Assembly (NCBI GenBank): GCA_021822495.1 | Contig: JAKAQO010000001.1 | Coordinates: 80,297 to 144,296, forward strand | DNA from: a bacterium | Lineage (GTDB): Bacteria; Elusimicrobiota; Elusimicrobia; UBA1565; UBA9628 | DNA: 64,000 nt | Reading direction: 5' to 3' | Shown here: in pieces, positions 1 to 64,000 of the stretch | How the letters are laid out: every line of letters begins with the position of its first letter | Numbering within the stretch: position 1 is the first letter of the stretch | Notes under the pieces: generated by a model | Databases searched by the model: none | Seen by the model: only the letters and a program-made list of their open reading frames with translations | Told to the model about the DNA's origin: nothing | Translations under genes and position numbers: made by a program

Positions 1-271
1 GCGTAGAAAGAATTCGGCTGTCATAAATTTGTTTTTTTCGGCGCAAATTCCAGCGCCCATTCACAATGGACTCTCCGCACAAATTAATAACCGCACCCGC
101 TTGTTCGATTGCGGCCTGCCATTCTCCGGAACTTCTCCCATCCCAGATGAGCGCCGGAAAGTCTTGGCCGCCTTTTCGGGATAAAACCACGACTTCATGA
201 CCCTGGGAAAGCAAGGCCTTTCGCAACTGATCTCCGATAAAACCCGTTCCGCCCGCGATGACAATCTTCAT
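1..271 (-). CDS. TIGR01777-family NAD-dependent epimerase/oxidoreductase (YfcH-like), 3' part outside window
   Basis: Read manually from ATG at 271, which overlaps the upstream stop (TAATG): MKIVIAGGTGFIG...AVINLCGESIVNGRW...YDSRILST. It has the Rossmann GGTGFIG motif and is open to the window edge. It is missing from the ORF track. Confidence 0.88.
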   Translation of the reverse strand, partial: MKIVIAGGTGFIGDQLRKALLSQGHEVVVLSRKGGQDFPALIWDGRSSGEWQAAIEQAGAVINLCGESIVNGRWNLRRKKQIYDSRILST

Positions 272-1089
272 TAGCGGTGAACTCTAGGCGGCGGACCTTC
301 CACGATCAAGCGCGTATGCCTCTGATCCAGGCAAACCGCTGAAATCCAATAGACATCCGTTCCCGCGCGCATCTGAAAACGATCCGGCTGAAACATCATC
401 TTGAGAGCGTTCCTAAATTCATCGGCATTACCGCTGGCCTTCGCCAAATCCGCCAAGGAATCCGTGTAAGTTCCATGTTGAGCCTTATAATCATCTTCAA
501 TTTTAGCGAGGAAATAAAGAGCGTCCGCAGATTTTTTAACTTGTTCTTGTTCGCTAAAAGTTGGGGCCGAAAAAAGCCCGTGAAGAAGAACCCCGTAAAT
601 AAAAACAAGCACGCAAACCGCCGCCGCGAAAAGCGCGTTGGATTCCCCCCTGCTTTTCGGGCGCAGCTGCACTACAAAGGTCCCGGAAAGCAGATCATGG
701 AGCGTTCTTGAATCTGCGCGAAAAAAAGCGAACCAGAAGCCGAAATTAAAGAAAACCGAACTCAGAATTTGTCCAAACGCCCGAATCAAGGACTGCAAGA
801 AACCGGGATGGCGCCCGTTTCCATCAATAACCACAATCCCCATCAGCCGCTTGCCGATAGTTCCACCCATACGCACTCCGAGACATTGATAGATTCCATA
901 GAGAAATATCCAAAAAGCGGAAACCTTGAGAGGGGTTAAAAAAACAGGCCACGAATAAGAATGAGCCATCGCCCATAGGCTCAGCGTCCACGCGAAGATA
1001 AAGGGAGACAAATCCAAGACGTAAGCGATGAAGCGCTCGTTAATCATAGCCGGCGTCAAAACCTGCTCTTGAGAACTTCCCTGTTCCAT
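271..1089 (-). CDS. RDD-family membrane protein with C-terminal pilin-like extracytoplasmic domain
   Basis: RDD motifs ERFIAYVLD, TIGKRLMGIVV and RTLHDLLSGTFVV, then a TM helix and a helix-YTDSLADL segment. Start moved to MEQGSS (1089). Confidence 0.8.
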   Translation of the reverse strand: MEQGSSQEQVLTPAMINERFIAYVLDLSPFIFAWTLSLWAMAHSYSWPVFLTPLKVSAFWIFLYGIYQCLGVRMGGTIGKRLMGIVVIDGNGRHPGFLQSLIRAFGQILSSVFFNFGFWFAFFRADSRTLHDLLSGTFVVQLRPKSRGESNALFAAAVCVLVFIYGVLLHGLFSAPTFSEQEQVKKSADALYFLAKIEDDYKAQHGTYTDSLADLAKASGNADEFRNALKMMFQPDRFQMRAGTDVYWISAVCLDQRHTRLIVEGPPPRVHR

Positions 1090-1121
1090 AATTGTTCGTT
1101 TCTTATGATAGAATAAAAACA

Positions 1122-1532
1122 ATGAAAATCGAACTCCTCAAGCAATTTAGCATCTTCATGCCGAACCGCCCAGGGGCACTGGCCGCGATGACGCGGCTTT
1201 TCGCCAATCAGGGAGTCAACCTCATCGGCATCGCGTCCGAAATCTCAAATGATTCAGGTCTCGTTCGGGTCGCGGTTCCAGAAGGAACAGATGTATCAGG
1301 AATTCTCACCCAAGCCGGATTTGCCAGCGTGGAAACCAGTCTTCTCTCGATTGAACTCCCGGACAAGCCGGGAGAGCTCTCCAGAATTACAAAAACACTC
1401 GCCGACAACCACGTCAACATCACCACTATTTATGGAACCGCGGTCGGTGGAAACCAAACTCGTATTTTAATCGCGGCGGAAAATACCCCCAAGGCCAAAA
1501 GCGTCCTGGAAAGCCTTACCTTTGATGTTTGA
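1122..1532 (+). CDS. Tandem ACT-domain protein
   Basis: QFSIFMPNRPGALA and IELPDKPGELSRI ACT repeats. ATG at 1122 lies 7 nt after TGaTAGAAT. Confidence 0.88.
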   Translation: MKIELLKQFSIFMPNRPGALAAMTRLFANQGVNLIGIASEISNDSGLVRVAVPEGTDVSGILTQAGFASVETSLLSIELPDKPGELSRITKTLADNHVNITTIYGTAVGGNQTRILIAAENTPKAKSVLESLTFDV

Positions 1533-2418
1533 GGGCTTCGATTCGAGCGTCCAGGGGCGGATGACTGGCAAAAAGTGCCGCGATGAGCCCCCGACCATGC
1601 CCGTTGATCTTAAAGGTTGAAAGGGCTGGAGCCCGGTTATCTTCCCCTGACATCGCAGTCTGAAGAGACTCAAGGGCATGAATCATCGTCTGCGGGCTCG
1701 TCAAACGAGCGGAACTTGAATCGGCGGCATATTCTCTCCTGCGCGAAAACCAATAAATAATGGGCGAAGCCAAAATAAACAACACCGTCTCTAAAGCGTT
1801 GATTAAAAGAAACTGCGCGATAAAGCCCATTCCCCCGCGCTCATCTTCTCTTTTCTGCATCGCATTTTCAATTAAGAACGCTAAAATTTGAGAAACGAAA
1901 ATAACAAAGGTATTGACCACTCCCTGTAAAAGCGTCATCGTTACCATGTCGCCGTTGACGATGTGGGAGATTTCGTGGCCGATGACTCCATCTACCGCAG
2001 TTGAATCCATATTTTCCAAAAGCGAACTAGATATCGCCAAAAGAGCGCGTCGCCGGCTGGGCCCGGTGGCGAAAGCGTTGATCTCAGGGCTCTGGTAAAT
2101 TCCGATTTCCGGAACGGTCTCAAGTCCGGCCCTCTGGCAAAGACTTCGCACCTTGGCCACGATTTGGGCTTCCAAATCTCCTCGAGGATTTTGCGCGTCA
2201 ATGACTTGAACCCCTAAAGACATTTTCGCCATCCAGCGAGACATTTGAAGCGAAATAAAAGCGCCGCCAAATCCAAAAAGGGCGCACATAATCAGAAGAG
2301 ACTGATAATTAATCCCGCGCGCACCCAGCCACGGCTGGAGACCCAAAAGACTGATGACGGAAGAAATAACCAAAAGAACCAGCAAATTGACGGCGATAAA
2401 GAGAACGATTCGCTTCAT
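1516..2418 (-). CDS. htpX: Zinc metalloprotease HtpX (M48)
   Basis: INAFATG, HEISHIVNGDMVTMTL, FSRRREYAAD and LFASHPPL motifs. Confidence 0.95.
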   Translation of the reverse strand: MKRIVLFIAVNLLVLLVISSVISLLGLQPWLGARGINYQSLLIMCALFGFGGAFISLQMSRWMAKMSLGVQVIDAQNPRGDLEAQIVAKVRSLCQRAGLETVPEIGIYQSPEINAFATGPSRRRALLAISSSLLENMDSTAVDGVIGHEISHIVNGDMVTMTLLQGVVNTFVIFVSQILAFLIENAMQKREDERGGMGFIAQFLLINALETVLFILASPIIYWFSRRREYAADSSSARLTSPQTMIHALESLQTAMSGEDNRAPALSTFKINGHGRGLIAALFASHPPLDARIEALKHQR

Positions 2419-2524
2419 GGAAGCCTCCTAAGAACTTGACCGCTTAGAGCCTTAGCTCTCAAACTGCGGTTCTGATTTCATTATACTATTTTGTACTGGT
2501 TCAATATGTTAGAATCATTGGTAT

Positions 2525-3268
2525 ATGCCAACCCGAAAAAACGCAAAAAAGAAAAAATCAATAACCGCGAAAAAAACCAGCGCTTCCTCTACAAACAATA
2601 GGAAAGTGCGAGTCATCATCGCCGACGACCAAACTCTTTTTCGAGAAGGAATTAAAGATATGCTCGCCGATGAGAGAACCATCGAAGTTATCGGGGAAGC
2701 CGCGGATGGGAAAGAAGCTCTTAAACTAGTTAAAACCCTTAAACCCAATGTCATCCTCCTTGATATCAAACTGCCCCACATGGACGGAATCCAGGCCGCG
2801 CGGCAAATCCATAAGGAATGCCCGCGCACCAATGTCCTCATCTTATCGTCTTTCGAGGATGAATCCCATGTCATGGAGGCCATTCAAGCCGGCGCTAACG
2901 GATATCTGTCGAAAATGCTTCCTTCTTACGAACTCGTCAACGCCCTTAAAGCCTTCGCCAACAAAAACGTCATGATTCCTCAACCCGTCATGAGCCGTTT
3001 GATGGATAGTCTCCGAAAAGCCAATAATGCCATTCCCGACTCTTCACTGGTCGCATTGACCCGAATGGAAGTCAAGATTCTCGCCTTATTAGGCCGCGGG
3101 CAATCAAACAAAGAGATCGCAGTTAAGCTCGGCCTCAGCGTCAAGACCGTCAAAAATCACCTCAATAATATGTTCCAAAAACTCGGCGTCACCAATCGAA
3201 CGGAAGCGGTGGTCAAGGGAATCGACCTGGGAATTATTTCCGCTGAAAAAGAGACGGATGGAGCGTAA
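2525..3268 (+). CDS. NarL/LuxR-family response regulator
   Basis: REC domain (IADD, LDIKLP, YLSK) plus LuxR HTH (LTRME...SNKEIA...TVKNHL). Confidence 0.93.
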   Translation: MPTRKNAKKKKSITAKKTSASSTNNRKVRVIIADDQTLFREGIKDMLADERTIEVIGEAADGKEALKLVKTLKPNVILLDIKLPHMDGIQAARQIHKECPRTNVLILSSFEDESHVMEAIQAGANGYLSKMLPSYELVNALKAFANKNVMIPQPVMSRLMDSLRKANNAIPDSSLVALTRMEVKILALLGRGQSNKEIAVKLGLSVKTVKNHLNNMFQKLGVTNRTEAVVKGIDLGIISAEKETDGA

Positions 3269-3274
3269 AGCAAA

Positions 3275-4075
3275 ATGGGGAATTCGCAAGAACAGAAAAA
3301 AAGCAGCGGTTTTTGGGGATTATTGGCGCTGATTGTTTTCATCGGAGCGGGAGCCGCTATTTTCTATTTCTCCAGAAAAGAAAATAGTCCGCTCAGCGTC
3401 TCCAGCTCAGAATTTAACGTGACTTCCCTGCCTCAAGAAGAGAACTCAAAAGCCTCTTCAACGCCGTCTTCCTCAGCCTCCCAAACCAACCAATCCGGAC
3501 TCGGTATGATCAAGGGAGTCATCCCGGGGCTTTTCAGCGGCTCTAAAGCCAAGCCTTCCGCCGCACAGACTTTAGCCGATCAATTTACCGCTCTCTGCCG
3601 CGCCAATGAGGGCAAGGTTCAAGCCTTGGCCATGGCCTACACCCGAAAGTATCCGGCCATTCAACAATACGGGCGTGATTGGATGAGTTATCCCGATCTC
3701 AAGCAACTCAATGACAATTACATGAAAAACCACGATCCCATTGCGTTTCTCAAAGGCTTGTCCGCCTCCCAGAATTTCGGAAAACTGGTGAAAAAATACG
3801 CCAAACACCCGGAAATCCGGCAATTCGCCCAAGACGCCATTCATCAAGCCCCCCCAGAATTTATGTCGGTAGGAATGAGCGTCATCAGCCAAGACGGAAC
3901 CGTCAAGGGAGTGGCTTCCAACGTTTCTCAAGCGCTGGGATTGCCGCCGAGTTTATTTAATTCCCTGGGTGGCCAATCGCCTCAAGCCGATCAAAAAGCG
4001 ATCATGAATTCCGTGAACTCCCAGATGCAGCAACTCCAAAATGTCCTTCCTCAAGCTCAAGGAAACGGGCAGTAA
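3275..4075 (+). CDS. Hypothetical membrane-anchored protein
   Basis: 266-aa ORF with an N-terminal TM helix and Ser-rich linker, 5-6 bp from its neighbours. Confidence 0.75.
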   Translation: MGNSQEQKKSSGFWGLLALIVFIGAGAAIFYFSRKENSPLSVSSSEFNVTSLPQEENSKASSTPSSSASQTNQSGLGMIKGVIPGLFSGSKAKPSAAQTLADQFTALCRANEGKVQALAMAYTRKYPAIQQYGRDWMSYPDLKQLNDNYMKNHDPIAFLKGLSASQNFGKLVKKYAKHPEIRQFAQDAIHQAPPEFMSVGMSVISQDGTVKGVASNVSQALGLPPSLFNSLGGQSPQADQKAIMNSVNSQMQQLQNVLPQAQGNGQ

Positions 4076-4080
4076 TCTCC

Positions 4081-5280
4081 ATGAGCCGGTTAGACCAGCG
4101 CTTTATTTCTCTTGATGAGCGTTACGGCGCGCCTAATTATCACCCGCTCCCCGTCGTGCTTAAAAAGGGTAAAGGAGTTTACGTCTGGGACGTGAATGGA
4201 AACCGCTATTTCGATATGCTCTCGGCCTACTCAGCCTTAAACCAAGGCCACAATCACCCGAAGATTGTCGCGGCGGCAAAAGCCCAGCTCAATCGGCTTA
4301 CGCTCACTTCCCGAGCCTTTCATAACGCGCTCATGGGCCCCTTGCTTAAGGAAATTTGCCGCTTGACCAGACAAGACAAGGCGATTCTCATGAATTCCGG
4401 AGCCGAGGCGGTTGAAACCGCGATTAAAGCTATGCGCCTATGGGGATACCAGGTTAAGAAAATTCCCAAAGATCGCGCCGAGATTATCGTGTGCCGCAAT
4501 AATTTTCACGGAAGAACGACGACGATTGTCGGATTTTCCTCCGATCCCAATTCCTACGAGGGTTTTGGGCCTAAAACCCCGGGATTTATTGAGATCGAAT
4601 ACGGTTCGGGAAAGTCTCTTGAATCGGCCATCACCTCTAACACTTGCGGTTTTCTTTTCGAGCCTCTCCAAGGAGAAGCTGGGGTTCTCATCCCGCCCAC
4701 CGGATACCTCAAGGAAATTCGCGCCCTCTGTTCCAAACATAACGTTCTTATGTGCGCCGATGAAATACAGACGGGCCTAGGCCGAACAGGAAAACTCTTT
4801 TGTTGCGATCATGAGAAGGTCCGCCCCGATCTCATGATTTTAGGTAAAGCCCTCTCAGGAGGGCTTTACCCCATTTCTGCCGTCGCCGCCCGTTCCGATA
4901 TCATGGATTTATTCACCGCAGGAAAACACGGTAGCACCTTTGGTGGAAACCCTCTGGCCTCTTCCATCGGCCTTGCGGCCCTCAAGGTTATCGTCGAGGA
5001 AAGATTGCCCCAAAAAGCGGCCGCGACAGGAGAATATTTTAGGAGTTTACTTCAAACCCTCAAATTAGACTTCATTCAAGAGGTTCGCGGCAAAGGACTG
5101 CTCATCGGAGTCGAACTAAAGAAACCCGCTCGCCCCTTTTGCGAGGCTCTCGCGAAAAACGGAATATTGGCCAAGGAAACCCACGAGAAAACCATCCGTT
5201 TCGCCCCTCCTTTGACCATTACCAGAGCCCAAATTCAAGAAGCCTTCAATCTCATTCGGAGCGCTCTGTCCTATCGTTAA
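4081..5280 (+). CDS. rocD: Ornithine--oxo-acid transaminase
   Basis: NYHPLPVV, LSAYSALNQGH, DEIQTGLGRTG, LGKALSGG and HGSTFGGNPLA motifs. Confidence 0.95.
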   Translation: MSRLDQRFISLDERYGAPNYHPLPVVLKKGKGVYVWDVNGNRYFDMLSAYSALNQGHNHPKIVAAAKAQLNRLTLTSRAFHNALMGPLLKEICRLTRQDKAILMNSGAEAVETAIKAMRLWGYQVKKIPKDRAEIIVCRNNFHGRTTTIVGFSSDPNSYEGFGPKTPGFIEIEYGSGKSLESAITSNTCGFLFEPLQGEAGVLIPPTGYLKEIRALCSKHNVLMCADEIQTGLGRTGKLFCCDHEKVRPDLMILGKALSGGLYPISAVAARSDIMDLFTAGKHGSTFGGNPLASSIGLAALKVIVEERLPQKAAATGEYFRSLLQTLKLDFIQEVRGKGLLIGVELKKPARPFCEALAKNGILAKETHEKTIRFAPPLTITRAQIQEAFNLIRSALSYR

Positions 5281-5303
5281 AATTTTTGTAGAATGAATCT
5301 CCA

Positions 5304-7451
5304 ATGAACCCTCAAAATCATCAAGAACTCGCGCTTCCGCAAAGACTTTCTAGACTCAAAGATTTGGCCTATAACCTCTGGTGGTCTTGGCATCACGACG
5401 CGCGCTTTCTCTTTAGAGAAATTGACCCTATTTTGTGGGAATCATCCAATCACAATCCCGTTCTCCTTCTTAAACGCTCAAAAGACAAACTGATCCAATT
5501 GGCGGACAATCAGCGGTTTCTGGCGCATTACGATCAGGTCGTGGACGCCTTTGATCATGACACCAGCTGTTCCGACACTTGGTCTGAAAGACGGTTCGGC
5601 GCTGACGCCCGGGATAAAGCCATCGCTTACTTTTCCGCTGAATTCGGCCTCCACGCGTCCTTACCGCTTTATTCCGGAGGGTTGGGAATTTTGGCCGGAG
5701 ACCATTTAAAATCGGCTTCCGATCTCAATCTGCCCCTGGTCGGGGTTGGATTTATGTATCCCAAGGGCTACGTCACGCAAAGACTGGGCTCCGATGGCTG
5801 GCAACAAAACGTTTATCACGATCTCAATTGGGATCATGCCCCCATCTTACCCTTGTGCCGTCCTAACGGGGAACATGTTATTTTCGATTTTTCGCTTGGT
5901 TCGTGGAAACTTAAAATCGCCGTCTGGCTGGTTCACATTGGGCGGGTATCCCTTTATTTAATGGACACCAACATCGATGGAAATTCTCCCGCTGACCGCG
6001 ACATCACGACCCAGCTTTACGGCGGAGACCACAGCATGCGCCTTAAACAGGAAATCGTTTTAGGAATCGGAGGCCTCAGGCTTTTAAGATTTCTGGGTAT
6101 TCCCGCGGCATTTTTTCACGCCAATGAGGGGCACGCCTCCTTTTTATTCGTGGAACTTCTCCGAGAAAAAATTGCCGCCGGCTTATCTCTTGAAGAAGCG
6201 AAAAGCGAGACCGCTCATGAAACCCTTTTTACGACCCATACCCCTGTTCCCGCCGGTCACGACGTTTTTGAAACGCAACTTTTGATGCCCTTTTTCCAAG
6301 ATTATATCAACGAGCTCAATCTCACGCAAGAACAATTCTTGGAGTTAGGCCAATCTCCCAATGAAGTCGGTTGGAATATGACGGCCTTAGCCTTAAAATT
6401 AGCGGGACATAAAAACGCGGTCAGTAAAAGACATGGCCAGGTTTCCCGAGAGATGTGGCATAAATTATGGCCGGGAAAAGAGCTTCACGATGTCCCAATT
6501 GATTCTATCACTAACGGAGTCCATCTCGGGTTTTGGGTCCAATCAGACCTCCAACAACTCTTCAACTTGCGCCTCGGCATCCATTGGGTTAAGGCTCAGG
6601 ACAATCCTGGATTCTGGGAAGGCATTGAAAACATCCCGGACGAAGAAATTTGGCGCGCGCATCTCAGAGCTAAGGGAAGGCTTTTAAGCATTCTCGAACA
6701 TCGGCTAAAATCCCGCTGGCAAGAAGGCGCGGAACCAAGCCAAATATTAGCGCAGGGAGCTCTCCTGGACCGTGAAATTTTAACCATCGGATTTGCCCGA
6801 AGGTTCGCCACCTATAAAAGAGCTGATCTCATTTTCCATGATATCGAACGCTTAAAGCGAATGATTCTCAACTCCGCCCGTCCCGTACAACTTATCTTCG
6901 CGGGAAAAGCCCACCCAGCCGACAATAATGGAAAAACCCTCATTCAACAGATATTTCACCTCGCGAAGGATCCTGCTTTTGCCGGTCATATCTCTTTTGT
7001 CGAAGATTATGATATGCAGCTGGCTCGATATTTGGTGCAGGGTTGTGACCTATGGCTCAATAACCCGATTCCTCCTCTTGAAGCCTGTGGAACCAGCGGG
7101 CAAAAGGCGGCTTCCAATGGAGTCCCCAATCTCAGTATCCTGGACGGCTGGTGGGAAGAAGGCTTCACGGGAACAAATGGTTGGGGAATCGAGGGCATCG
7201 GCAAGGAATCTTCTGATAGAAACGCAGAAGAGGCCAATAAAATTTACCAGACGCTTGAATCTCAAATCATTCCTCTTTTTTACGACCGAGACTCCGATTC
7301 CATCCCTCACGGGTGGGTTAAGGTCATGAAAGAATCCATCCGAACTTCCGCCCCGCGTTTTTCCGCCCAGAGAATGGTTAAAGAATACGCGGAAAAATTC
7401 TATTCCAAGGCTTTTGAACAAGTTCCTGTTCCTCTGAGAAACCAACCCTAA
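5304..7451 (+). CDS. glgP: Alpha-glucan (glycogen) phosphorylase
   Basis: YSGGLGILAGDHLK, FARRFATYKRA and the PLP-lysine motif EACGTSGQKA. Confidence 0.95.
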   Translation: MNPQNHQELALPQRLSRLKDLAYNLWWSWHHDARFLFREIDPILWESSNHNPVLLLKRSKDKLIQLADNQRFLAHYDQVVDAFDHDTSCSDTWSERRFGADARDKAIAYFSAEFGLHASLPLYSGGLGILAGDHLKSASDLNLPLVGVGFMYPKGYVTQRLGSDGWQQNVYHDLNWDHAPILPLCRPNGEHVIFDFSLGSWKLKIAVWLVHIGRVSLYLMDTNIDGNSPADRDITTQLYGGDHSMRLKQEIVLGIGGLRLLRFLGIPAAFFHANEGHASFLFVELLREKIAAGLSLEEAKSETAHETLFTTHTPVPAGHDVFETQLLMPFFQDYINELNLTQEQFLELGQSPNEVGWNMTALALKLAGHKNAVSKRHGQVSREMWHKLWPGKELHDVPIDSITNGVHLGFWVQSDLQQLFNLRLGIHWVKAQDNPGFWEGIENIPDEEIWRAHLRAKGRLLSILEHRLKSRWQEGAEPSQILAQGALLDREILTIGFARRFATYKRADLIFHDIERLKRMILNSARPVQLIFAGKAHPADNNGKTLIQQIFHLAKDPAFAGHISFVEDYDMQLARYLVQGCDLWLNNPIPPLEACGTSGQKAASNGVPNLSILDGWWEEGFTGTNGWGIEGIGKESSDRNAEEANKIYQTLESQIIPLFYDRDSDSIPHGWVKVMKESIRTSAPRFSAQRMVKEYAEKFYSKAFEQVPVPLRNQP

Positions 7452-8600
7452 ATGGGAAACCTGGAAATTTTCCCCCCTTGGATTGTCACCTCGACCAAGG
7501 AACTCGCGGAAGCCGTCAAAGAAATAGAAAATTCTCCGCAACTCGCAATCGACATCGAATCCGACAGTTTTTACGCCTACCGGGAAAGGGTCTGCCTTAT
7601 TCAAATTTCATCTTCGTCCAAAGACTATATCGTCGATCCCCTGGCCATTCAAGACTTATCCCTTCTCGGGAAGATATTCTCCAATCCTAATATGGAAAAG
7701 ATATTCCACGCCGGGGAATACGACGTTTTATGTCTTAAACGCGACTATCAATTTGAATTTAAAAATCTCTTCGACACGATGATCGCGGCCCGGTTTCTTG
7801 GAGAGAAAGAACTGGGGCTTAAAGCGGCGATTTCAAAGCACTTTAAAATCGAGCTGTGCAAAAAACATCAGCGAGCGGATTGGAGCAAAAGACCTTTGAC
7901 CGACGATCAACTGCGTTACGCTCAATTGGATACGCATTTCTTAATTTCTCTTTCCGACATCCAAAAGAAATCCCTGCTTGAGCGCGGACGCCTTGAAGAC
8001 GCAAAAGAAGCCTCGGAAAACTTATCCGCCCTTAAAGCGCAAACAAGACCCTTTGACGCCGAGGGATATCGCAAACTCAAAGGAAGCCGCGATCTGTCGC
8101 CAGAAGGCCGCGGGATTCTCAAGGAACTTTATCTCTGCCGGGAAGAGATAGCCCGAATGAGAAACAAGGCCCGGTTTCGAATCATGAACGATGAACTTCT
8201 CCTTCAAATCGCGAAAGTATGCCCCAAGGACGTCTCGGACCTTTCCCAGGTTAAAGGCATGACCCCCTATCTTCTTCAAGCTTTTGGCCGGCACATTGTC
8301 GACTGCGTCTTGCGCGGAGAGAAGTCTCCGGAAGCGCCGGTTTGCTGGGCTGATAAAACTCGTAGCCGCCGCACGCCCCCAGAAGAAGTCAACCTCTTTG
8401 AAAAATTGCGCCTCTGGAGAAAAACTCAAGGCGAAACCGAAGGTCTTGATCCGGCGGCAATTCTTTCAACCGAACAGCTTAAAGACATCGCCCATGCCCT
8501 TTGGGCTAAGAAAAAAGACGTCTTTCGCTCGTTGAGCGATTTAAAGAAAAACCGCTATGAACAAAGTCTGCTTAAGTTCATATCTTCTATCCAGGAATGA
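7452..8600 (+). CDS. rnd: Ribonuclease D-like 3'-5' exonuclease with HRDC domains
   Basis: DEDDy motifs AIDIE, DWSKRPL and YAQLD, plus two HRDC-like segments. Confidence 0.85.
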   Translation: MGNLEIFPPWIVTSTKELAEAVKEIENSPQLAIDIESDSFYAYRERVCLIQISSSSKDYIVDPLAIQDLSLLGKIFSNPNMEKIFHAGEYDVLCLKRDYQFEFKNLFDTMIAARFLGEKELGLKAAISKHFKIELCKKHQRADWSKRPLTDDQLRYAQLDTHFLISLSDIQKKSLLERGRLEDAKEASENLSALKAQTRPFDAEGYRKLKGSRDLSPEGRGILKELYLCREEIARMRNKARFRIMNDELLLQIAKVCPKDVSDLSQVKGMTPYLLQAFGRHIVDCVLRGEKSPEAPVCWADKTRSRRTPPEEVNLFEKLRLWRKTQGETEGLDPAAILSTEQLKDIAHALWAKKKDVFRSLSDLKKNRYEQSLLKFISSIQE

Positions 8601-8662
8601 TATAATGAATGCGGAACTTTCCAAAAGCGAGCTTATAAATAGCCCGCTTCTAGAGAGTTTCG

Positions 8663-10636
8663 ATGTTTCAAAAAATTAAACGCATCGTCTTCGGGGAACC
8701 CCAAGACGTCAGAGACCCGGAAGTTTTTCACCGTATTTCGCTAGTCGCCTTCTTGGCCTGGATAGGGCTGGGAGCCGACGGACTTTCTTCATCCTGTTAC
8801 GGGCCTGACGAGTCTTTTCGGGTTCTAGGTTCCAACCATTATCTGCTGATCTTGGTCGCCCTCGCGGTGGCACTCAGTATTTTCATTATTTCCTACGCCT
8901 ATTCTCGGGTCATCGAACATTTTCCTTTCGGCGGCGGCGGCTATGTCGTCGCCACAAAACTTTTAGGACCCTCTTTCGGAGTCGTTTCCGGCTCGGCTCT
9001 CCTTATTGATTATGTTCTGACTATTACCACCTCCATCGCCGCGGGAACCGACGCTTTTTTCAGTTTTCTGCCTTATTCATATCAGGTATGGAAATTTCCA
9101 CTTGAGTTTTGCATTATCGGTTTCCTAGCCGGACTCAATTTGCGCGGAGTCAAGGAATCGGTCGAGGCGATGATGCCGGTTTTTCTATTTTTCATCTTAA
9201 GCCACGCCCTTCTGATTTTCGGGACGATCGCGCTGAAACTCGGTTCTTTTCCCCTCGTCACGCATGAAGTTCACGCTGGATTTTCAAACGGAATGGCCAC
9301 CATCGGCCTCATGGGAATGGCAGCTCTTTTCCTCCGTTCTTACTCCATGGGAGCCGGAACCTACACGGGTCTTGAAGCGGTCTCAAATGGTCTGGCCATC
9401 ATGCGGGAACCCAAGGTCGAAACGGGGAAAAAAACCATGACTTATATGGCGGTTTCATTGGCCGTCACCGCCGGAGGAATTCTTTTGGCCTATCTTCTGG
9501 TTCACGCCGAACCCGCGCCCGGACAGACCATGAACGCCGTTTTGTCTGCGCGATTCGTGGAACTTTTGGGACTTTCTCCCGCTTTGGGAAAATGGTTTAT
9601 TATCCCGACCCTTCTTTCGGAAGCGGCCCTTCTCTATGTCGCGGCCCAAACTGGGTTTATCGACGGTCCACGGGTCATGGCCAACATGGCTCATGATTCA
9701 TGGCTTCCTCACCGGTTTTCGACTCTCTCCGACCGATTAACGACCCAGGACGGAATTTTACTTATCTCCGGGGCTTCCGCCTTGATGCTTCTTTACGCCC
9801 GCGGGAACACTGAAACCCTGGTCTTAATGTATGCCATTAACGTCTTCATCACCTTCTGTCTGACGGAAGCCTCCATGATTCGATTCTGGATTCATGGGCG
9901 AAAAAGCCACCCGGATTGGTACAAAAAAATCAGCGTTCATATCATCGGTTTTTGCCTTTGTTTTTCGATTTTAACGCTCAACACCATTGAAAAGTTTACC
10001 CAAGGGGGATGGGTCACCTTGGCGACAACGGCCGCCCTCATCGGAATATGTTTTTTGATCAAAAACCATTACGTTTCTCTCCAAAAAGATTTTAAACGCT
10101 TGGACGATATTCTGACAAACCTCCCGCAGTCGGAGAAAACCGATTTTCCAAACACCGATCCCAAGGCGCCAACGGCCATCATCATGGTCGGAGGATACAG
10201 CGGACTCGGGGTCCACTGTATTCTCTCCATCCAAAAGTTATTTCCCAATTATTTTAAGAACTTCATATTTATCTCCGTGGGAGTCGTCGATACCGCGTCT
10301 TTTAAAGGCGTGCAGGCGGTCGAAGAAGTGCAAAAAGAAACGGAGGCTTCTCTTAAACGATACGTGGCGCTCGCCCACAGTTTTGGGTTTGCCTCGGATT
10401 TTCGATTCGGCATCGGAACCGAAGTCGTCACCGAAGCTGAAAAAATCTGCGTGGACCTTTCCAAGGAATACCCGCGCGCGATTATTTTCGCCGGAAAACT
10501 CATCTTCCAAAACGAGCATTGGTTTCATAGAATGCTCCACAACGAAACGGCCTATCAAATGCAAAAGCGCCTGCAATTTTTAGGGCTGAACTCAATGGTG
10601 TTACCGGTGAGAGTTCTCTCCTCAGTCGCAAACTAA
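8663..10636 (+). CDS. APC-family permease, KimA/YdaO-like (possible K+ transporter)
   Basis: DGLSSSCYG, GGGGYVVA, LLIDYVLT and TGLEAVSNG motifs; about 12 TM helices plus a cytoplasmic C-terminal domain. Confidence 0.8.
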   Translation: MFQKIKRIVFGEPQDVRDPEVFHRISLVAFLAWIGLGADGLSSSCYGPDESFRVLGSNHYLLILVALAVALSIFIISYAYSRVIEHFPFGGGGYVVATKLLGPSFGVVSGSALLIDYVLTITTSIAAGTDAFFSFLPYSYQVWKFPLEFCIIGFLAGLNLRGVKESVEAMMPVFLFFILSHALLIFGTIALKLGSFPLVTHEVHAGFSNGMATIGLMGMAALFLRSYSMGAGTYTGLEAVSNGLAIMREPKVETGKKTMTYMAVSLAVTAGGILLAYLLVHAEPAPGQTMNAVLSARFVELLGLSPALGKWFIIPTLLSEAALLYVAAQTGFIDGPRVMANMAHDSWLPHRFSTLSDRLTTQDGILLISGASALMLLYARGNTETLVLMYAINVFITFCLTEASMIRFWIHGRKSHPDWYKKISVHIIGFCLCFSILTLNTIEKFTQGGWVTLATTAALIGICFLIKNHYVSLQKDFKRLDDILTNLPQSEKTDFPNTDPKAPTAIIMVGGYSGLGVHCILSIQKLFPNYFKNFIFISVGVVDTASFKGVQAVEEVQKETEASLKRYVALAHSFGFASDFRFGIGTEVVTEAEKICVDLSKEYPRAIIFAGKLIFQNEHWFHRMLHNETAYQMQKRLQFLGLNSMVLPVRVLSSVAN

Positions 10637-12153
10637 TTTCTTTCCCGCAGACAATAGGAACCAAACACGACAAACAAGGCTCCGAACACGACGTAAAGCG
10701 GCCAATAGGTTTGGTGCAAATTTTTCCAAAAACCTTGAGCTCCGTGAAGAGTCAAAACCCAGGCTGTCATGGCCATGAGCGCGGTCAAAAAAGTCGTCGA
10801 GAGCGCCAAAATTACGAGTCTCCTTCCTTCAATCTTCCAACCGGTTAAAATCGCGACCAAAAAAATCCCGAGCAAGGGCCCATAGGTAAACGCGGTCACG
10901 CGAAAAGCCATCCATAAAAGATTGTCCAAGCGCCTTAAAATCAGCGCAAAAACGATGAAGAAAACGCCAAAGCCCAAAAATGAAAGTTTAGAGGCTTTTA
11001 GCCGCTCCTCTTCGGAGGACTCAGGGCTAATAAAAGGACTATAAAAATCAATGACAAAAGAAGTCGACAAGGACGCCATGGCGGAATCCGCGCTTCCCAT
11101 GGCGGCGGAAAAAACCGCGGCCAGCAAAAGCCCTCTTAGTCCGCTAGGCACGACCGTCAAAATAAAGCGCGGAAAAACGTGATCAGGGTCTTTCATTCCC
11201 GCGACAAATGCGGGATAAAAATGGGCATAGGCGTAAAGAGAAGCTCCAATACTTAAAAATAGAAAAACGATCGGGATGCTTGAGATTCCCCAGAACATCA
11301 AACTTAAGCGCGCGCCTTTCTCATCCCGGCAAGCCAAGAGTCTTTGAACCATGTCCTGATCGGTTCCGTATCCGGCCGAGGAATTAAAAAACCCCCAAAC
11401 AATCATAAGACCTAGGATTCCGAGATTTTGAGGACTCAACAGATCCAAGAAGTTAAATTTATTATAGACCGTCCCATCGGGTTTAACCGCATGGCAGCCC
11501 AAAGCAATAATCGTTGAAACGCCCCCGGGGATATGAGTGGTTAGGTAAAACAAAGCCGCCAAGGCTCCCCCAATGAGAAGAAAAAATTGAACGGTGTCAG
11601 TCCACGCGACCGCCCGCCCGCCCCCTATCGTGGCATAGGCTAAAATAAGACCGACGATAATTAAAACGCTGTTTGAATAGGACAATCCTCCGCCACTGAC
11701 GACCTCAAGAACCTTGGCCACGGCCACCACGCGAACCGTCGAGGCCAAAAGGCGAGTGAGCAGGAAATAAGCCGAGGACAAAGTCCGGACGGAAGAGCCA
11801 AAACGCCGACCAATGGCCTCATAAATCGAGGTCACTCGCAATTTTTGAAAGTGCGGCAAAAAAGCGTAGGCGATAAAAAAAGTCGCGGCGATATCCCCGA
11901 AACTACTCAACAAATATCTAAAATCGGAAGAATAGCCCTCCGACGGAGTTCCAATAAAAGTAACCGCGCTCAAACAGGTGGCGACAAAGCTGGCCCAGGT
12001 CACAAAAGAGGGAATGGAACGCCCCGCCAAAAAATAATCGTCCGTATTTTTTTGAGCGCGCCGCGCGGCCCAGAAACCAATGCCGGAAAGCGTCGCGATA
12101 TAAATAACAAGAATCGCCCAATCCAAAACGCCTAAATGAATAAAATGACCCAC
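10633..12153 (-). CDS. Sodium:solute symporter family transporter
   Basis: DYFLAGRS, SAVTFIGTP, AVAWTD and DQDMVQRLL motifs. Confidence 0.9.
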   Translation of the reverse strand: MGHFIHLGVLDWAILVIYIATLSGIGFWAARRAQKNTDDYFLAGRSIPSFVTWASFVATCLSAVTFIGTPSEGYSSDFRYLLSSFGDIAATFFIAYAFLPHFQKLRVTSIYEAIGRRFGSSVRTLSSAYFLLTRLLASTVRVVAVAKVLEVVSGGGLSYSNSVLIIVGLILAYATIGGGRAVAWTDTVQFFLLIGGALAALFYLTTHIPGGVSTIIALGCHAVKPDGTVYNKFNFLDLLSPQNLGILGLMIVWGFFNSSAGYGTDQDMVQRLLACRDEKGARLSLMFWGISSIPIVFLFLSIGASLYAYAHFYPAFVAGMKDPDHVFPRFILTVVPSGLRGLLLAAVFSAAMGSADSAMASLSTSFVIDFYSPFISPESSEEERLKASKLSFLGFGVFFIVFALILRRLDNLLWMAFRVTAFTYGPLLGIFLVAILTGWKIEGRRLVILALSTTFLTALMAMTAWVLTLHGAQGFWKNLHQTYWPLYVVFGALFVVFGSYCLRERN

Positions 12154-12227
12154 ACGTCAAATTAGCATTTTAGCGATGAATCTTGGTCCCGTTCCTCAAT
12201 ATAATCTTAAGGGCGGGACAATGCCAT

Positions 12228-14615
12228 CTAAGAATGATGAGGAAAAGGCATGGGCGCCTCACCCGAGAGAAGCCGTCGAGCCGCGCCATTATCTCCCAAA
12301 ACCATTCCGCCGGCTATATCAGACTGAAACAAATAGACCACCGCTTTCCGTTTGGAAGAACGCCCAAAGGTGACGCGATAGCGAACCAAATAAACTCCCT
12401 TGGATAATTTCCCGGCGCTCCATTCTTCCTTGGCGGCTGAATCTCCTCCGAAAGCGTAATCAAACCATTTTCCGACATTCGCCTTAGGCCCCTCCAATGG
12501 ATACTGTTTGACGAGTTCAATGGATTGTTCAGATGGAGTGAGAGTTTTAGGCGTTTGAGGTTTCTCGGGACTCTGCGGGAGAGGAGAACTTAAATTTTGA
12601 GAAGGCGTAGGACTTGGATTTGAAGTCGGGCTTCCTGTTTGCGCGGAAGACGCAGGAGAAGTCACGCTCGCCGGAGAAGCCGCTGTTTGCGCCGGCGCTC
12701 CTGCTGAAGGCATAGGAAGCCCTTGAGATGGTTGCGCGCCCTGAACCGGGGGTTGAGAAGACTGATCTAAGCCTAGAGGCCTTTGAGTCGCGCCTGGGCT
12801 CAGCATGTTGCTCAAATCCTTCGGATTTCTAAAAAAGAGAAAAAATGAAACTGCCGCCAAGACAACCACCCCAAGGCCCAAAACTGGAAGAAGTTTCGAA
12901 CGAGATTTTTTCGCGGCTTTTTTCGCTTGGTTTTTATCTGGAATTGAAGAATCGGGCTTGGCAAAACGCTCCAATAAATCCTGAGAACCGGGAGCAGTCT
13001 GAAAAGGACTTGGGGCGCCCACCTCAAGCGGAGCCGAAAGATTAACGCCTTCCGAAGCGGCTCCTAAAGAAGAGGAAGGAGAACCCGGTTGATTGAAAAT
13101 CGGAGTAATCAAAGGTTCTGATGATTGACCTTGAGCGGCTTCTATGGAACTTTCAATCACGATTTGAGCGCTTGGTTCCGGACTTGGGCTTGGCGACGCC
13201 AACTGAACGGGCGTGGAGACGCCCACATCGGAAAAAGAAGGAGCTTGGATCAAGCTCTCCAGGCCTCCTGAAGAAGATGAGCTCCCGGCCAGAGGCGGAT
13301 TTTCGGGATTTTGATTGATGGTGGGAAACACAAAGGAGTTCGCGCCAGCCGAAGAAGGATTCTCAACAGCAGGCGCCGACGCTTCAGAAGCAACCGAAAC
13401 AGGCGCATCTTGAGCGGATACGGCCGGAGTTAATTCTAATCCGGGACCATTTTGCGGCGCAGGCAATTCTTGAGGCGGCTCTTCCGAAATAGAAGGAGCT
13501 TGAGACTGAGGGACCGCCAATTCCAAAGAAGAGGGCAATGGGGATTCAAGCTCCATCGGCGGTGAAGTTTCGACGGCTTCAACCGAAGAAGCCGAAGACG
13601 CCTGGATCGGCGGGAGGTTCGTTTCTTGAGACATCGGCTCGGAAACGTGAAGGGCTAAATCTTGATTTTCTTGAACGCCTTCATCAACAATTTCGAAAGA
13701 ATCTCCCATCTGAATTTGCAAACCGCCGCCGGTTGATTCAGCGGCTTCTCTGGAAGAATCCCAAGATTCTCCTACCTGAAAGTGAAGTTCCCCTGCCGGA
13801 GCTTCCTCCTGATGAATTGGCTCTTGTTCAACGGGAGCTGAATCTGAAACCTTCTCCGGAAGCGCTGGCAAAACTGCCGCCATGTCGCTGATTTCCTTAT
13901 TTTCTCTTTCTTTCGCGGAAATAGAAGCCTCCTGCGCTTTTTCCCCTTCATTTTGAGGCATGGCCTCTTCTTGAGCTAAAGAGGGAGGGAGAGGCTTAAG
14001 ATTTAATTGAACAGGCTCCGGCGGAGGAGGCGACGGCATTTGAACCGCCAATGGCGGAGAAACGGAAGGCGGATGAGGAATTAAAACGGCCAGAGATTCC
14101 ATCGCAATAGGCGAAGCGTCTTTGGCCTGTTCCACTCTTCTCAGGGATTCGATTTTTTCTTCGAGCGTTTGCAAATAACGCTTGAGTTCCTCAAAATCAG
14201 ATCGGCTCGGCTCCATGCGTGATTCCGCAGGAGCCGCCGGAGGATTTGAAGACTCGGACTTCCGAGGCTCCATTTCAAAAAGAGAGGTTTCCGGGACATC
14301 AAACAAGACGTCTTTTGTTTTCTTATTAATCTCCGAAAACTTTTCCCTGCTCTTTTCTACGCCCTTTCTGAAAAAGGGAGCAGCCCATTTTAATTCGTCA
14401 AACTCCTCATTTAAAGATTGCCCTTCATTGACAAGGAAATCAACGGGAAAAGACTTTTCTCCAACTAAATCCGTTAGCGAATACCAGCGTCCATCGGGAA
14501 GGCCCGATTCCTCTTCGCAAATCAAGGCATCGGGGTCTACCCTTAAGGATAATCGGATATCATCTAGTTTATACGGGCCGGAAACTTGATGGTCTCTGTA
14601 GAGATAATAAGGCAT
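12228..14615 (-). CDS. GYF_2-like N-terminal domain protein with long Pro/Ser/Glu-rich region, TM helix and C-terminal domain
   Basis: N-terminus YYLYRDHQVSGPY...ALIC...W, low-complexity middle, and hydrophobic LLPVLGLGVVVLAAVSFFLFF. Confidence 0.7.
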   Translation of the reverse strand: MPYYLYRDHQVSGPYKLDDIRLSLRVDPDALICEEESGLPDGRWYSLTDLVGEKSFPVDFLVNEGQSLNEEFDELKWAAPFFRKGVEKSREKFSEINKKTKDVLFDVPETSLFEMEPRKSESSNPPAAPAESRMEPSRSDFEELKRYLQTLEEKIESLRRVEQAKDASPIAMESLAVLIPHPPSVSPPLAVQMPSPPPPEPVQLNLKPLPPSLAQEEAMPQNEGEKAQEASISAKERENKEISDMAAVLPALPEKVSDSAPVEQEPIHQEEAPAGELHFQVGESWDSSREAAESTGGGLQIQMGDSFEIVDEGVQENQDLALHVSEPMSQETNLPPIQASSASSVEAVETSPPMELESPLPSSLELAVPQSQAPSISEEPPQELPAPQNGPGLELTPAVSAQDAPVSVASEASAPAVENPSSAGANSFVFPTINQNPENPPLAGSSSSSGGLESLIQAPSFSDVGVSTPVQLASPSPSPEPSAQIVIESSIEAAQGQSSEPLITPIFNQPGSPSSSLGAASEGVNLSAPLEVGAPSPFQTAPGSQDLLERFAKPDSSIPDKNQAKKAAKKSRSKLLPVLGLGVVVLAAVSFFLFFRNPKDLSNMLSPGATQRPLGLDQSSQPPVQGAQPSQGLPMPSAGAPAQTAASPASVTSPASSAQTGSPTSNPSPTPSQNLSSPLPQSPEKPQTPKTLTPSEQSIELVKQYPLEGPKANVGKWFDYAFGGDSAAKEEWSAGKLSKGVYLVRYRVTFGRSSKRKAVVYLFQSDIAGGMVLGDNGAARRLLSGEAPMPFPHHS

Positions 14616-14680
14616 AGAAATTAAATAGCGCTAACCGCTAAAAAGAAGTGTAGATGAAAGTTGTTAAAAATTCAATACAT

Positions 14681-14719
14681 AAAAAAATCCCCCCTCTCAC
14701 GATAGAGAAGGGGGATTTT
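14681..14719 (-). terminator. Intrinsic terminator after dksA
   Basis: Minus strand reads AAAATCCCCCTTCTC-TATCGT-GAGAGGGGGGATTTTTTT, just after the stop. Confidence 0.8.
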
Positions 14720-14737
14720 ATCGTTTTTCGTTTTGAA

Positions 14738-15208
14738 TTAGCTCGCCGCGCCGAAGTCGGAATCCTTGTCGTCGCCGCCGACTGCGACATCCGCCAATTC
14801 TTCCGCGGATTCCTCAAAGGAAGCGTGCTCAGAAGCGCTTTGGCAAGAAATGCAGTAGCGGGCAAAAGGAAGGGCTTTCAACCGGGGTTTTGGAATCGGA
14901 TTGTGACAAGATTCGCATAGCCCGTAAATTCCTTTCTCGATCTTCCTGATCGCGGCCTCGATTTGATCCAAGGTCACGCGCTCATTATCCGACAGTTCGA
15001 AAATAAGCTCTTTTTCTGTTGAGAGATTGGCCTGGTCCATGGAATCTCCCATTTCGGAATCATCCGGCAATGACTTTCTGGACACGGTTTTCAGAAGATC
15101 CTCTTTCATGGCCAAAAGCTCTTTATGGATAGCGGAAAAATTCCCGGAGACGGCGGGTTTGGCGGACGTTTTTTTTGAAACTATTTTTCTCTTGGTTGCG
15201 GTTTTCAT
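14738..15208 (-). CDS. dksA: DksA/TraR C4 zinc-finger transcription factor
   Basis: DSMDQA coiled-coil tip and YGLCESC...RLKALPFARYCISC. Confidence 0.88.
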   Translation of the reverse strand: MKTATKRKIVSKKTSAKPAVSGNFSAIHKELLAMKEDLLKTVSRKSLPDDSEMGDSMDQANLSTEKELIFELSDNERVTLDQIEAAIRKIEKGIYGLCESCHNPIPKPRLKALPFARYCISCQSASEHASFEESAEELADVAVGGDDKDSDFGAAS

Positions 15209-15292
15209 GGATTTGCTCCTTTATTTCTATTCGGACAAACTTAATACGCTAAGAAACGCAAAAAGTTCATTCTCACAAATTAGCATATTTTT

Positions 15293-16762
15293 TTAAATTT
15301 TACCCGCGGTCAAAAGCCGACAAGACTCCTTTAGTCTTTGGACAACCTCATCCCGTCCAAAAACCTCCAGCATCAAAAACAGGGTGGGGCCGTCAGTTCG
15401 CCCTGAAACGGCCGCGCGCAAAGGATGAAAAACCTGCCCGGCTTTAAAGCCTTTTTCCTGGGCGTATTGACGCACGGCGCCCTCGATGGCCTTTTCCTTA
15501 AATTCGGGCAATTTCTCAAGACGAACGGACAAATCCTCAAGAATACCGGGCGCCTCGGGGTTTGAGAGAGATTTTTCCCGCGCTTGAGAAGTCAATTCCA
15601 AGGGTTTATAGAAAAAATTAATCAAGCCTGGAATCTCAGTCAACTTCTTATATTTCTGATGTTCCAAGGAAATCGCGGACTCCAAGGAAGGAGAACCGGA
15701 AGCGGGCTTAATTCCGGACTGTTCGAGAAAAGGCTCGGCGGCCTTGACAAGTTCAGTAATCGGCATTTTGCGAATATATTCTCCGTTCATCCAAGTGAGC
15801 TTAACGTTATCAAAGGTCGCGGGGTTTTTCTGGCAACCTTCGATGTCAAAACTCGAAATAAGTTCGTCATAAGAGAATAAATCCTGGGAATTTTTCGTGG
15901 CCCAGCCTAAAAGCGCGAGGTAATTTCTCAAGGCTCCGGGAATAAAGCCCTCGTTTTTATATTCCAAAACCGAGGTCGCTCCGTGGCGTTTGGAGAGTTT
16001 GGCGCCGTCCGGCCCCAAAATCATGGATAAATGAGCGAAAGCCGGAGGCGTCCATCCCAAGGCCTCGTAAAGTTTTAACTGGGACGGGGTATTGGACAAA
16101 TGCTCGTCTCCACGAATAACATGGCTAATCTCCATTAAATGGTCATCAATGACGCAGGCAAAATTGTAGGTCGGGACTCCGCTGGTCTTGATAATGACAA
16201 AATCCTGAAGAAGATTGTTTTCAAAGGAGACCTTGTCGCGAATCAGATCGTCTACAACCGTCGTTCCAGAATCCGGCATCTTAAAGCGAATGGAGTACTT
16301 TTTACCAGACGCGTCATAATCTTCTTTCTGTTTTTCGCTCAGATTCCGGCACCTGCCGTCGTAGCGCGGCGGACGTTTTTCCAACGTAGCCAAGCGGCGC
16401 ATTTCATCCAAATCCTCTTTCGAACAATAGCAACGATAGGCCTTTCCATCCCGCATTAACTGATCCAGAAATTTCTTGTAGATGTCCAGGCGTTGCATTT
16501 GAAAATAAGGCTTATAGGGGCCATCACTCAAGCGACTGTCCTTGGGACCCTCGTCCCAATTAAGTCCCAGCCAGCGGATGGAATCGAGAATGGCTTGAAC
16601 GGAATCTTCGGTCGAGCGCACCTCGTCGGTATCCTCGATTCTAAGGACGAAGGTTCCCTGATGTTTTCGCGCAAAAAGCCAGTTAAAAAGGGCCGTCCGC
16701 GCCCCGCCAATATGAAGAAATCCCGTTGGAGATGGAGCAAAACGAGTTCTTATTTTATTCAT
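15293..16762 (-). CDS. gltX: Glutamate--tRNA ligase
   Basis: RFAPSPTGFLHIGG and KLSKR motifs. Confidence 0.97.
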   Translation of the reverse strand: MNKIRTRFAPSPTGFLHIGGARTALFNWLFARKHQGTFVLRIEDTDEVRSTEDSVQAILDSIRWLGLNWDEGPKDSRLSDGPYKPYFQMQRLDIYKKFLDQLMRDGKAYRCYCSKEDLDEMRRLATLEKRPPRYDGRCRNLSEKQKEDYDASGKKYSIRFKMPDSGTTVVDDLIRDKVSFENNLLQDFVIIKTSGVPTYNFACVIDDHLMEISHVIRGDEHLSNTPSQLKLYEALGWTPPAFAHLSMILGPDGAKLSKRHGATSVLEYKNEGFIPGALRNYLALLGWATKNSQDLFSYDELISSFDIEGCQKNPATFDNVKLTWMNGEYIRKMPITELVKAAEPFLEQSGIKPASGSPSLESAISLEHQKYKKLTEIPGLINFFYKPLELTSQAREKSLSNPEAPGILEDLSVRLEKLPEFKEKAIEGAVRQYAQEKGFKAGQVFHPLRAAVSGRTDGPTLFLMLEVFGRDEVVQRLKESCRLLTAGKI

Positions 16763-18438
16763 CTTTTCCCTGCCTTTTCCATAGATTCTTTTTCAACTCC
16801 CAAAAGTTCTCGGGCATGTCGGCGGCTGGTCTCGGTCGGGGTCCCTCCCAGCATCACCGCCAAAACCTCAAGGCGGTCATCGCCCAATAATCGCCGAACC
16901 TGGGTTTTTGCCGCTTTCAATCCCATTTCTTTTGAAACATGAAATTGGGTTTGAGCCAGGCTCGCAACCTGGGGCAAATGGGTCACGCATAAAATTTGGC
17001 GCCCCTGGGCTAAACGAAGGAGCTTATCTCCAACGGCGCGAGCCGCCGCGCCGCCCACGCCCGCGTCCACTTCGTCAAAAATCAAAATCGGAGTCTTATC
17101 CGCTTTAGCCAAAACCGTTTTAAGCCCCAACATCACGCGCGACAATTCTCCGCCGGAAGCGGTTTCTCTCAAAGGTCTCAGCGGAGAACCGGGATTGGCG
17201 GAAAACATAAACTCAATGGCATCCCCGCCAAAGGCATGATACTGCCCGTCTTCCATCTCAACTGAAATTTTAAATTCCGCGTGCAAAAGGCCCAAGCCTT
17301 TGAATTCAAGCGCCAGGGCTTTCTCGAGTTTTTTGGCCCCTTGAGTTCTCCGAAGATGAAGTTCCTCGCACAAGCTCTTTAAATGAGACTCCGCTTTATT
17401 TTTTTGGCGTTCAAGTTCTTCCAGTCCCGCGGCCCTATTTTCAAGGCGAAACACTTCCTCGGCCAAAATGTTTTTCTCGTTTAGAAGTCCGGGGAAATCT
17501 TTCCCATACTTTTTCTTCAACCGCGCGATTTGGTCCAAGCGCTCAAGGATTGAATCAAGCTTCGCCGGGTCGAGACTTAAATGGGATTGATACTCCGACA
17601 AAGTCTCGGAAATATTTGAAAGGGTAATCCTCGCTTCCGACAAAGAGGTCTTCAAGGGCTCTAAAGACGCGTCCATCTTGGCTAGTTCCTGTATTTGGCG
17701 ATCCAGCTCTTGAATCTGAGCCAGACAAGAGGATTCCCTAGCGTATAATATCCCGTAGGCCTCTAAAGCCGCGGATTTTAGACGTTCCGCGTTTCTCAAA
17801 GCGGGAAGTTCCGTCTCTAATTTTTCTTCCTCGCCTTCCTTTAAGTTGGCCGCCTCAAGCTCAGACAAGCGAAACCGGAGGTATTCCAATTTCTCGCTTC
17901 TTTCCGCCTCCGATAAATTCAAAGATTCGATCTGGCGCCTGAGGGTTGACCAGTTATCGAAAGCGACCTTCACTTCCTTGAGGAGCCCCTCTTGCTCCGA
18001 AAAAGAATCCAAAAATTCCCGCTGAAACGCCGGCTTCATCAGCTTCTGGTGCTGGTTTTGCCCGTGAAAATCAATCAGCGAATCCGCCAGTTGAGACAAT
18101 GCCGCGGATGAAACAGCTTCGTCATTAACAAAGGCCCGGCTTTTTCCGCTCTCATCCATTTCGCGGCGAATGCGGATATCCAAACTCTGCTTAGCCGCTT
18201 TTCCCGGCAACGACCGCGCCCAATCTCCGGAATCAAAAACAGCCTCGATTTGAAGCGTCTTCGCCCCTGGACGAACCCAAGCCGAGCTGCCCCGTCCGCC
18301 CATTAAAAACCCCAAGGCTTCCATTAAGATAGATTTTCCAGCTCCGGTTTCTCCCGTCAGAACGTTAAAACCGGCGGAAAAATCAAGCGCGGCTTCCTCG
18401 ATGACGGCGAAATTTTTAACGCGGAGAGTTCTAAGCAT
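16759..18438 (-). CDS. recN: DNA repair protein RecN
   Basis: LTGETGAGKS, ASGGELSR, FDEVDAG and CVTHLPQVA. The start at MLRTL overlaps the nadK stop. Confidence 0.95.
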   Translation of the reverse strand: MLRTLRVKNFAVIEEAALDFSAGFNVLTGETGAGKSILMEALGFLMGGRGSSAWVRPGAKTLQIEAVFDSGDWARSLPGKAAKQSLDIRIRREMDESGKSRAFVNDEAVSSAALSQLADSLIDFHGQNQHQKLMKPAFQREFLDSFSEQEGLLKEVKVAFDNWSTLRRQIESLNLSEAERSEKLEYLRFRLSELEAANLKEGEEEKLETELPALRNAERLKSAALEAYGILYARESSCLAQIQELDRQIQELAKMDASLEPLKTSLSEARITLSNISETLSEYQSHLSLDPAKLDSILERLDQIARLKKKYGKDFPGLLNEKNILAEEVFRLENRAAGLEELERQKNKAESHLKSLCEELHLRRTQGAKKLEKALALEFKGLGLLHAEFKISVEMEDGQYHAFGGDAIEFMFSANPGSPLRPLRETASGGELSRVMLGLKTVLAKADKTPILIFDEVDAGVGGAAARAVGDKLLRLAQGRQILCVTHLPQVASLAQTQFHVSKEMGLKAAKTQVRRLLGDDRLEVLAVMLGGTPTETSRRHARELLGVEKESMEKAGKR

Positions 18439-19286
18439 TATCTTTCTCCCCAATGGATTTTACGCCTCAAGGTCTCATAATAAGAAGATTCCGGACTGAG
18501 CAAAATTTTAAGCGGCTTTTTAAACCGGCGAATATGAACCTCATCTTCCGCATCCATCGGACGGGAAATTTGTCCGTCTATGGAAAGAAAAACTTGGGGA
18601 ATATCGTTGGAGCGGCGTTTGCGCAAAACAACGGAGACGCATTCCGAGGCTGGGAAGATAAGCGGGCGATGCGTCATCGCGTGGGAACAGATAGGCAAGG
18701 ACAATAGAACCTGTAACGACGGCTCGACGAGCGGCCCAGAAGCCGCCAGGGCGTACGCGCTTGAACCCGTGGGAGTTGAAACAATCAACCCATCTCCCAA
18801 ATAATCCGCGATTTTAAGGCCTTCCGATTTCATTTCCAAAAGGACCGCGCGCGCTTGATCCCCGCAACGAATCACGCAGTCATTGAGGGCCAAGACGGGG
18901 CCAAAAATTTTTTCATTGGCGCGCCGCAATTCCGCTTCAATCATCAGGCGACTTTCCATCCGAAACCCTCCGGAGAAAATTTCAGAAATTCGACGAGAAA
19001 AATCAGAAGCCTCAAGGCCGGCCAAAAAACCAAGCCCCCCCGAGTTGACGCCTAAAAGAGGAATTCCCAATGGCGCGACAGAGCGCGCCGCTTTGAGCAT
19101 CGTTCCATCTCCGCCAACCGCAATCGCTAAATCGGAGCGGACAAGGCCATTTGAAAAATCAGAGGCGCCTTCCGCATTAATCAAAATGCGATGCGAACGC
19201 AAGACCTGGGCCACTTTTTTGAAGTTGTAAACCGCCTCAGGCTTTTCAGCGTTTAAGAAGATGGAGACCGACTTAAAATGTCGCAT
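18438..19286 (-). CDS. nadK: NAD(+) kinase
   Basis: GGDGT, ALND and DGLIVSTPTGSSAY motifs. Confidence 0.95.
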   Translation of the reverse strand: MRHFKSVSIFLNAEKPEAVYNFKKVAQVLRSHRILINAEGASDFSNGLVRSDLAIAVGGDGTMLKAARSVAPLGIPLLGVNSGGLGFLAGLEASDFSRRISEIFSGGFRMESRLMIEAELRRANEKIFGPVLALNDCVIRCGDQARAVLLEMKSEGLKIADYLGDGLIVSTPTGSSAYALAASGPLVEPSLQVLLSLPICSHAMTHRPLIFPASECVSVVLRKRRSNDIPQVFLSIDGQISRPMDAEDEVHIRRFKKPLKILLSPESSYYETLRRKIHWGER

Positions 19287-21084
19287 TGATTTTAATCCCG
19301 CGGTTATAAATCTTCGCCCTCACCGCGCGGCGGCGCAGCGAATTGATTATATCAAACTTCCTTCCTCCCTCTTGAATCATGGGAGGTTGGAAATAAAAAC
19401 GCCAAACCCCTCTGGAAATTTTAAAATCCGCGCTCTCGCGCGAAATAGAAGCAATTTTTAAATGAGTGGCAAGATTTTCCGCGCCAGCGAGAGACGCGGG
19501 AGAGAGCAAAAAAAGAGTCTTGATTTTACGAATGCCTTTCGAGTGGAGAATCCTAAGAATGGCTCCTGTTTTCCGGCTTGATAAGACCAAGGATGGTTCA
19601 TGGCCCTTTTCACAAATCAAGGCCGCTTGACCATCATCAAGACTGAAATAACTTACTTCCAAAAGCGGCTGGGAAACTTTAACTATGAACTTATGGAAGA
19701 CAAAAATCATCAAAGCCAGGGAGGCCAGGCTCGCGGAAACTTTCCACTTGGGAGCAATTAGAACCGCGAGAACGAACAGGTAATAAACAAGGATTGAGAC
19801 CTCGTTCCAGCGGGACAAATAAACGAAAGAAAACGGAAGTCCCGAAAAAAACCGGCAGACGCCGCAAAAAAATGACAATTCTCCTTTTAGAGCCCAGGTC
19901 AAAAGACAAGACAAAAGTTCAATGCGCATTAAGACGCTCAACCATAAAAAAATCCCGCCCAACATGAAAGCCCCCGCCAAAGGAAACAAAATCAAATTAG
20001 CCAGGGCTCCCAGGAAAGGGGCTCGCCCAAATCCGACGGCAAATATCGGCCAAAGGGCGATTTCAACAATCAAGGTCGCGCCCAGTATCTGAGAAACCCG
20101 CCCAAGCCAAGATTTTCCCCTCGCTTTCTCCCCGCGTTCCCAATGGGAAAATCCGATAATAAGCGCGAAAGCGGCCGCATAGCTCATCTGAAAGCCCATT
20201 GAAAACAAAGACAATGGATTCCACAAAAGTTCAACCCAGGCCGCGAGCGTCAAGGCTTGAAACGGAACCGCGTCTTTCCCGCTTCTCAGTCCCCATTCAA
20301 AAAACAGGGCGGCAAAAAGAGCCCTCGTATAAGGCGGATCTCCGCCCACGGCGGCGGCATAAAAACCGCCGCCTAAAGCGGCGATAAAAAGGCGCGGGAA
20401 GGGCCTTAAGGCCGCAAGGCGGCCCAAAAACCAAACTCCCGCCAAAACTAATGCGACCTTAGTCCCGGAGGGAACCAAAAGATGCATGACACCCGCATCC
20501 TGAATTTGCCGGTTGAGAATTTTTGGTAAGCGTCCTTTAATCCCCAAGACCATCCCGCTTAAAAGTCGCGCGTCAACCCCATTGAGGCGCGAATTAAAAG
20601 CCTTCTGAAGGGATTTTCTAAACGATGCCGCCCATGATAAAACCGTCCAGCGCGCATTGATCGGATGGGAAACCCAATGCAACGCATAAGCGTTGAGCTC
20701 ATAGGAGATTCCGTTGACGGAAAAGAAAGAACGGACGTCAAAATCCCCGGGGTTTCGCGCGGGTTCGGGAGTCTTAAGCTGGCCTTTAACCCAAACAATA
20801 TCTCCGGGAGAAAGGTCTGCTAATGGAAAATTTCGCGGGAAACGCGCTAAGACAAGCCCTTGAAGCCGCGAGTTAAGAATTTTCCCTTCGAAAGTCCATC
20901 CACCCCACCCCTCCCGGCCCGGCGTTTTAGCCAATATCTCAAAGCTGGCCCCAAAGTAAAGCGGGGGCCTTGCATTGCGCGCGAAATGAACGCCTAAATA
21001 CCCAAAACGATAGGCCACCGACAAAATGGCCATATAAAGGCAAAGCCCGATAAAAGAAGCCCGGCGGAAATAGCAAAGCGGCAT
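19273..21084 (-). CDS. comEC: ComEC/Rec2 competence protein (divergent)
   Basis: OB-fold segment (NPGDFD), Competence domain (HLLVPSG, GFQMSY, LANL) and a degenerate C-terminal domain. Confidence 0.85.
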   Translation of the reverse strand: MPLCYFRRASFIGLCLYMAILSVAYRFGYLGVHFARNARPPLYFGASFEILAKTPGREGWGGWTFEGKILNSRLQGLVLARFPRNFPLADLSPGDIVWVKGQLKTPEPARNPGDFDVRSFFSVNGISYELNAYALHWVSHPINARWTVLSWAASFRKSLQKAFNSRLNGVDARLLSGMVLGIKGRLPKILNRQIQDAGVMHLLVPSGTKVALVLAGVWFLGRLAALRPFPRLFIAALGGGFYAAAVGGDPPYTRALFAALFFEWGLRSGKDAVPFQALTLAAWVELLWNPLSLFSMGFQMSYAAAFALIIGFSHWERGEKARGKSWLGRVSQILGATLIVEIALWPIFAVGFGRAPFLGALANLILFPLAGAFMLGGIFLWLSVLMRIELLSCLLTWALKGELSFFCGVCRFFSGLPFSFVYLSRWNEVSILVYYLFVLAVLIAPKWKVSASLASLALMIFVFHKFIVKVSQPLLEVSYFSLDDGQAALICEKGHEPSLVLSSRKTGAILRILHSKGIRKIKTLFLLSPASLAGAENLATHLKIASISRESADFKISRGVWRFYFQPPMIQEGGRKFDIINSLRRRAVRAKIYNRGIKINATF

Positions 21085-21144
21085 ACCTCTCTTACGGCCT
21101 TAAGCCCTCATTTGTTCCCTGGAATTTCTGGAGATCAGGAAAGT

Positions 21145-22290
21145 TTAGGGCTTGGAAAGAAATAAGGTTGATTTTTTGGGGGTGAAAAATCCAATTTCAT
21201 GCCGCACGGCGTTGACGGTTCGCCGGGAAACGGAAATCCCGCGCTCCGCTTTCAACTTCGCCGTCAATTCCGCGTCCGTCATAACCGGAGAATTTTTAAG
21301 CCAAGTCTCCACAATCTCCCGCAGAACGCGGCGCCTCCCCGGAAGAAGAAAAATGACGGGAACTTCCTCCTCCCAAGGGAGCCTGACCGAACGGCGAGAA
21401 AGAGCGCGGCTAACTGTTGAAGGAGACAAATCCAAACGCCGGGCAAGCCCTCTAAGACTGATGGGACGCAAGTTTTCAATGATCCGGCTGGATAAATAGT
21501 CCATTTGAATTTTAGACAGCGATTCAAACACACGGTAAAGAGCGCTTTGCCTTAAATTGAGGCTCTCCATGCGCTTAATCAAAAACGGCAATCGTTTTCT
21601 CTCATCGAGAGATAGAGCCTCCGTTTTCCAGCCATCAATGAGATCATAGCGGATATGATAAAGGCCCCTGGCCCAATAAGGAGCGTAGAACTCAAAACGA
21701 ACTTCTCCATCTAAAACTTTTAAATGGGCAATACAGGCCGCCCCGCGCTGAGGAGTCTTGGCTGGCAAAGAAGAGGGAACTTCAAACTCAGAGCGAATTT
21801 CAACGTCCAGCAAAAAATCATGAATCGAGAGAATTTCTTCTTTTGAAAAGCCGAGCCGTTTTGATATTTCTCCGAGAGAAAGACCCTGCCCCCTCAAAAA
21901 ATACTTCTCGAAATTCTCGCGGCCCATTTTTTTGATCGCCGAAACGGCCAAGCCCTGCTCCTCGGCTAATTTCTCGACAGGAACCCTTTCCCCGCTTCCC
22001 GCCACCCGTCTCTCGTCGATTTCATAAAAAGAAGAATGGAGTTCGCCGGACGGCCACTTTTGCCTTTGAAACGCGGGAGGCATTTTCCCGTCGCCGAAAT
22101 AGAGTTTGCGAAACAACTCGTCTTTCTCTATTTTCGCAACTTCAGCCGCGAAATCAGCTTCCGGCTTCTCAATGAGTTCCGCAATTTGCATGCGCCCCAG
22201 GATGGAAAGGCGTTGTTGGGTTTTTAAGGCCAGCGTCTGATCCATCTTCGCCATCATTACGAGTGTAGCAGATGTTCCCGGCGTTTTCAT
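21145..22290 (-). CDS. Atypical, compact sigma-54 (RpoN)-like factor
   Basis: Region-I-like Q/L N-terminus, LRPISLRGLA...STVSRA HTH, and a variant RpoN box SRRTVNAVR. The start is uncertain. Confidence 0.72.
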   Translation of the reverse strand: MKTPGTSATLVMMAKMDQTLALKTQQRLSILGRMQIAELIEKPEADFAAEVAKIEKDELFRKLYFGDGKMPPAFQRQKWPSGELHSSFYEIDERRVAGSGERVPVEKLAEEQGLAVSAIKKMGRENFEKYFLRGQGLSLGEISKRLGFSKEEILSIHDFLLDVEIRSEFEVPSSLPAKTPQRGAACIAHLKVLDGEVRFEFYAPYWARGLYHIRYDLIDGWKTEALSLDERKRLPFLIKRMESLNLRQSALYRVFESLSKIQMDYLSSRIIENLRPISLRGLARRLDLSPSTVSRALSRRSVRLPWEEEVPVIFLLPGRRRVLREIVETWLKNSPVMTDAELTAKLKAERGISVSRRTVNAVRHEIGFFTPKKSTLFLSKP

Positions 22291-22330
22291 AGCGACGATA
22301 ATTTGCTAAAAATGAGGAAGAGACAACCCC

Positions 22331-23770
22331 ATGAAGGCCCCCTCCTTATTTAAAGATTGCGCGGATGAACTGATTGAATTTCTCGACCACGCTCCCGATT
22401 TTGTCATGCTGAGAAACCCGGACGGGACGATTCTCATGGCCAATGAAACCCTCTGCCAAAGGCTGGGGGTTCCGCGAGAAAAGCTCATTGGACAATCTAT
22501 CTACGATTTCTACATTGACCCCGAGCAGCGTCCCATCAGCCATAAATATACGGATACTCTTCTCCGCCAAGGGAGCAACCGGATTACCTTGCTCATGAGA
22601 GACAAAAACGGCTCCCCCGTTCAAGTCGAAGTGCGCGGTTGCCTGGTCTCTCATAAAGGAAAAAATATCATCTTTGGAATTGGAAGGGAGATCGGCCATT
22701 CGGAAAGAGACGAACGCCTCTCCGCCATCTTAAGAATGGGATTTCAAACCTCAAACGATATTATGTTTTACACCGGTCCCAACGGCATGATTTTAGACGT
22801 CAACAACGCCTTTGTCGAGCATTACGGTTATTCAAGAGAAGAGGCCATTGGAAAAACTCCTGGAATTCTGAGATCCCGCCATTCAACAGATGAGTTCTAC
22901 CAACGAATATGGAAAGACATTCTCAATCCCAAAAAAGGATTTTGGAAGGGGGAAATCATCAACCGCTCCAAAGACGGACGGGAAATTCCCATTATCTTGA
23001 CCATTTCCGCGGCCCGCAACGCCGTAGGAGAACTGATCGGTTTTATTTCGAGCGCGACTGATATCCATAAACATAAAGAACTGGAAGAAAAAATCGCCCA
23101 AACCCAGGCCTTGGCCGATATTGGAGAGATGGCGGCCTCCATCGCGCATGAAATTAGAAATCCCCTGGGTTCAATTTCAATGTCGGCAAAGCGCCTGACT
23201 TTGAAGGATTTGACCTGGGAGGAGCGAGAATCTACGACGAAAACTATCGAACGGGAAAGCGCTCGGCTAAACCAAATTCTCAGCAATCTTCTTTCTTTTG
23301 CTCGACCGCGCGCGCTTAAGCGAAAATTATCCAATCTCAACACTCTCATCAAGGAAACCACGCAACTCATCCAAGCTAATCGAGATATTGCGCCCCACAT
23401 CGAACTCACGCTATCTTTAGATGAAGAGCTCTCTCCCTTTTTGTTCGATTCCGATCAAATTCTGCAGGTGATATGGAATATGCTCCTCAACGCCATTCAA
23501 GCGATGGAAGGGAAAGGCTCTCTCACCGTGCGCTCCGGGCGTTCGGGCGATTTCGCCTATTTTGCTGTTGCCGATACCGGCGGCGGCATGACGGAAGAAG
23601 AACAACGCGAAATTTTCAAGCCTTTTCACACAACCAAAAGCCAAGGCGTGGGTTTAGGACTTCCCACCGCGAAAAGAATTGTTCTGGCGCATGGCGGACG
23701 AATCGAGGTTGACACCAGACCAAGACAAGGAACCATTTTCACGGTTTGGCTGCCTTATTTGGAGCGCTAA
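22331..23770 (+). CDS. PAS-PAS sensor histidine kinase (NtrB/AtoS-like)
   Basis: Two PAS domains, AHEIRNPL, NAIQA, DTGGG and GVGLGL motifs. Confidence 0.93.
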   Translation: MKAPSLFKDCADELIEFLDHAPDFVMLRNPDGTILMANETLCQRLGVPREKLIGQSIYDFYIDPEQRPISHKYTDTLLRQGSNRITLLMRDKNGSPVQVEVRGCLVSHKGKNIIFGIGREIGHSERDERLSAILRMGFQTSNDIMFYTGPNGMILDVNNAFVEHYGYSREEAIGKTPGILRSRHSTDEFYQRIWKDILNPKKGFWKGEIINRSKDGREIPIILTISAARNAVGELIGFISSATDIHKHKELEEKIAQTQALADIGEMAASIAHEIRNPLGSISMSAKRLTLKDLTWEERESTTKTIERESARLNQILSNLLSFARPRALKRKLSNLNTLIKETTQLIQANRDIAPHIELTLSLDEELSPFLFDSDQILQVIWNMLLNAIQAMEGKGSLTVRSGRSGDFAYFAVADTGGGMTEEEQREIFKPFHTTKSQGVGLGLPTAKRIVLAHGGRIEVDTRPRQGTIFTVWLPYLER

Positions 23771-23771
23771 A

Positions 23772-24998
23772 TTGAAAAAAATATCCATTCTCCTAATTGA
23801 AGATGACCCGTCTTTAAACGCCTTGACCACTCTGGAACTCAAACGGCGGGGCTATGAAGTTGACTCAGCCAAATCCGGAGAGGAAGGATGCCGTAAATTT
23901 GAAAATAACCCCGACATTGTCATCACCGATTTAAAACTCGGCGATATGGACGGCCTTGAAGTTCTTAAACGCGTAAAAAAATATGACCCCAAAATCGAAG
24001 TCATCGTCGTCACCGGACACGGTTCCATCGACAACGCGGTAGACGCCATCAAAGCCGGAGCGTTTGATTATCTCACCAAGCCCGTGGACCCCGAAGAATT
24101 GGCTCTGACGCTGGAAAAAGCCGTCGAACACCGAAATTTAATCGCCGAAGTTGAAACTTTGAAAGCGAATGTTCGCGACAAATACAGCCTCCACGGCATC
24201 GTTTACGCCAGTTCCAAGATTCATAAAGTTCTCGATCTAGTCAACAAAGTCGCTAAAACAGAATCCACGGTTCTCATCCTGGGAGAATCGGGAACAGGCA
24301 AGGAACTTATCGCCCGAGCGATTCATGAACAAAGTTCCCGCCGCCACGGCTCTTTCGTGGCTATTAACTGCGGGGCCCTTCCCGAAGGACTTTTGGAAAG
24401 CGAACTTTTTGGCCACGTCAAGGGTTCTTTTACCGGAGCCGACCGAAATAAAAGAGGTCTTTTTGAGGAAGCCTCGGAGGGCACTCTCTTTTTAGATGAA
24501 ATCAGCGAGACAACGCCCGCCCTTCAAGTCAAACTCTTGCGCGCCTTGCAAGAAGGAGAAATCCGCCGCGTCGGGGATAATCACCCTATTAAAGTTTCGG
24601 GGCGATTGCTCGCGGCCTCAAACAAGAATTTAGAAAAATTAGTGGCAACGGAAAAATTTAGAGATGATCTCTATTACCGCCTCAAGGTTTTTCCGATTGA
24701 AATTCCGCCTCTGAGAGAACGGGCCGAAGACATTCTCCCACTAGCTGAATATTTCTTAAGAAAAGCGCAAAAGAAAATATCCGGTTCGGCCCAACGCTTT
24801 TCGCCGGAAGCGGCCAAAGCCCTCAAAGATTATTCCTGGCCCGGCAACGTGAGAGAATTGGAACATACGGTTGAGCGTATGCTGATTCTCGCTTCTCAAG
24901 CCGAAATCGGACTTGAGGACGTCCCCGCTGAAATTCGCATGGTCCGCAAAAAAATTTCGCGAAAAGCGCCAGAGAAAGCTCCCCTAAAAGGCGTCTAA
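23772..24998 (+). CDS. Sigma-54-dependent response regulator (NtrC/AtoC-like) without C-terminal HTH
   Basis: REC plus AAA+ domain (GESGTGKE, ELFGHVKGSFTGA, FLDEI, WPGNVREL). Probable TTG start at 23772. Confidence 0.92.
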   Translation: MKKISILLIEDDPSLNALTTLELKRRGYEVDSAKSGEEGCRKFENNPDIVITDLKLGDMDGLEVLKRVKKYDPKIEVIVVTGHGSIDNAVDAIKAGAFDYLTKPVDPEELALTLEKAVEHRNLIAEVETLKANVRDKYSLHGIVYASSKIHKVLDLVNKVAKTESTVLILGESGTGKELIARAIHEQSSRRHGSFVAINCGALPEGLLESELFGHVKGSFTGADRNKRGLFEEASEGTLFLDEISETTPALQVKLLRALQEGEIRRVGDNHPIKVSGRLLAASNKNLEKLVATEKFRDDLYYRLKVFPIEIPPLRERAEDILPLAEYFLRKAQKKISGSAQRFSPEAAKALKDYSWPGNVRELEHTVERMLILASQAEIGLEDVPAEIRMVRKKISRKAPEKAPLKGV

Positions 24999-25711
24999 AC
25001 CTCGCGCGCGAAAGCGTAAGCGCAAACATCCACCGCGCCGGAACGCTTAAGCTCAAGAGCGCAAGCCTCAAGAGAAAAGCCGGTCGTACAGACATCGTCA
25101 ATCAAGACTAACTTCCGCCCCAAGATATCCCCCGGACGCGCAACCTTAAAGGCCCCGGCAATATTTTGTTTGCGATCTTTTTTGTCCAGTTCCCACTGAG
25201 GTTTCGTTTTGCGAACGCGGATGAGGGGATTTAAGACGGGGATGCCGGTTTCTTTTGAGATAGCCCCCGCCAAAATTTCCGCCTGATTATACCCCCGTTC
25301 ATTTTCCCGCCGAAAGTGAAGAGGCACTGGAACAAGGATTTCCGGCGCCGGAAGTTCCCGAAAACGCGCCCAATGCCGCGCCATAAGCCGCCCCGCTTCC
25401 TGGGCGGCGGGAAACCGCCCCCGATATTTAAAAGAATAAACCCAGGAATGAATCGGCCCCCGGTACAAAAAGGCCGCGCGAATTAATCGGCAGGCAAATT
25501 TTTCACCTTGACAAGAGGCGCAAACGCCATGCCTCAGAGGGGAAATGTCCGCGCACCTTAAGCAAAAGGGCGCCTCTAACGGAACTAATTGCGTGCGGCA
25601 GGCAAGGCAAAGAGTTCCGCTATAGCTTCCGGGCAAATCCTTTCGGCAATGCGCGCACACTGGCGGCCAAAGAAAATCAAGACATTTCTGTTTCCAAATC
25701 CGAAGCTCCAC
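24995..25711 (-). CDS. comF: ComF-family phosphoribosyltransferase-like protein with double zinc ribbon
   Basis: CxxC pairs, VPVPLH, RGYNQA and LIDDVCTTG motifs. Confidence 0.9.
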   Translation of the reverse strand: MELRIWKQKCLDFLWPPVCAHCRKDLPGSYSGTLCLACRTQLVPLEAPFCLRCADISPLRHGVCASCQGEKFACRLIRAAFLYRGPIHSWVYSFKYRGRFPAAQEAGRLMARHWARFRELPAPEILVPVPLHFRRENERGYNQAEILAGAISKETGIPVLNPLIRVRKTKPQWELDKKDRKQNIAGAFKVARPGDILGRKLVLIDDVCTTGFSLEACALELKRSGAVDVCAYAFAREV

Positions 25712-25750
25712 CCCTTTCTTACGGAAAAAGAATCAAAAAAGTTCCCTCAA

Positions 25751-25773
25751 TAAAAAAGGACAGTCCTTTTTTA
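25751..25773. repeat. GGAC-W-GTCC palindrome, copy 1
   Basis: TAAAAAAGGAC-A-GTCCTTTTTTA, a perfect palindrome overlapping a stop codon. Confidence 0.7.
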
Positions 25774-26205
25774 CAAGTAGCGGTTGATGACGATTCCCAC
25801 CCGGCTTTGGCGTGGGCTGACGGAATTGGGATAGACGCCGACGAAATCTCCGGGAACGGGCGGCCCGATTTTGCCTTTTGAACTGAGCTGGGCCTCCACG
25901 GTCAGCGGATATTTCAAATGAGCATCCGGAAGCAAAAGATCAGCGGAACCAACCTTATAAAAAACGGGAAAACGCGGGTTGACGATGCGCTTGACTGCAA
26001 TCGGAGTTCCGCCGGCGTCTTTAACGATAATGAATAAGGACTCTTCCCGATGCTCCACCTCATTCATCAGATTTCCTGAAATGGTAATGGAACCCGAGAT
26101 GGCGAGATTTCCGCGAAATTTTTGACAAGAGGAAAGGCCCAGGGCCAAAAGCCCTATTAAGCCCGCCGTTTTAATTTTTGAGATTTTAACGCCGGCTTCT
26201 TCCAT
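25771..26205 (-). CDS. Lipoprotein resembling the CcmI/CycH C-terminal domain
   Basis: Lipobox LSSC and the pattern LFIIVK..PIAVKR..FP..VEAQLS.KG..PGD. Start moved to 26205. Confidence 0.65.
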   Translation of the reverse strand: MEEAGVKISKIKTAGLIGLLALGLSSCQKFRGNLAISGSITISGNLMNEVEHREESLFIIVKDAGGTPIAVKRIVNPRFPVFYKVGSADLLLPDAHLKYPLTVEAQLSSKGKIGPPVPGDFVGVYPNSVSPRQSRVGIVINRYL

Positions 26206-26273
26206 AATTGAATTATAACACTCCCTCCGCGAAAATTTGACAGAGGCAAAGCCCCTTTGATATCTTCGTCTAA

Positions 26274-26657
26274 GTGGCCCGTCAAGATTACTGCGCCTTT
26301 TTAGGACGCCAACTCCTGGCATTAACCTTCATCGCCGCCGCATTTGGGAAGATGATCCATTTCGATGCAACGACTAATATGATGAGCGTTTACGGAATTC
26401 CCATCCCCTCTTTTCTGTGCGCCTTGGCCATTCTCATCGAAGCGGCCGGAGGCCTTTCCCTGGCTCTCGGCTTTTACAGCCGCTGGGGCGCGGCCGTACT
26501 TGCCGCCTTCTTAATTCCGGTCACATTGATTTTTCATTTAACCCCCGATCAGCGAACCACTTTCATTGCCAACATCGCCATCATGGGAGGACTCCTCATG
26601 GTTTTGGCCTTCGGCCCCGGCGCGATCAGTTTTGACGGGGAGACCGCTTTAAGATGA
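26274..26657 (+). CDS. DoxX-family membrane protein
   Basis: GRQLLA..F, E-AAGGL, IFH, NIAIMGGLL and GPGAISFD motifs. Confidence 0.9.
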   Translation: MARQDYCAFLGRQLLALTFIAAAFGKMIHFDATTNMMSVYGIPIPSFLCALAILIEAAGGLSLALGFYSRWGAAVLAAFLIPVTLIFHLTPDQRTTFIANIAIMGGLLMVLAFGPGAISFDGETALR

Positions 26658-28222
26658 GCGATTATCTTCCGCTGGCAAGAAAGTTCAGGCCCCGCAACTT
26701 CGATGAGGTCATCGGCCAGGAAACGATCTCAAGAACCCTTAAAAACGCCCTCAAAGCCGGAAAAATTTATCCCGCTTATCTTTTCACCGGCCCCCGCGGA
26801 ATTGGGAAAACCACGACGGCAAGAATTCTCGCAAAATCCCTGAACTGTTCAACGGGCCTTTCTCCCGAGCCCTGCCTTAAATGCGACTCCTGCGTTGAAA
26901 TCGCGCGCTCGGGCTCCTTGGATGTTCTTGAAATGGACGCCGCCTCCAACACCGGGGTTGATAACGTTCGGGAAGCGATTATCGAAACCATCAGTCTCGT
27001 CCCCCATCGGGACCGCTATAAAGTTTTCATTATTGACGAAGCCCACATGCTTTCAACCGCCGCGTTCAACGCGCTTCTTAAGACGCTTGAAGAACCGCCG
27101 CCCAGAGTGGTTTTTATCTTGGCGACGACCGAGGTCTCCAAAATTCCGCCGACGATTGTCTCTCGATGTCAGCGTTTCCGCTTTCGCCCTTTATCCATTG
27201 AAATCTTGACTCAACATTTGGCTTCAATCGCTGAGCAGGAAAAAATCGAAGCGGACCAACAAGCCCTTTTTCTTTTAGCCCAGGCTTCCGAAGGCGCGGC
27301 CAGAGACGCCATCAGCCTTCTTGATCAATGTCGTTCCGCAAACGCCGGGCCTCTCACCGAGACCTCCGTCAGAAATTTACTCGGATTTTCGCCGAAAGAA
27401 ACAATTGAAAATTTCGCCCAAGCCCTCATTGAAAAAAATAAAGAGAATTTAGCGCATCTCATCTTTCAAGCGGAAGAAGAAGGGCTTGACCCCGCTCAGA
27501 TCGTCAAAGACCTCCGCGCTTTTTTTCACGAAATTTATCGGAGTTTCTATCAACCTAAAATCACTCTTAAAGACCCGGTGGAAAACCTTAAGAAAAAAAT
27601 AAGCCAAGCAGCCTTAACCTTTATTCTCAAACGCCTTAACGCCGTGATGGAAGACTTGCGCTTCAGCGATTCCCCTTTTCTGAGTCTTGAGCTGGGACTT
27701 GTGGGAACCTTGGAAGCGGCTACGGATTTATCAGAATGGGTCAAACGCCTGGAAGCCTTGGAGTCGAGAATCTCCCAAGGAAAAACTTCCCCGCCAAGCT
27801 CGTCAGCGCCCGCAAAAATATTGGAAGAGTCGGACTCCTTGGAACCTTTAGACGAAGCTCCGCTTGAAGAATCCTCTCTTTCGAAACCCGCCGGCAAAAC
27901 CGCCCATCCCGAGCTTTGGACTCAATTTCTCGCTTCTCTTGAATCCGACAAACCAGCTCTCTCAGCCGCTTTGGCCAAGGCTGAAGTATCCAAAGACTCT
28001 CCCAAAAGTTGGCGTCTTATCTTCGCTCAATCTTTTGACGCTTCACAAGCGAAGAAGAATCTAGCTTTTATTCAGGAAACCCTGGGCAAAATGACGGGAA
28101 ACCCCGTTTCCATTGAAATCGTGGAAAAAGTCCCCGCGCGCCCGTCTCCCGATCAGGATGCTGCCGCTGAATCTTTGACGAAAGCTCAACAAATTTTCGG
28201 CGGACGAGTGCTCAAGAAATGA
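26654..28222 (+). CDS. dnaX: DNA polymerase III subunit gamma/tau
   Basis: LARKFRP, GPRGIGKTT, DEAHMLS and NALLKTLEEPP motifs. Confidence 0.96.
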   Translation: MSDYLPLARKFRPRNFDEVIGQETISRTLKNALKAGKIYPAYLFTGPRGIGKTTTARILAKSLNCSTGLSPEPCLKCDSCVEIARSGSLDVLEMDAASNTGVDNVREAIIETISLVPHRDRYKVFIIDEAHMLSTAAFNALLKTLEEPPPRVVFILATTEVSKIPPTIVSRCQRFRFRPLSIEILTQHLASIAEQEKIEADQQALFLLAQASEGAARDAISLLDQCRSANAGPLTETSVRNLLGFSPKETIENFAQALIEKNKENLAHLIFQAEEEGLDPAQIVKDLRAFFHEIYRSFYQPKITLKDPVENLKKKISQAALTFILKRLNAVMEDLRFSDSPFLSLELGLVGTLEAATDLSEWVKRLEALESRISQGKTSPPSSSAPAKILEESDSLEPLDEAPLEESSLSKPAGKTAHPELWTQFLASLESDKPALSAALAKAEVSKDSPKSWRLIFAQSFDASQAKKNLAFIQETLGKMTGNPVSIEIVEKVPARPSPDQDAAAESLTKAQQIFGGRVLKK

Positions 28223-28821
28223 AATCTTTCCAAAAGCTTATCTCTTCCTTAAAACGCCTGCCGGGCATCGGCCCCAAGCAGGCGGAACGCATGGCTCTTT
28301 TTCTTTTGCGCTCGCCTCAAAATGAAGCCGAGGGTTTAATTTCCGCCATTCGAGAAGCGAAAAGCGCGATGCGCCTTTGCCGAAAATGCCTGGATTTTAC
28401 GGAAGAAGAGCTTTGCCGCATTTGCGCGGATAAGGACCGGGATTCCGCGATTGTCTGCGTGGTCGAGGAGCCCCAGGACGTGGTCGCCTTTGAACGCGCC
28501 CGGAGTTACCGCGGACTTTATCATGTCCTTCACGGAGCGTTGTCCCCTTTGGACGGAAAATTTCCCCAGCATTTAAAAATAGAAGAGCTTCTTTCCCGAG
28601 CCAAGGCTTTTTCTCCGGGAAGCGGAGAAATTATTTTGGCCACCGATCCGGACACCGAGGGAGAAGCGACCGCCCTTTATCTGACCCGGCTTTTAAAAGA
28701 CTTTCCCGTCAGAATCACCCGCATCGCCCACGGCGTTCCTTTAGGGGGAGATCTGGACTATTTAGATGAAAGAACGCTTTCAGAAGCGCTCACTCGAAGA
28801 CAAGAAGTCTCACAAGGATAA
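28219..28821 (+). CDS. recR: Recombination mediator RecR
   Basis: LPGIGPK, C4 zinc finger and the TOPRIM motif EGEATALY. Confidence 0.96.
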   Translation: MKSFQKLISSLKRLPGIGPKQAERMALFLLRSPQNEAEGLISAIREAKSAMRLCRKCLDFTEEELCRICADKDRDSAIVCVVEEPQDVVAFERARSYRGLYHVLHGALSPLDGKFPQHLKIEELLSRAKAFSPGSGEIILATDPDTEGEATALYLTRLLKDFPVRITRIAHGVPLGGDLDYLDERTLSEALTRRQEVSQG

Positions 28822-28824
28822 AAC

Positions 28825-29847
28825 ATGAAATACGAAAATATACTTCAAACCGTCGGGAACACGCCCTTGGTTCGCCTCAACCGGATGACCAAAGACCTCA
28901 AGGCCGCCGTTTACGCCAAATGCGAATTTTTTAACCCGGGAGGATCGGTCAAAGACCGCATCGGAATCTCGATGATTGAAGACGCCGAAAGACGCGGCGT
29001 TTTAAAGCCCGGCGGCACCATTATTGAGGGAACCTCCGGAAATACCGGAATTGGGCTAGCACTGGCCGCCTCGATTAAAGGATACAAGCTCATTTTTACC
29101 ATTACCGACAAACAGTCCAAGGAAAAAATTAATCTTCTCAAAGCTCTTGGCGCGGAAGTCATCGTCTGCCCAACTGCGGTTGAACCTGACGATCCTCAAA
29201 GTTTTTATTCCGTCGCGGAAAGACTTTCCAAGGAAATCCCCAATTCCTTTTATCCAAACCAATACTTCAACCCCGAGAACCCAAAAACTCACTACCGCAC
29301 CACGGGCCCGGAAATCTGGAAAGACACGGAAGGGAAAGTGACCCATTTCGTCGCCGGAATGGGAACCGGAGGCACCATTAGCGGAACTGGGCGCTATTTA
29401 AAGGACCAAAACCCCAAAGTCAAAGTCGTCGGCGCGGACCCCATCGGCTCCATTTACTACGAAAAAATTAAATTCGACCGGAAGGGCGAAGCCAAACCCT
29501 ACGTCATTGAAGGAATCGGGGAAGACATGTTTCCCGCGACGATGGATTTAAAACTCCCCGATGACGTGATCCAGGTCACTGACAAAGACGCTTTCCTGGC
29601 GACCCGAAGGCTTGCCGCCGAAGAAGGAATTTTCGCGGGAGGTTCTTCCGGAGCCGCGGTCTGGGCCGCCTTGGAGTTGGCCAAAAAACTCACCGAAAAA
29701 GACCTCGTCGTGGTTTTGCTGCCGGACACCGGTATGAGATACCTCTCCAAAATTTATAACGACGACTGGATGGAGGAAAAAGAATATATGGGGCGCGAGC
29801 CAAAAACAAAAAAATCCGCTCCCAAAAAAGCGCCCGTCGCGCGTTAG
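28825..29847 (+). CDS. PLP-dependent cysteine synthase / cystathionine beta-synthase (catalytic domain only)
   Basis: NPGGSVKDR, TSGNTG and GMGTGGT motifs; no CBS regulatory domains. Confidence 0.9.
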   Translation: MKYENILQTVGNTPLVRLNRMTKDLKAAVYAKCEFFNPGGSVKDRIGISMIEDAERRGVLKPGGTIIEGTSGNTGIGLALAASIKGYKLIFTITDKQSKEKINLLKALGAEVIVCPTAVEPDDPQSFYSVAERLSKEIPNSFYPNQYFNPENPKTHYRTTGPEIWKDTEGKVTHFVAGMGTGGTISGTGRYLKDQNPKVKVVGADPIGSIYYEKIKFDRKGEAKPYVIEGIGEDMFPATMDLKLPDDVIQVTDKDAFLATRRLAAEEGIFAGGSSGAAVWAALELAKKLTEKDLVVVLLPDTGMRYLSKIYNDDWMEEKEYMGREPKTKKSAPKKAPVAR

Positions 29848-29856
29848 GAGTTTTTA

Positions 29857-30891
29857 ATGAAGGCCGTCGTTCTCGAAAACTTCGGAGGTCCCGAAAACCT
29901 TAAATGGACGGAACTTCCCAAGCCCGCGCCCAAGGAAGGCGAGGTCTTGGTGCGCGTGCGCTTTTGCGCCCTCAATCATCTCGATCTCTGGATTCGGGAA
30001 GGAATTCCTTCCTACAAAATCAAATTGCCGCATATCCCAGGCTCCGATGTTTCCGGGGAAATCGCCGAACTGGGGCCAGGGGTTTCCTCGCTGAATGTGG
30101 GAGACCGCGTCGCCGTCTCTCCCGGACGTTCCTGCGGCGCTTGCGATTTTTGCGTCGCCGGTCAAGACAGTTATTGCCCAGATTACGGCATCATCGGAGC
30201 CCAAGGCGGGCCGGGCGGATACGCGGAATATCTTTGCGTTCCCGAAAGATACGTCTTGCCGCTTTCAAACTCCGTCAGTTTTGAAGAAGGCGCGGCCTAC
30301 CCGCTGACTTTCTTGACCGCCTGGCATATGTTGATGGGTCTGGGACATCTGCGTCCCCATCAAACCGTTCTTGTCATGGGCGCGGGAAGCGGAGTAGCCA
30401 CCGCCGCCATTCAAATCGCAAAACTCCACCAGGCCTTTGTCATCGCCGTCTCCCGCTCCGAGGAAAAACTAGAAAAAGCAAAAGCCCTTAAGGCCGATGC
30501 CGTCATTCACTCTCCCCCGCAAGACATTGCCCGGCAGGTCATTAAAATCACGGGCGGGAAAATGGTCGATCTAGTCTTTGAACACATTGGCCCGGCTGTT
30601 TTTGAAGCCGCGATTAAAAGCCTCTCTTTTGGCGGGAAACTCATCACCTGCGGCTCCACTAGCGGCCCGAATGTTCAACTCGATATGCGCTACCTCTTTA
30701 GCCGTCAACTTCAAATTCTAGGAGCGAAGATGGGAAATCTCTCCGAGATGCGCGAAGTGACAAAGCTCATTAACCTGGGTCAATTACGACCGATTATAGA
30801 CAAGACTTTCCCGCTCAAAGACGCGGCCAAAGCCCACCAGTATCTGGCGGAACAAAATCAATTTGGGAAGGTGCTTCTTGAAGTGGCTTGA
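29857..30891 (+). CDS. Zinc-binding alcohol dehydrogenase/quinone oxidoreductase family
   Basis: LNHLD, PGSDVSG, structural zinc motif CGACDFC..C and GAGSGVA. Confidence 0.9.
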   Translation: MKAVVLENFGGPENLKWTELPKPAPKEGEVLVRVRFCALNHLDLWIREGIPSYKIKLPHIPGSDVSGEIAELGPGVSSLNVGDRVAVSPGRSCGACDFCVAGQDSYCPDYGIIGAQGGPGGYAEYLCVPERYVLPLSNSVSFEEGAAYPLTFLTAWHMLMGLGHLRPHQTVLVMGAGSGVATAAIQIAKLHQAFVIAVSRSEEKLEKAKALKADAVIHSPPQDIARQVIKITGGKMVDLVFEHIGPAVFEAAIKSLSFGGKLITCGSTSGPNVQLDMRYLFSRQLQILGAKMGNLSEMREVTKLINLGQLRPIIDKTFPLKDAAKAHQYLAEQNQFGKVLLEVA

Positions 30892-32584
30892 AAATTTCAA
30901 ACGCCTCCCCTCGTCTTTTGCCTGGCTATTTTTGCTCACTCTTTCAATGCCCTTCTGGAGCCTTGGGCACCCTTTAATTGAAGTGGATGATGCCCGGTAC
31001 GCGGAAGTGCCAAGAGAAATGCTGGTTCTCAACCATTGGGCGACCCCGACCTTGGACTATTTCGATTACGTCGAGAAACCCCCCATGGGCTATTGGCTGG
31101 CTATCACGAGCTACAAAATTTTTGGAGTCAATGAAGCCGCCGCCCGCCTTCCCACCGCGCTTTTGTCCATTCTGGGAATTTTGCTTCTTATGTGGACCGG
31201 TTCGTGGCTGTTTGATTTTGAAACCGGGTTTTTAGCCGGCATTTTTCTTTCAACGAGTCTTCTCTACTTTTTCCTTTCCCATTACATCACGCCGGATTTG
31301 CCGGTCACGGTTTTTTTACTCGGCTCTTTTTCCCTCATTTTGAGAACTCTTTTCCATCCCGAGGACGCTTCCTGGTCCGTTCCCGGCGCCTGGGCTTTTT
31401 CAGCTCTCGCTTTTCTATCCAAGGGTCTCATTGGTCTTGTTTTCCCCGGAGGCTGGGCCATTCTGTCGGTTTTGGCCATGCCCTCATTAAGAAAAAACTT
31501 TTCTCTTCTCTTTAAAATCCAAGGGATTCTTCTTTTTGCCGCTCTTCTTTTTCCCTGGTTTTGGATCATGGAAAAACATCATCCCGGATTTTTTAAATTT
31601 TTCTTCTGGGACCAACACGTCCTTCGCTTTTTAACCCCTAAATATCACCGCTCAAACCCCTGGTACTTCTTCATTTTGATTTTTCCGCTGGCGGTTTTGC
31701 CCTGGAGCCCGCTAGCTTTAGCCGGCTTATGGAATGGGATCGTGAAGACAAAAGATGAAATTCCGGAAACTTCCCTCGCCATTTGGGTTTTGATGATCAC
31801 GGCCTTTTTTTCCATCTCTCACTCCAAACTCATTACTTACATTTTACCCGTGATTCCCCAGGCGTGTCTGCTTGCGGCCAGGGAGTTTAAAAAACCCTTG
31901 GCGCGTTGGGCCAAGAACACGGCCCTCTTTCTTTCCGCTATTTTTATCGCGGCCGCAATCGGCGCTCTTATTTTTTTTCATACGCATTTTGGGACAAAAT
32001 TCATCCCCCCGGGCCTTCCAAGAATCAATCTCAACATCAGTTGCGCCGTCGCGGTTTTACTTCTTTTCGCCGCCGCGCTTTGGAGTTTTGTCTTTGAAAA
32101 AGACGCACCCTCGGCCGCGACTGCGCCCGCACAAATACTCGGCCCTAAAATCCCTCCCCGGCTTTGGAAGCCTTTTGCCTGCGCATGGCTGGCGGGATTT
32201 TTAGGCCTCTACGCCTTTCAATTTGATTCCGGATTTTTGAGCGCAAAAAATATCGGGGGTTTCATCAATCAGTTCATCAAACCCGGAGATTTAATTTACA
32301 CCGATGGCATCTATCTTCAGGGAATTCCGTTTTATACCCAGCATCCGGTAGACAAGGTGCTCAACTGGACGGGGGAACTGGCCTACGCCAAGAATCTGAA
32401 AATTAATCAAGACCGCTTTGGAGACGATGCGGCCATCAAGGATTTGCCCATTCAAGGAAAGCAAGTTTTTATCGTTCTTCAAAAACGCGATATTCCCCAT
32501 ATCCTTAAAACGCTTAATGCCAAGAAAATGACCGGAAACAGAATCTACCTATCCGGCCCCTGGGCCTGTATTGATGTATACTAA
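30863..32584 (+). CDS. ArnT-like phospholipid-carrier glycosyltransferase (GT39/83)
   Basis: DDARYAE..REM, EKPP, ARLP, LSKG and SKLITYILP motifs. The start is uncertain. Confidence 0.88.
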   Translation: MGRCFLKWLENFKRLPSSFAWLFLLTLSMPFWSLGHPLIEVDDARYAEVPREMLVLNHWATPTLDYFDYVEKPPMGYWLAITSYKIFGVNEAAARLPTALLSILGILLLMWTGSWLFDFETGFLAGIFLSTSLLYFFLSHYITPDLPVTVFLLGSFSLILRTLFHPEDASWSVPGAWAFSALAFLSKGLIGLVFPGGWAILSVLAMPSLRKNFSLLFKIQGILLFAALLFPWFWIMEKHHPGFFKFFFWDQHVLRFLTPKYHRSNPWYFFILIFPLAVLPWSPLALAGLWNGIVKTKDEIPETSLAIWVLMITAFFSISHSKLITYILPVIPQACLLAAREFKKPLARWAKNTALFLSAIFIAAAIGALIFFHTHFGTKFIPPGLPRINLNISCAVAVLLLFAAALWSFVFEKDAPSAATAPAQILGPKIPPRLWKPFACAWLAGFLGLYAFQFDSGFLSAKNIGGFINQFIKPGDLIYTDGIYLQGIPFYTQHPVDKVLNWTGELAYAKNLKINQDRFGDDAAIKDLPIQGKQVFIVLQKRDIPHILKTLNAKKMTGNRIYLSGPWACIDVY

Positions 32585-32599
32585 GATTGAGGCCTATCC

Positions 32600-34285
32600 A
32601 TGCGCATCCGTTTTTCTCTCAAAAGCGAAGTCGCCGTCAGCTTTGTTTCCGCGTTTTTAATTTTAAGCATTATCGGCTTTGCCTCGTATGAAAGTCTCTA
32701 TGGATTCATCCAAACCCAAAAATGGGTCACCCACACCCAAGAAGATCTTCATCTTCTCAACCGGCTGTTGTCTGAGATTGAAACCGCAGGAAGCGAACAA
32801 AGGCTTTATATCATCACCGGACAAGAAAAATACATAGACTCCTACTCCGACTACAAACAGCGCGCTCTAAAGACTCTTGAGGAAGTAAACGCCCTCCTGG
32901 CTCCTCCAGACATTGGGCAAAAGCAAATCAGGATGCTTGAGCCTTTCATCATCGAGCGTTTTAAAATCGCCGATATCCTCATTAAAATTCGCAAGAAAGA
33001 CGGCCTTGCCGCCGCGCAGAAAATCATAAGGACTGGGCGCACTGACGGCATTACGACCTTAATTAGGAAATATATCGAGATTGTTAAAGACGAACAACAA
33101 AAGAGGCTTGCTGTCCGCATCGCCGCCGCCGGGAAAAGCGCGAAAAAAATGATCTCAGCCATTACGGCCGCGGTTCTAGCCGCGCTCATTTTTCTCTCCC
33201 TGGCGACTTGGATTATTTACCAAGACCTCGATGAGAGGCTACGGCTTGAGGAAGAGCGCGCGCGCTTTTTTAGGCTTTCCATCGATTTATTTTGCGTCGC
33301 CAACTTTTCCGGGTCTTTCGAACAAATCAATCCCGCCTGGGAAAGAGCCTTGGGATACTCTCCCTCTGAAATCATTTCCCGTCCCGTCATGGATTTTTTC
33401 CTTCCAGAAGACCGGGAAAAAGTTTCCAGTGAGATTGAACGCCTCACCCTGGGTTTTTCTCTCAAGGATTTTGAAGCCCGCATTCTCTGCAAGGACGGCT
33501 CTTCCAAATGGCTGAGATGGAACGCTGTTTCATCCATTCCCGAGAGACTCATCTACGCCTCCGCCCGCGACATCACTGAACAAAAGAAGGTCATCCAAAT
33601 GAAAGATGAAGTTATCGCGATGGCAACCCATGAGATGAGAAATCCGCTCACCGCCATTCACGCCTCTCTTTCGGTCTTGGTCGAGGAAATAAAACCGGTC
33701 CGAACCCCCTCAATTGACAAACTCCTTTCCATCGCCCATCAAAGCAGCGCGCATCTCATCGAACTCGTCAATGATTTCTTGGACATCCAAAAGCTGGAAT
33801 ACGGGCGCATGGAATTTCACATGAGGACACTCGCCATTGAACCTCTTATAAAAAAAGCCGCGGAGCTAAACTCAGCCTACGCTCAAAAACAGGGCGTAAA
33901 CATCCATATTCGCGGCCTCATTCCGCCAGTTGAAACAAGCGTGGATGAAGGACGATTTTTGCAGGTCATGGCGAATTTAATCACCAACGCCGTCAAATAT
34001 TCCGCTCAGGGCCAGACCGTGGATATTACCGCCGCCCAATGGGATGATTTTGTCCGCGTTTCCGTCATCGATTCCGGCTCTGGAATTCCAGAAGAATTTC
34101 ACGAACGGGTTTTTCAAAAATTTTCACAGGCCGCCGGCTCAAAACAAGGAACGGGTCTCGGGCTATCCATTTCCAAGGCCATTGTCGAAAAGATGGGCGG
34201 AACAATCGGCTTTAATACCAAAAAAGGCAAGGGAACCGAATTTTTCTTTGATTTGCCGATTGTTCCAAAGTCCAACCAGCCTTAA
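32600..34285 (+). CDS. CHASE3-PAS sensor histidine kinase
   Basis: TM-CHASE3 (WVTHT..EQRLYIITG)-TM, a PAS domain, THEMRNPL, NAVKY and GTGLGL. Confidence 0.92.
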   Translation: MRIRFSLKSEVAVSFVSAFLILSIIGFASYESLYGFIQTQKWVTHTQEDLHLLNRLLSEIETAGSEQRLYIITGQEKYIDSYSDYKQRALKTLEEVNALLAPPDIGQKQIRMLEPFIIERFKIADILIKIRKKDGLAAAQKIIRTGRTDGITTLIRKYIEIVKDEQQKRLAVRIAAAGKSAKKMISAITAAVLAALIFLSLATWIIYQDLDERLRLEEERARFFRLSIDLFCVANFSGSFEQINPAWERALGYSPSEIISRPVMDFFLPEDREKVSSEIERLTLGFSLKDFEARILCKDGSSKWLRWNAVSSIPERLIYASARDITEQKKVIQMKDEVIAMATHEMRNPLTAIHASLSVLVEEIKPVRTPSIDKLLSIAHQSSAHLIELVNDFLDIQKLEYGRMEFHMRTLAIEPLIKKAAELNSAYAQKQGVNIHIRGLIPPVETSVDEGRFLQVMANLITNAVKYSAQGQTVDITAAQWDDFVRVSVIDSGSGIPEEFHERVFQKFSQAAGSKQGTGLGLSISKAIVEKMGGTIGFNTKKGKGTEFFFDLPIVPKSNQP

Positions 34286-34291
34286 TAATCC

Positions 34292-34915
34292 TTATTGTTG
34301 CGCGGTCACGGAGAAAGAATTGCCATCGCAGGCGGTGGCAGTGGCAGCATACCCAGTCGCAACTCCGCCTGACATGCCTAATACTAGCGGGATGCTTAGA
34401 GAGCAACTAGAATATGAAATTCCATTCCCCGCGATATTTAGTCCCGGCGAAGTTAAATCAATAGTTCCACTGACATTATCAATTACACCTGAGCTATTCA
34501 TGCAGACAATCTCATTGGATCCATTAAATCCTAAATTGAACTGGCCAGAAAAAGTGTAACCGCTAGTCGTACAGCTTGAAAAAGTCATATTCTCAGTGCC
34601 GGAAAAAGCTTCCGCGCTATCGGTCTGTGGATTTGGACATCCAGACGGATCATAAGGCGCGGCTTGAGTTTGAAAACCAAACGAGGCGCAACTACTAAAA
34701 TTTCGGGGTTTTAAATGCCCTGCATGAAACCCTTCTGCTCGAACCGCCGCAGGAGTAACCTCAGAAAAGCCCAGAGCGAAATTAGCAATATCTCCGGTTG
34801 CCGCGCTGATTGATCCCGAAGAAGAAGAGCTGGAACTGCTTTTTTTACAAGCTGTAAAAATCGCGGCCAAAGCCAAGAAAACCAGTCCCAAACCCCATTT
34901 TTTTCTTGTGTCCAT
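34292..34915 (-). CDS. Hypothetical Ser/Cys-rich lipoprotein
   Basis: Lipobox FTAC, poly-Ser tether and several Cys residues. Confidence 0.75.
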   Translation of the reverse strand: MDTRKKWGLGLVFLALAAIFTACKKSSSSSSSSGSISAATGDIANFALGFSEVTPAAVRAEGFHAGHLKPRNFSSCASFGFQTQAAPYDPSGCPNPQTDSAEAFSGTENMTFSSCTTSGYTFSGQFNLGFNGSNEIVCMNSSGVIDNVSGTIDLTSPGLNIAGNGISYSSCSLSIPLVLGMSGGVATGYAATATACDGNSFSVTAQQ

Positions 34916-34992
34916 TTTTAATAGTCTCCGCCCTTAATCCCTAATATACAATACCTCCCACGCACAACGCGATAATTTTATAAAATAGCTTT

Positions 34993-36984
34993 GTGAGTCA
35001 AATAGAAACTTTGTCAAACACGCTAAAATACTGCGAAGGCCTTTTTCACTACCACCGCCGCAAGACGAGAGTCGTCATGGTAGGAAACGTCGGCGTTGGA
35101 GGCGACAACCCCATTCGCCTTCAATCCATGACGACGACCGACACCCTTAACGTAGAAGCGACTATTCTTCAGTCCATTCGCATGGCCGAAGCGGGATGCG
35201 AAATTATCCGCATTACCGCTCCCACTCCGGCGGACTCCAAAGCTCTTGGGAAAATCAAAGAAGGTCTTCTTAAGCGCGGAATCAATGTTCCCTTAGTCGC
35301 CGATATTCATTTTTCTCCCGCCGCCGCCATGGAAGCCGCGGAATACGTCGAAAAGGTGCGCATCAACCCCGGAAATTTCGTCGATACCAAGCGCTTTGCC
35401 GTCAAAGAATACACCGACGCTGAATACTTAAAAGAAATCGAGCGAATTGAAGAACGTTTTACCCCCTTAGTTGAAAAACTTAAGCGACTCAAAAGAGCCC
35501 TCCGAATCGGAACGAACCACGGTTCTCTTTCCGATCGCATCATGAATCGCTACGGAGATTCTCCTCTGGGAATGGTCGAAAGCGCTCTTGAATTTGTCCG
35601 TATCTGTGAGAAAAACGGTTTTCATGATATTGTCTTGTCCATGAAAGCCTCAAACCCGAAAATCATGATCGCGGCTTATCGTCTTTTAGCGGCGCGCATG
35701 AATGAACTAGGCATGGATTATCCCTTTCACTTGGGAGTGACCGAAGCCGGCGGCGGGGAAGACGGACGGATTAAATCCGCAATTGGAATCGGAAGCCTCT
35801 TGGCCGATGGCATTGGAGACACTATTCGAGTTTCTCTCACCGAAGACCCTGAGTTTGAAATCCCTGTTTGCAAAGCCTTGGCTCAACCTTATCAAAAAAA
35901 ACCCGCGCAAAAAGCCTCTCCGGAAAACGCCGAATTAAAATATACCCCCGATTTTTATAGCTATGCCCGCCGCCTAAGTTCTCTTCTTCGCGTTGGTCCC
36001 TTTATGATCGGGAAAGAGAATCCAATTCGCGTGATCACCTCCATCCCCGCCTCATGGACCGCCCAGCAGATTCTTTCCTGGTTTGAAACTCAGCTTAAAA
36101 ATGGAAACGGAGCCGATCCGGAAATTTTAGCCTTTGACATTAGAAATTCCGCCGAAGCCGAGGCTTTTATTGAGTTAAGAAAATCTCTTGCCTCGGAAAC
36201 TTCTCGCCTGGCCTTTTTAGGCCGCTTTGAAACCCAAGAGGCCGAAACGCTTTCAGCTCTCAAACATTTTGATCTCATCAGCTGGACCAAAGACCCAAAG
36301 GATTTTCCCGCTTTTTGTCAAAAAGCCGCATCCACGGGTCTTCCGCTTTTAATTGAAGGAAAAAGCGCGGATGAAACGCTTCAAATGGCGAAAGAGGCTC
36401 AAAAAGAAGGCCTTCCGGTTTTATTAAGCCTTGTGGGACAAGAAACCGCCGCTTTAATTTATGAGTACCGCAAACTCGCCGCCAAAGCGAGTTCTCTTCC
36501 CATTCACATCCACGCGCCGCATTTTGAACAACCGGAAACTCGACTTCTGGAATCCTCCGTTTTAACGGGAAGTCTCCTCAGCGACGGAATCGGCGACTCT
36601 TTTGAGCTTAATTCGCTGGGAAACCCGAAAGAAGATTTACGGCTCTCTTACGACATTCTCCAGGGCGCTCAAAGCCGGATTACCAAAACCGAATTTGTCT
36701 CCTGCCCTTCCTGTGGTAGAACCCTTTTTGATCTTCAAACGACAACCGAGCGTATCAAGAAAAAAACCGGGCATCTGAAAGGCGTTAAGATCGCAATTAT
36801 GGGTTGCATCGTAAACGGCCCCGGAGAAATGGCCGACGCCGATTTTGGATACGTAGGCGGCGCGCCGGACAAAATCAATCTCTATGTCGGCAAGGAATGC
36901 GTCAAAAAAGGCGTTCCCGCTGTAGAGGCCGACCAGGCGCTTATTGACCTCATCAAAACCCACGGCAAATGGGTCGAGCCTTAA
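34993..36984 (+). CDS. ispG: HMBPP synthase IspG, long three-domain form
   Basis: QSMTTT, RINPGN, RIGTNHGS, HLGVTEAG, SCPSCGR and MGCIVNGPGE, plus a large internal domain. Confidence 0.96.
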   Translation: MSQIETLSNTLKYCEGLFHYHRRKTRVVMVGNVGVGGDNPIRLQSMTTTDTLNVEATILQSIRMAEAGCEIIRITAPTPADSKALGKIKEGLLKRGINVPLVADIHFSPAAAMEAAEYVEKVRINPGNFVDTKRFAVKEYTDAEYLKEIERIEERFTPLVEKLKRLKRALRIGTNHGSLSDRIMNRYGDSPLGMVESALEFVRICEKNGFHDIVLSMKASNPKIMIAAYRLLAARMNELGMDYPFHLGVTEAGGGEDGRIKSAIGIGSLLADGIGDTIRVSLTEDPEFEIPVCKALAQPYQKKPAQKASPENAELKYTPDFYSYARRLSSLLRVGPFMIGKENPIRVITSIPASWTAQQILSWFETQLKNGNGADPEILAFDIRNSAEAEAFIELRKSLASETSRLAFLGRFETQEAETLSALKHFDLISWTKDPKDFPAFCQKAASTGLPLLIEGKSADETLQMAKEAQKEGLPVLLSLVGQETAALIYEYRKLAAKASSLPIHIHAPHFEQPETRLLESSVLTGSLLSDGIGDSFELNSLGNPKEDLRLSYDILQGAQSRITKTEFVSCPSCGRTLFDLQTTTERIKKKTGHLKGVKIAIMGCIVNGPGEMADADFGYVGGAPDKINLYVGKECVKKGVPAVEADQALIDLIKTHGKWVEP

Positions 36985-37466
36985 AGCGATTCTAAAAGCT
37001 TCCGCGCCCGCGCGCCCAAGGCGCGAAAAGAAATTTGACGTCCCTCTTTTTGATACTCAAATGAAATTTCAAGCCGGTCAGAAGGAAGATAAAGACGGCC
37101 GGAAGCGGCCCATTCAATCAAAGACGCGCCCTTGGGATCTCCAAAACAATCTTCAAGGCCGATTTCGCTGGTCTCAAGTTCAGAAACGCGGAATAAATCC
37201 AGGTGATAAAGATTGAGTTTCTGCGTTCGGTAAATCCGGACTAAGCCAAAACTGGGGCTCATGACGTCTCCTTTAAAGCCCGCGCCTCGGGCCGCTCCTT
37301 CCACAAAAGCGGTTTTACCGGCGCCCAGGTTTCCTTGAAGACACACAATATCCAAGGACTTTAAAGCGCGACCCAGTTTTTTTCCCAAGGCTTTGGTCTC
37401 ATCCACGCTGGAAGAATAAAAAGAAAAATCCGCTCCCTTTTCCTTAATGACCCTTACTTTCGGCAT
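36981..37466 (-). CDS. tsaE: tRNA threonylcarbamoyladenosine biosynthesis ATPase TsaE
   Basis: GNLGAGKT, SPSF, HLDLFR and IEWA motifs. Confidence 0.93.
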   Translation of the reverse strand: MPKVRVIKEKGADFSFYSSSVDETKALGKKLGRALKSLDIVCLQGNLGAGKTAFVEGAARGAGFKGDVMSPSFGLVRIYRTQKLNLYHLDLFRVSELETSEIGLEDCFGDPKGASLIEWAASGRLYLPSDRLEISFEYQKEGRQISFRALGARARKLLESL

Positions 37467-38356
37467 ATCTTTTTAAACGCTTGTGGGAAAAAAGAAATGA
37501 GGTCTTGAGCGCTCATCGCATAGGGAGTAAGCGCTTCTTCGGCGAAGTCTCCAGCTAACCCATGCAAATAGGCGCCAAGCACGGCCGTTTCAAACGCACC
37601 GACATTCTTAAGCCGCCGGGAAGACAGGTTTTGCGCCCACAAGCCAGAGACAAGTCCGGTCAAAATATCCCCACTTCCTCCGCGGGAAAGCCCTGTGTTT
37701 CCGCTTGAGTTGACCGCTTCCTTGCCATTTCCAACAATGAGACTCGGATGCCCTTTAAAAATTACGACCGCATTAAATTTTTCAGCCAGATGGTGGGCGC
37801 ACCAAGAACGCTCGGAAAGCGCTTTTGAAAGAGAAATTCCCAAACACCGCGCCATTTCTCCGGCATGCGGGGTCAAAATAGACGGGCTCTTTCGCCGCTT
37901 CATAATTTTTGTAAATTCTTGAGGGTTCTTGGCCATCAAATTGAGGGCATCGGCGTCTATCACTGAAGGAATATCCATCTCCAAGATTAAGCGCAGACAC
38001 TTTCCCGTTTCCGAGCTTTGGGAGATTCCCGGCCCTACGGCCAGAACGTCAAAACGCCTCATTTGATGAGCGCGTTCAATTTGTTTAAACGCCCGTTTTG
38101 AGATAGCGCCGCTTGAGGTCTCATCCAACCCCACGGTCAAGGCTTCAGGAATAAAAGAAACGGCCGCAACCTCAAAGCTTTTTGGAATTCCAAGACTGAC
38201 CAACCCCACGCCGGATTTTAAACAGGCTTTGGCCGCTAATAAAGCCGCTCCCATCATCCCGCGAGAACCCGCTACAATTAAAGCATGGCCGAAAACGCCT
38301 TTGTGGTCCTCCGGATAGCGAGGAGTTAAAGAAAAAGGGACTGTCCCTTTTTTCAT
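37454..38356 (-). CDS. nnrD: ADP-dependent NAD(P)H-hydrate dehydratase (stand-alone)
   Basis: HKGVFG, GPG, IDADAL, LTPHAGE and GSGDILTG motifs. Confidence 0.92.
   Translation of the reverse strand: MKKGTVPFSLTPRYPEDHKGVFGHALIVAGSRGMMGAALLAAKACLKSGVGLVSLGIPKSFEVAAVSFIPEALTVGLDETSSGAISKRAFKQIERAHQMRRFDVLAVGPGISQSSETGKCLRLILEMDIPSVIDADALNLMAKNPQEFTKIMKRRKSPSILTPHAGEMARCLGISLSKALSERSWCAHHLAEKFNAVVIFKGHPSLIVGNGKEAVNSSGNTGLSRGGSGDILTGLVSGLWAQNLSSRRLKNVGAFETAVLGAYLHGLAGDFAEEALTPYAMSAQDLISFFPQAFKKICRK
38332..38352. repeat. GGAC-W-GTCC palindrome, copy 2 (inside nnrD 5' coding region)
   Basis: AAAAAGGGAC-T-GTCCCTTTTT, which encodes KKGTVPF. Confidence 0.7.
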
Positions 38357-38360
38357 ATTT

Positions 38361-38732
38361 TCACCGCGACCTCGCCGCGACCGCCAAGGCATAGTCCCGG
38401 CTGTGCGTCAGAGACAACTGAATGTCCTCCGCCTTTTTCCCGCGCAAGAGAACGCTGGGACGCCCATTTTTATCGCGGTCAACAGAAATATCCTTAAGGG
38501 TCAATCCTTTTTGCCCCAAAGCCTTCCAGACCGCTTCCTTGGCGGCAAATCGAACCGCGAAATGAGGCCAGGGATTTTTCTTGGGACGGCAATAGGCGAT
38601 TTCTTCTTCTGTAAAAATCCGCGGCAAGAATTTTTTTGATCGCCCGGCCAAGGACTTAATGCGAGAGACTTCGATGATGTCCAGCCCCAAATTCAAGCCG
38701 GATAAACTATTCGACTGTGACGCTTTTGGCAA
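38361..38732 (-). CDS. acpS: Holo-ACP synthase
   Basis: GLDIIE, RFAAKEA and SLTH motifs. The start is uncertain. Confidence 0.93.
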   Translation of the reverse strand: MPKASQSNSLSGLNLGLDIIEVSRIKSLAGRSKKFLPRIFTEEEIAYCRPKKNPWPHFAVRFAAKEAVWKALGQKGLTLKDISVDRDKNGRPSVLLRGKKAEDIQLSLTHSRDYALAVAARSR

Positions 38733-40575
38733 GATTTCTAGGCTGGTCGATATCCAGCCCCCTCAACGCCGCGACGTAATAGGCCAGCATCTGAAGCGGA
38801 ATGACCGCGAGAATGGGGGCCAAGGCTTCTGAAGTCATCGGGACCTCAAGGACATAATCCGCCCGCGCTTCGGGATCGCCTTTACTTTTGACCATAATCA
38901 CCTGTCCGCCGCGCGCGCGAATCTCCTCGCAATTAGAAACCGTTTTATCAAAGACCGGAGAATGGGTCGCAATGGCGACGACCGGCATTTCCTCGTCAAT
39001 CAAGGCAATCGAACCGTGCTTAAGTTCCCCCGCGGCAAAACCCTCCGCGTGAATATAGGAAATTTCCTTAAGTTTCAAAGCCGCTTCCAAGGCGATGGGA
39101 TAATTGAGGCGGCGGCCAATAAAAATAAAGTTACGGCTCTTAAAAAAGTGCTTGGCGATTTGGCGGGTCTTTTCCTCAAGTTTCAAAGTCTCGCGAACTA
39201 ACGTTGGGATATGCGCGGCCTCACGCGCCAGTTCCAAGGCCTTGGCTTTCGGCAAGGTCTTTCTTGAAAGGCCCATGTGAACTGAAAACGCAAACAAAGC
39301 CGCTAATTGCCCAGTAAAAGCCTTGGTTGAAGCGACCCCGAGTTCCGGGCCGCAGCGGGTATAGAGATTGTAGTTGGCTTCCCGCGAAATGGCGGAGCCC
39401 AGGGTGTTGGTAATCGCTAAAACCGGAATATTCTTTGATTTCGCGAGGCGAATAGAAGCCAGAGTATCGGCGGTTTCTCCGGATTGGCTGACCGCGACCA
39501 CTAAATCTCCTTCTTCAAGGCGCACGTCGCGGTATCTAAATTCCGATCCAATCTCGACAAAGATAGGAAGCCCGACCATTTCTTCCAGCCAAAATTTCGC
39601 CACCCGGCAAGCGTGATAGGCCGTTCCGCAACCCACCATATAAATGGTTTTGACGGATTTAAGGTATCCGCTCTTAAACCCCGCTTCTTTTTCAAGCGCG
39701 CCTTCGATTAATGGAAAAATCCGGCCGCGCAGGGTTTCCTCGCAAGCCTCGGGCTGTTCGTGAATTTCCTTAAGCATGAAGTGGCGGTATCCGCCTTTTT
39801 CCGCCATGCTCCGGTCCCAGGAGATTTGAACCGGCTTTTTTTGAATCGGATTTCCGGAAATATCGAAGAATTCGCAGGAATCCGCCTTCAGTAGCGCCAT
39901 TTCTCCATCCTCGAGAAAAACCGCCTGTCGGGTGTATTCCAAAAAGGCCGGAACATCCGAAGCCAAGAAATTTTCTCCATCACCAAGACCAATCACTAAG
40001 GGAGAAGCGGTCTTAGCGGCAATTAAAGACCCCGGCGCGTGCGCGGAAACAATGGCCAAAGCATAAGCGCCTTTTAAATCCCTCAGCGTCAGACGCACCG
40101 CTTCAAAAAAGTTTTTCTCTCCGCTTTGCTTACTTCCATTAGAAGATTTCTTCATCAAGACCGCGAAATTTTCCTCGATTAGATGCGCGATGACCTCGGT
40201 GTCGGTGTCGGAGGCGAAATGATGCCCTTGTTCCGTCAAGCGGTCTTTGAGTTCCGAAAAATTTTCAATAATCCCGTTATGGATGACGACCAAGGACCCC
40301 GAACAATCCGCGTGCGGATGGGCGTTTTCTTCCGAGGGGCGCCCGTGCGTCGCCCAACGGGTATGCCCCAAGGCCGGAGTTCCCTCCAAGGGTTCCTTGC
40401 GCAACAAATTTTTAAGGTTGACGAGTTTTCCGGAAGCTCGTCTTCGGACAATTTTTCCGCCGGATAAAACCGCGATGCCCGCCGAATCATATCCCCTGTA
40501 TTCAAGGCTCTTAAGCCCGTCTAAGACTAAAGGGACCGCTTCTCTTTCCCCAACATAGCCAACAATTCCGCACAT
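38707..40575 (-). CDS. glmS: Glutamine--fructose-6-phosphate transaminase
   Basis: MCGIVG, HTRWATHG, SQSGETAD and PRNLAKSVTVE motifs. Confidence 0.98.
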   Translation of the reverse strand: MCGIVGYVGEREAVPLVLDGLKSLEYRGYDSAGIAVLSGGKIVRRRASGKLVNLKNLLRKEPLEGTPALGHTRWATHGRPSEENAHPHADCSGSLVVIHNGIIENFSELKDRLTEQGHHFASDTDTEVIAHLIEENFAVLMKKSSNGSKQSGEKNFFEAVRLTLRDLKGAYALAIVSAHAPGSLIAAKTASPLVIGLGDGENFLASDVPAFLEYTRQAVFLEDGEMALLKADSCEFFDISGNPIQKKPVQISWDRSMAEKGGYRHFMLKEIHEQPEACEETLRGRIFPLIEGALEKEAGFKSGYLKSVKTIYMVGCGTAYHACRVAKFWLEEMVGLPIFVEIGSEFRYRDVRLEEGDLVVAVSQSGETADTLASIRLAKSKNIPVLAITNTLGSAISREANYNLYTRCGPELGVASTKAFTGQLAALFAFSVHMGLSRKTLPKAKALELAREAAHIPTLVRETLKLEEKTRQIAKHFFKSRNFIFIGRRLNYPIALEAALKLKEISYIHAEGFAAGELKHGSIALIDEEMPVVAIATHSPVFDKTVSNCEEIRARGGQVIMVKSKGDPEARADYVLEVPMTSEALAPILAVIPLQMLAYYVAALRGLDIDQPRNLAKSVTVE

Positions 40576-40584
40576 AAAAACTCC

Positions 40585-41322
40585 TTAAGCGATTAAAACC
40601 TTCATTTCACTGATGGCGGACTTAAGTCCCCAGAGAATGGAATGAGCGGCGACCGCCCAACCGACATTGACCCCAAATAAGCGCGTGATTTGGGACACGG
40701 CCCGCGCGTTTTGATAGTTGATTCCGCACCCCAGCCAAGGTTTTAGGCCCAACTCAGAGGCAAGATAGACGGCTAATTGCAGCTGTTCCAGTTCCTCTTT
40801 AAGTCTTTTACCGGAAACTTGGGCGTAATCCGAGGCGCAAATCTCGACAAAATCAGCGCCTAAAGCGCGAACGCGCCTTAAACTTACCGCCTCGGCCTTG
40901 ACCGAGATTCCAACCAAAATCTTTCGAGCTTTAAGGGCCAAAACCGCTTTTTTTACCGTATCCAGAGAGGAATCGGAAAGTGTCATCGGCGCGGGCCGCC
41001 CGTCAGTTCTTGAAACCAAACACACCGAAGAAGGCGCGGCGGTTAAGGCCGCCGCCACGAGATCGGGTTTCGGCTCGATTTTCAGGCAAATCTTCCCTGG
41101 GCCCTTGCATAGTTTTAAAATCTCGGTTTCGGATTTAGATCTTAAATGAAGAACTATTTGATCCGCGCCGGAACGCCTCGCAATCGCGGAAACAGTCGGT
41201 AAGTCTAAAGGCGAGTTTGTTCGCACCTGAGACAAGGAACAGAAAGGGTCCAAATCAAACCCCAAATCAACTCCGCCTGAAAACGACTTATATTTTCCGT
41301 CTTTCTTTTTATCCTTGGCCAT
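40585..41322 (-). CDS. PdxJ-like protein with degenerate active site
   Basis: Colinear with PdxJ (GADQIVLHLR, GADFVEI, GINYQN, GLKSAISEM), but several catalytic residues are replaced. Confidence 0.75.
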   Translation of the reverse strand: MAKDKKKDGKYKSFSGGVDLGFDLDPFCSLSQVRTNSPLDLPTVSAIARRSGADQIVLHLRSKSETEILKLCKGPGKICLKIEPKPDLVAAALTAAPSSVCLVSRTDGRPAPMTLSDSSLDTVKKAVLALKARKILVGISVKAEAVSLRRVRALGADFVEICASDYAQVSGKRLKEELEQLQLAVYLASELGLKPWLGCGINYQNARAVSQITRLFGVNVGWAVAAHSILWGLKSAISEMKVLIA

Positions 41323-42694
41323 GAACTTTCTCCCGGGAATTTGCGCCCACATCTTGACGATAGGCGCCCGCAATTTTTTTGGCGATTTCCCTCACCCAAT
41401 TTAACTTTGGTCCTTCAACCATAATCCGCAAAAGGGGCTCTGTCCCTGAATAGCGAACGAAAAGCCGCCCTCGCCCTTTGAGAGCCGCTTCCTGTTTTTT
41501 TAGTTCCTCCTGGAAATGAGGCAACGATTCAAGAGAAACCTTAGAAGACACTTTAACATTTTCAATGACCTGCGGGAACGGCTTAAAATCTTGAATAATC
41601 CGCGAAAAGGGCTTCCCGGATTCAGCCAAGGCCGCCAAGGTCTCAACCGCCGTCAGCATCCCATCGCCGGTCCTTAAAAAACGCCGAAATACGATGTGGC
41701 CTGAAGGTTCTCCGCCCAAACTTAAATCGTTTTTCTCAAGAGCCTGGGTCACGTGGCGATCTCCAACACCCACGCTCAGAGCGGTAATGCCGCGCTCAGA
41801 TAAAAATTTTTCCAAGGCGACATTTGACATCGTCGTTAAGACGACGCTTTGCTTTTTAAGGAGCCCGCATTTCTGCATGCGAAGGGCCGCGACGGCAAGG
41901 ACAAAATCCCCGTCTTTAATACGGCCTTTTTCATCGCAAAAAACGGCGCGGTCCGCGTCTCCATCAAAAGCGATGCCGATATCCGCCTTAAAAGCCGAAA
42001 CCGCCGTTTTGAGCGGACCAGTTTCAAGAGCCCCGCATCCACGATTAATGTTATAGCCATTGGGAGAAACGCCCAGACAATGAACCTTGGCGCCCAAACT
42101 TTCAAAAAGAGGTCGCGCGATTTTATAAGAAGCGCCGTTGGCGCAATCTAAGACTATAGTGATTTTGGATAAATCCAACGCCGCTGGAAAAATACTTTTT
42201 AAAAAATCGGCGTATTCTTTTTCGTAAATTTCTCCATTTTCCAAAACCGGCTTTCCCAAGAGTTTCAAAGCGGAGCTTTTCTTCACGGCTTTTTCAATTC
42301 TTTGCTCCAAATCCCCGCTGATTTTAAGTCCCTGGGAGTCAAAAAACTTGATGCCGTTAAACTCCGCGGGATTATGAGACGCCGAAATCACGATGCCGCC
42401 CGCGGCTTTTAAATGCGGAACCAGATAAGAAATAGCGGGAGTGGGAATGACCCCGCAATCAATCATCTTCATCCGGGATCCAATTCCTAAAGCCAGATTT
42501 TTGAGGATGGACGGCCCTGAAGCGCGGGTATCTCTTCCAATCAATATTTTTGGCGCGCTTCCGTTGGGAGAAAATACTTTCTCCCGCGGCAACAGCTCCG
42601 ACACAACCGCTCCCAAAGCTCTAAGAAAGGACGGGATAAAAGGATATTCCCCCGGAATACCACGAATGCCGTCAGTCCCAAAAAGCCTCTCCAT
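41309..42694 (-). CDS. glmM: Phosphoglucosamine mutase
   Basis: FGTDGIRG, ISASHNP, DGDADR and RYSGTEP. The ATG overlaps the folP stop. Confidence 0.96.
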   Translation of the reverse strand: MERLFGTDGIRGIPGEYPFIPSFLRALGAVVSELLPREKVFSPNGSAPKILIGRDTRASGPSILKNLALGIGSRMKMIDCGVIPTPAISYLVPHLKAAGGIVISASHNPAEFNGIKFFDSQGLKISGDLEQRIEKAVKKSSALKLLGKPVLENGEIYEKEYADFLKSIFPAALDLSKITIVLDCANGASYKIARPLFESLGAKVHCLGVSPNGYNINRGCGALETGPLKTAVSAFKADIGIAFDGDADRAVFCDEKGRIKDGDFVLAVAALRMQKCGLLKKQSVVLTTMSNVALEKFLSERGITALSVGVGDRHVTQALEKNDLSLGGEPSGHIVFRRFLRTGDGMLTAVETLAALAESGKPFSRIIQDFKPFPQVIENVKVSSKVSLESLPHFQEELKKQEAALKGRGRLFVRYSGTEPLLRIMVEGPKLNWVREIAKKIAGAYRQDVGANSREKVHGQG

Positions 42695-43566
42695 TAGTTT
42701 AAATAAACTCCCAAGGACATTGCATGCCACACTTCAAGCGCGCGCACGGTCTCTAAAACATCGTGAACCCGAAGCATCGCTGCCTTTTGAAGCGAGGCCC
42801 AGCAGGCAATCGCGACAGAACCCGGCAAACGCTCTTCTGGTTTGATATCCGCACAGATTTTTCCAATAAATCCCTTTCTCGAAGCGCCAACCACCACCGG
42901 AGATATTTTTGAAAATTTATAGAGATGCTTTAATATCTCCAGATTGTGATCAAGTTTTTTTCCAAAACCGATGCCCGGGTCGACCAAAACCTGTTCGAGT
43001 CTTCCTCCGGCTTGAATAAAAAAGTTTTTGCGTTCTTCTAAAAAAGAATAAATTTCCCCTACTACGTCCGCATAAACCGGGTTTTCCTGCATGGTCTTCG
43101 GATTTTCTCCGCCGCGGTGCATGAGTATGACGGATTGAAAATGAACCGCTTCCTGAATCATCTTTTTATCAAAACGCAGGGCTGAAATATCGTTTAAAAT
43201 GGAAGCCCCAAGGGATCGCGCTTGATGGGCCACTTCCGCTTTTTGAGTGTCAATGGAAAGCGGGAGGGGGAAATCTTTGAGTAGTTCCAAAACCGGAAGA
43301 ACGCGGTCCAGTTCTTCTTGAAGAGAAATTGAGTCCGATCCCGGTCTGGTTGATTCTCCGCCTAAATCAATGACATCCGCGCCTTCATCCAAGAATTGAA
43401 AGGCCTTGTCCGCAGCGGCTTTGGGCGAAAAAGATCGGCTGTGGGAATAAAATGAATCCGGGGTCGCGTTGACAATCCCCATGACCAGCGGCCGCTTAAG
43501 ACTTTTGAATTTTTCCAAAACTCCCGGCGAAGAGTTTAAGTCTTGAGTTTCTTTCACGGCAGTCAA
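42694..43566 (-). CDS. folP: Dihydropteroate synthase
   Basis: NATPDSF, GGESTRPG, DPGIGFGK, SRK and RVHDV motifs. Confidence 0.96.
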   Translation of the reverse strand: MTAVKETQDLNSSPGVLEKFKSLKRPLVMGIVNATPDSFYSHSRSFSPKAAADKAFQFLDEGADVIDLGGESTRPGSDSISLQEELDRVLPVLELLKDFPLPLSIDTQKAEVAHQARSLGASILNDISALRFDKKMIQEAVHFQSVILMHRGGENPKTMQENPVYADVVGEIYSFLEERKNFFIQAGGRLEQVLVDPGIGFGKKLDHNLEILKHLYKFSKISPVVVGASRKGFIGKICADIKPEERLPGSVAIACWASLQKAAMLRVHDVLETVRALEVWHAMSLGVYLN

Positions 43567-44561
43567 AAGGCTAGAACTTCCTCGGCGGCCATGAGTAATC
43601 GGTCCACATCCGGAATGTAATAGCGTTCCAAGCGGAAAAGTGGCATCCGAATATCCCAGCCTCCCACTCTTTTAACCGGGGCCTTGAGCACAGTTAACGC
43701 ACGCTCGGAAATTTCCGCACTGATCTCAGCCGCCCAGGATCCGGAATTAGGAGCTTCATGGGCGATCAGCGCTCGACCGGTTTTAGAAACGCTTTTGAGA
43801 ATGGCGTCTAAATCAAGCGGAGTGAGAGTTCTTAAATCCAAAACTTCAGCCGAAGTTCCATTTTGAGACAAACGCTCGGCAGACTTAAGACAGGTCCCAA
43901 CCATCGCCCCCCAAGAAATCATCGTCAAATCCGAGCCTTCCCGGCGCACGCGCGCGCTTCCAATTTGAATCTCATAGGGCTCTTCCTGAACCGGCCCGCG
44001 AGCCGCCCGGTAAAGAGCTTTGGGTTCAAAGAAAATGACGGGATCCGGATCTCGAACGGCGGCAATCAAAAGCCCCTTGGCGTCTTCTGGAGTCGACGGG
44101 CAAACGACCTTGATTCCCGGGGTGTGGCAAAAATAAGCCTCTGGAGATTCCGAGTGATGCTCAGGGGCATGAATAAGCCCGCCGTGAGGCGAGCGAATAA
44201 CCAAAGGCAAGGAGTAGCGTCCGCGAGTCCGGCTTCGAATTCTCCCTAAGTGAGAAACGACCTGATCAAAAATAGAGGGCGTAAATCCGTCAAATTGAAT
44301 TTCACAAACCGGCCGATACCCGGCAATGGCCAGCCCCATCGCCGAACCGATGATGCCTAGTTCTGCCAAGGGAGTGTCAACCACTCTTTCACTTCCAAAA
44401 CGGTCAAACAAGCCTTCAGTCGCGCGAAAAACGCCGCCATTTTTGCCGACATCTTCGCCCAGAATAATCACGCGCTCATCTTTTTCCATCTCCTGGCGCA
44501 AGGCCTCGTTGATGGCCCCAACCAAATTGAGTTCTCGGGTTTTCACCACCGTCTTTGTCAT
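43563..44561 (-). CDS. pdhB: 2-oxoacid (pyruvate) dehydrogenase E1 beta subunit
   Basis: GEDVGKNGGVFRAT, DTPLAE and EHHSESPE motifs. Confidence 0.92.
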   Translation of the reverse strand: MTKTVVKTRELNLVGAINEALRQEMEKDERVIILGEDVGKNGGVFRATEGLFDRFGSERVVDTPLAELGIIGSAMGLAIAGYRPVCEIQFDGFTPSIFDQVVSHLGRIRSRTRGRYSLPLVIRSPHGGLIHAPEHHSESPEAYFCHTPGIKVVCPSTPEDAKGLLIAAVRDPDPVIFFEPKALYRAARGPVQEEPYEIQIGSARVRREGSDLTMISWGAMVGTCLKSAERLSQNGTSAEVLDLRTLTPLDLDAILKSVSKTGRALIAHEAPNSGSWAAEISAEISERALTVLKAPVKRVGGWDIRMPLFRLERYYIPDVDRLLMAAEEVLAF

Positions 44562-44594
44562 GGTCTCCTTCCGTACAGACTCTGGCCGTTCTCC

Positions 44595-44691
44595 AACGAA
44601 TCTGGAAACGGCACTTCCTCGCCTATGCTCGGTCGGAGCCGACCATTTCTGACCGAATATAAATGAGGGAATGCCGCTTCCAAATTCCGTT
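44595..44691. repeat. 97-bp imperfect inverted repeat / long hairpin
   Basis: Arms 44595-44638 and 44647-44691 match at 33 of 44 positions with one bulged base; all 11 differences are transitions. Confidence 0.8.
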
Positions 44692-44718
44692 TAAGATAGC
44701 GACCTCGCTTAAGCTCAG

Positions 44719-45711
44719 TCATGAAATAGAAATCCCCATCTTATTGACAATCTTGTTCGCCATATTCTTAAAATCCTCACGGGCGTCTTGCGCCGCCAGA
44801 GCGTGGGATCCAATAGCGCCATCGGCCGGCTTGAGTAAAAACATAGGCTTACGCGCCTCCTGAGCCATGGCCATGAGACTTCGATAATGCTTGAGAAGGC
44901 CAAAACAATGCGGATCCTCGGAAACCGTGTAGTCGCCCTCTATCTCCTCAAGCACGTATTTTCGATAGGCGCCAGGCATACGATGAATCCATTTTTCATA
45001 GGATTTAGCGGGACGATCCTGGCGGATTGAATGTTGCATGACAATATAGCCGATGGGACTCATCTCGCCTTGCGGCAATTGGAGCTGGGGATCGGGATTT
45101 TTTTTCAATCGCTCACCCCACTCTTTCCGCCATTTTCTCAGAGTCGGGCCTAAATTTCTCAACCCTTGGAGAGAAAAGAGATCGGGCGCCAGCGGCACGA
45201 CCACATGGCTTGATGAAATTAAGGCGGCTCGATTAATGGCGCCGAGATTAGGACCAATATCTACAAGCACGATTTTTGCCTTCTGCCTTTCAGCGGCTTC
45301 TTGGATGACCCGCCAGAATGCCGATATCACCCGAAACGCGCGTTCCTTGCTGTCCAGACATTCAGGCCAAACCTGGGAAAGGTCATCCTCAAAACCGCTC
45401 AACGCCATATCTCCGGGAACAAGGAAAAGCGTATCGCTAATTTTTTGAGTCTCGGGAGTTTTAATATCGCCAACCCCGCGCCTAAGAGGCTCAATCGCTC
45501 CAAAAATCGTCCGCGAACTCCCATTCTCCGGCCATAATTTTTCTAATTCTTCATCATCAAGGAAAGCGGCGGAGAGGTTCCCCTGGGGATCAAGATCGGC
45601 GGTTAAAACGCTCAACCCCATATCTGAAAGCATCCATGCGACATGATAGATGAGAGACGTCTTGCCGACGCCGCCCTTGTTATTAAAGAATGTCAATACG
45701 GGAACGCTCAT
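44719..45711 (-). CDS. ParA/Soj-superfamily ATPase (non-partitioning type)
   Basis: Deviant Walker A FFNNKGGVGKTS, DLDPQGNL and DIGPNLG. The ATG overlaps the upstream stop (ATGA 45711-45708). Confidence 0.9.
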   Translation of the reverse strand: MSVPVLTFFNNKGGVGKTSLIYHVAWMLSDMGLSVLTADLDPQGNLSAAFLDDEELEKLWPENGSSRTIFGAIEPLRRGVGDIKTPETQKISDTLFLVPGDMALSGFEDDLSQVWPECLDSKERAFRVISAFWRVIQEAAERQKAKIVLVDIGPNLGAINRAALISSSHVVVPLAPDLFSLQGLRNLGPTLRKWRKEWGERLKKNPDPQLQLPQGEMSPIGYIVMQHSIRQDRPAKSYEKWIHRMPGAYRKYVLEEIEGDYTVSEDPHCFGLLKHYRSLMAMAQEARKPMFLLKPADGAIGSHALAAQDAREDFKNMANKIVNKMGISIS

Positions 45712-46925
45712 GGCGCTCTCCAAACTGTCACGAGTATATAGTTATGTTCAACGTTAAAAACCGGCGCGGGATTTCCATTATCGGCAAGCGCTTTTCGGGC
45801 TATCTGAATGCCTACTCCAAATTTCTGAACGAATCCGAGATTACGCATGACCTCGGCTACGTTGGGATTGCGATAATCCGTAATCCCCGGCTTGCCGAAA
45901 TTTTCGAGAGTCACCTGACCGAACGGCCCTCCTGGATTTTGCATCTCGATACGGTCTGAAAACCACGTGACCCTAACCGGGGCATTGGAATTCGCGTAAT
46001 CTCTATGCATAACGGCATTCCGGACGAGTTGCTGAAGGGCGTCCAGTGGATAATCACGCCACTGTATTTCCGTTGAGGCCGATCGAACATCCGTCGCAAT
46101 TCGTATATTCGCGCGAAAAATTTCATCTATTTGGCGCATCAAGTCGGGAATAGGACCCTGAATCAGCTTTTGATCCGCGATTGGGTCCGCCAGGGTTGTT
46201 CCGTTTATTCTGAGAAATTGGATATAGGCTCCAGGCAGAAACGATTCGGGCCCTTTTCCGATGGCAATAATTCCCACAACCGTCGGCAGCGACTTATCTC
46301 CCAAGGTCAAAAACCGCAAAGAGGCCATCTGTTGCTCCAATGTCCTCCCATTTACCCGCAAAACCTCCGGGGCAATGGCCGAAGGCAGATAAACGCGGCG
46401 AAAAAAATCCTCATCCAAATCTTTTATGGAGGCGCTCGTGATTTGACGCAAATCATCGGGCAAATCGGCGGCCTTGCGCCTCTCGTTCAGTCGACGCTCT
46501 TCTTCCATTGAGGCAACAGCCCTTCGAGGTCCAACTCGTATCCAAACCTGACCTTTATAGCGAACCGGCGGAAAAAGAGACGGCCAGACGATAACAACAG
46601 CAATCTCGCAACCATTCAACACGCGCTTTTCAACGGACATTGTGGGCATCGAAAGGATATTCCCGTTTGAACGCATATCGGAAAGTTGAATAAGCAACTC
46701 TTCTGTCACTCGCAACCCGGCACAATTACCGTCATCCCGTACGCCGATAAAAATGACGCCGGGCAGATTATGCCCCGGCATATCGTTGGCAAACGCGCAA
46801 ATGGCCTTACACACATCGCCAGGGTTGGCAAGCGAAGCTTTTCTCTCAACACGATCTGACTCAATCTCTTTCAAGAGCGTTATGAGTTCGCTGTCATCCA
46901 TGGATTTCACCGCAGTCCCTGTCAT
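45708..46925 (-). CDS. Schlafen/AlbA_2 domain + HATPase_c_4-like protein
   Basis: N-terminal ESDRVERK, AFAND and IGVRDDG; C-terminal NAVMHRDY, RIEMQNPGG, RNP and GFVQKFGVGI. No terminal HTH. Confidence 0.85.
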   Translation of the reverse strand: MTGTAVKSMDDSELITLLKEIESDRVERKASLANPGDVCKAICAFANDMPGHNLPGVIFIGVRDDGNCAGLRVTEELLIQLSDMRSNGNILSMPTMSVEKRVLNGCEIAVVIVWPSLFPPVRYKGQVWIRVGPRRAVASMEEERRLNERRKAADLPDDLRQITSASIKDLDEDFFRRVYLPSAIAPEVLRVNGRTLEQQMASLRFLTLGDKSLPTVVGIIAIGKGPESFLPGAYIQFLRINGTTLADPIADQKLIQGPIPDLMRQIDEIFRANIRIATDVRSASTEIQWRDYPLDALQQLVRNAVMHRDYANSNAPVRVTWFSDRIEMQNPGGPFGQVTLENFGKPGITDYRNPNVAEVMRNLGFVQKFGVGIQIARKALADNGNPAPVFNVEHNYILVTVWRAP

Positions 46926-48112
46926 GGAAAGCGCCCCTCAAGAGGCGGGATCTCGACGATTTCCCCCAAACGCATTTTTCTCTCAAGCAAAGCTTCGAGT
47001 TCGGCTCTTTGTTCGATTAAAGCTCGTGGCGCGCTCGCATAATTGTTGGCGAACATATCCAAAGGGTTCGGCTCAGGGAAAGACTCATAGGCCTTAATCT
47101 CCGCATCCACCAGGGCCTCCGCGTTTTTGAGGAGTTCTTGATGCCGCGCTTCATCCATGAGTTTGAGCGTCTCCAAATATCGCCTAAGACGTAAAAGCGG
47201 ATCGCGTTTGGCCCATTTCTCCACGTCTGTTTTCTCTCGGTAGCGGGAAGCGTCATCCGCAGTTGTGTGATTGGCCATGCGATAAGTCTCAAGCTCAAGA
47301 AGAGTCGATCCCCGGCCTTCCCGCCCGCGAGAAATGGCCTGCTGCATAGCGGAAAAAACTGCCAAGGCGTCGTTTCCGTCTACCTGAAGGCCAAACACTC
47401 CATACCCATGGGCCTTTTGAGCGAAAGTCTCGGCTGCGCATTGCGTTCGCCTTGAAACCGAAATGGCCCATTGATTGTTTTCTATGAGGAATATCACGGG
47501 CAATTTCATTGTGCCTGCAAAAGTTAAAGCCTCGTGCAAATCGCCCTTGGAACTGGCGCCGTCCCCCAAATAAGCCAAGACGACCGCGCCATCATCGCTA
47601 ACGCCTTTCCCAAAGCGCGACAAGGACGCTCGGCCTTCGGCCTTGACCGCGCCTTTTTTTTCGAGTTTCGCGCCCCAGGCGAGCCCCGCAGCCAAGGTCA
47701 AATGCCCGCCGACTGTGATTGAAAACGTCATATCACGGTTTTCTTCCGGGAAAACGGTCCCACGGTCATCGCCCGCCCAGACTAAAAGCGAATGGCGAAA
47801 TTTCATTCCACGCCCGTAATACGCCCCGGTTCCGCGATAAGTGGGAATCATCCAATCCGAGGGTTTGAGGCAAAAAGCGGGAATAAGTTGGCTCGCCTCT
47901 TGTCCCAAAACCGAAGGATAGGTGCCTAAGCGGCCTTGACGCTGGAGCTTAATCGCGCGTTCATCGAATGCGCGGAGTTCAATCATTTTTTGGTAAATTT
48001 CAAGCAAGGTCTTGGAGTCAATGTGCGGATCAAGAGTGGAATCAACAGAGCCGTCTGGACTTAAAATCTCAAGACGCTGGGTTTCGTGGCGAACAACGGT
48101 TTCAAGAGGCAT
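46922..48112 (-). CDS. pdhA: 2-oxoacid (pyruvate) dehydrogenase E1 alpha subunit
   Basis: LQRQGRLGTY, TPP motif GDGASSKGD..NNQWAIS, and HTTADD. Confidence 0.93.
   Translation of the reverse strand: MPLETVVRHETQRLEILSPDGSVDSTLDPHIDSKTLLEIYQKMIELRAFDERAIKLQRQGRLGTYPSVLGQEASQLIPAFCLKPSDWMIPTYRGTGAYYGRGMKFRHSLLVWAGDDRGTVFPEENRDMTFSITVGGHLTLAAGLAWGAKLEKKGAVKAEGRASLSRFGKGVSDDGAVVLAYLGDGASSKGDLHEALTFAGTMKLPVIFLIENNQWAISVSRRTQCAAETFAQKAHGYGVFGLQVDGNDALAVFSAMQQAISRGREGRGSTLLELETYRMANHTTADDASRYREKTDVEKWAKRDPLLRLRRYLETLKLMDEARHQELLKNAEALVDAEIKAYESFPEPNPLDMFANNYASAPRALIEQRAELEALLERKMRLGEIVEIPPLEGRFP
47582..47653 (-). repeat. Structured repeat inserted in-frame in pdhA, bounded by 9-bp direct repeat
   Basis: GACCGCGCC at 47582-47590 and 47645-47653 (63 bp apart); 52/58 identity to 62652-62709 in inverted orientation. 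Confidence 0.85.
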
Positions 48113-49004
48113 GGACTTTTGAACCTTTCATGAATAATTCTCCAGCATGATAAGAACTGCGAACCAAGGGGCCGGAAGCAATTTCAGCAAACCCCATTTC
48201 TCTGGCGCGCTCAGCGTAAAAATCAAAACGCTCGGGACTTAAAAATTCCCGCACCGGAACATTCCGGCCGGATGAATCAGGCCTTAAATATTGTCCCAAA
48301 GTCACAATCGAAACTCCCGCCGCGCGCAAATCCCGCAAAGACTCTAAAACTTCCTCTTCCGTTTCGCCAATTCCCAAAAGAAGCGAAGATTTCGCCGGAG
48401 TATCGGGCAAAACTTTTCGAAAATGAGCGAGAACGGCCAAAGATTGATCATAGCCCGCTTTTGAATCTCGAACCGCGGGAGTCAGCCGCCGCACGGTTTC
48501 AAGATTGTGGGCCGCAACATCCGGCCGAACTTCTAAAACTTTCTCAATCAGATTTGTGTCCCCGCGAAAATCCTGCATCAAGACCTCGATTTTGGTCGTG
48601 GGACAATTTTGCCGAATCGCTTTGATGCAGGAAGCGATATGAGAGGCCCCCTGATCCGGCAAATCATCCCGGCATACCGTAGTTAAAACAATATAGTCCA
48701 ATTTCATCTCTTGAATAGTTTGGGCGAGTTTTTGCGGCTCAAGCGGGTCGGGCAGCGGAGGTTTTAAAGCGGAACTGACCGAACAAAAGCGGCAACCACG
48801 CGTGCATAATTCTCCCAAAACCATGAAGGTGGCTGTTCCCGCGCCCCAGCACTCGGCAAGATTAGGGCACCGGGCCTCTTCACAAACGGTATGAAGATTA
48901 CGGGAAGAAGAAATTTTTTTAATGCGCTCGTAATTTTCTCCCGTTGGAAGCTTGACGCGAAGCCAAGCAGGAAAACGCGAAAGAGAAGCCTCCGCCACCG
49001 GCAT
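48102..49004 (-). CDS. lipA: Lipoyl synthase
   Basis: CEEARCPNLAEC, CTRGCRFC and RSSY motifs. Confidence 0.97.
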   Translation of the reverse strand: MPVAEASLSRFPAWLRVKLPTGENYERIKKISSSRNLHTVCEEARCPNLAECWGAGTATFMVLGELCTRGCRFCSVSSALKPPLPDPLEPQKLAQTIQEMKLDYIVLTTVCRDDLPDQGASHIASCIKAIRQNCPTTKIEVLMQDFRGDTNLIEKVLEVRPDVAAHNLETVRRLTPAVRDSKAGYDQSLAVLAHFRKVLPDTPAKSSLLLGIGETEEEVLESLRDLRAAGVSIVTLGQYLRPDSSGRNVPVREFLSPERFDFYAERAREMGFAEIASGPLVRSSYHAGELFMKGSKVHAS

Positions 49005-49930
49005 TATTTTTCCCCGGCCAGAAACCGTTCGGCTTCAAGGGCGGCCATGCAGCCCGTTCCGGCGGCGGTGACAGCCTGACGGTAACGGGAGTCCATCACG
49101 TCTCCAGCGGCAAAAACCCCGGGGATGGAAGTTCTTGTTCGCCCATCGGTCACGATATAGCCGTGATCGTCAAGTTTGAGCTGGCCGCCCAAAAAATTAA
49201 CCGTCGGCTTGTGGCCAATGGCGACAAAAAACCCATGACAGGAGATATCCGAAAATTTTTCGGTCTTCAAATTTTTAACGCGAACGCCGGAGACATGCCC
49301 GTTTCCCAAGACCTCGGAAATAGCCGAATCCCAGACAAAAGAGAGTTTGGGGTTTTTAAAAGCCCGGTCCTGCATGATTTTGGAAGCGCGCAATTCATCT
49401 CGGCGGTGAATAATGATAACCTTGCTTGCGAACTTGGAAAGAAATAAGGCCTCCTCCAAAGCCGTATCTCCGCCGCCAACGACGACCACATCCTTTCCTT
49501 TAAAGAAAAACCCGTCGCAAGTGGCGCAAGCGCTGACCCCATGCCCCATTAATTTTTTCTCAGATTCCAAGCCCAGCCATTGGGCCGTGGCGCCAGTGGC
49601 GACAATGACGGTTTCGGAGGCAAAGGTTTTTCCTTCCGTCGTTTCAAGTTTAAAAGGACGCGAAGATAAATCAATTTTCGAGACATCTTCCGAAACGATG
49701 GAAACCCCCAGGCGTTCGCACTGTTTTTTCATGCGCTCCATGAGTTCCGGGCCTAAAACTGGCTCCGGAAAACCGGGAAAATTTTCGACTTCGGAAGTCA
49801 GCATCAGTTGTCCGCCAGCGGCCATTCCGCCGATGATCAAGGGGTTTAAATCGGCCCTGGCGGCATAAATCGCGGCGGTATAGGCTGCGGGACCGGATCC
49901 AATCACGATAATTTTTCTGGAATTACTCAT
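49004..49930 (-). CDS. trxB: Thioredoxin-disulfide reductase
   Basis: GSGPA, CATCDG, GGGDTA and FAAGDV motifs. Confidence 0.97.
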   Translation of the reverse strand: MSNSRKIIVIGSGPAAYTAAIYAARADLNPLIIGGMAAGGQLMLTSEVENFPGFPEPVLGPELMERMKKQCERLGVSIVSEDVSKIDLSSRPFKLETTEGKTFASETVIVATGATAQWLGLESEKKLMGHGVSACATCDGFFFKGKDVVVVGGGDTALEEALFLSKFASKVIIIHRRDELRASKIMQDRAFKNPKLSFVWDSAISEVLGNGHVSGVRVKNLKTEKFSDISCHGFFVAIGHKPTVNFLGGQLKLDDHGYIVTDGRTRTSIPGVFAAGDVMDSRYRQAVTAAGTGCMAALEAERFLAGEK

Positions 49931-50024
49931 AAGAATCATTATATCATTTAGTCCTTATGCCTATTCTCATGAACCCCAAAGAGGGCATTGTCCCATCCTT
50001 GGAACTTCATCAAGAGAGGGACTT

Positions 50025-50411
50025 ATGAGCTCTAAAATTGAAATTCTGGGAATTGAGTGCGAAAGCCGCTTGGGCATCACCTTGGAAGAGAGAAAAAAGC
50101 CGCAAAAGATTACTCTCGATTTAGTTTTGACCCTTGATTTAACCGCCGCCGGCCGCCATGACAGCCTAAAATTGAGCGCGAACTACTTTAAAATCGAAAG
50201 GCTGGCCCGGGCGCTCGCCGAAAAAGGAGAACGTCTTCTCATTGAGCGCCTGGCCTGGGAGATCGCCCTTCACATCTTGGACGAAGAGCCTCGCCTAGAT
50301 GCGGTTTCGGTCCGGGTCCACAAAAAGCCAGCCTCCATGCCCAAAGCCCGGGAAGTCATCGTTGAAATGACGAAGACCCGTAGCCCTCGCAAGAAATCCA
50401 GATCATCCTAA
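50025..50411 (+). CDS. folB: Dihydroneopterin aldolase
   Basis: G...EER..Q, NY, LLIE and VHKK pattern. Confidence 0.85.
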   Translation: MSSKIEILGIECESRLGITLEERKKPQKITLDLVLTLDLTAAGRHDSLKLSANYFKIERLARALAEKGERLLIERLAWEIALHILDEEPRLDAVSVRVHKKPASMPKAREVIVEMTKTRSPRKKSRSS

Positions 50412-50448
50412 AAACAAAAAGCCCCCGGACCCGAAGGCCCGGGGGCTT
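50411..50448 (-). terminator. Intrinsic terminator of groESL (between convergent folB and groEL)
   Basis: Minus strand reads AAGCCCCCGGGCC-TTCG-GGTCCGGGGGCTTTTTGTTTT. Confidence 0.9.
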
Positions 50449-50453
50449 GTCTC

Positions 50454-50476
50454 AAAAAAGGGGACAGTCCCCTTTT
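50454..50476. repeat. GGAC-W-GTCC palindrome, copy 3
   Basis: AAAAAAGGGGAC-A-GTCCCTTTTT, between the groEL stop and its terminator. Confidence 0.7.
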
Positions 50477-50482
50477 TATCGA

Positions 50483-52114
<1,632 letters not shown>

Positions 52115-52126
52115 TTATTCCTCCAG

Positions 52127-52438
52127 TTATTTCAGGATTCCGAGAATGTCGTCCTGGTGCATGATCAAATATTCTTGATCGTCGAGTTTGATTTCAGATC
52201 CGGAGTATTTTCCGTAAAGGATCTTATCTCCGGCTTTAACGTCCATCGGGAGAACCTTGCCATCTTCGGCGGTTTTTCCTTTTCCGCAAGCGATGATCTC
52301 GCCTTCCTGCGGTTTTTCCTTCGCGGTGTCGGGAATAATGAGCCCGCCGCGTTTGGTTTCCTTGGCCTCGATCGGTTTCACTAAAACGCGATCGCCGAGA
52401 GGCTGGATTTTCACTTTCGTCAGAGTCGCTTCTGCCAT
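52127..52438 (-). CDS. groS: Co-chaperonin GroES
   Basis: PLGDRVLV and [12 protein letters not shown] motifs. Confidence 0.98.
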
Positions 52439-52472
52439 ACCTTGAATCCTCCTAATCTTTGATAGAGCGAAT

Positions 52473-52549
52473 CTAGCGCTCGCTCACCTTCTCTGCTAAT
52501 TATAGCACAAAGAAAGGCAGAGTTGTCAATCGAGGGCTTTGACTGCTAA
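52473..52549 (-). promoter_or_regulatory. groESL sigma-70 promoter with two degenerate CIRCE (HrcA) operators
   Basis: TGcTATAAT (-10 at 52504-52499) and TTGACA (52529-52524). CIRCE-like 9-9-9 sites: CTAGCGCTC-N9-CTCTGCTAA (52473-52499) and TTGTCAATC-N9-GACTGCTAA (52523-52549). Confidence 0.7.
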
Positions 52550-53512
52550 TTAATCCCGAATGCTCTTTTTGAGTTGCAGAAGGGATATGGAGGCAGAATT
52601 AGAGGGAGATTGGTTGCGATTCTTAAAGAAAAATCCGCCCCTTTTGCCAACGCCAGATTCGCCAGAAGAAACAATAGGAGCAGTAATTTTTTGAGATGAG
52701 GAGCTATTTTCCACCGAAGGCAAGGGACGCTCTTCAGAAGCATCGGCTTCGGAAATCTTGATGGACGACGCCCCCTTCTGCGCCAACTGAATAGATGGAA
52801 TTGAGCGCAACTCTTCCTCCAGTCTTCTGATGAGCCCGAGAGATTGCGCTAAACTTTTCTCCTTTTCCGCCAAATCTTTAGCCAAGCGGTCGACCAATCC
52901 ATTTCGAATCGTCAAATCCTCGTAAAGTTCCTTCACCTGATCCTTGAGGCGATCGGATTGAGAACGCTCTTTCTCCAATTCGGTTTTGACCAAGGCCAAG
53001 GCTTCTTCCTTCCCTTTTAAAAGAGCGTTAAGGCGCTCAGAACTTTCTTGAGCTTCCTTATTAATATGCGATAAATCTTTTTCCAGCGCCGCAACTTTTT
53101 TCTCAAGAGATGATTTCTCCTCCGACTCCTGCTTCAAATCCCGGCTCATCCCCTCCACTTGGTTTTGCAAGGAAATGAGAAGATTTTTTTCGTGACGGGC
53201 GTTTTCGATCTCCGACATTAATTCTTTAACGTGGAGAAAAATCTTGGCTTCGGCCGATTCAAGGGCTTCCTTTGGGTTTTCAGCTCCCAAAAGCCCATTT
53301 TGAGCCGACGGAGGAACCGGCGGACGGGAAGTTTGTTTATTTCCTGCCCCAACAATCTCGGAAAATTCTCCGGCATAACGCCAATTTTTGTCCTGGATTT
53401 CCCCCTCCGCCGAACAAACCAAGGTGGTCGAGGAAAAACCGGAAAGCCGCCACAATTCATCCGCCGAATAAGCCCCGGGAACCTTGCCGTCAATATAAAC
53501 CCAATATTTCAT
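52550..53512 (-). CDS. GYF_2-like domain + coiled-coil protein
   Basis: MKYWVYIDGKVPGAY...TLVC...W N-terminus and a long heptad-rich region. SD GGAGG precedes ATG 53512. Confidence 0.75.
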   Translation of the reverse strand: MKYWVYIDGKVPGAYSADELWRLSGFSSTTLVCSAEGEIQDKNWRYAGEFSEIVGAGNKQTSRPPVPPSAQNGLLGAENPKEALESAEAKIFLHVKELMSEIENARHEKNLLISLQNQVEGMSRDLKQESEEKSSLEKKVAALEKDLSHINKEAQESSERLNALLKGKEEALALVKTELEKERSQSDRLKDQVKELYEDLTIRNGLVDRLAKDLAEKEKSLAQSLGLIRRLEEELRSIPSIQLAQKGASSIKISEADASEERPLPSVENSSSSQKITAPIVSSGESGVGKRGGFFFKNRNQSPSNSASISLLQLKKSIRD

Positions 53513-53649
53513 ATCTTCCTCCAAAATAAACGCGCACAAACCTAAAACAAGGATAATCTCCGGAACAAATTATTTCAAGGGCTTTTTTGTTACAGGGTTT
53601 ACCTGAAATATACCGGCGACCTTACTTTCAGGTTCATCTTGAACTTGGA

Positions 53650-53792
53650 CTGAAAGGTTGCGAGTAGGATTAGATAAGATGAATGCCTTAATCCATCAAA
53701 CTCCTGGAGAAGATTTAAACGCGTGTATTTCTCCCCAACCTGCTTTGACTGGGGATATTCTGCCACAGGAAAATGCCATCGTTCCTAGTCAG
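53650..53792 (+). pseudogene. Remnant of integrase 3' end (element copy 1)
   Basis: 143 bp colinear and highly similar to 56695-56837; encodes RVGLDKMNALIHQTPGEDLNACISPQPALTGDILPQENAIVPSQ. Confidence 0.9.
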
Positions 53793-53822
53793 ACTAAAAA
53801 TGTAGAGAGCCTAAAGGCAGAG

Positions 53823-54056
53823 TTAGAGTTTACGGCGTAGGCGCGCGTATTCTTCCAGAGACAAATCAATGTCCCTAAGGATGGCGCGAATGAGCCCACG
53901 GCCTAAATCCTCGCCTTTGTGAAATGGGACAACCGTCGCGCGTCCATCGGGATGATGAAAATAGGCATGACTGCCTTTTTGACGGATGAGAGCGAAGCCC
54001 AAATGGTTGAGAATTTTTCCCATCTGGGACGCCGAGATAATCGGCAACTTGCTCAC
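53823..54056 (-). CDS. hicA: HicA-family toxin
   Basis: GF..IRQKGSH, VVPFHKGEDL and GLIRAIL motifs. Confidence 0.93.
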   Translation of the reverse strand: MSKLPIISASQMGKILNHLGFALIRQKGSHAYFHHPDGRATVVPFHKGEDLGRGLIRAILRDIDLSLEEYARLRRKL

Positions 54057-54271
54057 GCGGCTATTTGAACCTGATGCACCCCGACAAAAGTATTCTGAGA
54101 AACTTGGCTTTTATCGGCCTCAAGACATACCTTGATGGCTTCTTTCAGTCGTTTGTCAAGTTCGCTTAAGGTTCTGGCTTGGGTATGGCAACCTTTGATG
54201 TCTGGAACGATGCCGACATACCAACCATCCTCGTCTTGTTCGATAATGATGGGGAAAGTGTATTTTTTCAT
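54053..54271 (-). CDS. hicB: HicB-family antitoxin (short form)
   Basis: IIEQDEDGWY..VPDIKGCHTQA..EAI. The stop overlaps the hicA GTG. Confidence 0.92.
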   Translation of the reverse strand: MKKYTFPIIIEQDEDGWYVGIVPDIKGCHTQARTLSELDKRLKEAIKVCLEADKSQVSQNTFVGVHQVQIAA

Positions 54272-54320
54272 ACAACCATAGTTTAACACGATCTATCGGC
54301 TTCCGCAAGAGCCTTGAAAA

Positions 54321-54576
54321 TGTTTGTCAAGAACCTTTAGAAATGTCCTGCATTTAACAAGTACGCCCCTCAAACTCCTGGAGAAGATTTAAACGCGCTC
54401 AATTCCTCGCGGCCTTTTGCCCCAGTTTGCCTGAGTTTGCCAGAGAGATATCCCGATAGAATTAGCCACCCATTAGCCACCGCGCAGGTTTTTTTAAATT
54501 CGCAAAATAGCGAAAATGCTTTGTAGAATAAGCGGAGCGGGCCTGTAGTTCAACGGATAGAGCGCGTGGCTTCGAA
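54321..54576 (+). repeat. Direct repeat copy 1: element arm + tRNA promoter + tRNA 5' half
   Basis: Near-identical to 57352-57590 apart from small indels. Confidence 0.92.
54539..54576 (+). pseudogene. 5' half of tRNA-Arg(UCG) (att site)
   Basis: 38 nt identical to 57553-57590. Identity ends exactly at the end of the anticodon loop CTTCGAA. Confidence 0.92.
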
Positions 54577-54770
54577 GGACTCCAACCTGTATTTCTCAAG
54601 ATTTCTTTCATTGATTCTCATCGGAAAAATGAAGATTAAAAGTTGTCTGAGTTTGCTGCGTTTATCCCGAGTTTGTCCCAAATTGGACACCCCCTAACCA
54701 CCGAGTTCATCAAAAATAGGAATCTTATGATTAGGGCAAATTGATAGAATGACGGTTGTCAAGAAAGCCT

Positions 54771-55622
54771 ATGGCCTATTTTTTGTTTATCGATGAATCT
54801 GGACAAGATCAACAGGAGTCGCCTTGTGAAGTTCTAGCCGGAATTGCTCTGAGGGATAAAACGCTGTGGCCTTTCATAAAAAGGGTCCACGAAACCGAGG
54901 AAAACTGTTTTGGAACGCGCTATTCCAAAGACTCCCGCGAACTTAAAGGAACTAAACTCTTAAAAACAAAAGTTTTAAAATTGGCTAAGAGTCGTCCAAA
55001 TTATCCTGAAAGCGAGAGGCGTGGGTTGGCCAAAGAGGCGCTCCAAAACGGGGCAGGAGCGACTCCAGCCCAATACATCGCCTTGGCCCAAAGTAAAATC
55101 GAATTTACACGCAAGATTATTTTTCTTTGTCAAGAATTTAAATGCGTTCTTTTCGCCTCATTAGTCCCCCAAAATACTCCGAGACCGGAAGATGGCGATT
55201 TCTTGCGAAAGGACTATTCCTATTTATTTGAAAGATTTTTTTATTTCTTGGATGAAAAACGCGAATCGCGAGGATCTGGAGCGATTGTTTTTGATGAGTT
55301 GGAGAAATCTAGAAGTCATGTCCTGATAGCTCAGATGGACCGATATTTTAAGCGCACGCGAAAAGGTCGCGATCGTTCGACTCTTGTGATTCCTGAACCT
55401 TTCTTCGTGCACAGCGATCTCAACACCGGCATTCAGATCGCCGATATAGCGGCTTACCTTCTTAGTTGGGGTTACTACTCACCTAATAAGGGCACGCAAC
55501 CCAAACGCCCGGAGCTAATGGAATTGGCCAATGATCTCAGGAAATTGACCTATCAATCCCCAGGAAAGCCGTCTGGACTCAAGGTCATAAAAGATTTGCG
55601 GTCTTCCAGTGGGGAGAAATAA
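54771..55622 (+). CDS. DUF3800 domain protein (RNase H-like fold)
   Basis: LFIDESG, ELKG, IVFDE and S....GIQIADIAAY motifs. Confidence 0.88.
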   Translation: MAYFLFIDESGQDQQESPCEVLAGIALRDKTLWPFIKRVHETEENCFGTRYSKDSRELKGTKLLKTKVLKLAKSRPNYPESERRGLAKEALQNGAGATPAQYIALAQSKIEFTRKIIFLCQEFKCVLFASLVPQNTPRPEDGDFLRKDYSYLFERFFYFLDEKRESRGSGAIVFDELEKSRSHVLIAQMDRYFKRTRKGRDRSTLVIPEPFFVHSDLNTGIQIADIAAYLLSWGYYSPNKGTQPKRPELMELANDLRKLTYQSPGKPSGLKVIKDLRSSSGEK

Positions 55623-55657
55623 AAAAGGCAATGCGGCTTTCGCCGCAAAGCCTCCAG
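55621..55657 (-). ncRNA. Candidate small hairpin RNA convergent with DUF3800 gene (alternatively a terminator)
   Basis: GGAGGC-UU-UGCGGC-GAAA-GCCGCA-UU-GCCUUUUUU, directly downstream of a consensus-like promoter. Confidence 0.55.
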
Positions 55658-55661
55658 TATT

Positions 55662-55690
55662 ATGGTAGCACCTCTCAATTAATTTGTCAA
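55662..55690 (-). promoter_or_regulatory. Sigma-70 promoter TTGACA-N17-TACCAT
   Basis: -35 at 55690-55685 and -10 at 55667-55662; no ORF lies between it and the hairpin. Confidence 0.65.
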
Positions 55691-55829
55691 TATTTGAGCT
55701 GATTTTTTAGAAAAAATCGGCTTTATTACTGAAAATTAGACCGCGTTATTTTGTTTGCGATAATGGCTCTTAAAGCAAACATCCACGGAAGCCTTAATAA
55801 AACCTGCATCATTTCGCTTCTCAAGCCTT

Positions 55830-56078
55830 CTAATACTCATCCACATGCTCATGGATGATGATTTTGAGCATGGTCTGATACCCTATTCCGCGTCCCCCGG
55901 CCTTAGCCTTTAATTTTTCTATCAAGACCGGATCAAGCATGATGGAAGTCGGCATTTGACGGATTTTGGGCCGAAGGACAACAGCAGATTTCCCACGTTT
56001 TAGGTCTTCGCCCAAATCGCGCTTCTCGAATTCCTCAAGTTGCTTATCTTTATGAATGATTTTCGATAACCGTTTCAT
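55830..56078 (-). CDS. CopG/BrnA-like RHH antitoxin (orphan)
   Basis: TSIMLDPVLIEKLKAKA...GIGYQTMLK pattern; SD GGAGGT upstream. Confidence 0.8.
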   Translation of the reverse strand: MKRLSKIIHKDKQLEEFEKRDLGEDLKRGKSAVVLRPKIRQMPTSIMLDPVLIEKLKAKAGGRGIGYQTMLKIIIHEHVDEY

Positions 56079-56090
56079 AAAACCTCCGTT

Positions 56091-56864
56091 AACGAACGTC
56101 TTAAGGTCTGTTCCCCCTCATCAGCTAATCGTTGGCTCTCGGTGATTAAATCTGTCATTAACCGCGCTCGTGACTGGGATGATTTTAATGGAAACAATCC
56201 CGCTTCCAAGGTGAAGCGCAGTCCCAATAATGCTTCCCGCACCCGCTACTTAAACAGCGAAGAAATCCGCCTTTTTCTTGAAAATTGTGACACTCGCCTT
56301 AAACCCCTGATTATCTGTGCTCTGTTGACAGGAATGAGGCGAGGAGAGATATTGGGAATCAAGTGGGATGATATTGATTGGGGACAATCCCTTATTTTTC
56401 TTCCCAAGACTAAATCCGGTCAACCCCGCTGGATACCGCTATCACCCCTTTTACGGGATTTGCTATCACGTTTGCCCAGAGATTCGGAGCGGGTCTTTCC
56501 TCTTTGCATGATCACCTTCCGAAGATTGTTTGATAGAGCCCGGAATGCTTCAGGACTTCCCCCCTTTCGGTTTCATGACCTAAGAAGAACTTTCGCCACG
56601 CACTATCACTCAAAAACCTACGACCTCGATAATACGCGGCGAATTCTGGGACATTCAACGCTTCTTATGACGCAAAGATATCTAGGTTTTCAAGCTGAAA
56701 GGTTGCGCGTGGGGTTAGATAAGATGGACGCCTTAATCCAACAAACTTCTAGAGAAGACTTAAATGCGCGTATTTCTCCACAACCTGCTTTGACTGGGGA
56801 TATTCTGCCACAGGAAAACGCCATCGTTCCTAGTCAGGGGTATGCCTCGGGTTTGTCCAAATAA
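56091..56864 (+). pseudogene. Tyrosine recombinase/integrase, N-terminally truncated
   Basis: Catalytic R (TGMRRGE), K (KTK), HDLR, LGH and TQRY are intact. The frame starts mid core-binding domain (SPSSANRWLSVIKS), with an in-frame stop at 56067 and no ATG between it and the conserved region. Confidence 0.85.
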
Positions 56865-56880
56865 AAGCTCCATTTTTTGG

Positions 56881-57318
56881 TTATTCTCCATTAGAAGGAT
56901 GAGCGATTTCTTGATAGATAGTCTTCTCAACCTCCTCAAAATTCTTTTCTCTTTGCTCCGGTGAAACCTGTTGAGGCTCTTGGCCTGAAGAATCTTCCTT
57001 TTCTTTAGAAAGGAAATCGAGAGCACGCTGACGCATTTCTCTAGTCATTCTGGCGAGTTCTATATCTTCCTTTAGCATAATATTTTCTCTTTTCAATCTT
57101 GCAAACTTCAATTTCAAAGCATGATTCCGTGCCCTTAAGGCAACATTTTCAGCCTTGTATTTTTCTATTCTTAAGTCTAAATTTAAATAGGTGATGCAAC
57201 CCCATCCCAGAATAATAAACATAACGATTTCCGCTAAATACCATTTCTTCTTCTTTTCCCATTGCCACCAATCCCGGTTCCAAGGGCGAAACCCGCGTCG
57301 CAAGTCAGACTCATTCAT
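56881..57318 (-). CDS. Hypothetical TM + coiled-coil cargo protein
   Basis: 145 aa with one TM helix and a coiled coil. Preceded by TTGACA-N18-TCTAAT and a GGGAG SD. Confidence 0.7.
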   Translation of the reverse strand: MNESDLRRGFRPWNRDWWQWEKKKKWYLAEIVMFIILGWGCITYLNLDLRIEKYKAENVALRARNHALKLKFARLKRENIMLKEDIELARMTREMRQRALDFLSKEKEDSSGQEPQQVSPEQREKNFEEVEKTIYQEIAHPSNGE

Positions 57319-57351
57319 ATCAATCTCCCAGATTAGACCAGTCCAGTAAGT

Positions 57352-57590
57352 TGTTTGTCAAGGACTTTTAGAAATGTCCTGCATTTAACAAGTATGCCCC
57401 ACCTGGAGAAGATTTAAACGCGCTCAATTCCTCGCGGCCTATTGCCCCAGTTTGCCTGAGTTTGTCAGAGAGATATCCCGATAGAATTAGCCACCACGAA
57501 GGTTTTTTTAAATTCGCAAAAGAGCGAAAATGCTTTGTAGAATAAGCGTAACGGGCCTGTAGTTCAACGGATAGAGCGCGTGGCTTCGAA
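57352..57590 (+). repeat. Direct repeat copy 2: element arm + promoter + 5' half of intact tRNA
   Basis: Near-identical to 54321-54576. Confidence 0.92.
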
Positions 57591-57624
57591 CCACGAGATC
57601 CGGGTTCGATTCCTGGCGGGCCCA
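57553..57624 (+). tRNA. tRNA-Arg (anticodon TCG), CCA not encoded
   Basis: Cloverleaf with GGGCCTG/CGGGCCC acceptor, GTTC/GAGC D stem, CGTGG-CTTCGAA-CCACG and CCGGG-TTCGATT-CCTGG. Confidence 0.96.
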
Positions 57625-57639
57625 AATGACTCAACTTAA

Positions 57640-59106
57640 TTAGTTTAAGAAAAAAAATCCCAGCATCTTTTTGAACGCGGATTTTTCTTCTTGATTTAAA
57701 AAGCCGGTCAGGCAGAGACCCGCGGGGAAAGAGACGAGGAAAAAAATCCGCAACCCCAAATGCCCTTCTCCCACCCCAACCCCCAAAAGTTTGGCCGCAA
57801 TCAAAATAGCGGCGACTAAACCCGACAGATGTAAAAGCCTTTTCCATTCATATGGAATTGGATAAAGCCGACGACCTAAAAGAAAAAGAAACGCGGCCAT
57901 CGCGGCGTAGGCCGCTAAGGTCGCAAAAGCCGCGCCCATCATGCCCCAGCGGGGAATCCACAATAAATTGGTTCCCACATTCACCAGCGCCCCCAAGGCC
58001 GCGGCATAGGCCACGTATTCGCTTTTTTCCGCTAAAGTAACTGGCGCCAAGAAATTAATATAAATCCCGTCAAAGAGATATCCCAAGGTCACGACCGGAA
58101 CCAAGGACAACCCCGCCCAATAGGCGGAGGGAATGAGGGACTTCCCGCCAAAGACGCGCGGCATGACCAGATAAGCGATAAAGAATGTAATCCCCAAAAA
58201 AATAATAGACGCCCCGGCAACGAAATAAGTCAAAATTCGGGCGAACAAACTTCGCGAATTGGGGTTTGCCGCTCTTTGGAGAAAAAATGGCCGCCAAGCC
58301 GAATCGAACATATTGACGACCATCATCATGAAAATGCCCAGACGGTAATTGGCCTGATAAATTCCCACCGTCCTATCATTAGTCATGAACTTGAGGATAG
58401 GGCGATCAATGACCTGAACCATCATCGCCGAGAGCCCCGCCGGCAAAAGCGGAAGCCCAAAACGCAAAAGCTTCATCCAGATATCGCCTGAAAATTTAAT
58501 CCGCAATTCAGACCAGGAGAAAGGAAAAATCAAAATGAAGGTTAAAACGGAAGAAATAAGCCCAGCCCAAAAAACGCCTTCAATTCCTTTTTTCAGAGTC
58601 ACCAGGAAAATATAGCTAAGAACGATATTAAGGGCGATATTGACGATTTTAAGCCCGGCGTAAAGGCCCGCGCGGTGATTCATTCTCAAGCGCGCAAACG
58701 GGGTCAAGGCTAAGGCGTCGAAAGCCAATATCCCAGCGGAAATTAAAATAAGACGCCGATCGGGAATTTGAATGAGACTTGAAATCCAGACCGATTTTCC
58801 AAAAAGAAAAGCGGAAAAGAAAAGACTCGTTATTAAGACCGACCAAAAAGCCGTCGAGAAAACCTCGGCCCCGTTTAATTTTTCATCGGTCTTATAATAG
58901 CGCATAAACGCGAAAGAAATCCCGTAGCCATAAAGAACGTTGAGAAAAGCTAAATATGAAAACAAGGTCGCGACAACGCCGTAATCCGCCGGAGACAAAG
59001 CGTGCGTGTAGAGAGGCAAGAGAAAAAAGTTGAGAAGCCGCCCCATGACAGTGGACAAACCGTAGATCAAGGTCTCCCGGCTTAAGGCCTTTAATTCTTT
59101 CAGCAC
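57640..59106 (-). CDS. Oligosaccharide flippase (Wzx/MOP family)
   Basis: LLPLYT.ALSPADYG, LLRFGLPL, VGIY and WGMMGAA motifs; many TM helices. Confidence 0.9.
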   Translation of the reverse strand: MLKELKALSRETLIYGLSTVMGRLLNFFLLPLYTHALSPADYGVVATLFSYLAFLNVLYGYGISFAFMRYYKTDEKLNGAEVFSTAFWSVLITSLFFSAFLFGKSVWISSLIQIPDRRLILISAGILAFDALALTPFARLRMNHRAGLYAGLKIVNIALNIVLSYIFLVTLKKGIEGVFWAGLISSVLTFILIFPFSWSELRIKFSGDIWMKLLRFGLPLLPAGLSAMMVQVIDRPILKFMTNDRTVGIYQANYRLGIFMMMVVNMFDSAWRPFFLQRAANPNSRSLFARILTYFVAGASIIFLGITFFIAYLVMPRVFGGKSLIPSAYWAGLSLVPVVTLGYLFDGIYINFLAPVTLAEKSEYVAYAAALGALVNVGTNLLWIPRWGMMGAAFATLAAYAAMAAFLFLLGRRLYPIPYEWKRLLHLSGLVAAILIAAKLLGVGVGEGHLGLRIFFLVSFPAGLCLTGFLNQEEKSAFKKMLGFFFLN

Positions 59107-59211
59107 TTTTGGATTTTAGCAAAAGGGGGGCTTGACGCAGAGGCGGTATTTGAGCAAAGATATGAGGACGCAAATAAAAACTAGCACAAATTAGACGAAT
59201 AAGGACAAACC

Positions 59212-60060
59212 ATGAAAAAAACATACGCGCTTGTTTCAAGCCTTCTCATCGGAAGCCTTTCACTCCCCGCTTTCTCCGGCGTCTTTAGTTCTCAACCTTC
59301 GGATAAGGAAATCGAGGACGTGCTCAAAGCCCATCCGGATCTCATCTTGAATGTTTTGCGCGATCATAAGTCCGAGCTCTATGACATCGTCAGCCAGGCC
59401 TTCCAGGAAGAACAAGTCAAACGCGAAAAAGACGCGGAGGCTCAAGAAAAAAAAGAAGAAGACGAAGCTTTTAAACATCCCTATCAACCCGTCATCGACA
59501 AAAATACGATGATTCGCGGAAACAAAAATGCGAAATATACGCTCGTTGAGTATTCCGATTTTCAGTGTCCCTATTGCGGCCGTGCTTTTCCCACGGTTCA
59601 AGCGCTAAGAAAAAAATATGGGTCGCAAATGTGCTTTATCTATAAAAATATGCCGCTTCCCATGCACCCGCAATCCATGCCGGCAGCCGAATATTTCGAG
59701 GCCGTCGCCCTTCAATCCCGCAAAAAGGCTTGGCTCTTTAACGACAAGATGTATGAGAACCAATCGCGACTCGGACCAGCTTTTTACAAGCAGACGATTA
59801 AAGAACTGGGCCTCAACGTCAAGCAAGCGGAAAAAGACGCCAAATCCAAACGCGTCCAAGACATCATTCAAGCCGAGATCAAGGAAGCGGAAAAATTCGG
59901 CTTTACCGGCACCCCTGGGTTTCTTTTAAACGGAATTCCCGTTCGCGGCGCTTACCCCGAGGAAAAATTTATTTCCATTATCGACCGCCTCAATCACAAA
60001 GGCGAGAAACCAACGTCCGCGAAGAAAACCGCCGCCACGACGGCTAAAACGCGGAATTAA
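59212..60060 (+). CDS. DsbA-family thioredoxin-fold protein
   Basis: Signal peptide, EYSDFQCPYC and GTPGF. Confidence 0.92.
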   Translation: MKKTYALVSSLLIGSLSLPAFSGVFSSQPSDKEIEDVLKAHPDLILNVLRDHKSELYDIVSQAFQEEQVKREKDAEAQEKKEEDEAFKHPYQPVIDKNTMIRGNKNAKYTLVEYSDFQCPYCGRAFPTVQALRKKYGSQMCFIYKNMPLPMHPQSMPAAEYFEAVALQSRKKAWLFNDKMYENQSRLGPAFYKQTIKELGLNVKQAEKDAKSKRVQDIIQAEIKEAEKFGFTGTPGFLLNGIPVRGAYPEEKFISIIDRLNHKGEKPTSAKKTAATTAKTRN

Positions 60061-60665
60061 TTTTTAACGCCGCACAACAAGGCGTAGTGATAGGGAAAGT
60101 TCTGTTTTTTGGAAACAGAAAATCCAAAGTTCTGGACGCGCGCAAGTCCTTCTTCAGGCGAATAAACATGATCGCGGGGCGGCCCGACCGGGCGTTCAAT
60201 AGCGGAACTCCAATCCACGAAAAGAACCTGCCCCGAAGGCTTAAGAAGGGCTTTAATTTCCGCCATCGCCCCATCTCCTAATTCGTGAAGAACGTTTAAA
60301 GCCAAAATGCGATCTATAGTTCCTTTAAGCCTTAAATAACCCTCGTCTTTTGACCAGAAGGAACTTAGGTTTTTGAGCGGGTTCCGGGAATAGTTTTCAG
60401 CAAAAAACTCGAGCATCTTTTTTTGCTCGTCTACCCCAATCACCCGAATATCCGGACGCAAGGCGGCCATTTCGATGGCATAAAGCCCCGTTCCCGCTCC
60501 AAAATCGACCAAAACCCCTTGAGGCGGAACATCCAGAAGGGAAATGAGTTCTTTGGGCGGTAAATAATCAAAACGCGCGCGGTCGTTTAAGCCCGCGGCG
60601 CGCTCCGGATTAAAACGTTCCGGCTGGCGAGCTCCGTGCCTATCGTGTTCCACGCTATTTTCCAA
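60057..60665 (-). CDS. Class I SAM-dependent methyltransferase
   Basis: VDFGAGTG, VLHE, LKPSG and VGPP motifs. The start is uncertain. Confidence 0.88.
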   Translation of the reverse strand: MENSVEHDRHGARQPERFNPERAAGLNDRARFDYLPPKELISLLDVPPQGVLVDFGAGTGLYAIEMAALRPDIRVIGVDEQKKMLEFFAENYSRNPLKNLSSFWSKDEGYLRLKGTIDRILALNVLHELGDGAMAEIKALLKPSGQVLFVDWSSAIERPVGPPRDHVYSPEEGLARVQNFGFSVSKKQNFPYHYALLCGVKN

Positions 60666-60843
60666 GCGTTGAAATCTTGCACACGGTATAAGCCGGGCAA
60701 TAACGGAAAATTCCGGTTAAAACCGGAACAATCCCGATTAGCCCCCACCAGGTTTTAGGCCCCCAGAAAACAAGCGAGATTAAAACCAGCCCCACGATAA
60801 TTCTCAAGTAACGATCCCAAGTTCCGACATTGATTTGAATCAT
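60655..60843 (-). CDS. DUF2892 (YgaP-like) membrane protein
   Basis: NVGTWDRYLRIIVG...YCPAY..IST; SD AGGAGG. Confidence 0.9.
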   Translation of the reverse strand: MIQINVGTWDRYLRIIVGLVLISLVFWGPKTWWGLIGIVPVLTGIFRYCPAYTVCKISTLGK

Positions 60844-60888
60844 AAGTTCCTCCTCTTATTCTTTAGATACAATATCTCCAAAAAGGAT

Positions 60889-61230
60889 TCATCTCCGCGG
60901 AGGCCGCCCAATGACGACTGCTCCTTGAACGCGGGAAAAAAACACAATCACGGCCAACACGCACGCAAAGAAACCGATCCCTAAAAGCGGAACTCCAAAG
61001 GGAAGGCCAATCACCGTCAAACTCAAAATAAGGCCGGCCCCCATCATCCCCAAACCAATAAGCCCCAAAAAAAGACTCAAGGCGGCCTTGGACAAAAACC
61101 GGCGTAAAAAAGAAACCTGAACGAGCCTTTCCTCAAAAAAAGCTTCCTCGCTCTGATTTTCCTCGACGATTTCAGCTTCGACAATCCTTGGAGGCGGCTC
61201 GTCACCCGACGGCTCGGGAAAATAGTTCAT
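60889..61230 (-). CDS. Hypothetical membrane protein
   Basis: Acidic N-terminus and a TM hairpin LTVIGLPFGVPL; ATGA overlap with the upstream gene. Confidence 0.72.
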   Translation of the reverse strand: MNYFPEPSGDEPPPRIVEAEIVEENQSEEAFFEERLVQVSFLRRFLSKAALSLFLGLIGLGMMGAGLILSLTVIGLPFGVPLLGIGFFACVLAVIVFFSRVQGAVVIGRPPRR

Positions 61231-61685
61231 GAAATTATCAGCGTATGCCCGTTTTCTTTCAGCCAGCGGCGACGGGTCTTATACTCCGGGCAAAACTCCG
61301 CGACCTTATTCCAAAATTCTCTCGAATGATTGAGATGGGCCAAATGGGAAAGCTCATGGATGACGACATAATCTCGAATCTCGGGCGGCGCCAAAACCAA
61401 ACGCCAGTTAAAGTTGAGATTTCCTTTTTCAGAACAACTTCCCCACCGAGTTTTCTGCTCCCGAATGGCGATTCGCCCGTAGCGCACACCCATTCGGGAA
61501 GACCAATAAGAAACGGAAGAAGAAATAATTTCCCTGGCCTTAGCGCGCGAGACAAAATCCCCGTTTCTTCGCGCGGGAGCCTTTGGCGCAGGGAAAAAAA
61601 TTTCGCTGAGGTCTTTTTTCAAAAGGTCGAGGAAATCGCGCGCCTCTTGAATTGAAGGCAAAACATCAGGAATGGAGAAACCCAT
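61227..61685 (-). CDS. YgjP/DUF45-like metallopeptidase-fold protein (short)
   Basis: QKTRWGSCS and YVVIHELSHLAHLNHSREFW motifs. Confidence 0.9.
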   Translation of the reverse strand: MGFSIPDVLPSIQEARDFLDLLKKDLSEIFFPAPKAPARRNGDFVSRAKAREIISSSVSYWSSRMGVRYGRIAIREQKTRWGSCSEKGNLNFNWRLVLAPPEIRDYVVIHELSHLAHLNHSREFWNKVAEFCPEYKTRRRWLKENGHTLIIS

Positions 61686-63124
61686 TATTTCCAATCATAC
61701 TCCACGAGGTAGTTAATTTTTGACGAGGAATTTGCCTTGACGGGGATTTCAAAGGCAATGGTTTGGGCGTCTTTTTTTTTCCATTTCTCGCTTGCGGAAA
61801 CAATTTTCCATTTCGACCAGCGGTACAAATGTTCGACGACTTGAACCGTCACAGCGGATTTTTTGCGATTGGAAAGCGTAATCTCAAAACCTTCCCGCGT
61901 ATTTTTAGACCCGCGTTCAAAACTCATGCGCGTGCGGCGGCCGAGAACGTCAAAAGCCCTCCCCGCATGAATAACGAGCTTCTCATTTCTGGGAGTGGCG
62001 GGCAAAGAATCAGACCCTATCCATTCCAAGGCCCCATTTTTGTCTTTCTGGTACATCCGAATCTTTCCCGGGGGCAAGGGAAAACCCAGATGGGAATCTT
62101 TTGAATTTTTGAGTTTAAAAACCACTTTCACTTCTCCCTGGCTTTCCGCCCCATAATCAGGGTTGACCCGGGTGTAGACGCTAAAGTCTCCCCCAAAATC
62201 GGAGGCGTCATAGAGATATTCTTTTTTTACGGGAATGCCCGAGGCTTCTCCCATTGAAATGCGAACGCTCCCTTCGCCTAAATTGACGAGACCCGGCAAC
62301 GGATAAAGATGGTATTCAAACAAATCTTGGCTTTTCTCGATGATCTGTTGAGCAGCCGCCGCCATCGCCCGAAATAATGGATGGGGGTTTCCCACAGCCG
62401 CCAAGGATTGATGGGGGTTTCCGGCGACTAAAAGAACGCGAGCCTTTTTGAAATCTACGCCGGACTGATTGTTTAAATTAGCCCAAATCCGAAGCTCCAT
62501 TAAATTTGAGGATGAATTAATCATCGCGGCATAACTTGCCTTCCACGTCAGATCGCCGGTTAAATAGCTGATCTTAAACGGGTAAGCGCCCGGTTTTTCC
62601 GCTTTTATTTTCCAAGAGATGGACGGCTTAAAACTCGCTTTCGACAGCGAGGGCGCGCTCAAGGCCGAAGACCGAGCGTCCTTGCCGCGCTTTTGAAAAG
62701 GCGTCAGCGGCAAGGGAAGAACCCATGTCCCTTTTGGATTTAAATAGACCTGGTTTTGAACCTTGAGCGCCGTGAGATGCTCCTCCGCTTCCAACAAAAC
62801 GCCCTTAATCAACGCGGGAGTTTTCTCTTCCCTCAATTCAACTTCCTTGCCGACAAAATTTTTGAGAATCTGAGATTGGTCCGTCCAGCCGCCGAAAAAA
62901 TCTTGTTCCAGGACCGACGCCTTATCTTTCGGATTGGCCGGAGAGATTAAGACGCTGGCGGGTTCAAAGCCCCACGGCACGGGCATCGGCGCGGTTTTGG
63001 AGATTCCCGCTTTAAGCGGGAAAGTTATTTCTTCTTTAATCAACGCGCGCTGATCCTGGTAAATAGTGATTTCAACCGCCTGAGCGCGAACGCCTAAGAA
63101 AATAAACGGCAAGGCCCAGAGCAT
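61685..63124 (-). CDS. DUF4139 domain secreted protein
   Basis: ITIY..ALIKE, SYLT..LTWKASY, NQSG, LFEYHLY and PLPPGKIRMY motifs. Confidence 0.88.
   Translation of the reverse strand: MLWALPFIFLGVRAQAVEITIYQDQRALIKEEITFPLKAGISKTAPMPVPWGFEPASVLISPANPKDKASVLEQDFFGGWTDQSQILKNFVGKEVELREEKTPALIKGVLLEAEEHLTALKVQNQVYLNPKGTWVLPLPLTPFQKRGKDARSSALSAPSLSKASFKPSISWKIKAEKPGAYPFKISYLTGDLTWKASYAAMINSSSNLMELRIWANLNNQSGVDFKKARVLLVAGNPHQSLAAVGNPHPLFRAMAAAAQQIIEKSQDLFEYHLYPLPGLVNLGEGSVRISMGEASGIPVKKEYLYDASDFGGDFSVYTRVNPDYGAESQGEVKVVFKLKNSKDSHLGFPLPPGKIRMYQKDKNGALEWIGSDSLPATPRNEKLVIHAGRAFDVLGRRTRMSFERGSKNTREGFEITLSNRKKSAVTVQVVEHLYRWSKWKIVSASEKWKKKDAQTIAFEIPVKANSSSKINYLVEYDWK
62634..62715 (+). repeat. Second copy of structured repeat, in-frame and antisense within DUF4139 gene
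   Basis: 62652-62709 matches the pdhA insert at 52/58 positions; three adjacent hairpins. Confidence 0.85.
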
Positions 63125-63132
63125 GGGAAAAC

Positions 63133-63942
63133 TTAACGCAACGAAATTACGGAAATGGGAGTTGCCTTTATAAACTGCTGCCCAAAGTCCGTGTCGATCT
63201 GCAAATACCCATTATGGGGGTCTTCGATGTCTTGAATGGTCGCATGAACAATGCCTGCATCGGCTAGAATCCCCGAAACCCCCAGGTCGCCGGGCCCATT
63301 GATGGTGTAGGTCACAATGCGGCTTAAAATAAAGGGGTATTGGGGATATTGAGGCTGCGTGAACTCAAAATGGTCAATATTATAGATGACGTAAATTTTA
63401 TTATTTCCAACCACCATCGCCTGAATTTGAAACTTTTGGCCATTTTTAGAAACTCCAGAATCAAGAGTAATTTCGCCAAAATCATACTTGGAGAAAAGCG
63501 CCGCGCACACGCCGCGAGATAAATAGAAGATATGCGGGGTGGTAAACCCGGGATCGGTCATGAAGGTCAAGGAATTATCCTTAGCCTTGACCGCCGTTTG
63601 AGCGATTTTCTCAATAGTGGATAAGGGAATCATTCTCACTTGAGAAATATCTAAATTTAGAGATTGGCTGGAGAGCCACTCGGCAATGACAGAAGGCACA
63701 GGCTTAAGAGAACTCCACAACTTGGGGCTGATCAGCGGCTGGTCTTCTTCCCCGGCCGAATTTGTGTTTTGACTCACCCACACTGAATGGGGAACGGAAA
63801 GAGGGGCGCTAATCTCAAGCCGGGAGGGAGACACGCCGGATTCTAAAACAAGCGGGGCAATTTTCTCTAAAATCGCCTGGGAATTGACCACGTTCTGAGC
63901 CATCGCCGGAACTGACAGCAACATCAGTATTAAGTTGATCAT
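63133..63942 (-). CDS. Hypothetical secreted protein
   Basis: Signal peptide ending AMA-Q; 269-aa ORF heading the co-oriented cluster. Confidence 0.75.
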   Translation of the reverse strand: MINLILMLLSVPAMAQNVVNSQAILEKIAPLVLESGVSPSRLEISAPLSVPHSVWVSQNTNSAGEEDQPLISPKLWSSLKPVPSVIAEWLSSQSLNLDISQVRMIPLSTIEKIAQTAVKAKDNSLTFMTDPGFTTPHIFYLSRGVCAALFSKYDFGEITLDSGVSKNGQKFQIQAMVVGNNKIYVIYNIDHFEFTQPQYPQYPFILSRIVTYTINGPGDLGVSGILADAGIVHATIQDIEDPHNGYLQIDTDFGQQFIKATPISVISLR

Positions 63943-64000
63943 AAACGCATTATTACAAAGCTTAAGTTTATTGTCAAATAAAAAACGAGCGCTGGCCAGG

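Follow-up and report, generated by a model that had tools for sequence, protein, structure and literature searches.

A Schlafen-GHKL and ParA-like ATPase gene pair inserted between pdhA and pdhB of an Elusimicrobia genome is probably a conflict module

In a 64,000-nt stretch of an Elusimicrobia genome (GenBank assembly GCA_021822495.1, contig JAKAQO010000001.1; herein referred to as the window), a gene pair encoding a Schlafen-GHKL protein and a ParA-like ATPase is inserted at the junction of pdhA and pdhB, and it occupies this site in this genome only among those examined. We consider it likely that the pair is a horizontally acquired anti-phage or anti-plasmid conflict module, and that it is the Schlafen-GHKL variant of the kind described computationally as "ParA-effector systems", judged by that description (Li, Burroughs and Aravind, bioRxiv, 22 Oct 2026). 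The defense reading is well supported because the pair also occurs within Hma and BREX operons, the ParA family also takes SIR2 proteins as partners, the pairing itself is fixed, and an independent preprint came to the same interpretation. On the same evidence of operon context, partner exchange and the preprint, the proposal of a conflict system in a first-pass annotation of the sequence is borne out in part. The unusual point of this copy is its location only, as the class of system is already known.

Insertion at the pdhA/pdhB Junction

The genes concerned lie on the minus strand in the order pdhA (E1 alpha, 46922-48112; Pfam E1_dh, E 4.4e-72; NCBIfam PDH_E1_alph_x), the Schlafen-GHKL ("Schlatpase") gene (a 405-aa ORF at 45708-46925), the ParA-like ATPase gene (330 aa, 44719-45711) and pdhB (E1 beta, 43563-44561; Pfam Transket_pyr and Transketolase_C), with the lipA ORF (48102-49004) on the far side of pdhA. 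ORFs and domain assignments hence agree with the annotation that two genes split the E1 alpha and beta genes, and both of the ATGA overlaps that it reported are present: the pdhA stop overlaps the Schlafen start (ccATGAcag, 46925-46922) and the Schlafen stop overlaps the ParA start (ccATGAgcg, 45711-45708). The ParA-like gene and pdhB are unchained, being separated by a 157-bp spacer (44562-44718). Eight flanking proteins are of the GlmS, PdxJ, GlmM, FolP, LipA, TrxB, FolB and GroEL types, and no ParB, integrase or transposase gene was found between 38.7 and 52.1 kb of the window, in keeping with the annotation's remark that parB and transposase genes are absent nearby.

Vertical conservation of the pair at this site, which the annotation had named as evidence against its own reading, is not observed; comparison of pdhA-pdhB synteny places the two genes directly against each other, without an insert, in all 15 of the relatives' loci examined. 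A metagenome contig of a relative (run X1) skips exactly 2364 bp, and its joint (44550->46915) falls within a direct repeat of ~25 nt (46927-46903 and 44563-44539) at the 5' end of pdhB. The left copy of this repeat (46903-46927, minus strand) comprises CC, ATG and ~20 nt of the pdhB 5' end, and the right copy (44539-44561, minus strand) is the first ~23 nt of pdhB itself. Blastn matches of the relatives' pdhA/pdhB junctions likewise run ~20 nt beyond the pdhA stop into 46903-46927. The Schlafen ORF takes its codons 1-8 (MTGTAVKS) from this duplicated pdhB 5' end, orthologue alignments begin at residues 8-10, and the orthologues start at M9; the native Schlafen start is probably M9 (ATG at 46901), which would give a protein of 397 aa. 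Read from these junction sequences, the ATGA by which the pair joins pdhA was already part of the native pdhA/pdhB junction. Runs X1 and X4, which may be the assembly's source, also contain contigs that are 100% identical to the window and equally intact here.

Targeting of ATGA junctions in general by the cassette was considered and rejected because, at 17 other listed loci, the upstream gene is separated from the pair by a 7-54-nt spacer with no overlap. The only other copy of the pair in the same genus is found in genome G003, at another locus, and a recent common origin of the two is not supported: identity between them is 59% for ParA and 45% for Schlafen, and a quick ParA tree, the support of which is weak (83-88), does not join them as sisters. 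The locus shows a foreign cassette entering an essential operon at a translationally coupled junction and leaving the operon unbroken, with the start of the downstream gene duplicated and new expression signals supplied by a resident repeat.

Expression Signals Upstream of pdhB

A genus-specific intergenic repeat (44562-44722, minus strand; fold-back, REP/MITE-like) reaches from the ParA stop codon as far as the ATG of pdhB. Three full and several short copies are present in the genome itself, and copies were found in all six genomes of the genus; the aligned copies all end in ...GGAAACC-ATG at a gene start, and the copy in the window ends in the RBS-like GGAAGGAGACC ahead of the pdhB ATG. The repeat RNA has a predicted fold of -68.2 kcal/mol (z -4.9), and an Rfam search of 44450-44800 returned only two sub-threshold chance matches to miRNA families. 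A sigma-70-like site (TTGGAA-16-TATATT, 44656-44683, minus strand) lies inside the repeat upstream of pdhB and has 9/12 consensus matches; the scan alone is not significant (2 sites in the region vs 4.7 expected), and the promoter-like hexamers sit in columns that are invariant over six aligned repeat copies. The resident element has probably given pdhB a new RBS and promoter-like site. The cassette, for its part, lacks an upstream space of its own, and its first ORF has taken over the native pdhA-stop/pdhB-start overlap; it is for that reason probably co-transcribed and co-translated with pdhA. A look-up of RNA sequencing runs for 44300-47200 returned none that carries the locus.

Sequence and Predicted Structure of the Two Proteins

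Pfam places a SLFN_AlbA_2 nuclease domain (residues 22-134, 46524-46862, E 2.9e-14) and a GHKL ATP-binding region (PF13749; 45711-46235, HATPase_c_4 at residues 315-400, E 1.2e-17) in one chain, and AAA_31 (E 1.7e-24) together with CbiA in the second protein, so that the domain searches return the families proposed in the annotation. Other details of the annotation can be read directly from the Schlafen protein, including the Ex4ExK motif ESDRVERK (residues 22-29, 46839-46862), the IGVxD acidic residues (FIGVRDDG) and the lack of a C-terminal HTH, the chain ending five residues past its last domain. Both Glu residues of Ex4ExK are invariant in 26/26 orthologues and the Lys is kept in 24, and the N-box Asn of the GHKL domain is again invariant (26/26). 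The residue four positions before this Asn is Gln in the window and in 24/26 orthologues, replacing the GHKL catalytic Glu, where the equivalence to E314 of RzAgo rests on E-x3-N spacing and not on structural superposition. The protein therefore keeps the Asn and has lost the Glu of the Mg/ATP-coordinating pair that characterizes Schlatpases. It probably binds ATP but hardly hydrolyzes it, and with hydrolysis this weak the ParA-like protein would be the only hydrolytic switch of the pair; the substitution could also signify, in place of a relay, that the ATPase function is altered or lost.

The predicted model of the Schlafen protein (pLDDT 88.6) has as its best whole-chain fold match 3lmm_A (Z 22.5, residues 1-397, 352 aligned, rmsd 13.7). 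[quoted passage not shown] Model residues 223-397 adopt a histidine-kinase-like fold, with Z 8-9 to the CA domains of histidine kinases, to SpoIIAB and to PDK2.

The ParA-like ATPase carries a deviant Walker A motif (NNKGGVGKTS, ~45658-45678, minus strand). In alignment A1 the mean column identity is 69%, and Walker A, DLD and Walker B do not vary; KGGVGKT is unchanged in 16/16 sequences, and K12, V15 and K17 of the Walker A region are constant. A conserved C-terminal extension of ~130 residues follows, and a profile search of the PDB matched 3pg5_A over the full length including this extension (E 4.2e-37), with Soj/ParA structures also matched. The best database match is 72% identical, and identity among the best 120 matches is 62-72%, with the few source names including Pirellulales and Magnetococcales. 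Scores against the NCBIfam partition models fall well short of the cut-offs (RepA 61.5 vs 348; ParA_partition 53 vs 180). A prediction of the complex of both proteins from alignments A3 and A1, run with no controls, gave scores of 0.01 and 0.00 and speaks neither for nor against contact between them.

Pairing and Gene Neighborhoods of Homologues

The annotation's expectation that homologues of the two genes co-occur is upheld: a Schlafen gene lies directly upstream of a close ParA homologue in 78/83 loci, and in 57/59 of those with at least 1250 bp of upstream flank. A 4-nt overlap of the two genes was inferred in 45 of the 78 paired loci, and a metagenome scan confirmed the pair in at least 584 stretches. 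The pair is widespread, and it is fixed and translationally coupled across phyla. A contig search with the single ParA protein returned three loci, and tblastn of a plasmid collection returned 14 records, all at ≤36% identity and hence no close relative; in the two plasmid records inspected the ParA gene stands alone, with an Abi gene nearby in the first and a type I restriction gene nearby in the second.

Eight paired loci are flanked by genes for an HmaA-type helicase (NOV_C) and/or DUF1156/DUF499 proteins. PADLOC confirms HmaA/B/C in three of these neighborhoods (L104, L068 and L054), and in the Hma operons the pair is located between HmaA and HmaB/HmaC; in another locus (L114) it lies between PglX and PglZ, inside a BREX operon. 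Most of the 78 paired loci, however, lie among housekeeping genes with no recognizable defense island. The annotation's description of a module expressed from a housekeeping operon rather than a defense island is correct for the site of this copy but does not hold as a trait of the family, which includes the Hma and BREX members. Among distant ParA relatives, the gene directly downstream is SIR2_2 in 4/4 scanned, with matches to ThsA, LmuA and Dsr1. Four copies appear decayed, with an in-frame stop (L048), a frameshift (L031), an internal deletion (L056) or without a Schlafen domain (L090), and loss of the pair is therefore tolerated at these other loci.

Comparison with Known Systems

The closest counterpart is the set of ParA-effector systems, the effectors of which include Schlafen-HisKinase and Sirtuin proteins (Li, Burroughs and Aravind 2026). 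As in the description available from the preprint, the pair is a two-gene unit of a ParA-clade NTPase and a variable enzymatic effector, and both the Schlafen-GHKL and the SIR2 partners were found independently here; the operonic coupling to an effector that varies between relatives is seen directly (Schlafen in 78/83 loci, SIR2_2 in 4/4). The ConB1 mark, a conserved Val within Walker A (Li, Burroughs and Aravind 2026), is present in NNKGGVGKTS. The parts of the preprint consulted do not mention the Gln-for-Glu change of the GHKL domain, insertion into a housekeeping operon junction or DUF499, and mention BREX once.

Three further groups share the Schlafen component. Prokaryotic Schlafens (pSlfn) have, as here, an Ex4(E/D)xK Schlafen nuclease, a motif that ESDRVERK matches within SLFN_AlbA_2, and a fused regulatory domain; those members that were tested cleave tRNA and confer protection from phage, and Slfn-HisKinase is the commonest class (34.0%) (Perez Taboada et al., Nat Microbiol 2026, PMC13056530). 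Of the seven constructs tested, which included Slfn-HisKinase, the two that protected were DUF262 and Ig-like fusions (PMC13056530); the systems validated there each consist of one gene, with an Ig-like or DUF262 sensor, and a ParA partner is unmentioned in the text available to us. The SLFN-pAgo RzAgo shares SLFN_AlbA_2 and the PF13749 GHKL domain, and the Asn equivalent to its N318 is kept, whereas its E314, which is needed for ATP hydrolysis, is Gln here and in the great majority of orthologues; E314A abolishes hydrolysis and retains binding, and SLFN-pAgos undergo ATP-driven tetramerization and cleave tRNA (Kuzmenko et al., 10.64898/2026.05.29.728809). In the portion of that study available, most Schlatpases are small proteins with no further domain or with a short HTH, and no conserved partner of SLFN-pAgos is reported. 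Unlike SLFN-pAgos, the protein described here has no Argonaute core and no HTH, and the sensor role would fall to the ParA-like protein. Schlafen-HisKinase-wHTH "backup effectors" are embedded in BREX and DUF499-centered (Hma) systems (NAR 2026, PMC12839542), and a Schlafen-GHKL gene is found in the same setting in the four Hma and BREX loci named above. The backup effector, however, carries a wHTH and stands alone, whereas here there is no HTH and a ParA-like gene follows; the terms ParA, Soj, SIMIBI, CbiA, AAA_31, "partition" and MinD are absent from the text of that paper as available to us.

PADLOC matched the pair to no catalogued system, and PADLOC-DB 2.0.0 (2023) holds no model for it: the Schlafen protein matches only pAgo and Aga_SIR2-PNTD models (the pAgo model PDLC02394 covering residues 36-400), and the ParA-like protein matches only a 41-residue P-loop stretch of PDC-M28B. 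ParABS/Soj-Spo0J systems are likewise built on a ParA/MinD-family ATPase with a deviant Walker A, but here there is no adjacent ParB (38.7-52.1 kb), the ATPase has an extra conserved region at its C-terminus, and a nuclease is its fixed partner. Two PDB structures resemble the two proteins. The first, 3lmm (DIP2311 of Corynebacterium diphtheriae, from structural genomics), has 583 residues and an extra C-terminal part relative to the Schlafen-GHKL protein. The second, 3pg5, is deposited as an "uncharacterized protein" and matches the ParA-like ATPase over its full length with the C-terminal extension; we take it to come from C. diphtheriae as well, with a nearby locus tag. A literature search found no published function for 3lmm, 3pg5 or DIP2308, and no experiments on any ParA-Schlafen pair.

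Mechanism and Alternative Explanations

We hypothesize that the Schlafen domain would act as a tRNA-cutting effector that, by analogy with SLFN-pAgo, becomes active once the GHKL domain binds ATP and drives oligomerization. The ParA-like ATPase, as an ATP-dependent dimer with a DNA-binding surface, may sense or sequester invading DNA and hold or release the effector, such that translation would be shut down in infected cells only. A related proposal is made in the preprint, in which invader DNA is sequestered by ParA and a failure of this step releases the effector (Li, Burroughs and Aravind 2026).

The same pair might chiefly be a selfish, toxin-antitoxin-like addiction unit, in which the Schlafen toxin is checked by the ParA-like protein and any anti-phage effect is secondary. 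The tight coupling of two genes through overlapping stop and start codons is as expected of such a unit, as are the many solitary copies amid housekeeping genes with no other defense genes, the two same-genus copies at different loci, and the position of this copy in an essential operon, around which (38.7-52.1 kb) no mobility gene is found. Both proteins are, however, large and highly conserved (62-72% for ParA among the best 120 matches), unlike fast-evolving antitoxins; the pair is found within Hma and BREX operons, the ParA family also pairs with SIR2 in the pattern of sensor-effector defense systems, and the decayed copies show that loss is tolerated, and we regard addiction as unlikely. 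Less probable again is that the window copy is a neutral or decaying passenger, inactive but tolerated, pdhB having regained a promoter and RBS of its own. Its restriction to this genome among those examined, the fusion of its N-terminus to eight foreign codons and the broken copies at other loci would all fit a passenger, but both ORFs are intact, no motif residue that is invariant in the 26- and 16-sequence alignments has been lost, and the 100%-identity contigs of X1 and X4, which may be the assembly's source, carry the intact sequence.

The location of the gene between pdhA and pdhB also invites the idea that the GHKL protein was recruited as a regulator of pyruvate dehydrogenase, resembling the PDH and BCKD kinases, and its fold indeed matches human PDK2 (6lil, Z 8.2) and BCKD kinase (3tz0, Z 7.7), with a Transketolase_N protein encoded downstream of the pair at one further locus (L039). 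These matches tie, however, with dozens of ordinary histidine-kinase CA domains, the relatives' loci all do without the insert, the protein at L039 is the only E1-like one among 188 neighboring proteins scanned elsewhere, and the N-terminal domain appears to be a nuclease with an intact active-site motif; we consider such a role very improbable.

Within the preferred reading of a conflict module, a stronger proposal is that ParA-linked Schlatpases form a distinct mechanistic class, which we think doubtful though somewhat less so than addiction. Their GHKL domain, lacking the hydrolytic Glu, would for that reason bind ATP and oligomerize but be unable to reset itself, the ParA-like protein would supply DNA sensing in place of the absent HTH and a timer in place of the absent hydrolysis, and a two-ATPase relay would arm the tRNase. 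Such a cassette could further persist promoterless and translationally linked within an essential operon, with the repeat re-supplying the signals of pdhB. If true, expression of a defense system would be tied to central metabolism.

The window copy, a compact 2.18 kb with two ORFs whose motifs are intact, is a convenient construct for studying how a ParA-type switch may control a Schlafen tRNase, a control problem that SLFN11 of mammals solves through a helicase domain that is unrelated.

Insertion of a Two-ORF Cassette at the pdhA/pdhB Junction

[quoted passage not shown] The first-pass annotation had described the pair as a two-gene module between pdhA and pdhB, and our analysis confirms and sharpens that description. 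Both of the ATGA overlaps that it had reported are found in the sequence, the Schlafen protein indeed lacks a helix-turn-helix (Pfam detects none and the chain stops five residues past the last domain), and none of the eight proteins encoded around the pdh genes in the 38.7–52.1 kb stretch (GlmS-, PdxJ-, GlmM-, FolP-, LipA-, TrxB-, FolB- and GroEL-type) is a ParB, integrase or transposase, in keeping with its statement that neither parB nor a transposase lies nearby. There is no GC shift at the insert, which at 0.49–0.51 is the same as its flanks.

The pair is not vertically conserved at this site, consistent with the earlier view that it splits genes that are normally adjacent. A search for pdhA across 21 genomes (G000, the window's own genome, and 20 relatives) gave a match in 18 relatives, and at the 15 of these loci that were compared (leaving out G007, G009 and G011) the insert is invariably absent, with pdhB directly after pdhA and lipA upstream; folP lies downstream in the five genomes of the same genus. 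A contig from metagenome run X1 likewise joins position 44550 to 46915, skipping exactly 2364 bp, and as it is ~83% identical over its pdhA part it derives from a relative. The insert is present in 100%-identity contigs of runs X1 and X4, although the assembly may itself derive from these runs.

When the junctions of relatives are aligned to the window, homology extends ~20 nt beyond the pdhA stop, into the first Schlafen codons, and resumes at CCATGAC before pdhB; codons 1–8 of the Schlafen ORF (MTGTAVKS) are thus a copy of the pdhB start. The insert is bracketed by a ~25-nt direct repeat (46927–46903 and 44563–44539) whose copies differ at about five positions by eye. Schlafen orthologues start at M9 (MDDSEL...), which, together with the copied pdhB start, delimits the foreign DNA to the stretch from the Schlafen ATG at 46901 to the ParA stop at 44719: 2183 bp, two ORFs and zero donor flank. 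The chimeric ORF is linked to pdhA through the ATGA overlap that natively joins pdhA and pdhB; at 17 other loci, 7–54 nt separate the upstream gene from the pair. What is peculiar to the window is the site, namely a two-ORF cassette within a translationally coupled pdhA/pdhB junction, with the pdhB start duplicated and a resident repeat predicted to restore the expression signals of pdhB.

A Resident Repeat Upstream of pdhB

The spacer is a fold-back repeat of ~160 nt (44562–44722, minus strand) that begins with ATGAC. Two more full-length copies (G000:C5:31555–31715 and G000:C4:442398–442559; 92% and 90% identical in one search, 93% and 89% in another) and several short forms of ~100 nt with 51 nt missing (including those at C15:188756, C11:32661 and C4:602620) occur in the same genome, and all six genomes of the genus contain 7–28 matches each. 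In every aligned copy, as in the spacer, the terminal GGAAACC-ATG coincides with a gene's start codon, and which gene follows varies by copy and by genome. Folded as RNA, the repeat forms a long hairpin (−68.2 kcal/mol, z −4.9); it also contains a promoter-like site, TTGGAA-16-TATATT, whose columns are invariant in six aligned copies, the promoter scan alone being not significant (2 sites found vs 4.7 expected). The repeat has the appearance of a mobile 5′ leader equipped with a promoter-like site and a ribosome-binding site. We infer that it would have supplied pdhB with a new ribosome-binding site once the insertion cut its coupling to pdhA, and perhaps with a promoter as well. Just upstream of the C5 copy, putative toxin–antitoxin genes (Phd/YefM- and RelE/ParE-like) were recognized by eye.

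Another repeat family has entered pdhA itself, where a 63-bp in-frame insertion (47583–47645; 21 residues), bracketed by the 9-nt direct repeat GGCGCGGTC and missing from relatives, is a repeat translated as protein within an essential enzyme. At least ten more copies of this small family (81–93% identity) are present in the same genome, one of them at about 62655–62709 of the window.

The Schlafen and ParA Genes Form a Conserved Pair

The ParA-like family is large and very conserved (120 best hits 62–72% identical over their full length), the few hits bearing a source name being labelled Pirellulales, Magnetococcales (or Magnetococcus), Thermoguttaceae and Phycisphaerae. We assembled 83 loci with a close ParA homologue (52–65% identity), three from genome contigs and the remainder the best 80 of at least 584 metagenome stretches in which the scan confirmed a homologue. 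As the proposed two-gene module predicts, the two genes co-occur: in 78 of the 83 loci the ParA start is immediately preceded by the end of a Schlafen homologue, and the same holds in 57 of the 59 with at least 1250 bp of flank. No Schlafen gene was found at L086 and L111, whose upstream flank is shorter than 115 bp, or at L060, L062 and L075, where ParA stands without one. The extrapolated distance between Schlafen stop and ParA start corresponds to a 4-nt overlap in 45 of the 78 loci and is at most 15 nt in all but two. Four copies of the pair look decayed (L048, L031, L056 and L090); in L048, directly downstream of gyrB, the Schlafen reading frame is interrupted by a stop near codon 10 and ParA is intact.

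Among 40 relatives of the window's genome, the pair occurs only in G003, of the same genus, on another contig and with the same ATGA overlap (ParA 59%, Schlafen protein 45% identical); pdhA and pdhB abut in that genome (L018). Relative G019 encodes a 54%-identical Schlafen protein without ParA, its gene adjoining an ORF with a putative DUF3883/NOV_C-type C-terminus (by eye). A second Schlafen-GHKL paralogue, unrelated to the first, is encoded in the window's own genome (G000:C14:111650–112717; 31% identity); its 505-residue open frame could accommodate an additional C-terminal domain, and no ParA match adjoins it.

Defense Contexts and Partner Swapping

We scanned 188 neighboring proteins of at least 140 residues, up to four genes upstream and three downstream of ParA. 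At eight loci (L036, L054, L057, L063, L067, L068, L104 and L107) the pair lies beside or between genes for an SNF2 helicase with NOV_C/DUF3883 and a DUF1156 methylase or DUF499 ATPase, and PADLOC calls these HmaA, HmaB and HmaC in L104, L068 and L054. Elsewhere the pair is embedded in a type 1 BREX operon, with PglX on one side and PglZ on the other (L114), lies downstream of genes for an AriA/OLD-like ATPase and a type III methylase (L077), or is found near an Mrr-type nuclease (L030), and transposase genes are near it in L092, L106 and L108. Many other copies lie among ordinary genes (gyrB, relA/spoT, cusA, an RNase E/G-family gene); in 35 of 47 cases the pair and its upstream gene share a strand.

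In L060 and L062, the Schlafen-less ParA homologue adjoins the C-terminus (NOV_C) of an HmaA-type helicase, with a DUF1156 methylase on the other side in L062, and in L075 it follows a ResIII/MTES_1575 helicase. The L075 ParA differs very little from its counterpart in L057, where a Schlafen gene is present, so the Schlafen partner seems to have been recently lost or swapped. Viral contigs contain distant full-length members of the ParA family (27–32% identity), and in 17 of 18 such loci (L129–L146) an ORF of 282–312 residues comes after ParA on the same strand; all four of those scanned are SIR2_2 proteins, with ThsA, LmuA and Dsr1 matches in PADLOC. Swapping of nuclease and NADase partners within a single NTPase family is the hallmark usually seen in defense systems.

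A third ParA group from viral contigs (L115–L128; 34–37% identity) stands alone in phage-like contexts, without a Schlafen or SIR2 partner; two ORFs downstream of the L115 ParA is a gene for a small terminase subunit. This group may correspond to the "Solo-Transposon-Prophage" clades of a survey of ParA in immunity (Li, Burroughs & Aravind, bioRxiv, 22 Oct 2026), which defines "ParA-effector systems" and proposes interception of invader DNA by ParA, with release of the effector when this fails. According to two further reports, pSlfn proteins protect E. coli through tRNA cleavage (Perez Taboada et al., PMC13056530), and Schlafen-HisKinase-wHTH genes act as backup effectors for BREX and DUF499 (Hma) systems (NAR 2026, PMC12839542), the latter text making no mention of ParA. 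Our literature search found no experimental test of any ParA–Schlafen pair. Comparison across genomes lends good support to the defense or conflict role suggested in the first-pass annotation, a reading that agrees with the recent preprint.

Conserved Features of the Two Proteins

Twenty-six Schlafen orthologues were compared, chosen as full-length hits from the 57 loci with full upstream flank (L048 was dropped for its stop codon). Both Glu residues of the Schlafen motif are invariant (26/26) and the Lys is kept in 24. The predicted structure (pLDDT 88.6) aligns with 3lmm_A from end to end (Z 22.5), its N-domain resembles the AlbA_2, SAMD9 and SLFN11/12 folds (Z 7.5–10), and residues 223–397 resemble histidine-kinase CA domains, SpoIIAB and PDK2 (Z about 8–9). 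The SLFN plus GHKL unit has been named "Schlatpase", and the same preprint describes ATP-driven tetramerization and tRNA cleavage by SLFN-pAgo (RzAgo), in which E314 and N318 coordinate the γ-phosphate and Mg and E314A loses hydrolysis but keeps ATP binding (Kuzmenko et al., bioRxiv 10.64898/2026.05.29.728809). The GHKL Asn is invariant in the 26 orthologues, whereas the residue four positions before it, equivalent to E314 by motif spacing rather than superposition, is Gln in 24 of the 26, the exceptions being L114 and the G003 copy, which have Glu. We take this to mean that the ParA-linked Schlafen-GHKL protein would bind ATP and hydrolyze little of it. For the ParA-linked clade, the Gln-for-Glu replacement in the GHKL domain offers a testable lead.

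In ParA, the KGGVGKT motif, DLD and the Walker B Asp are invariant (16/16), and a C-terminal region of ~130 residues is conserved. Among PDB structures, the ParA profile aligns with 3pg5_A along its full length (E 4e-37) and, over the core, with Soj/ParA proteins.

Follow-up and report, generated by a model that had tools for sequence, protein, structure and literature searches.

The pdhA gene of this stretch of DNA (the window, 64,000 nt) raises the question of what the 63 additional base pairs within its coding sequence are and how they came to lie there in frame. The gene encodes a 396-aa E1_dh protein (Pfam E=4.4e-72). A sequence-only reading had described the extra bases as bounded by a 9-bp direct repeat, and the coordinates, the sequence and the quoted peptide were all found to be correct: the 9-mer listed in Table 1 recurs at 47645-47653, and the empty sites of sister species have one copy of a near-identical 9-mer. 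It had also been claimed that removal of the insert restores a normal protein, and indeed in 29 of 29 orthologous pdhA loci, from 29 other genomes, there is a 21-residue gap at the insert position. The alignment of PdhA to the PDH E1-alpha structure 1w85_A breaks at query 156/176. In the structure prediction, residues 157-172 have pLDDT <50 and lie between helix 136-158 and strand 178-182; in the model, the insert forms a loop of low confidence that joins a helix to the strand preceding the GDG motif, much as had been anticipated.

The doubt that the insert might be an assembly artefact was dispelled by independent Logan contigs, which read through both junctions without any difference (X1 records 1 and 7). 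Another Logan contig omits exactly the 63 bases (X4 record 10); being only ~87% identical, it derives from a relative and not from the same strain, and no same-strain polymorphism of the insert was seen in the Logan contigs. Runs X5 and X6 cover 47387-47562 only, outside the insert.

Table 1. Features of the two repeat copies in the window and of their host genes
Feature	Position	Strand	Remarks
pdhA, E1 component alpha subunit, host gene	46922..48112	-	insert = residues 157-177
Left direct repeat GACCGCGCC	47582..47590	+	pre-existing target; pdhA codons Gly-Ala-Val on the minus strand
63-nt repeat unit in pdhA	47591..47653	+	E=5.9e-16; adds 21 codons
Hairpin part of the pdhA unit	47591..47624	+	family alignment, covariation
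Conserved 29-nt module of the pdhA unit	47625..47653	+	starts GACG, ends GACCGCGCC
DUF4139-domain gene, 479 aa, host gene	61685..63124	-	insert ~residues 140-160
63-nt repeat unit in the DUF4139 gene	62652..62714	-	E=9.6e-14; sense relative to the gene

The second copy is found in the DUF4139 gene and precedes the Pfam-matched stretch (184-243). The reported identity of 52/58 between the two copies was reproduced, and an ungapped extension reaches 69 nt at 84%. Their opposite orientations in the two hosts also hold, as in pdhA the sense strand of the repeat is the plus strand of the window, i.e. antisense to the gene. The DUF4139 copy is the older one and is shared with the sister species G004.

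Both belong to a family. A family profile search detected 13 units at 12 loci (E 6e-16 to 2e-8) in the 2.2 Mb genome of this window (G000) and many more in its relatives, 8 of 41 related genomes having at least four matches, so that the resemblance of the two window copies exceeds chance and the notion of a dispersed, hairpin-bearing non-coding repeat was borne out. When 185,579 species genomes were scanned with an exact pattern, by which distant relatives of the repeat would be missed, exact core matches (n=117) were confined to 10 assemblies, nine of them titled Elusimicrobia/-ota and one merely 'bacterium'. Hairpin-defined subfamilies are common to different assemblies. The distribution within the genus is patchy, with the repeat held by two of five sister species, and at least 5 of the 12 G000 loci are private to this species, in line with the claim of lineage-specific insertion. 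There were 0 matches in viral contigs and 0 in plasmids, and Rfam, searched with 47400-47800 up to E=10, returned only a chance antisense-RNA hit. A weak match in a T2SS-F gene (G000 C6:98120, E=0.015) disappeared with the family profile and was therefore treated as chance, as were single 21-nt matches in G016 and G039. It seems likely that an uncultured family-level group of Elusimicrobiota is the sole home of this small, non-coding, selfish DNA repeat.

Each 63-nt unit consists of a variable-stem hairpin (stem of 8-9 bp, loop of 15-18 nt) followed by a near-constant 29-nt module. The module begins with GACG, which reads CGTC on the opposite strand, contains a GGCC/GGCC mini-hairpin and ends with GACCGCGCC; on the sense strand it adjoins the 3' side of the stem, with a GAC that never varies and a following G that rarely does. 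For loci L152-L268, the module is nearly invariant in part because of how they were retrieved, the scan pattern having included 27 of its 29 bases; copies retrieved by BLAST likewise have an invariant or almost invariant core. In the pdhA unit, arms 47591-47598 and 47617-47624 enclose the loop 47599-47616, and 5 of the 8 stem pairs are Watson-Crick.

The claim that both window copies fold into hairpins stands for the family, but not for the single sequences: folded singly, on both strands, they did no better than shuffles (z from -1.8 to +0.2), whereas across 136 copies double changes were observed at 8 of 9 stem pairs, in 120 cells, a result matched by 0 of 500 shuffles. The compensatory change originally cited amounts to one pair plus wobbles, and it is the 120 doubly changed cells that make the argument. 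A unit's own arms fold at -14.7 kcal/mol, compared with -10.9 kcal/mol for swapped arms (p=3e-19), and 74 distinct hairpin arms occur among the 136 copies; the sequence of the stem varies freely provided that pairing is kept. Stem mismatches (G-T 64 vs A-C 39) single out neither strand as the folding one. On inspection of the alignment, the start of the unit did not match the reverse complement of its end, as terminal inverted repeats would, and no attC-like or TIR architecture was seen. The units average 77% GC. Five or six frames are open in 81% of 147 units, compared with 63% in mononucleotide shuffles and 82% in approximately dinucleotide-preserving ones; selection for translatability in all frames was rejected, since GC content alone explains the open frames.

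Empty sites in orthologues, one of the checks proposed for the insertion hypothesis, were found for seven host genes, pdhA and DUF4139 among them (Table 2). The heptosyltransferase gene of G004 carries an unrelated insert of ~240 nt.

Table 2. Occupancy of orthologous sites in G000 and its relatives (G001-G005 are among the relatives compared)
Host gene	Filled	Empty	Remarks
pdhA	G000	29/29 others	
DUF4139	G000, G004	9 others	
Aminotransferase	G000, G001	G002-G005	
TldD tail	G000, G001, G004 (2-3 units)	G002, G003, G005	
Radical SAM	G000	G002-G005	G001 without orthologue
RapZ	G000	G002-G005	G001 no match
Heptosyltransferase	G000	G002, G003, G005	G001 no match

The net sizes of the inserts were 63, 63, 63, 63, 69 and 75 nt, all whole numbers of codons, and the tandem spacing was 63 nt in 8 of 8 arrays with adjacent matches. 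Tandem arrays are made of identical, species-specific units; in the TldD array of G000, the second unit comes from a different hairpin subfamily and was therefore inserted rather than generated by slippage. All six reading frames are used (38/22/21/19/15/6 of 121 copies), and the repeat spreads at the DNA rather than the protein level. As regards current activity, neither identical copy pairs nor same-strain insertion polymorphism was seen.

The sites of insertion resemble the repeat itself. Among 118 non-tandem copies, the left flank is similar to the unit's end, with C at -1 in 115 and G at -3 in 102, and the choice of C or T at -2 co-varies with the unit's end (identity 0.80 vs 0.57 shuffled). 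The right flank repeats at least the first five bases of the unit in 32 of 129 copies, compared with 3.8% in shuffled controls. As the left flank is like the unit's end and the right flank is often like its start, the target resembles a head-to-tail junction. Direct repeats always touch the unit junction, their extent varying among filled sites: -9..-1 in pdhA, -3..+5 in the aminotransferase, -2..+7 in DUF4139 and 16 nt in RapZ. Thus, the 9-bp direct repeat bounding the pdhA insert is present as reported, but it is not an arbitrary target duplication; it is the family's own conserved end and part of a junction-homology signature. A classical 9-bp target-site duplication was rejected as an explanation, since the repeated window changes from site to site and mirrors the unit junction in sequence.

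From these results, a hypothesis that we regard as fairly probable may be put forward: a selfish repeat adds whole in-frame units at junction-like sites and is moved by an enzyme acting in trans. The addition of whole 63-nt units at the DNA level would let reading frames survive wherever a unit lands, which would account for most copies being found inside ordinary genes, as 21-residue loops or tails in either orientation. Insertion would take place directly after G-Y-C, usually within a sequence resembling the unit's own end, and the bases 3' of the insertion point would often resemble its start. A sequence- and structure-specific enzyme could recognise the module together with the hairpin. 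Acting on a copy in circular or tandem form, probably single-stranded, it could recombine the junction of the unit's end and start with genomic sites that resemble this junction, and a second insertion beside a resident copy would yield the 63-nt tandem arrays. Along with the mobilising enzyme and the intermediate, we infer that the added peptides are neutral passengers. A bolder version, in which the repeat is a new type of miniature mobile element that travels as a circle of exactly 63 nt (21 codons) or as a tandem single strand, and in which a site-specific enzyme reads the 29-nt module and the hairpin and recombines the end-to-start junction with similar sites in the genome, appears distinctly doubtful to us. 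If true, such a system would be transposition-like, with a unit length that preserves the frame at every insertion, and it could colonise the coding sequence of gene-dense genomes and seed new protein loops.

With more than 100 copies, clean pairs of empty and filled sites among sister species and a clear anatomy, the 63-nt family makes site choice, the whole-codon length, the mobiliser and the use of the added loops testable. It also affects annotation: inserts split homology matches, as in the PdhA alignment to the PDB structure, and break metagenome contigs.

An explanation without any dedicated enzyme, which we consider possible though unlikely, is that host replication or break repair copies the units into new sites. 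A nascent strand whose last few bases match the unit's end would switch to a resident copy bordered by direct repeats, copy one unit of 63 nt and return through the same microhomology, with the hairpin promoting polymerase stalling. This would be consistent with direct repeats that differ in extent yet always touch the unit junction, with flank similarity on both sides of the unit, with the identical species-specific units of the arrays, which suggest slippage in situ, and with searches among Y1 and small GIY-YIG genes in which no associated enzyme gene was found. However, the module is nearly unchanged across genera of very different GC and the hairpin is kept by compensatory change, both of which point to specific recognition by a protein; the second TldD unit of G000, coming from another subfamily, was inserted; and ordinary microhomology would not yield one 63-nt unit at dozens of unlinked sites.

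The search for a mobilising enzyme bears on a further possibility, namely that the unit is a classical REP moved by a RAYT (Y1/HUH) transposase, resident in trans or since lost. G000 does contain two Y1 transposase genes, and a partial copy of the repeat (G000 C5:11070-11110) adjoins the repeat type that flanks the second RAYT. IS200/IS605 elements insert 3' of a short specific sequence without true duplication, and the insertion style at G-Y-C recalls this behaviour. CGTC also directly precedes the stem on the antisense strand, as in the CGTC-tagged REPs described in the excerpted text of PMC3733652. Nevertheless, both G000 Y1 genes are flanked by other repeats and neither by the 63-nt unit, contrary to the suggestion that copies might border a RAYT/IS200-type gene, and the Y1 loci of five relatives (n=8) gave one partial match (E=1.5e-4), at a distance of ~1 kb from a RAYT whose own flanks carry another repeat. 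Of 41 genomes, 36 have a Y1_Tnp match, with or without the repeat, and the repeat-bearing G004 (97% complete, at least 17 copies) and G014 (98% complete, 9 copies) have none. The loop is 15-18 nt instead of 4-5 nt, A/T pairs at the stem base are lacking, and an HUH mechanism would not be expected to make the left flank co-vary in C/T with the end of the unit. Taken together, we find a RAYT-driven origin very improbable. As to nucleases, a single small GIY-YIG gene is present in 37 of 41 genomes, whether or not these carry the repeat; no repeat was found in the flanks of 32 such loci at E <0.2, and the protein had no match among NCBIfam models.

That the repeat is retained because it does something useful, be it as a DNA site for protein binding or of the uptake type, as an RNA element or as a helpful peptide module, is hardly credible: the 29-nt module is highly conserved, and in three of five comparisons between orthologues the unit is better conserved than the 240 nt of coding DNA beside it (57/63, 58/63 and 59/63 vs flanks of 84%, 76% and 70%), but copies occupy genes that are unrelated, in either orientation and in every one of the six frames, are patchy in the genus, number only ~13 per genome and have no Rfam match, and the pdhA insert is private to one species.

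To the best of our knowledge, in-frame palindromic repeats are textbook material only for Rickettsia, intragenic REPs being on record from a few other species, and we know of no report of exact-unit tandem iteration or of junction-like target sites for those elements (RPEs). The RPE-like in-frame insertion originally proposed is supported here by hairpin covariation and by orthologues without the insert. Both families, as far as the excerpts of PMC10969869 describe RPEs, are hairpin-forming non-coding repeats found in frame in unrelated housekeeping genes, where they add tolerated-looking peptide segments, with no transposase known and a restriction to one lineage. RPEs, however, are ~150 nt long (Ogata et al. 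2000, 2002, as summarised in PMC10969869, in excerpt) and not 63 nt; they are unrelated in sequence, exact core matches of our repeat being found only in Elusimicrobiota-type assemblies; and the 63-nt unit is built as a constant module plus a variable hairpin.

According to the excerpted text of PMC3733652, CGTC-tagged REPs have an 8-9-bp stem, a 4-5-nt loop, A/T in the first two pairs and a length of 20-40 bp, and intragenic REPs coding for ~20-30 residues are known, e.g. in Opitutus terrae and R. conorii (Di Nocera, De Gregorio & Rocco 2013). The present repeat shares with them the unpaired CGTC beside an 8-9-bp stem (nine paired columns here), the want of a known dedicated transposase and the existence of intragenic copies. 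It differs, as far as the same text goes, in its longer loop, in first two stem pairs that are G/C (the outer mostly C-G), in the absence of a CCA tail, in a conserved 25-nt extension that brings the unit to 63 nt, in head-to-tail arrays instead of head-to-head dimers, and in being mainly intragenic where REPs are extragenic. A literature search, outside the supplementary lists of PMC3733652 and PMC11893778, found no published description of the repeat; the family is new, its kind (RPE-like or intragenic REP-like) is already known, and some of its traits are unusual.

NTS/SRM hairpin repeats are the DNA that Ssn nucleases, GIY-YIG enzymes specific for single strands, bind and cut (Chenal et al. 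2025, PMC11893778, in excerpt). These repeats are likewise multicopy and headed by (C)GTC, and the Ssn-SRM pair may offer a plausible model, by analogy, of a small protein recognising a folded single strand. By that excerpt, and by eye, the two patterns differ in that GTC is followed here by C in most of 136 copies and not by A/T, and the loop far exceeds the 0-5 nt of SRMs. The small GIY-YIG gene of these genomes, moreover, has no flanking repeat. From MITEs, the family is set apart by the lack of terminal inverted repeats and of a fixed-length arbitrary target duplication, the direct-repeat window being variable and mirroring the unit junction. Enterobacterial BIMEs and mycobacterial MIRUs are short interspersed units that also form head-to-tail arrays, are essentially intergenic and vary in copy number between close relatives. 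The 63-nt unit is likewise both interspersed and arrayed head to tail, but it comprises a whole number of codons and lies inside reading frames.

The 63-nt unit belongs to a genuine repeat family, RPE-like and restricted to one lineage, for whose insertion the evidence is clean. At pdhA, the sequence layout seen in the sequence-only reading, an insert bounded by a 9-bp repeat, was reproduced with matching coordinates, and a 21-residue gap was found at the insert site in all 29 orthologous PdhA loci, each from another genome of the same order (PdhA was matched in 35 of the 41 genomes searched, the source genome G000 included, and the comparison took in 29 of the 34 others). The DNA of the two closest species (91% protein identity in PdhA) lacks exactly 63 bases and keeps one near-identical 9-mer. 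The insert in the DUF4139 gene occupies the same position in the sister species G004 and is missing from nine other genomes with a site-spanning match, a further match (in the related genome G023) not extending over the site. Empty sites were thus found in orthologues of both genes, as had been anticipated. An assembly artefact at pdhA is ruled out by independent Logan contigs of the public run X1 (records 1 and 7), which cover both junctions with no differences; a contig of another run, X4, from an approximately 87%-identical organism, skips exactly the 63 bases.

Features of the two window copies and of neighbouring sequence
Feature	Position	Strand	Remarks
Direct repeat GACCGCGCC	47582-47590 and 47645-47653		flanks and ends the pdhA insert
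pdhA insert	47591-47653		63 bases, in frame within the host protein
pdhA, dehydrogenase E1 alpha subunit, 396 aa	46922-48112	minus	Pfam E1_dh, E=4.4e-72
Second copy	62652-62714		within the DUF4139 gene
DUF4139 protein, 479 aa	61685-63124	minus	Pfam match
Lipoyl synthase-like gene	48102-49004	minus	11-base overlap with the pdhA start (48102-48112)
Repeated segments	53650-54576 and 56695-57590		91-98% identical, ~3.0 kb apart (repeat families D1, D2, D3, D6)

The second copy had also been described correctly: the two share 52 of 58 bases by BLAST (84% over 69 nt by ungapped extension), and the repeat is antisense to its host in pdhA and sense in the DUF4139 gene. The alignment of PdhA to the solved PDH E1-alpha 1w85_A ends at query residue 156 and restarts at 176. 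Structure prediction, proposed earlier as a check, gave an AlphaFold2 model (26 sequences, mean pLDDT 80.3) with pLDDT below 50 at residues 157-172, partly because the alignment columns there are empty; this segment is predicted to lie between a helix (136-158) and a strand (178-182) that runs into the GDG motif. In the same window, the lipoyl synthase-like gene and pdhA are probably co-translated, and the pair of repeated segments resembles a gene-sized block duplicated in tandem.

The further copies that the family reading called for exist, mostly within genes. A profile built from 8 copies gave nine strong and four weaker matches in the 2.2-Mb source genome, and a profile from 136 family members gave 13 units at 12 loci (E 6e-16 to 2e-8). 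By Pfam, internal copies lie in pdhA, a class-III aminotransferase, a PQ-loop membrane protein, the DUF4139 protein and a radical-SAM protein; N-terminal leaders are formed in RapZ, a family-9 glycosyltransferase and a small conserved membrane protein, and C-terminal tails in a TldD/PmbA-type peptidase (two tandem units) and a 466-aa protein without a Pfam match. One copy is intergenic, between two convergent genes, and one is partial, adjoining another repeat. The reading frames of all host genes remain open, and the encoded peptides vary with the orientation and frame of the unit, which is thus a feature of the DNA and no protein domain. At least four matches were found in 8 of 41 related genomes, namely the source genome, two of its five sister species and representatives of five further genera in the same family; a single 21-nt match in each of two further genomes was regarded as chance. 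An exact 27-nt core pattern, searched in one genome per species (185,579 species), matched 117 loci from 10 assemblies (43, 41, 10, 7, 5, 3, 3, 2, 2 and 1 each), nine of them with Elusimicrobia or Elusimicrobiota in the title and one with just 'bacterium', and had no match among the viral contigs and plasmids searched. Hairpin subfamilies are common to several assemblies, one having 17, 11 and 1 members in three.

Alignment of 136 copies (147 distinct units gathered from all loci, less four with another, longer hairpin, one with an inverted hairpin and six truncated or aberrant) divided the unit into a hairpin of ~34 nt and a 29-nt module. The hairpin folding and compensatory change noticed in the window copies hold family-wide: both-side changes occur at 8 of 9 pairs, in 120 cells, a level reached by none of 500 shuffles. 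Paired cells amount to 77%; one subfamily, whose hairpin has a bulge of a single base, brings this figure down. The 5' arms, of which 74 differ among the 136 copies, fold better with their own 3' arms than with another copy's (mean -14.7 vs -10.9 kcal/mol, p=3e-19). The module, with its GACG start, GGCC/GGCC mini-hairpin (99% paired) and GACCGCGCC end, is almost constant in the alignment, BLAST-retrieved copies included, its constancy in loci L152-L268 being partly forced by the search pattern. In four JACRDT records (L172, L222, L225, L246) the module is preceded by a longer hairpin (11-bp stem, 7-nt loop), in two cases directly after a TGA triplet; these may be a terminator-like subfamily. 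In L221:258-338 (JACQWX010000038.1) the hairpin is inverted relative to the module, the loop being the reverse complement of the usual one.

Comparison of filled and empty sites gave a net insert of 63 nt at pdhA, DUF4139, aminotransferase and radical SAM, 69 nt at RapZ and 75 nt at the glycosyltransferase; adjacent units were spaced by 63 nt in 8 of 8 arrays seen. The bases repeated at the insert ends always touch the unit boundary, and their extent varies by site (pdhA, 9 nt left of the boundary; aminotransferase, 3 left and 5 right; DUF4139, 2 left and 7 right; TldD, 3 left and ~10 right; RapZ, 16 nt across it). Among 118 copies without a unit on the left, the left flank resembles the unit's own end (-1, C in 115; -2, C or T in 115; -3, G in 102), the preference fading outward; whether -2 is C or T matches the unit's end in 80% vs 57% in shuffles. 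Among copies without a unit on the right, the right flank repeats at least the unit's first five bases in 32 of 129 (3.8% in shuffles). The target therefore resembles the junction of two head-to-tail units.

Such targets fit two routes: recombination at the junction of a circular or tandem donor, or template switching guided by microhomology. In the first, an enzyme would recombine the donor junction with look-alike genomic sites, a possible, somewhat doubtful explanation of how the repeat moves. The second, its main rival, is enzyme-free and would also fit the varying extent of the repeats. No gene that moves the repeat was found. RAYT/IS200-type genes, suggested at the outset, found no support: both Y1 genes of the source genome are flanked by different repeats, eight Y1 loci of five repeat-bearing relatives yielded one partial match only, about 1 kb away from a RAYT that has flanking repeats of its own, and Y1_Tnp, found in 36 of 41 genomes, is absent from the repeat-bearing G004 and G014. 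Nor was a link to small Ssn-type GIY-YIG nucleases found: the source genome has one such gene (105 aa) adjoining a tRNA-like gene (L275:1365-1440; C4 ~443165-443240), 37 of 41 genomes have a homologue, with or without the repeat, and none of 32 loci had a unit in its flanks. The varying, junction-like repeats are at odds with a transposon that has fixed ends and makes duplications of one set length.

In the source genome the most frequent repeat (14-mer counts put it at ~90 copies) is a perfect palindrome around GGGGACAGTCCCC that includes A/T runs; it flanks the Y1 gene C11:85009-85341 (C11:84700-85520 and genome-wide), and a second type flanks the other, C5:16025-16321.

Very probably the unit is a selfish repeat that acts at the level of DNA and inserts itself into genes. 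In 81% of units five or six frames are open, vs 63-82% in composition-matched shuffles, a consequence of their 77% GC. Of 147 units, 121 sit in a frame that stays open in both directions for 60 codons or more, or as far as the edge of the locus; most of the remaining 26 lie near gene ends. Units placed at random in gene-dense genomes would show roughly this share. What stands out is that, in contrast to typical REPs, the family does not shun coding sequence. In three of five comparisons orthologous copies have diverged somewhat less than the sequence flanking them, a weak hint of constraint or of conversion among copies. Nearest in behaviour are the RPEs, which are likewise in-frame and hairpin-forming with no known transposase, but measure ~150 nt (PMC10969869); the present unit has no sequence relation to them and is confined to Elusimicrobiota. 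CGTC-tagged REPs share the CGTC head, 8-9-bp stem, absence of a transposase and intragenic copies, and differ in loop length, stem-base composition, size and dimer organisation (PMC3733652). The pattern of Ssn-related motifs (PMC11893778) does not describe the unit, and their gene association is absent. Literature searches brought up no description of such repeats in Elusimicrobiota, or of the unit's core strings, in line with the earlier reading of an apparently unnamed family. The family is set apart by a unit of exactly 21 codons, a constant module joined to a hairpin that co-varies, targets resembling the unit junction, and growth in tandem.

Copies also differ between close relatives. The TldD array comprises two unlike units in the source genome, three identical ones in the sister species G001 and two identical ones with a fragment in G004; re-insertion and slippage in place apparently both occur. 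The DUF4139 copy is present in G000 and G004, not G001, and the aminotransferase copy in G000 and G001, not G004; one of these patterns calls for exact removal of a copy, for two independent hits, or for exchange between lineages by recombination. Two G004 loci, L105 (contig C82) and L110 (contig C7), are orthologous to C4:754788 and C13:32013 of the source genome. Before the glycosyltransferase gene G004 carries a different insert of ~240 nt with a GGACCCCGAC...GTCGGGGT hairpin, which also lies 3' of its TldD array; both places are hot spots for repeats of several families. In the PQ-loop gene of G005 and G003, species that lack the repeat there (L091 and L093, orthologous to C5:26402-26476), the site has a ~48-nt stretch that resembles the unit at scattered positions; it may be the decayed remnant of an old copy, or a product of the alignment.
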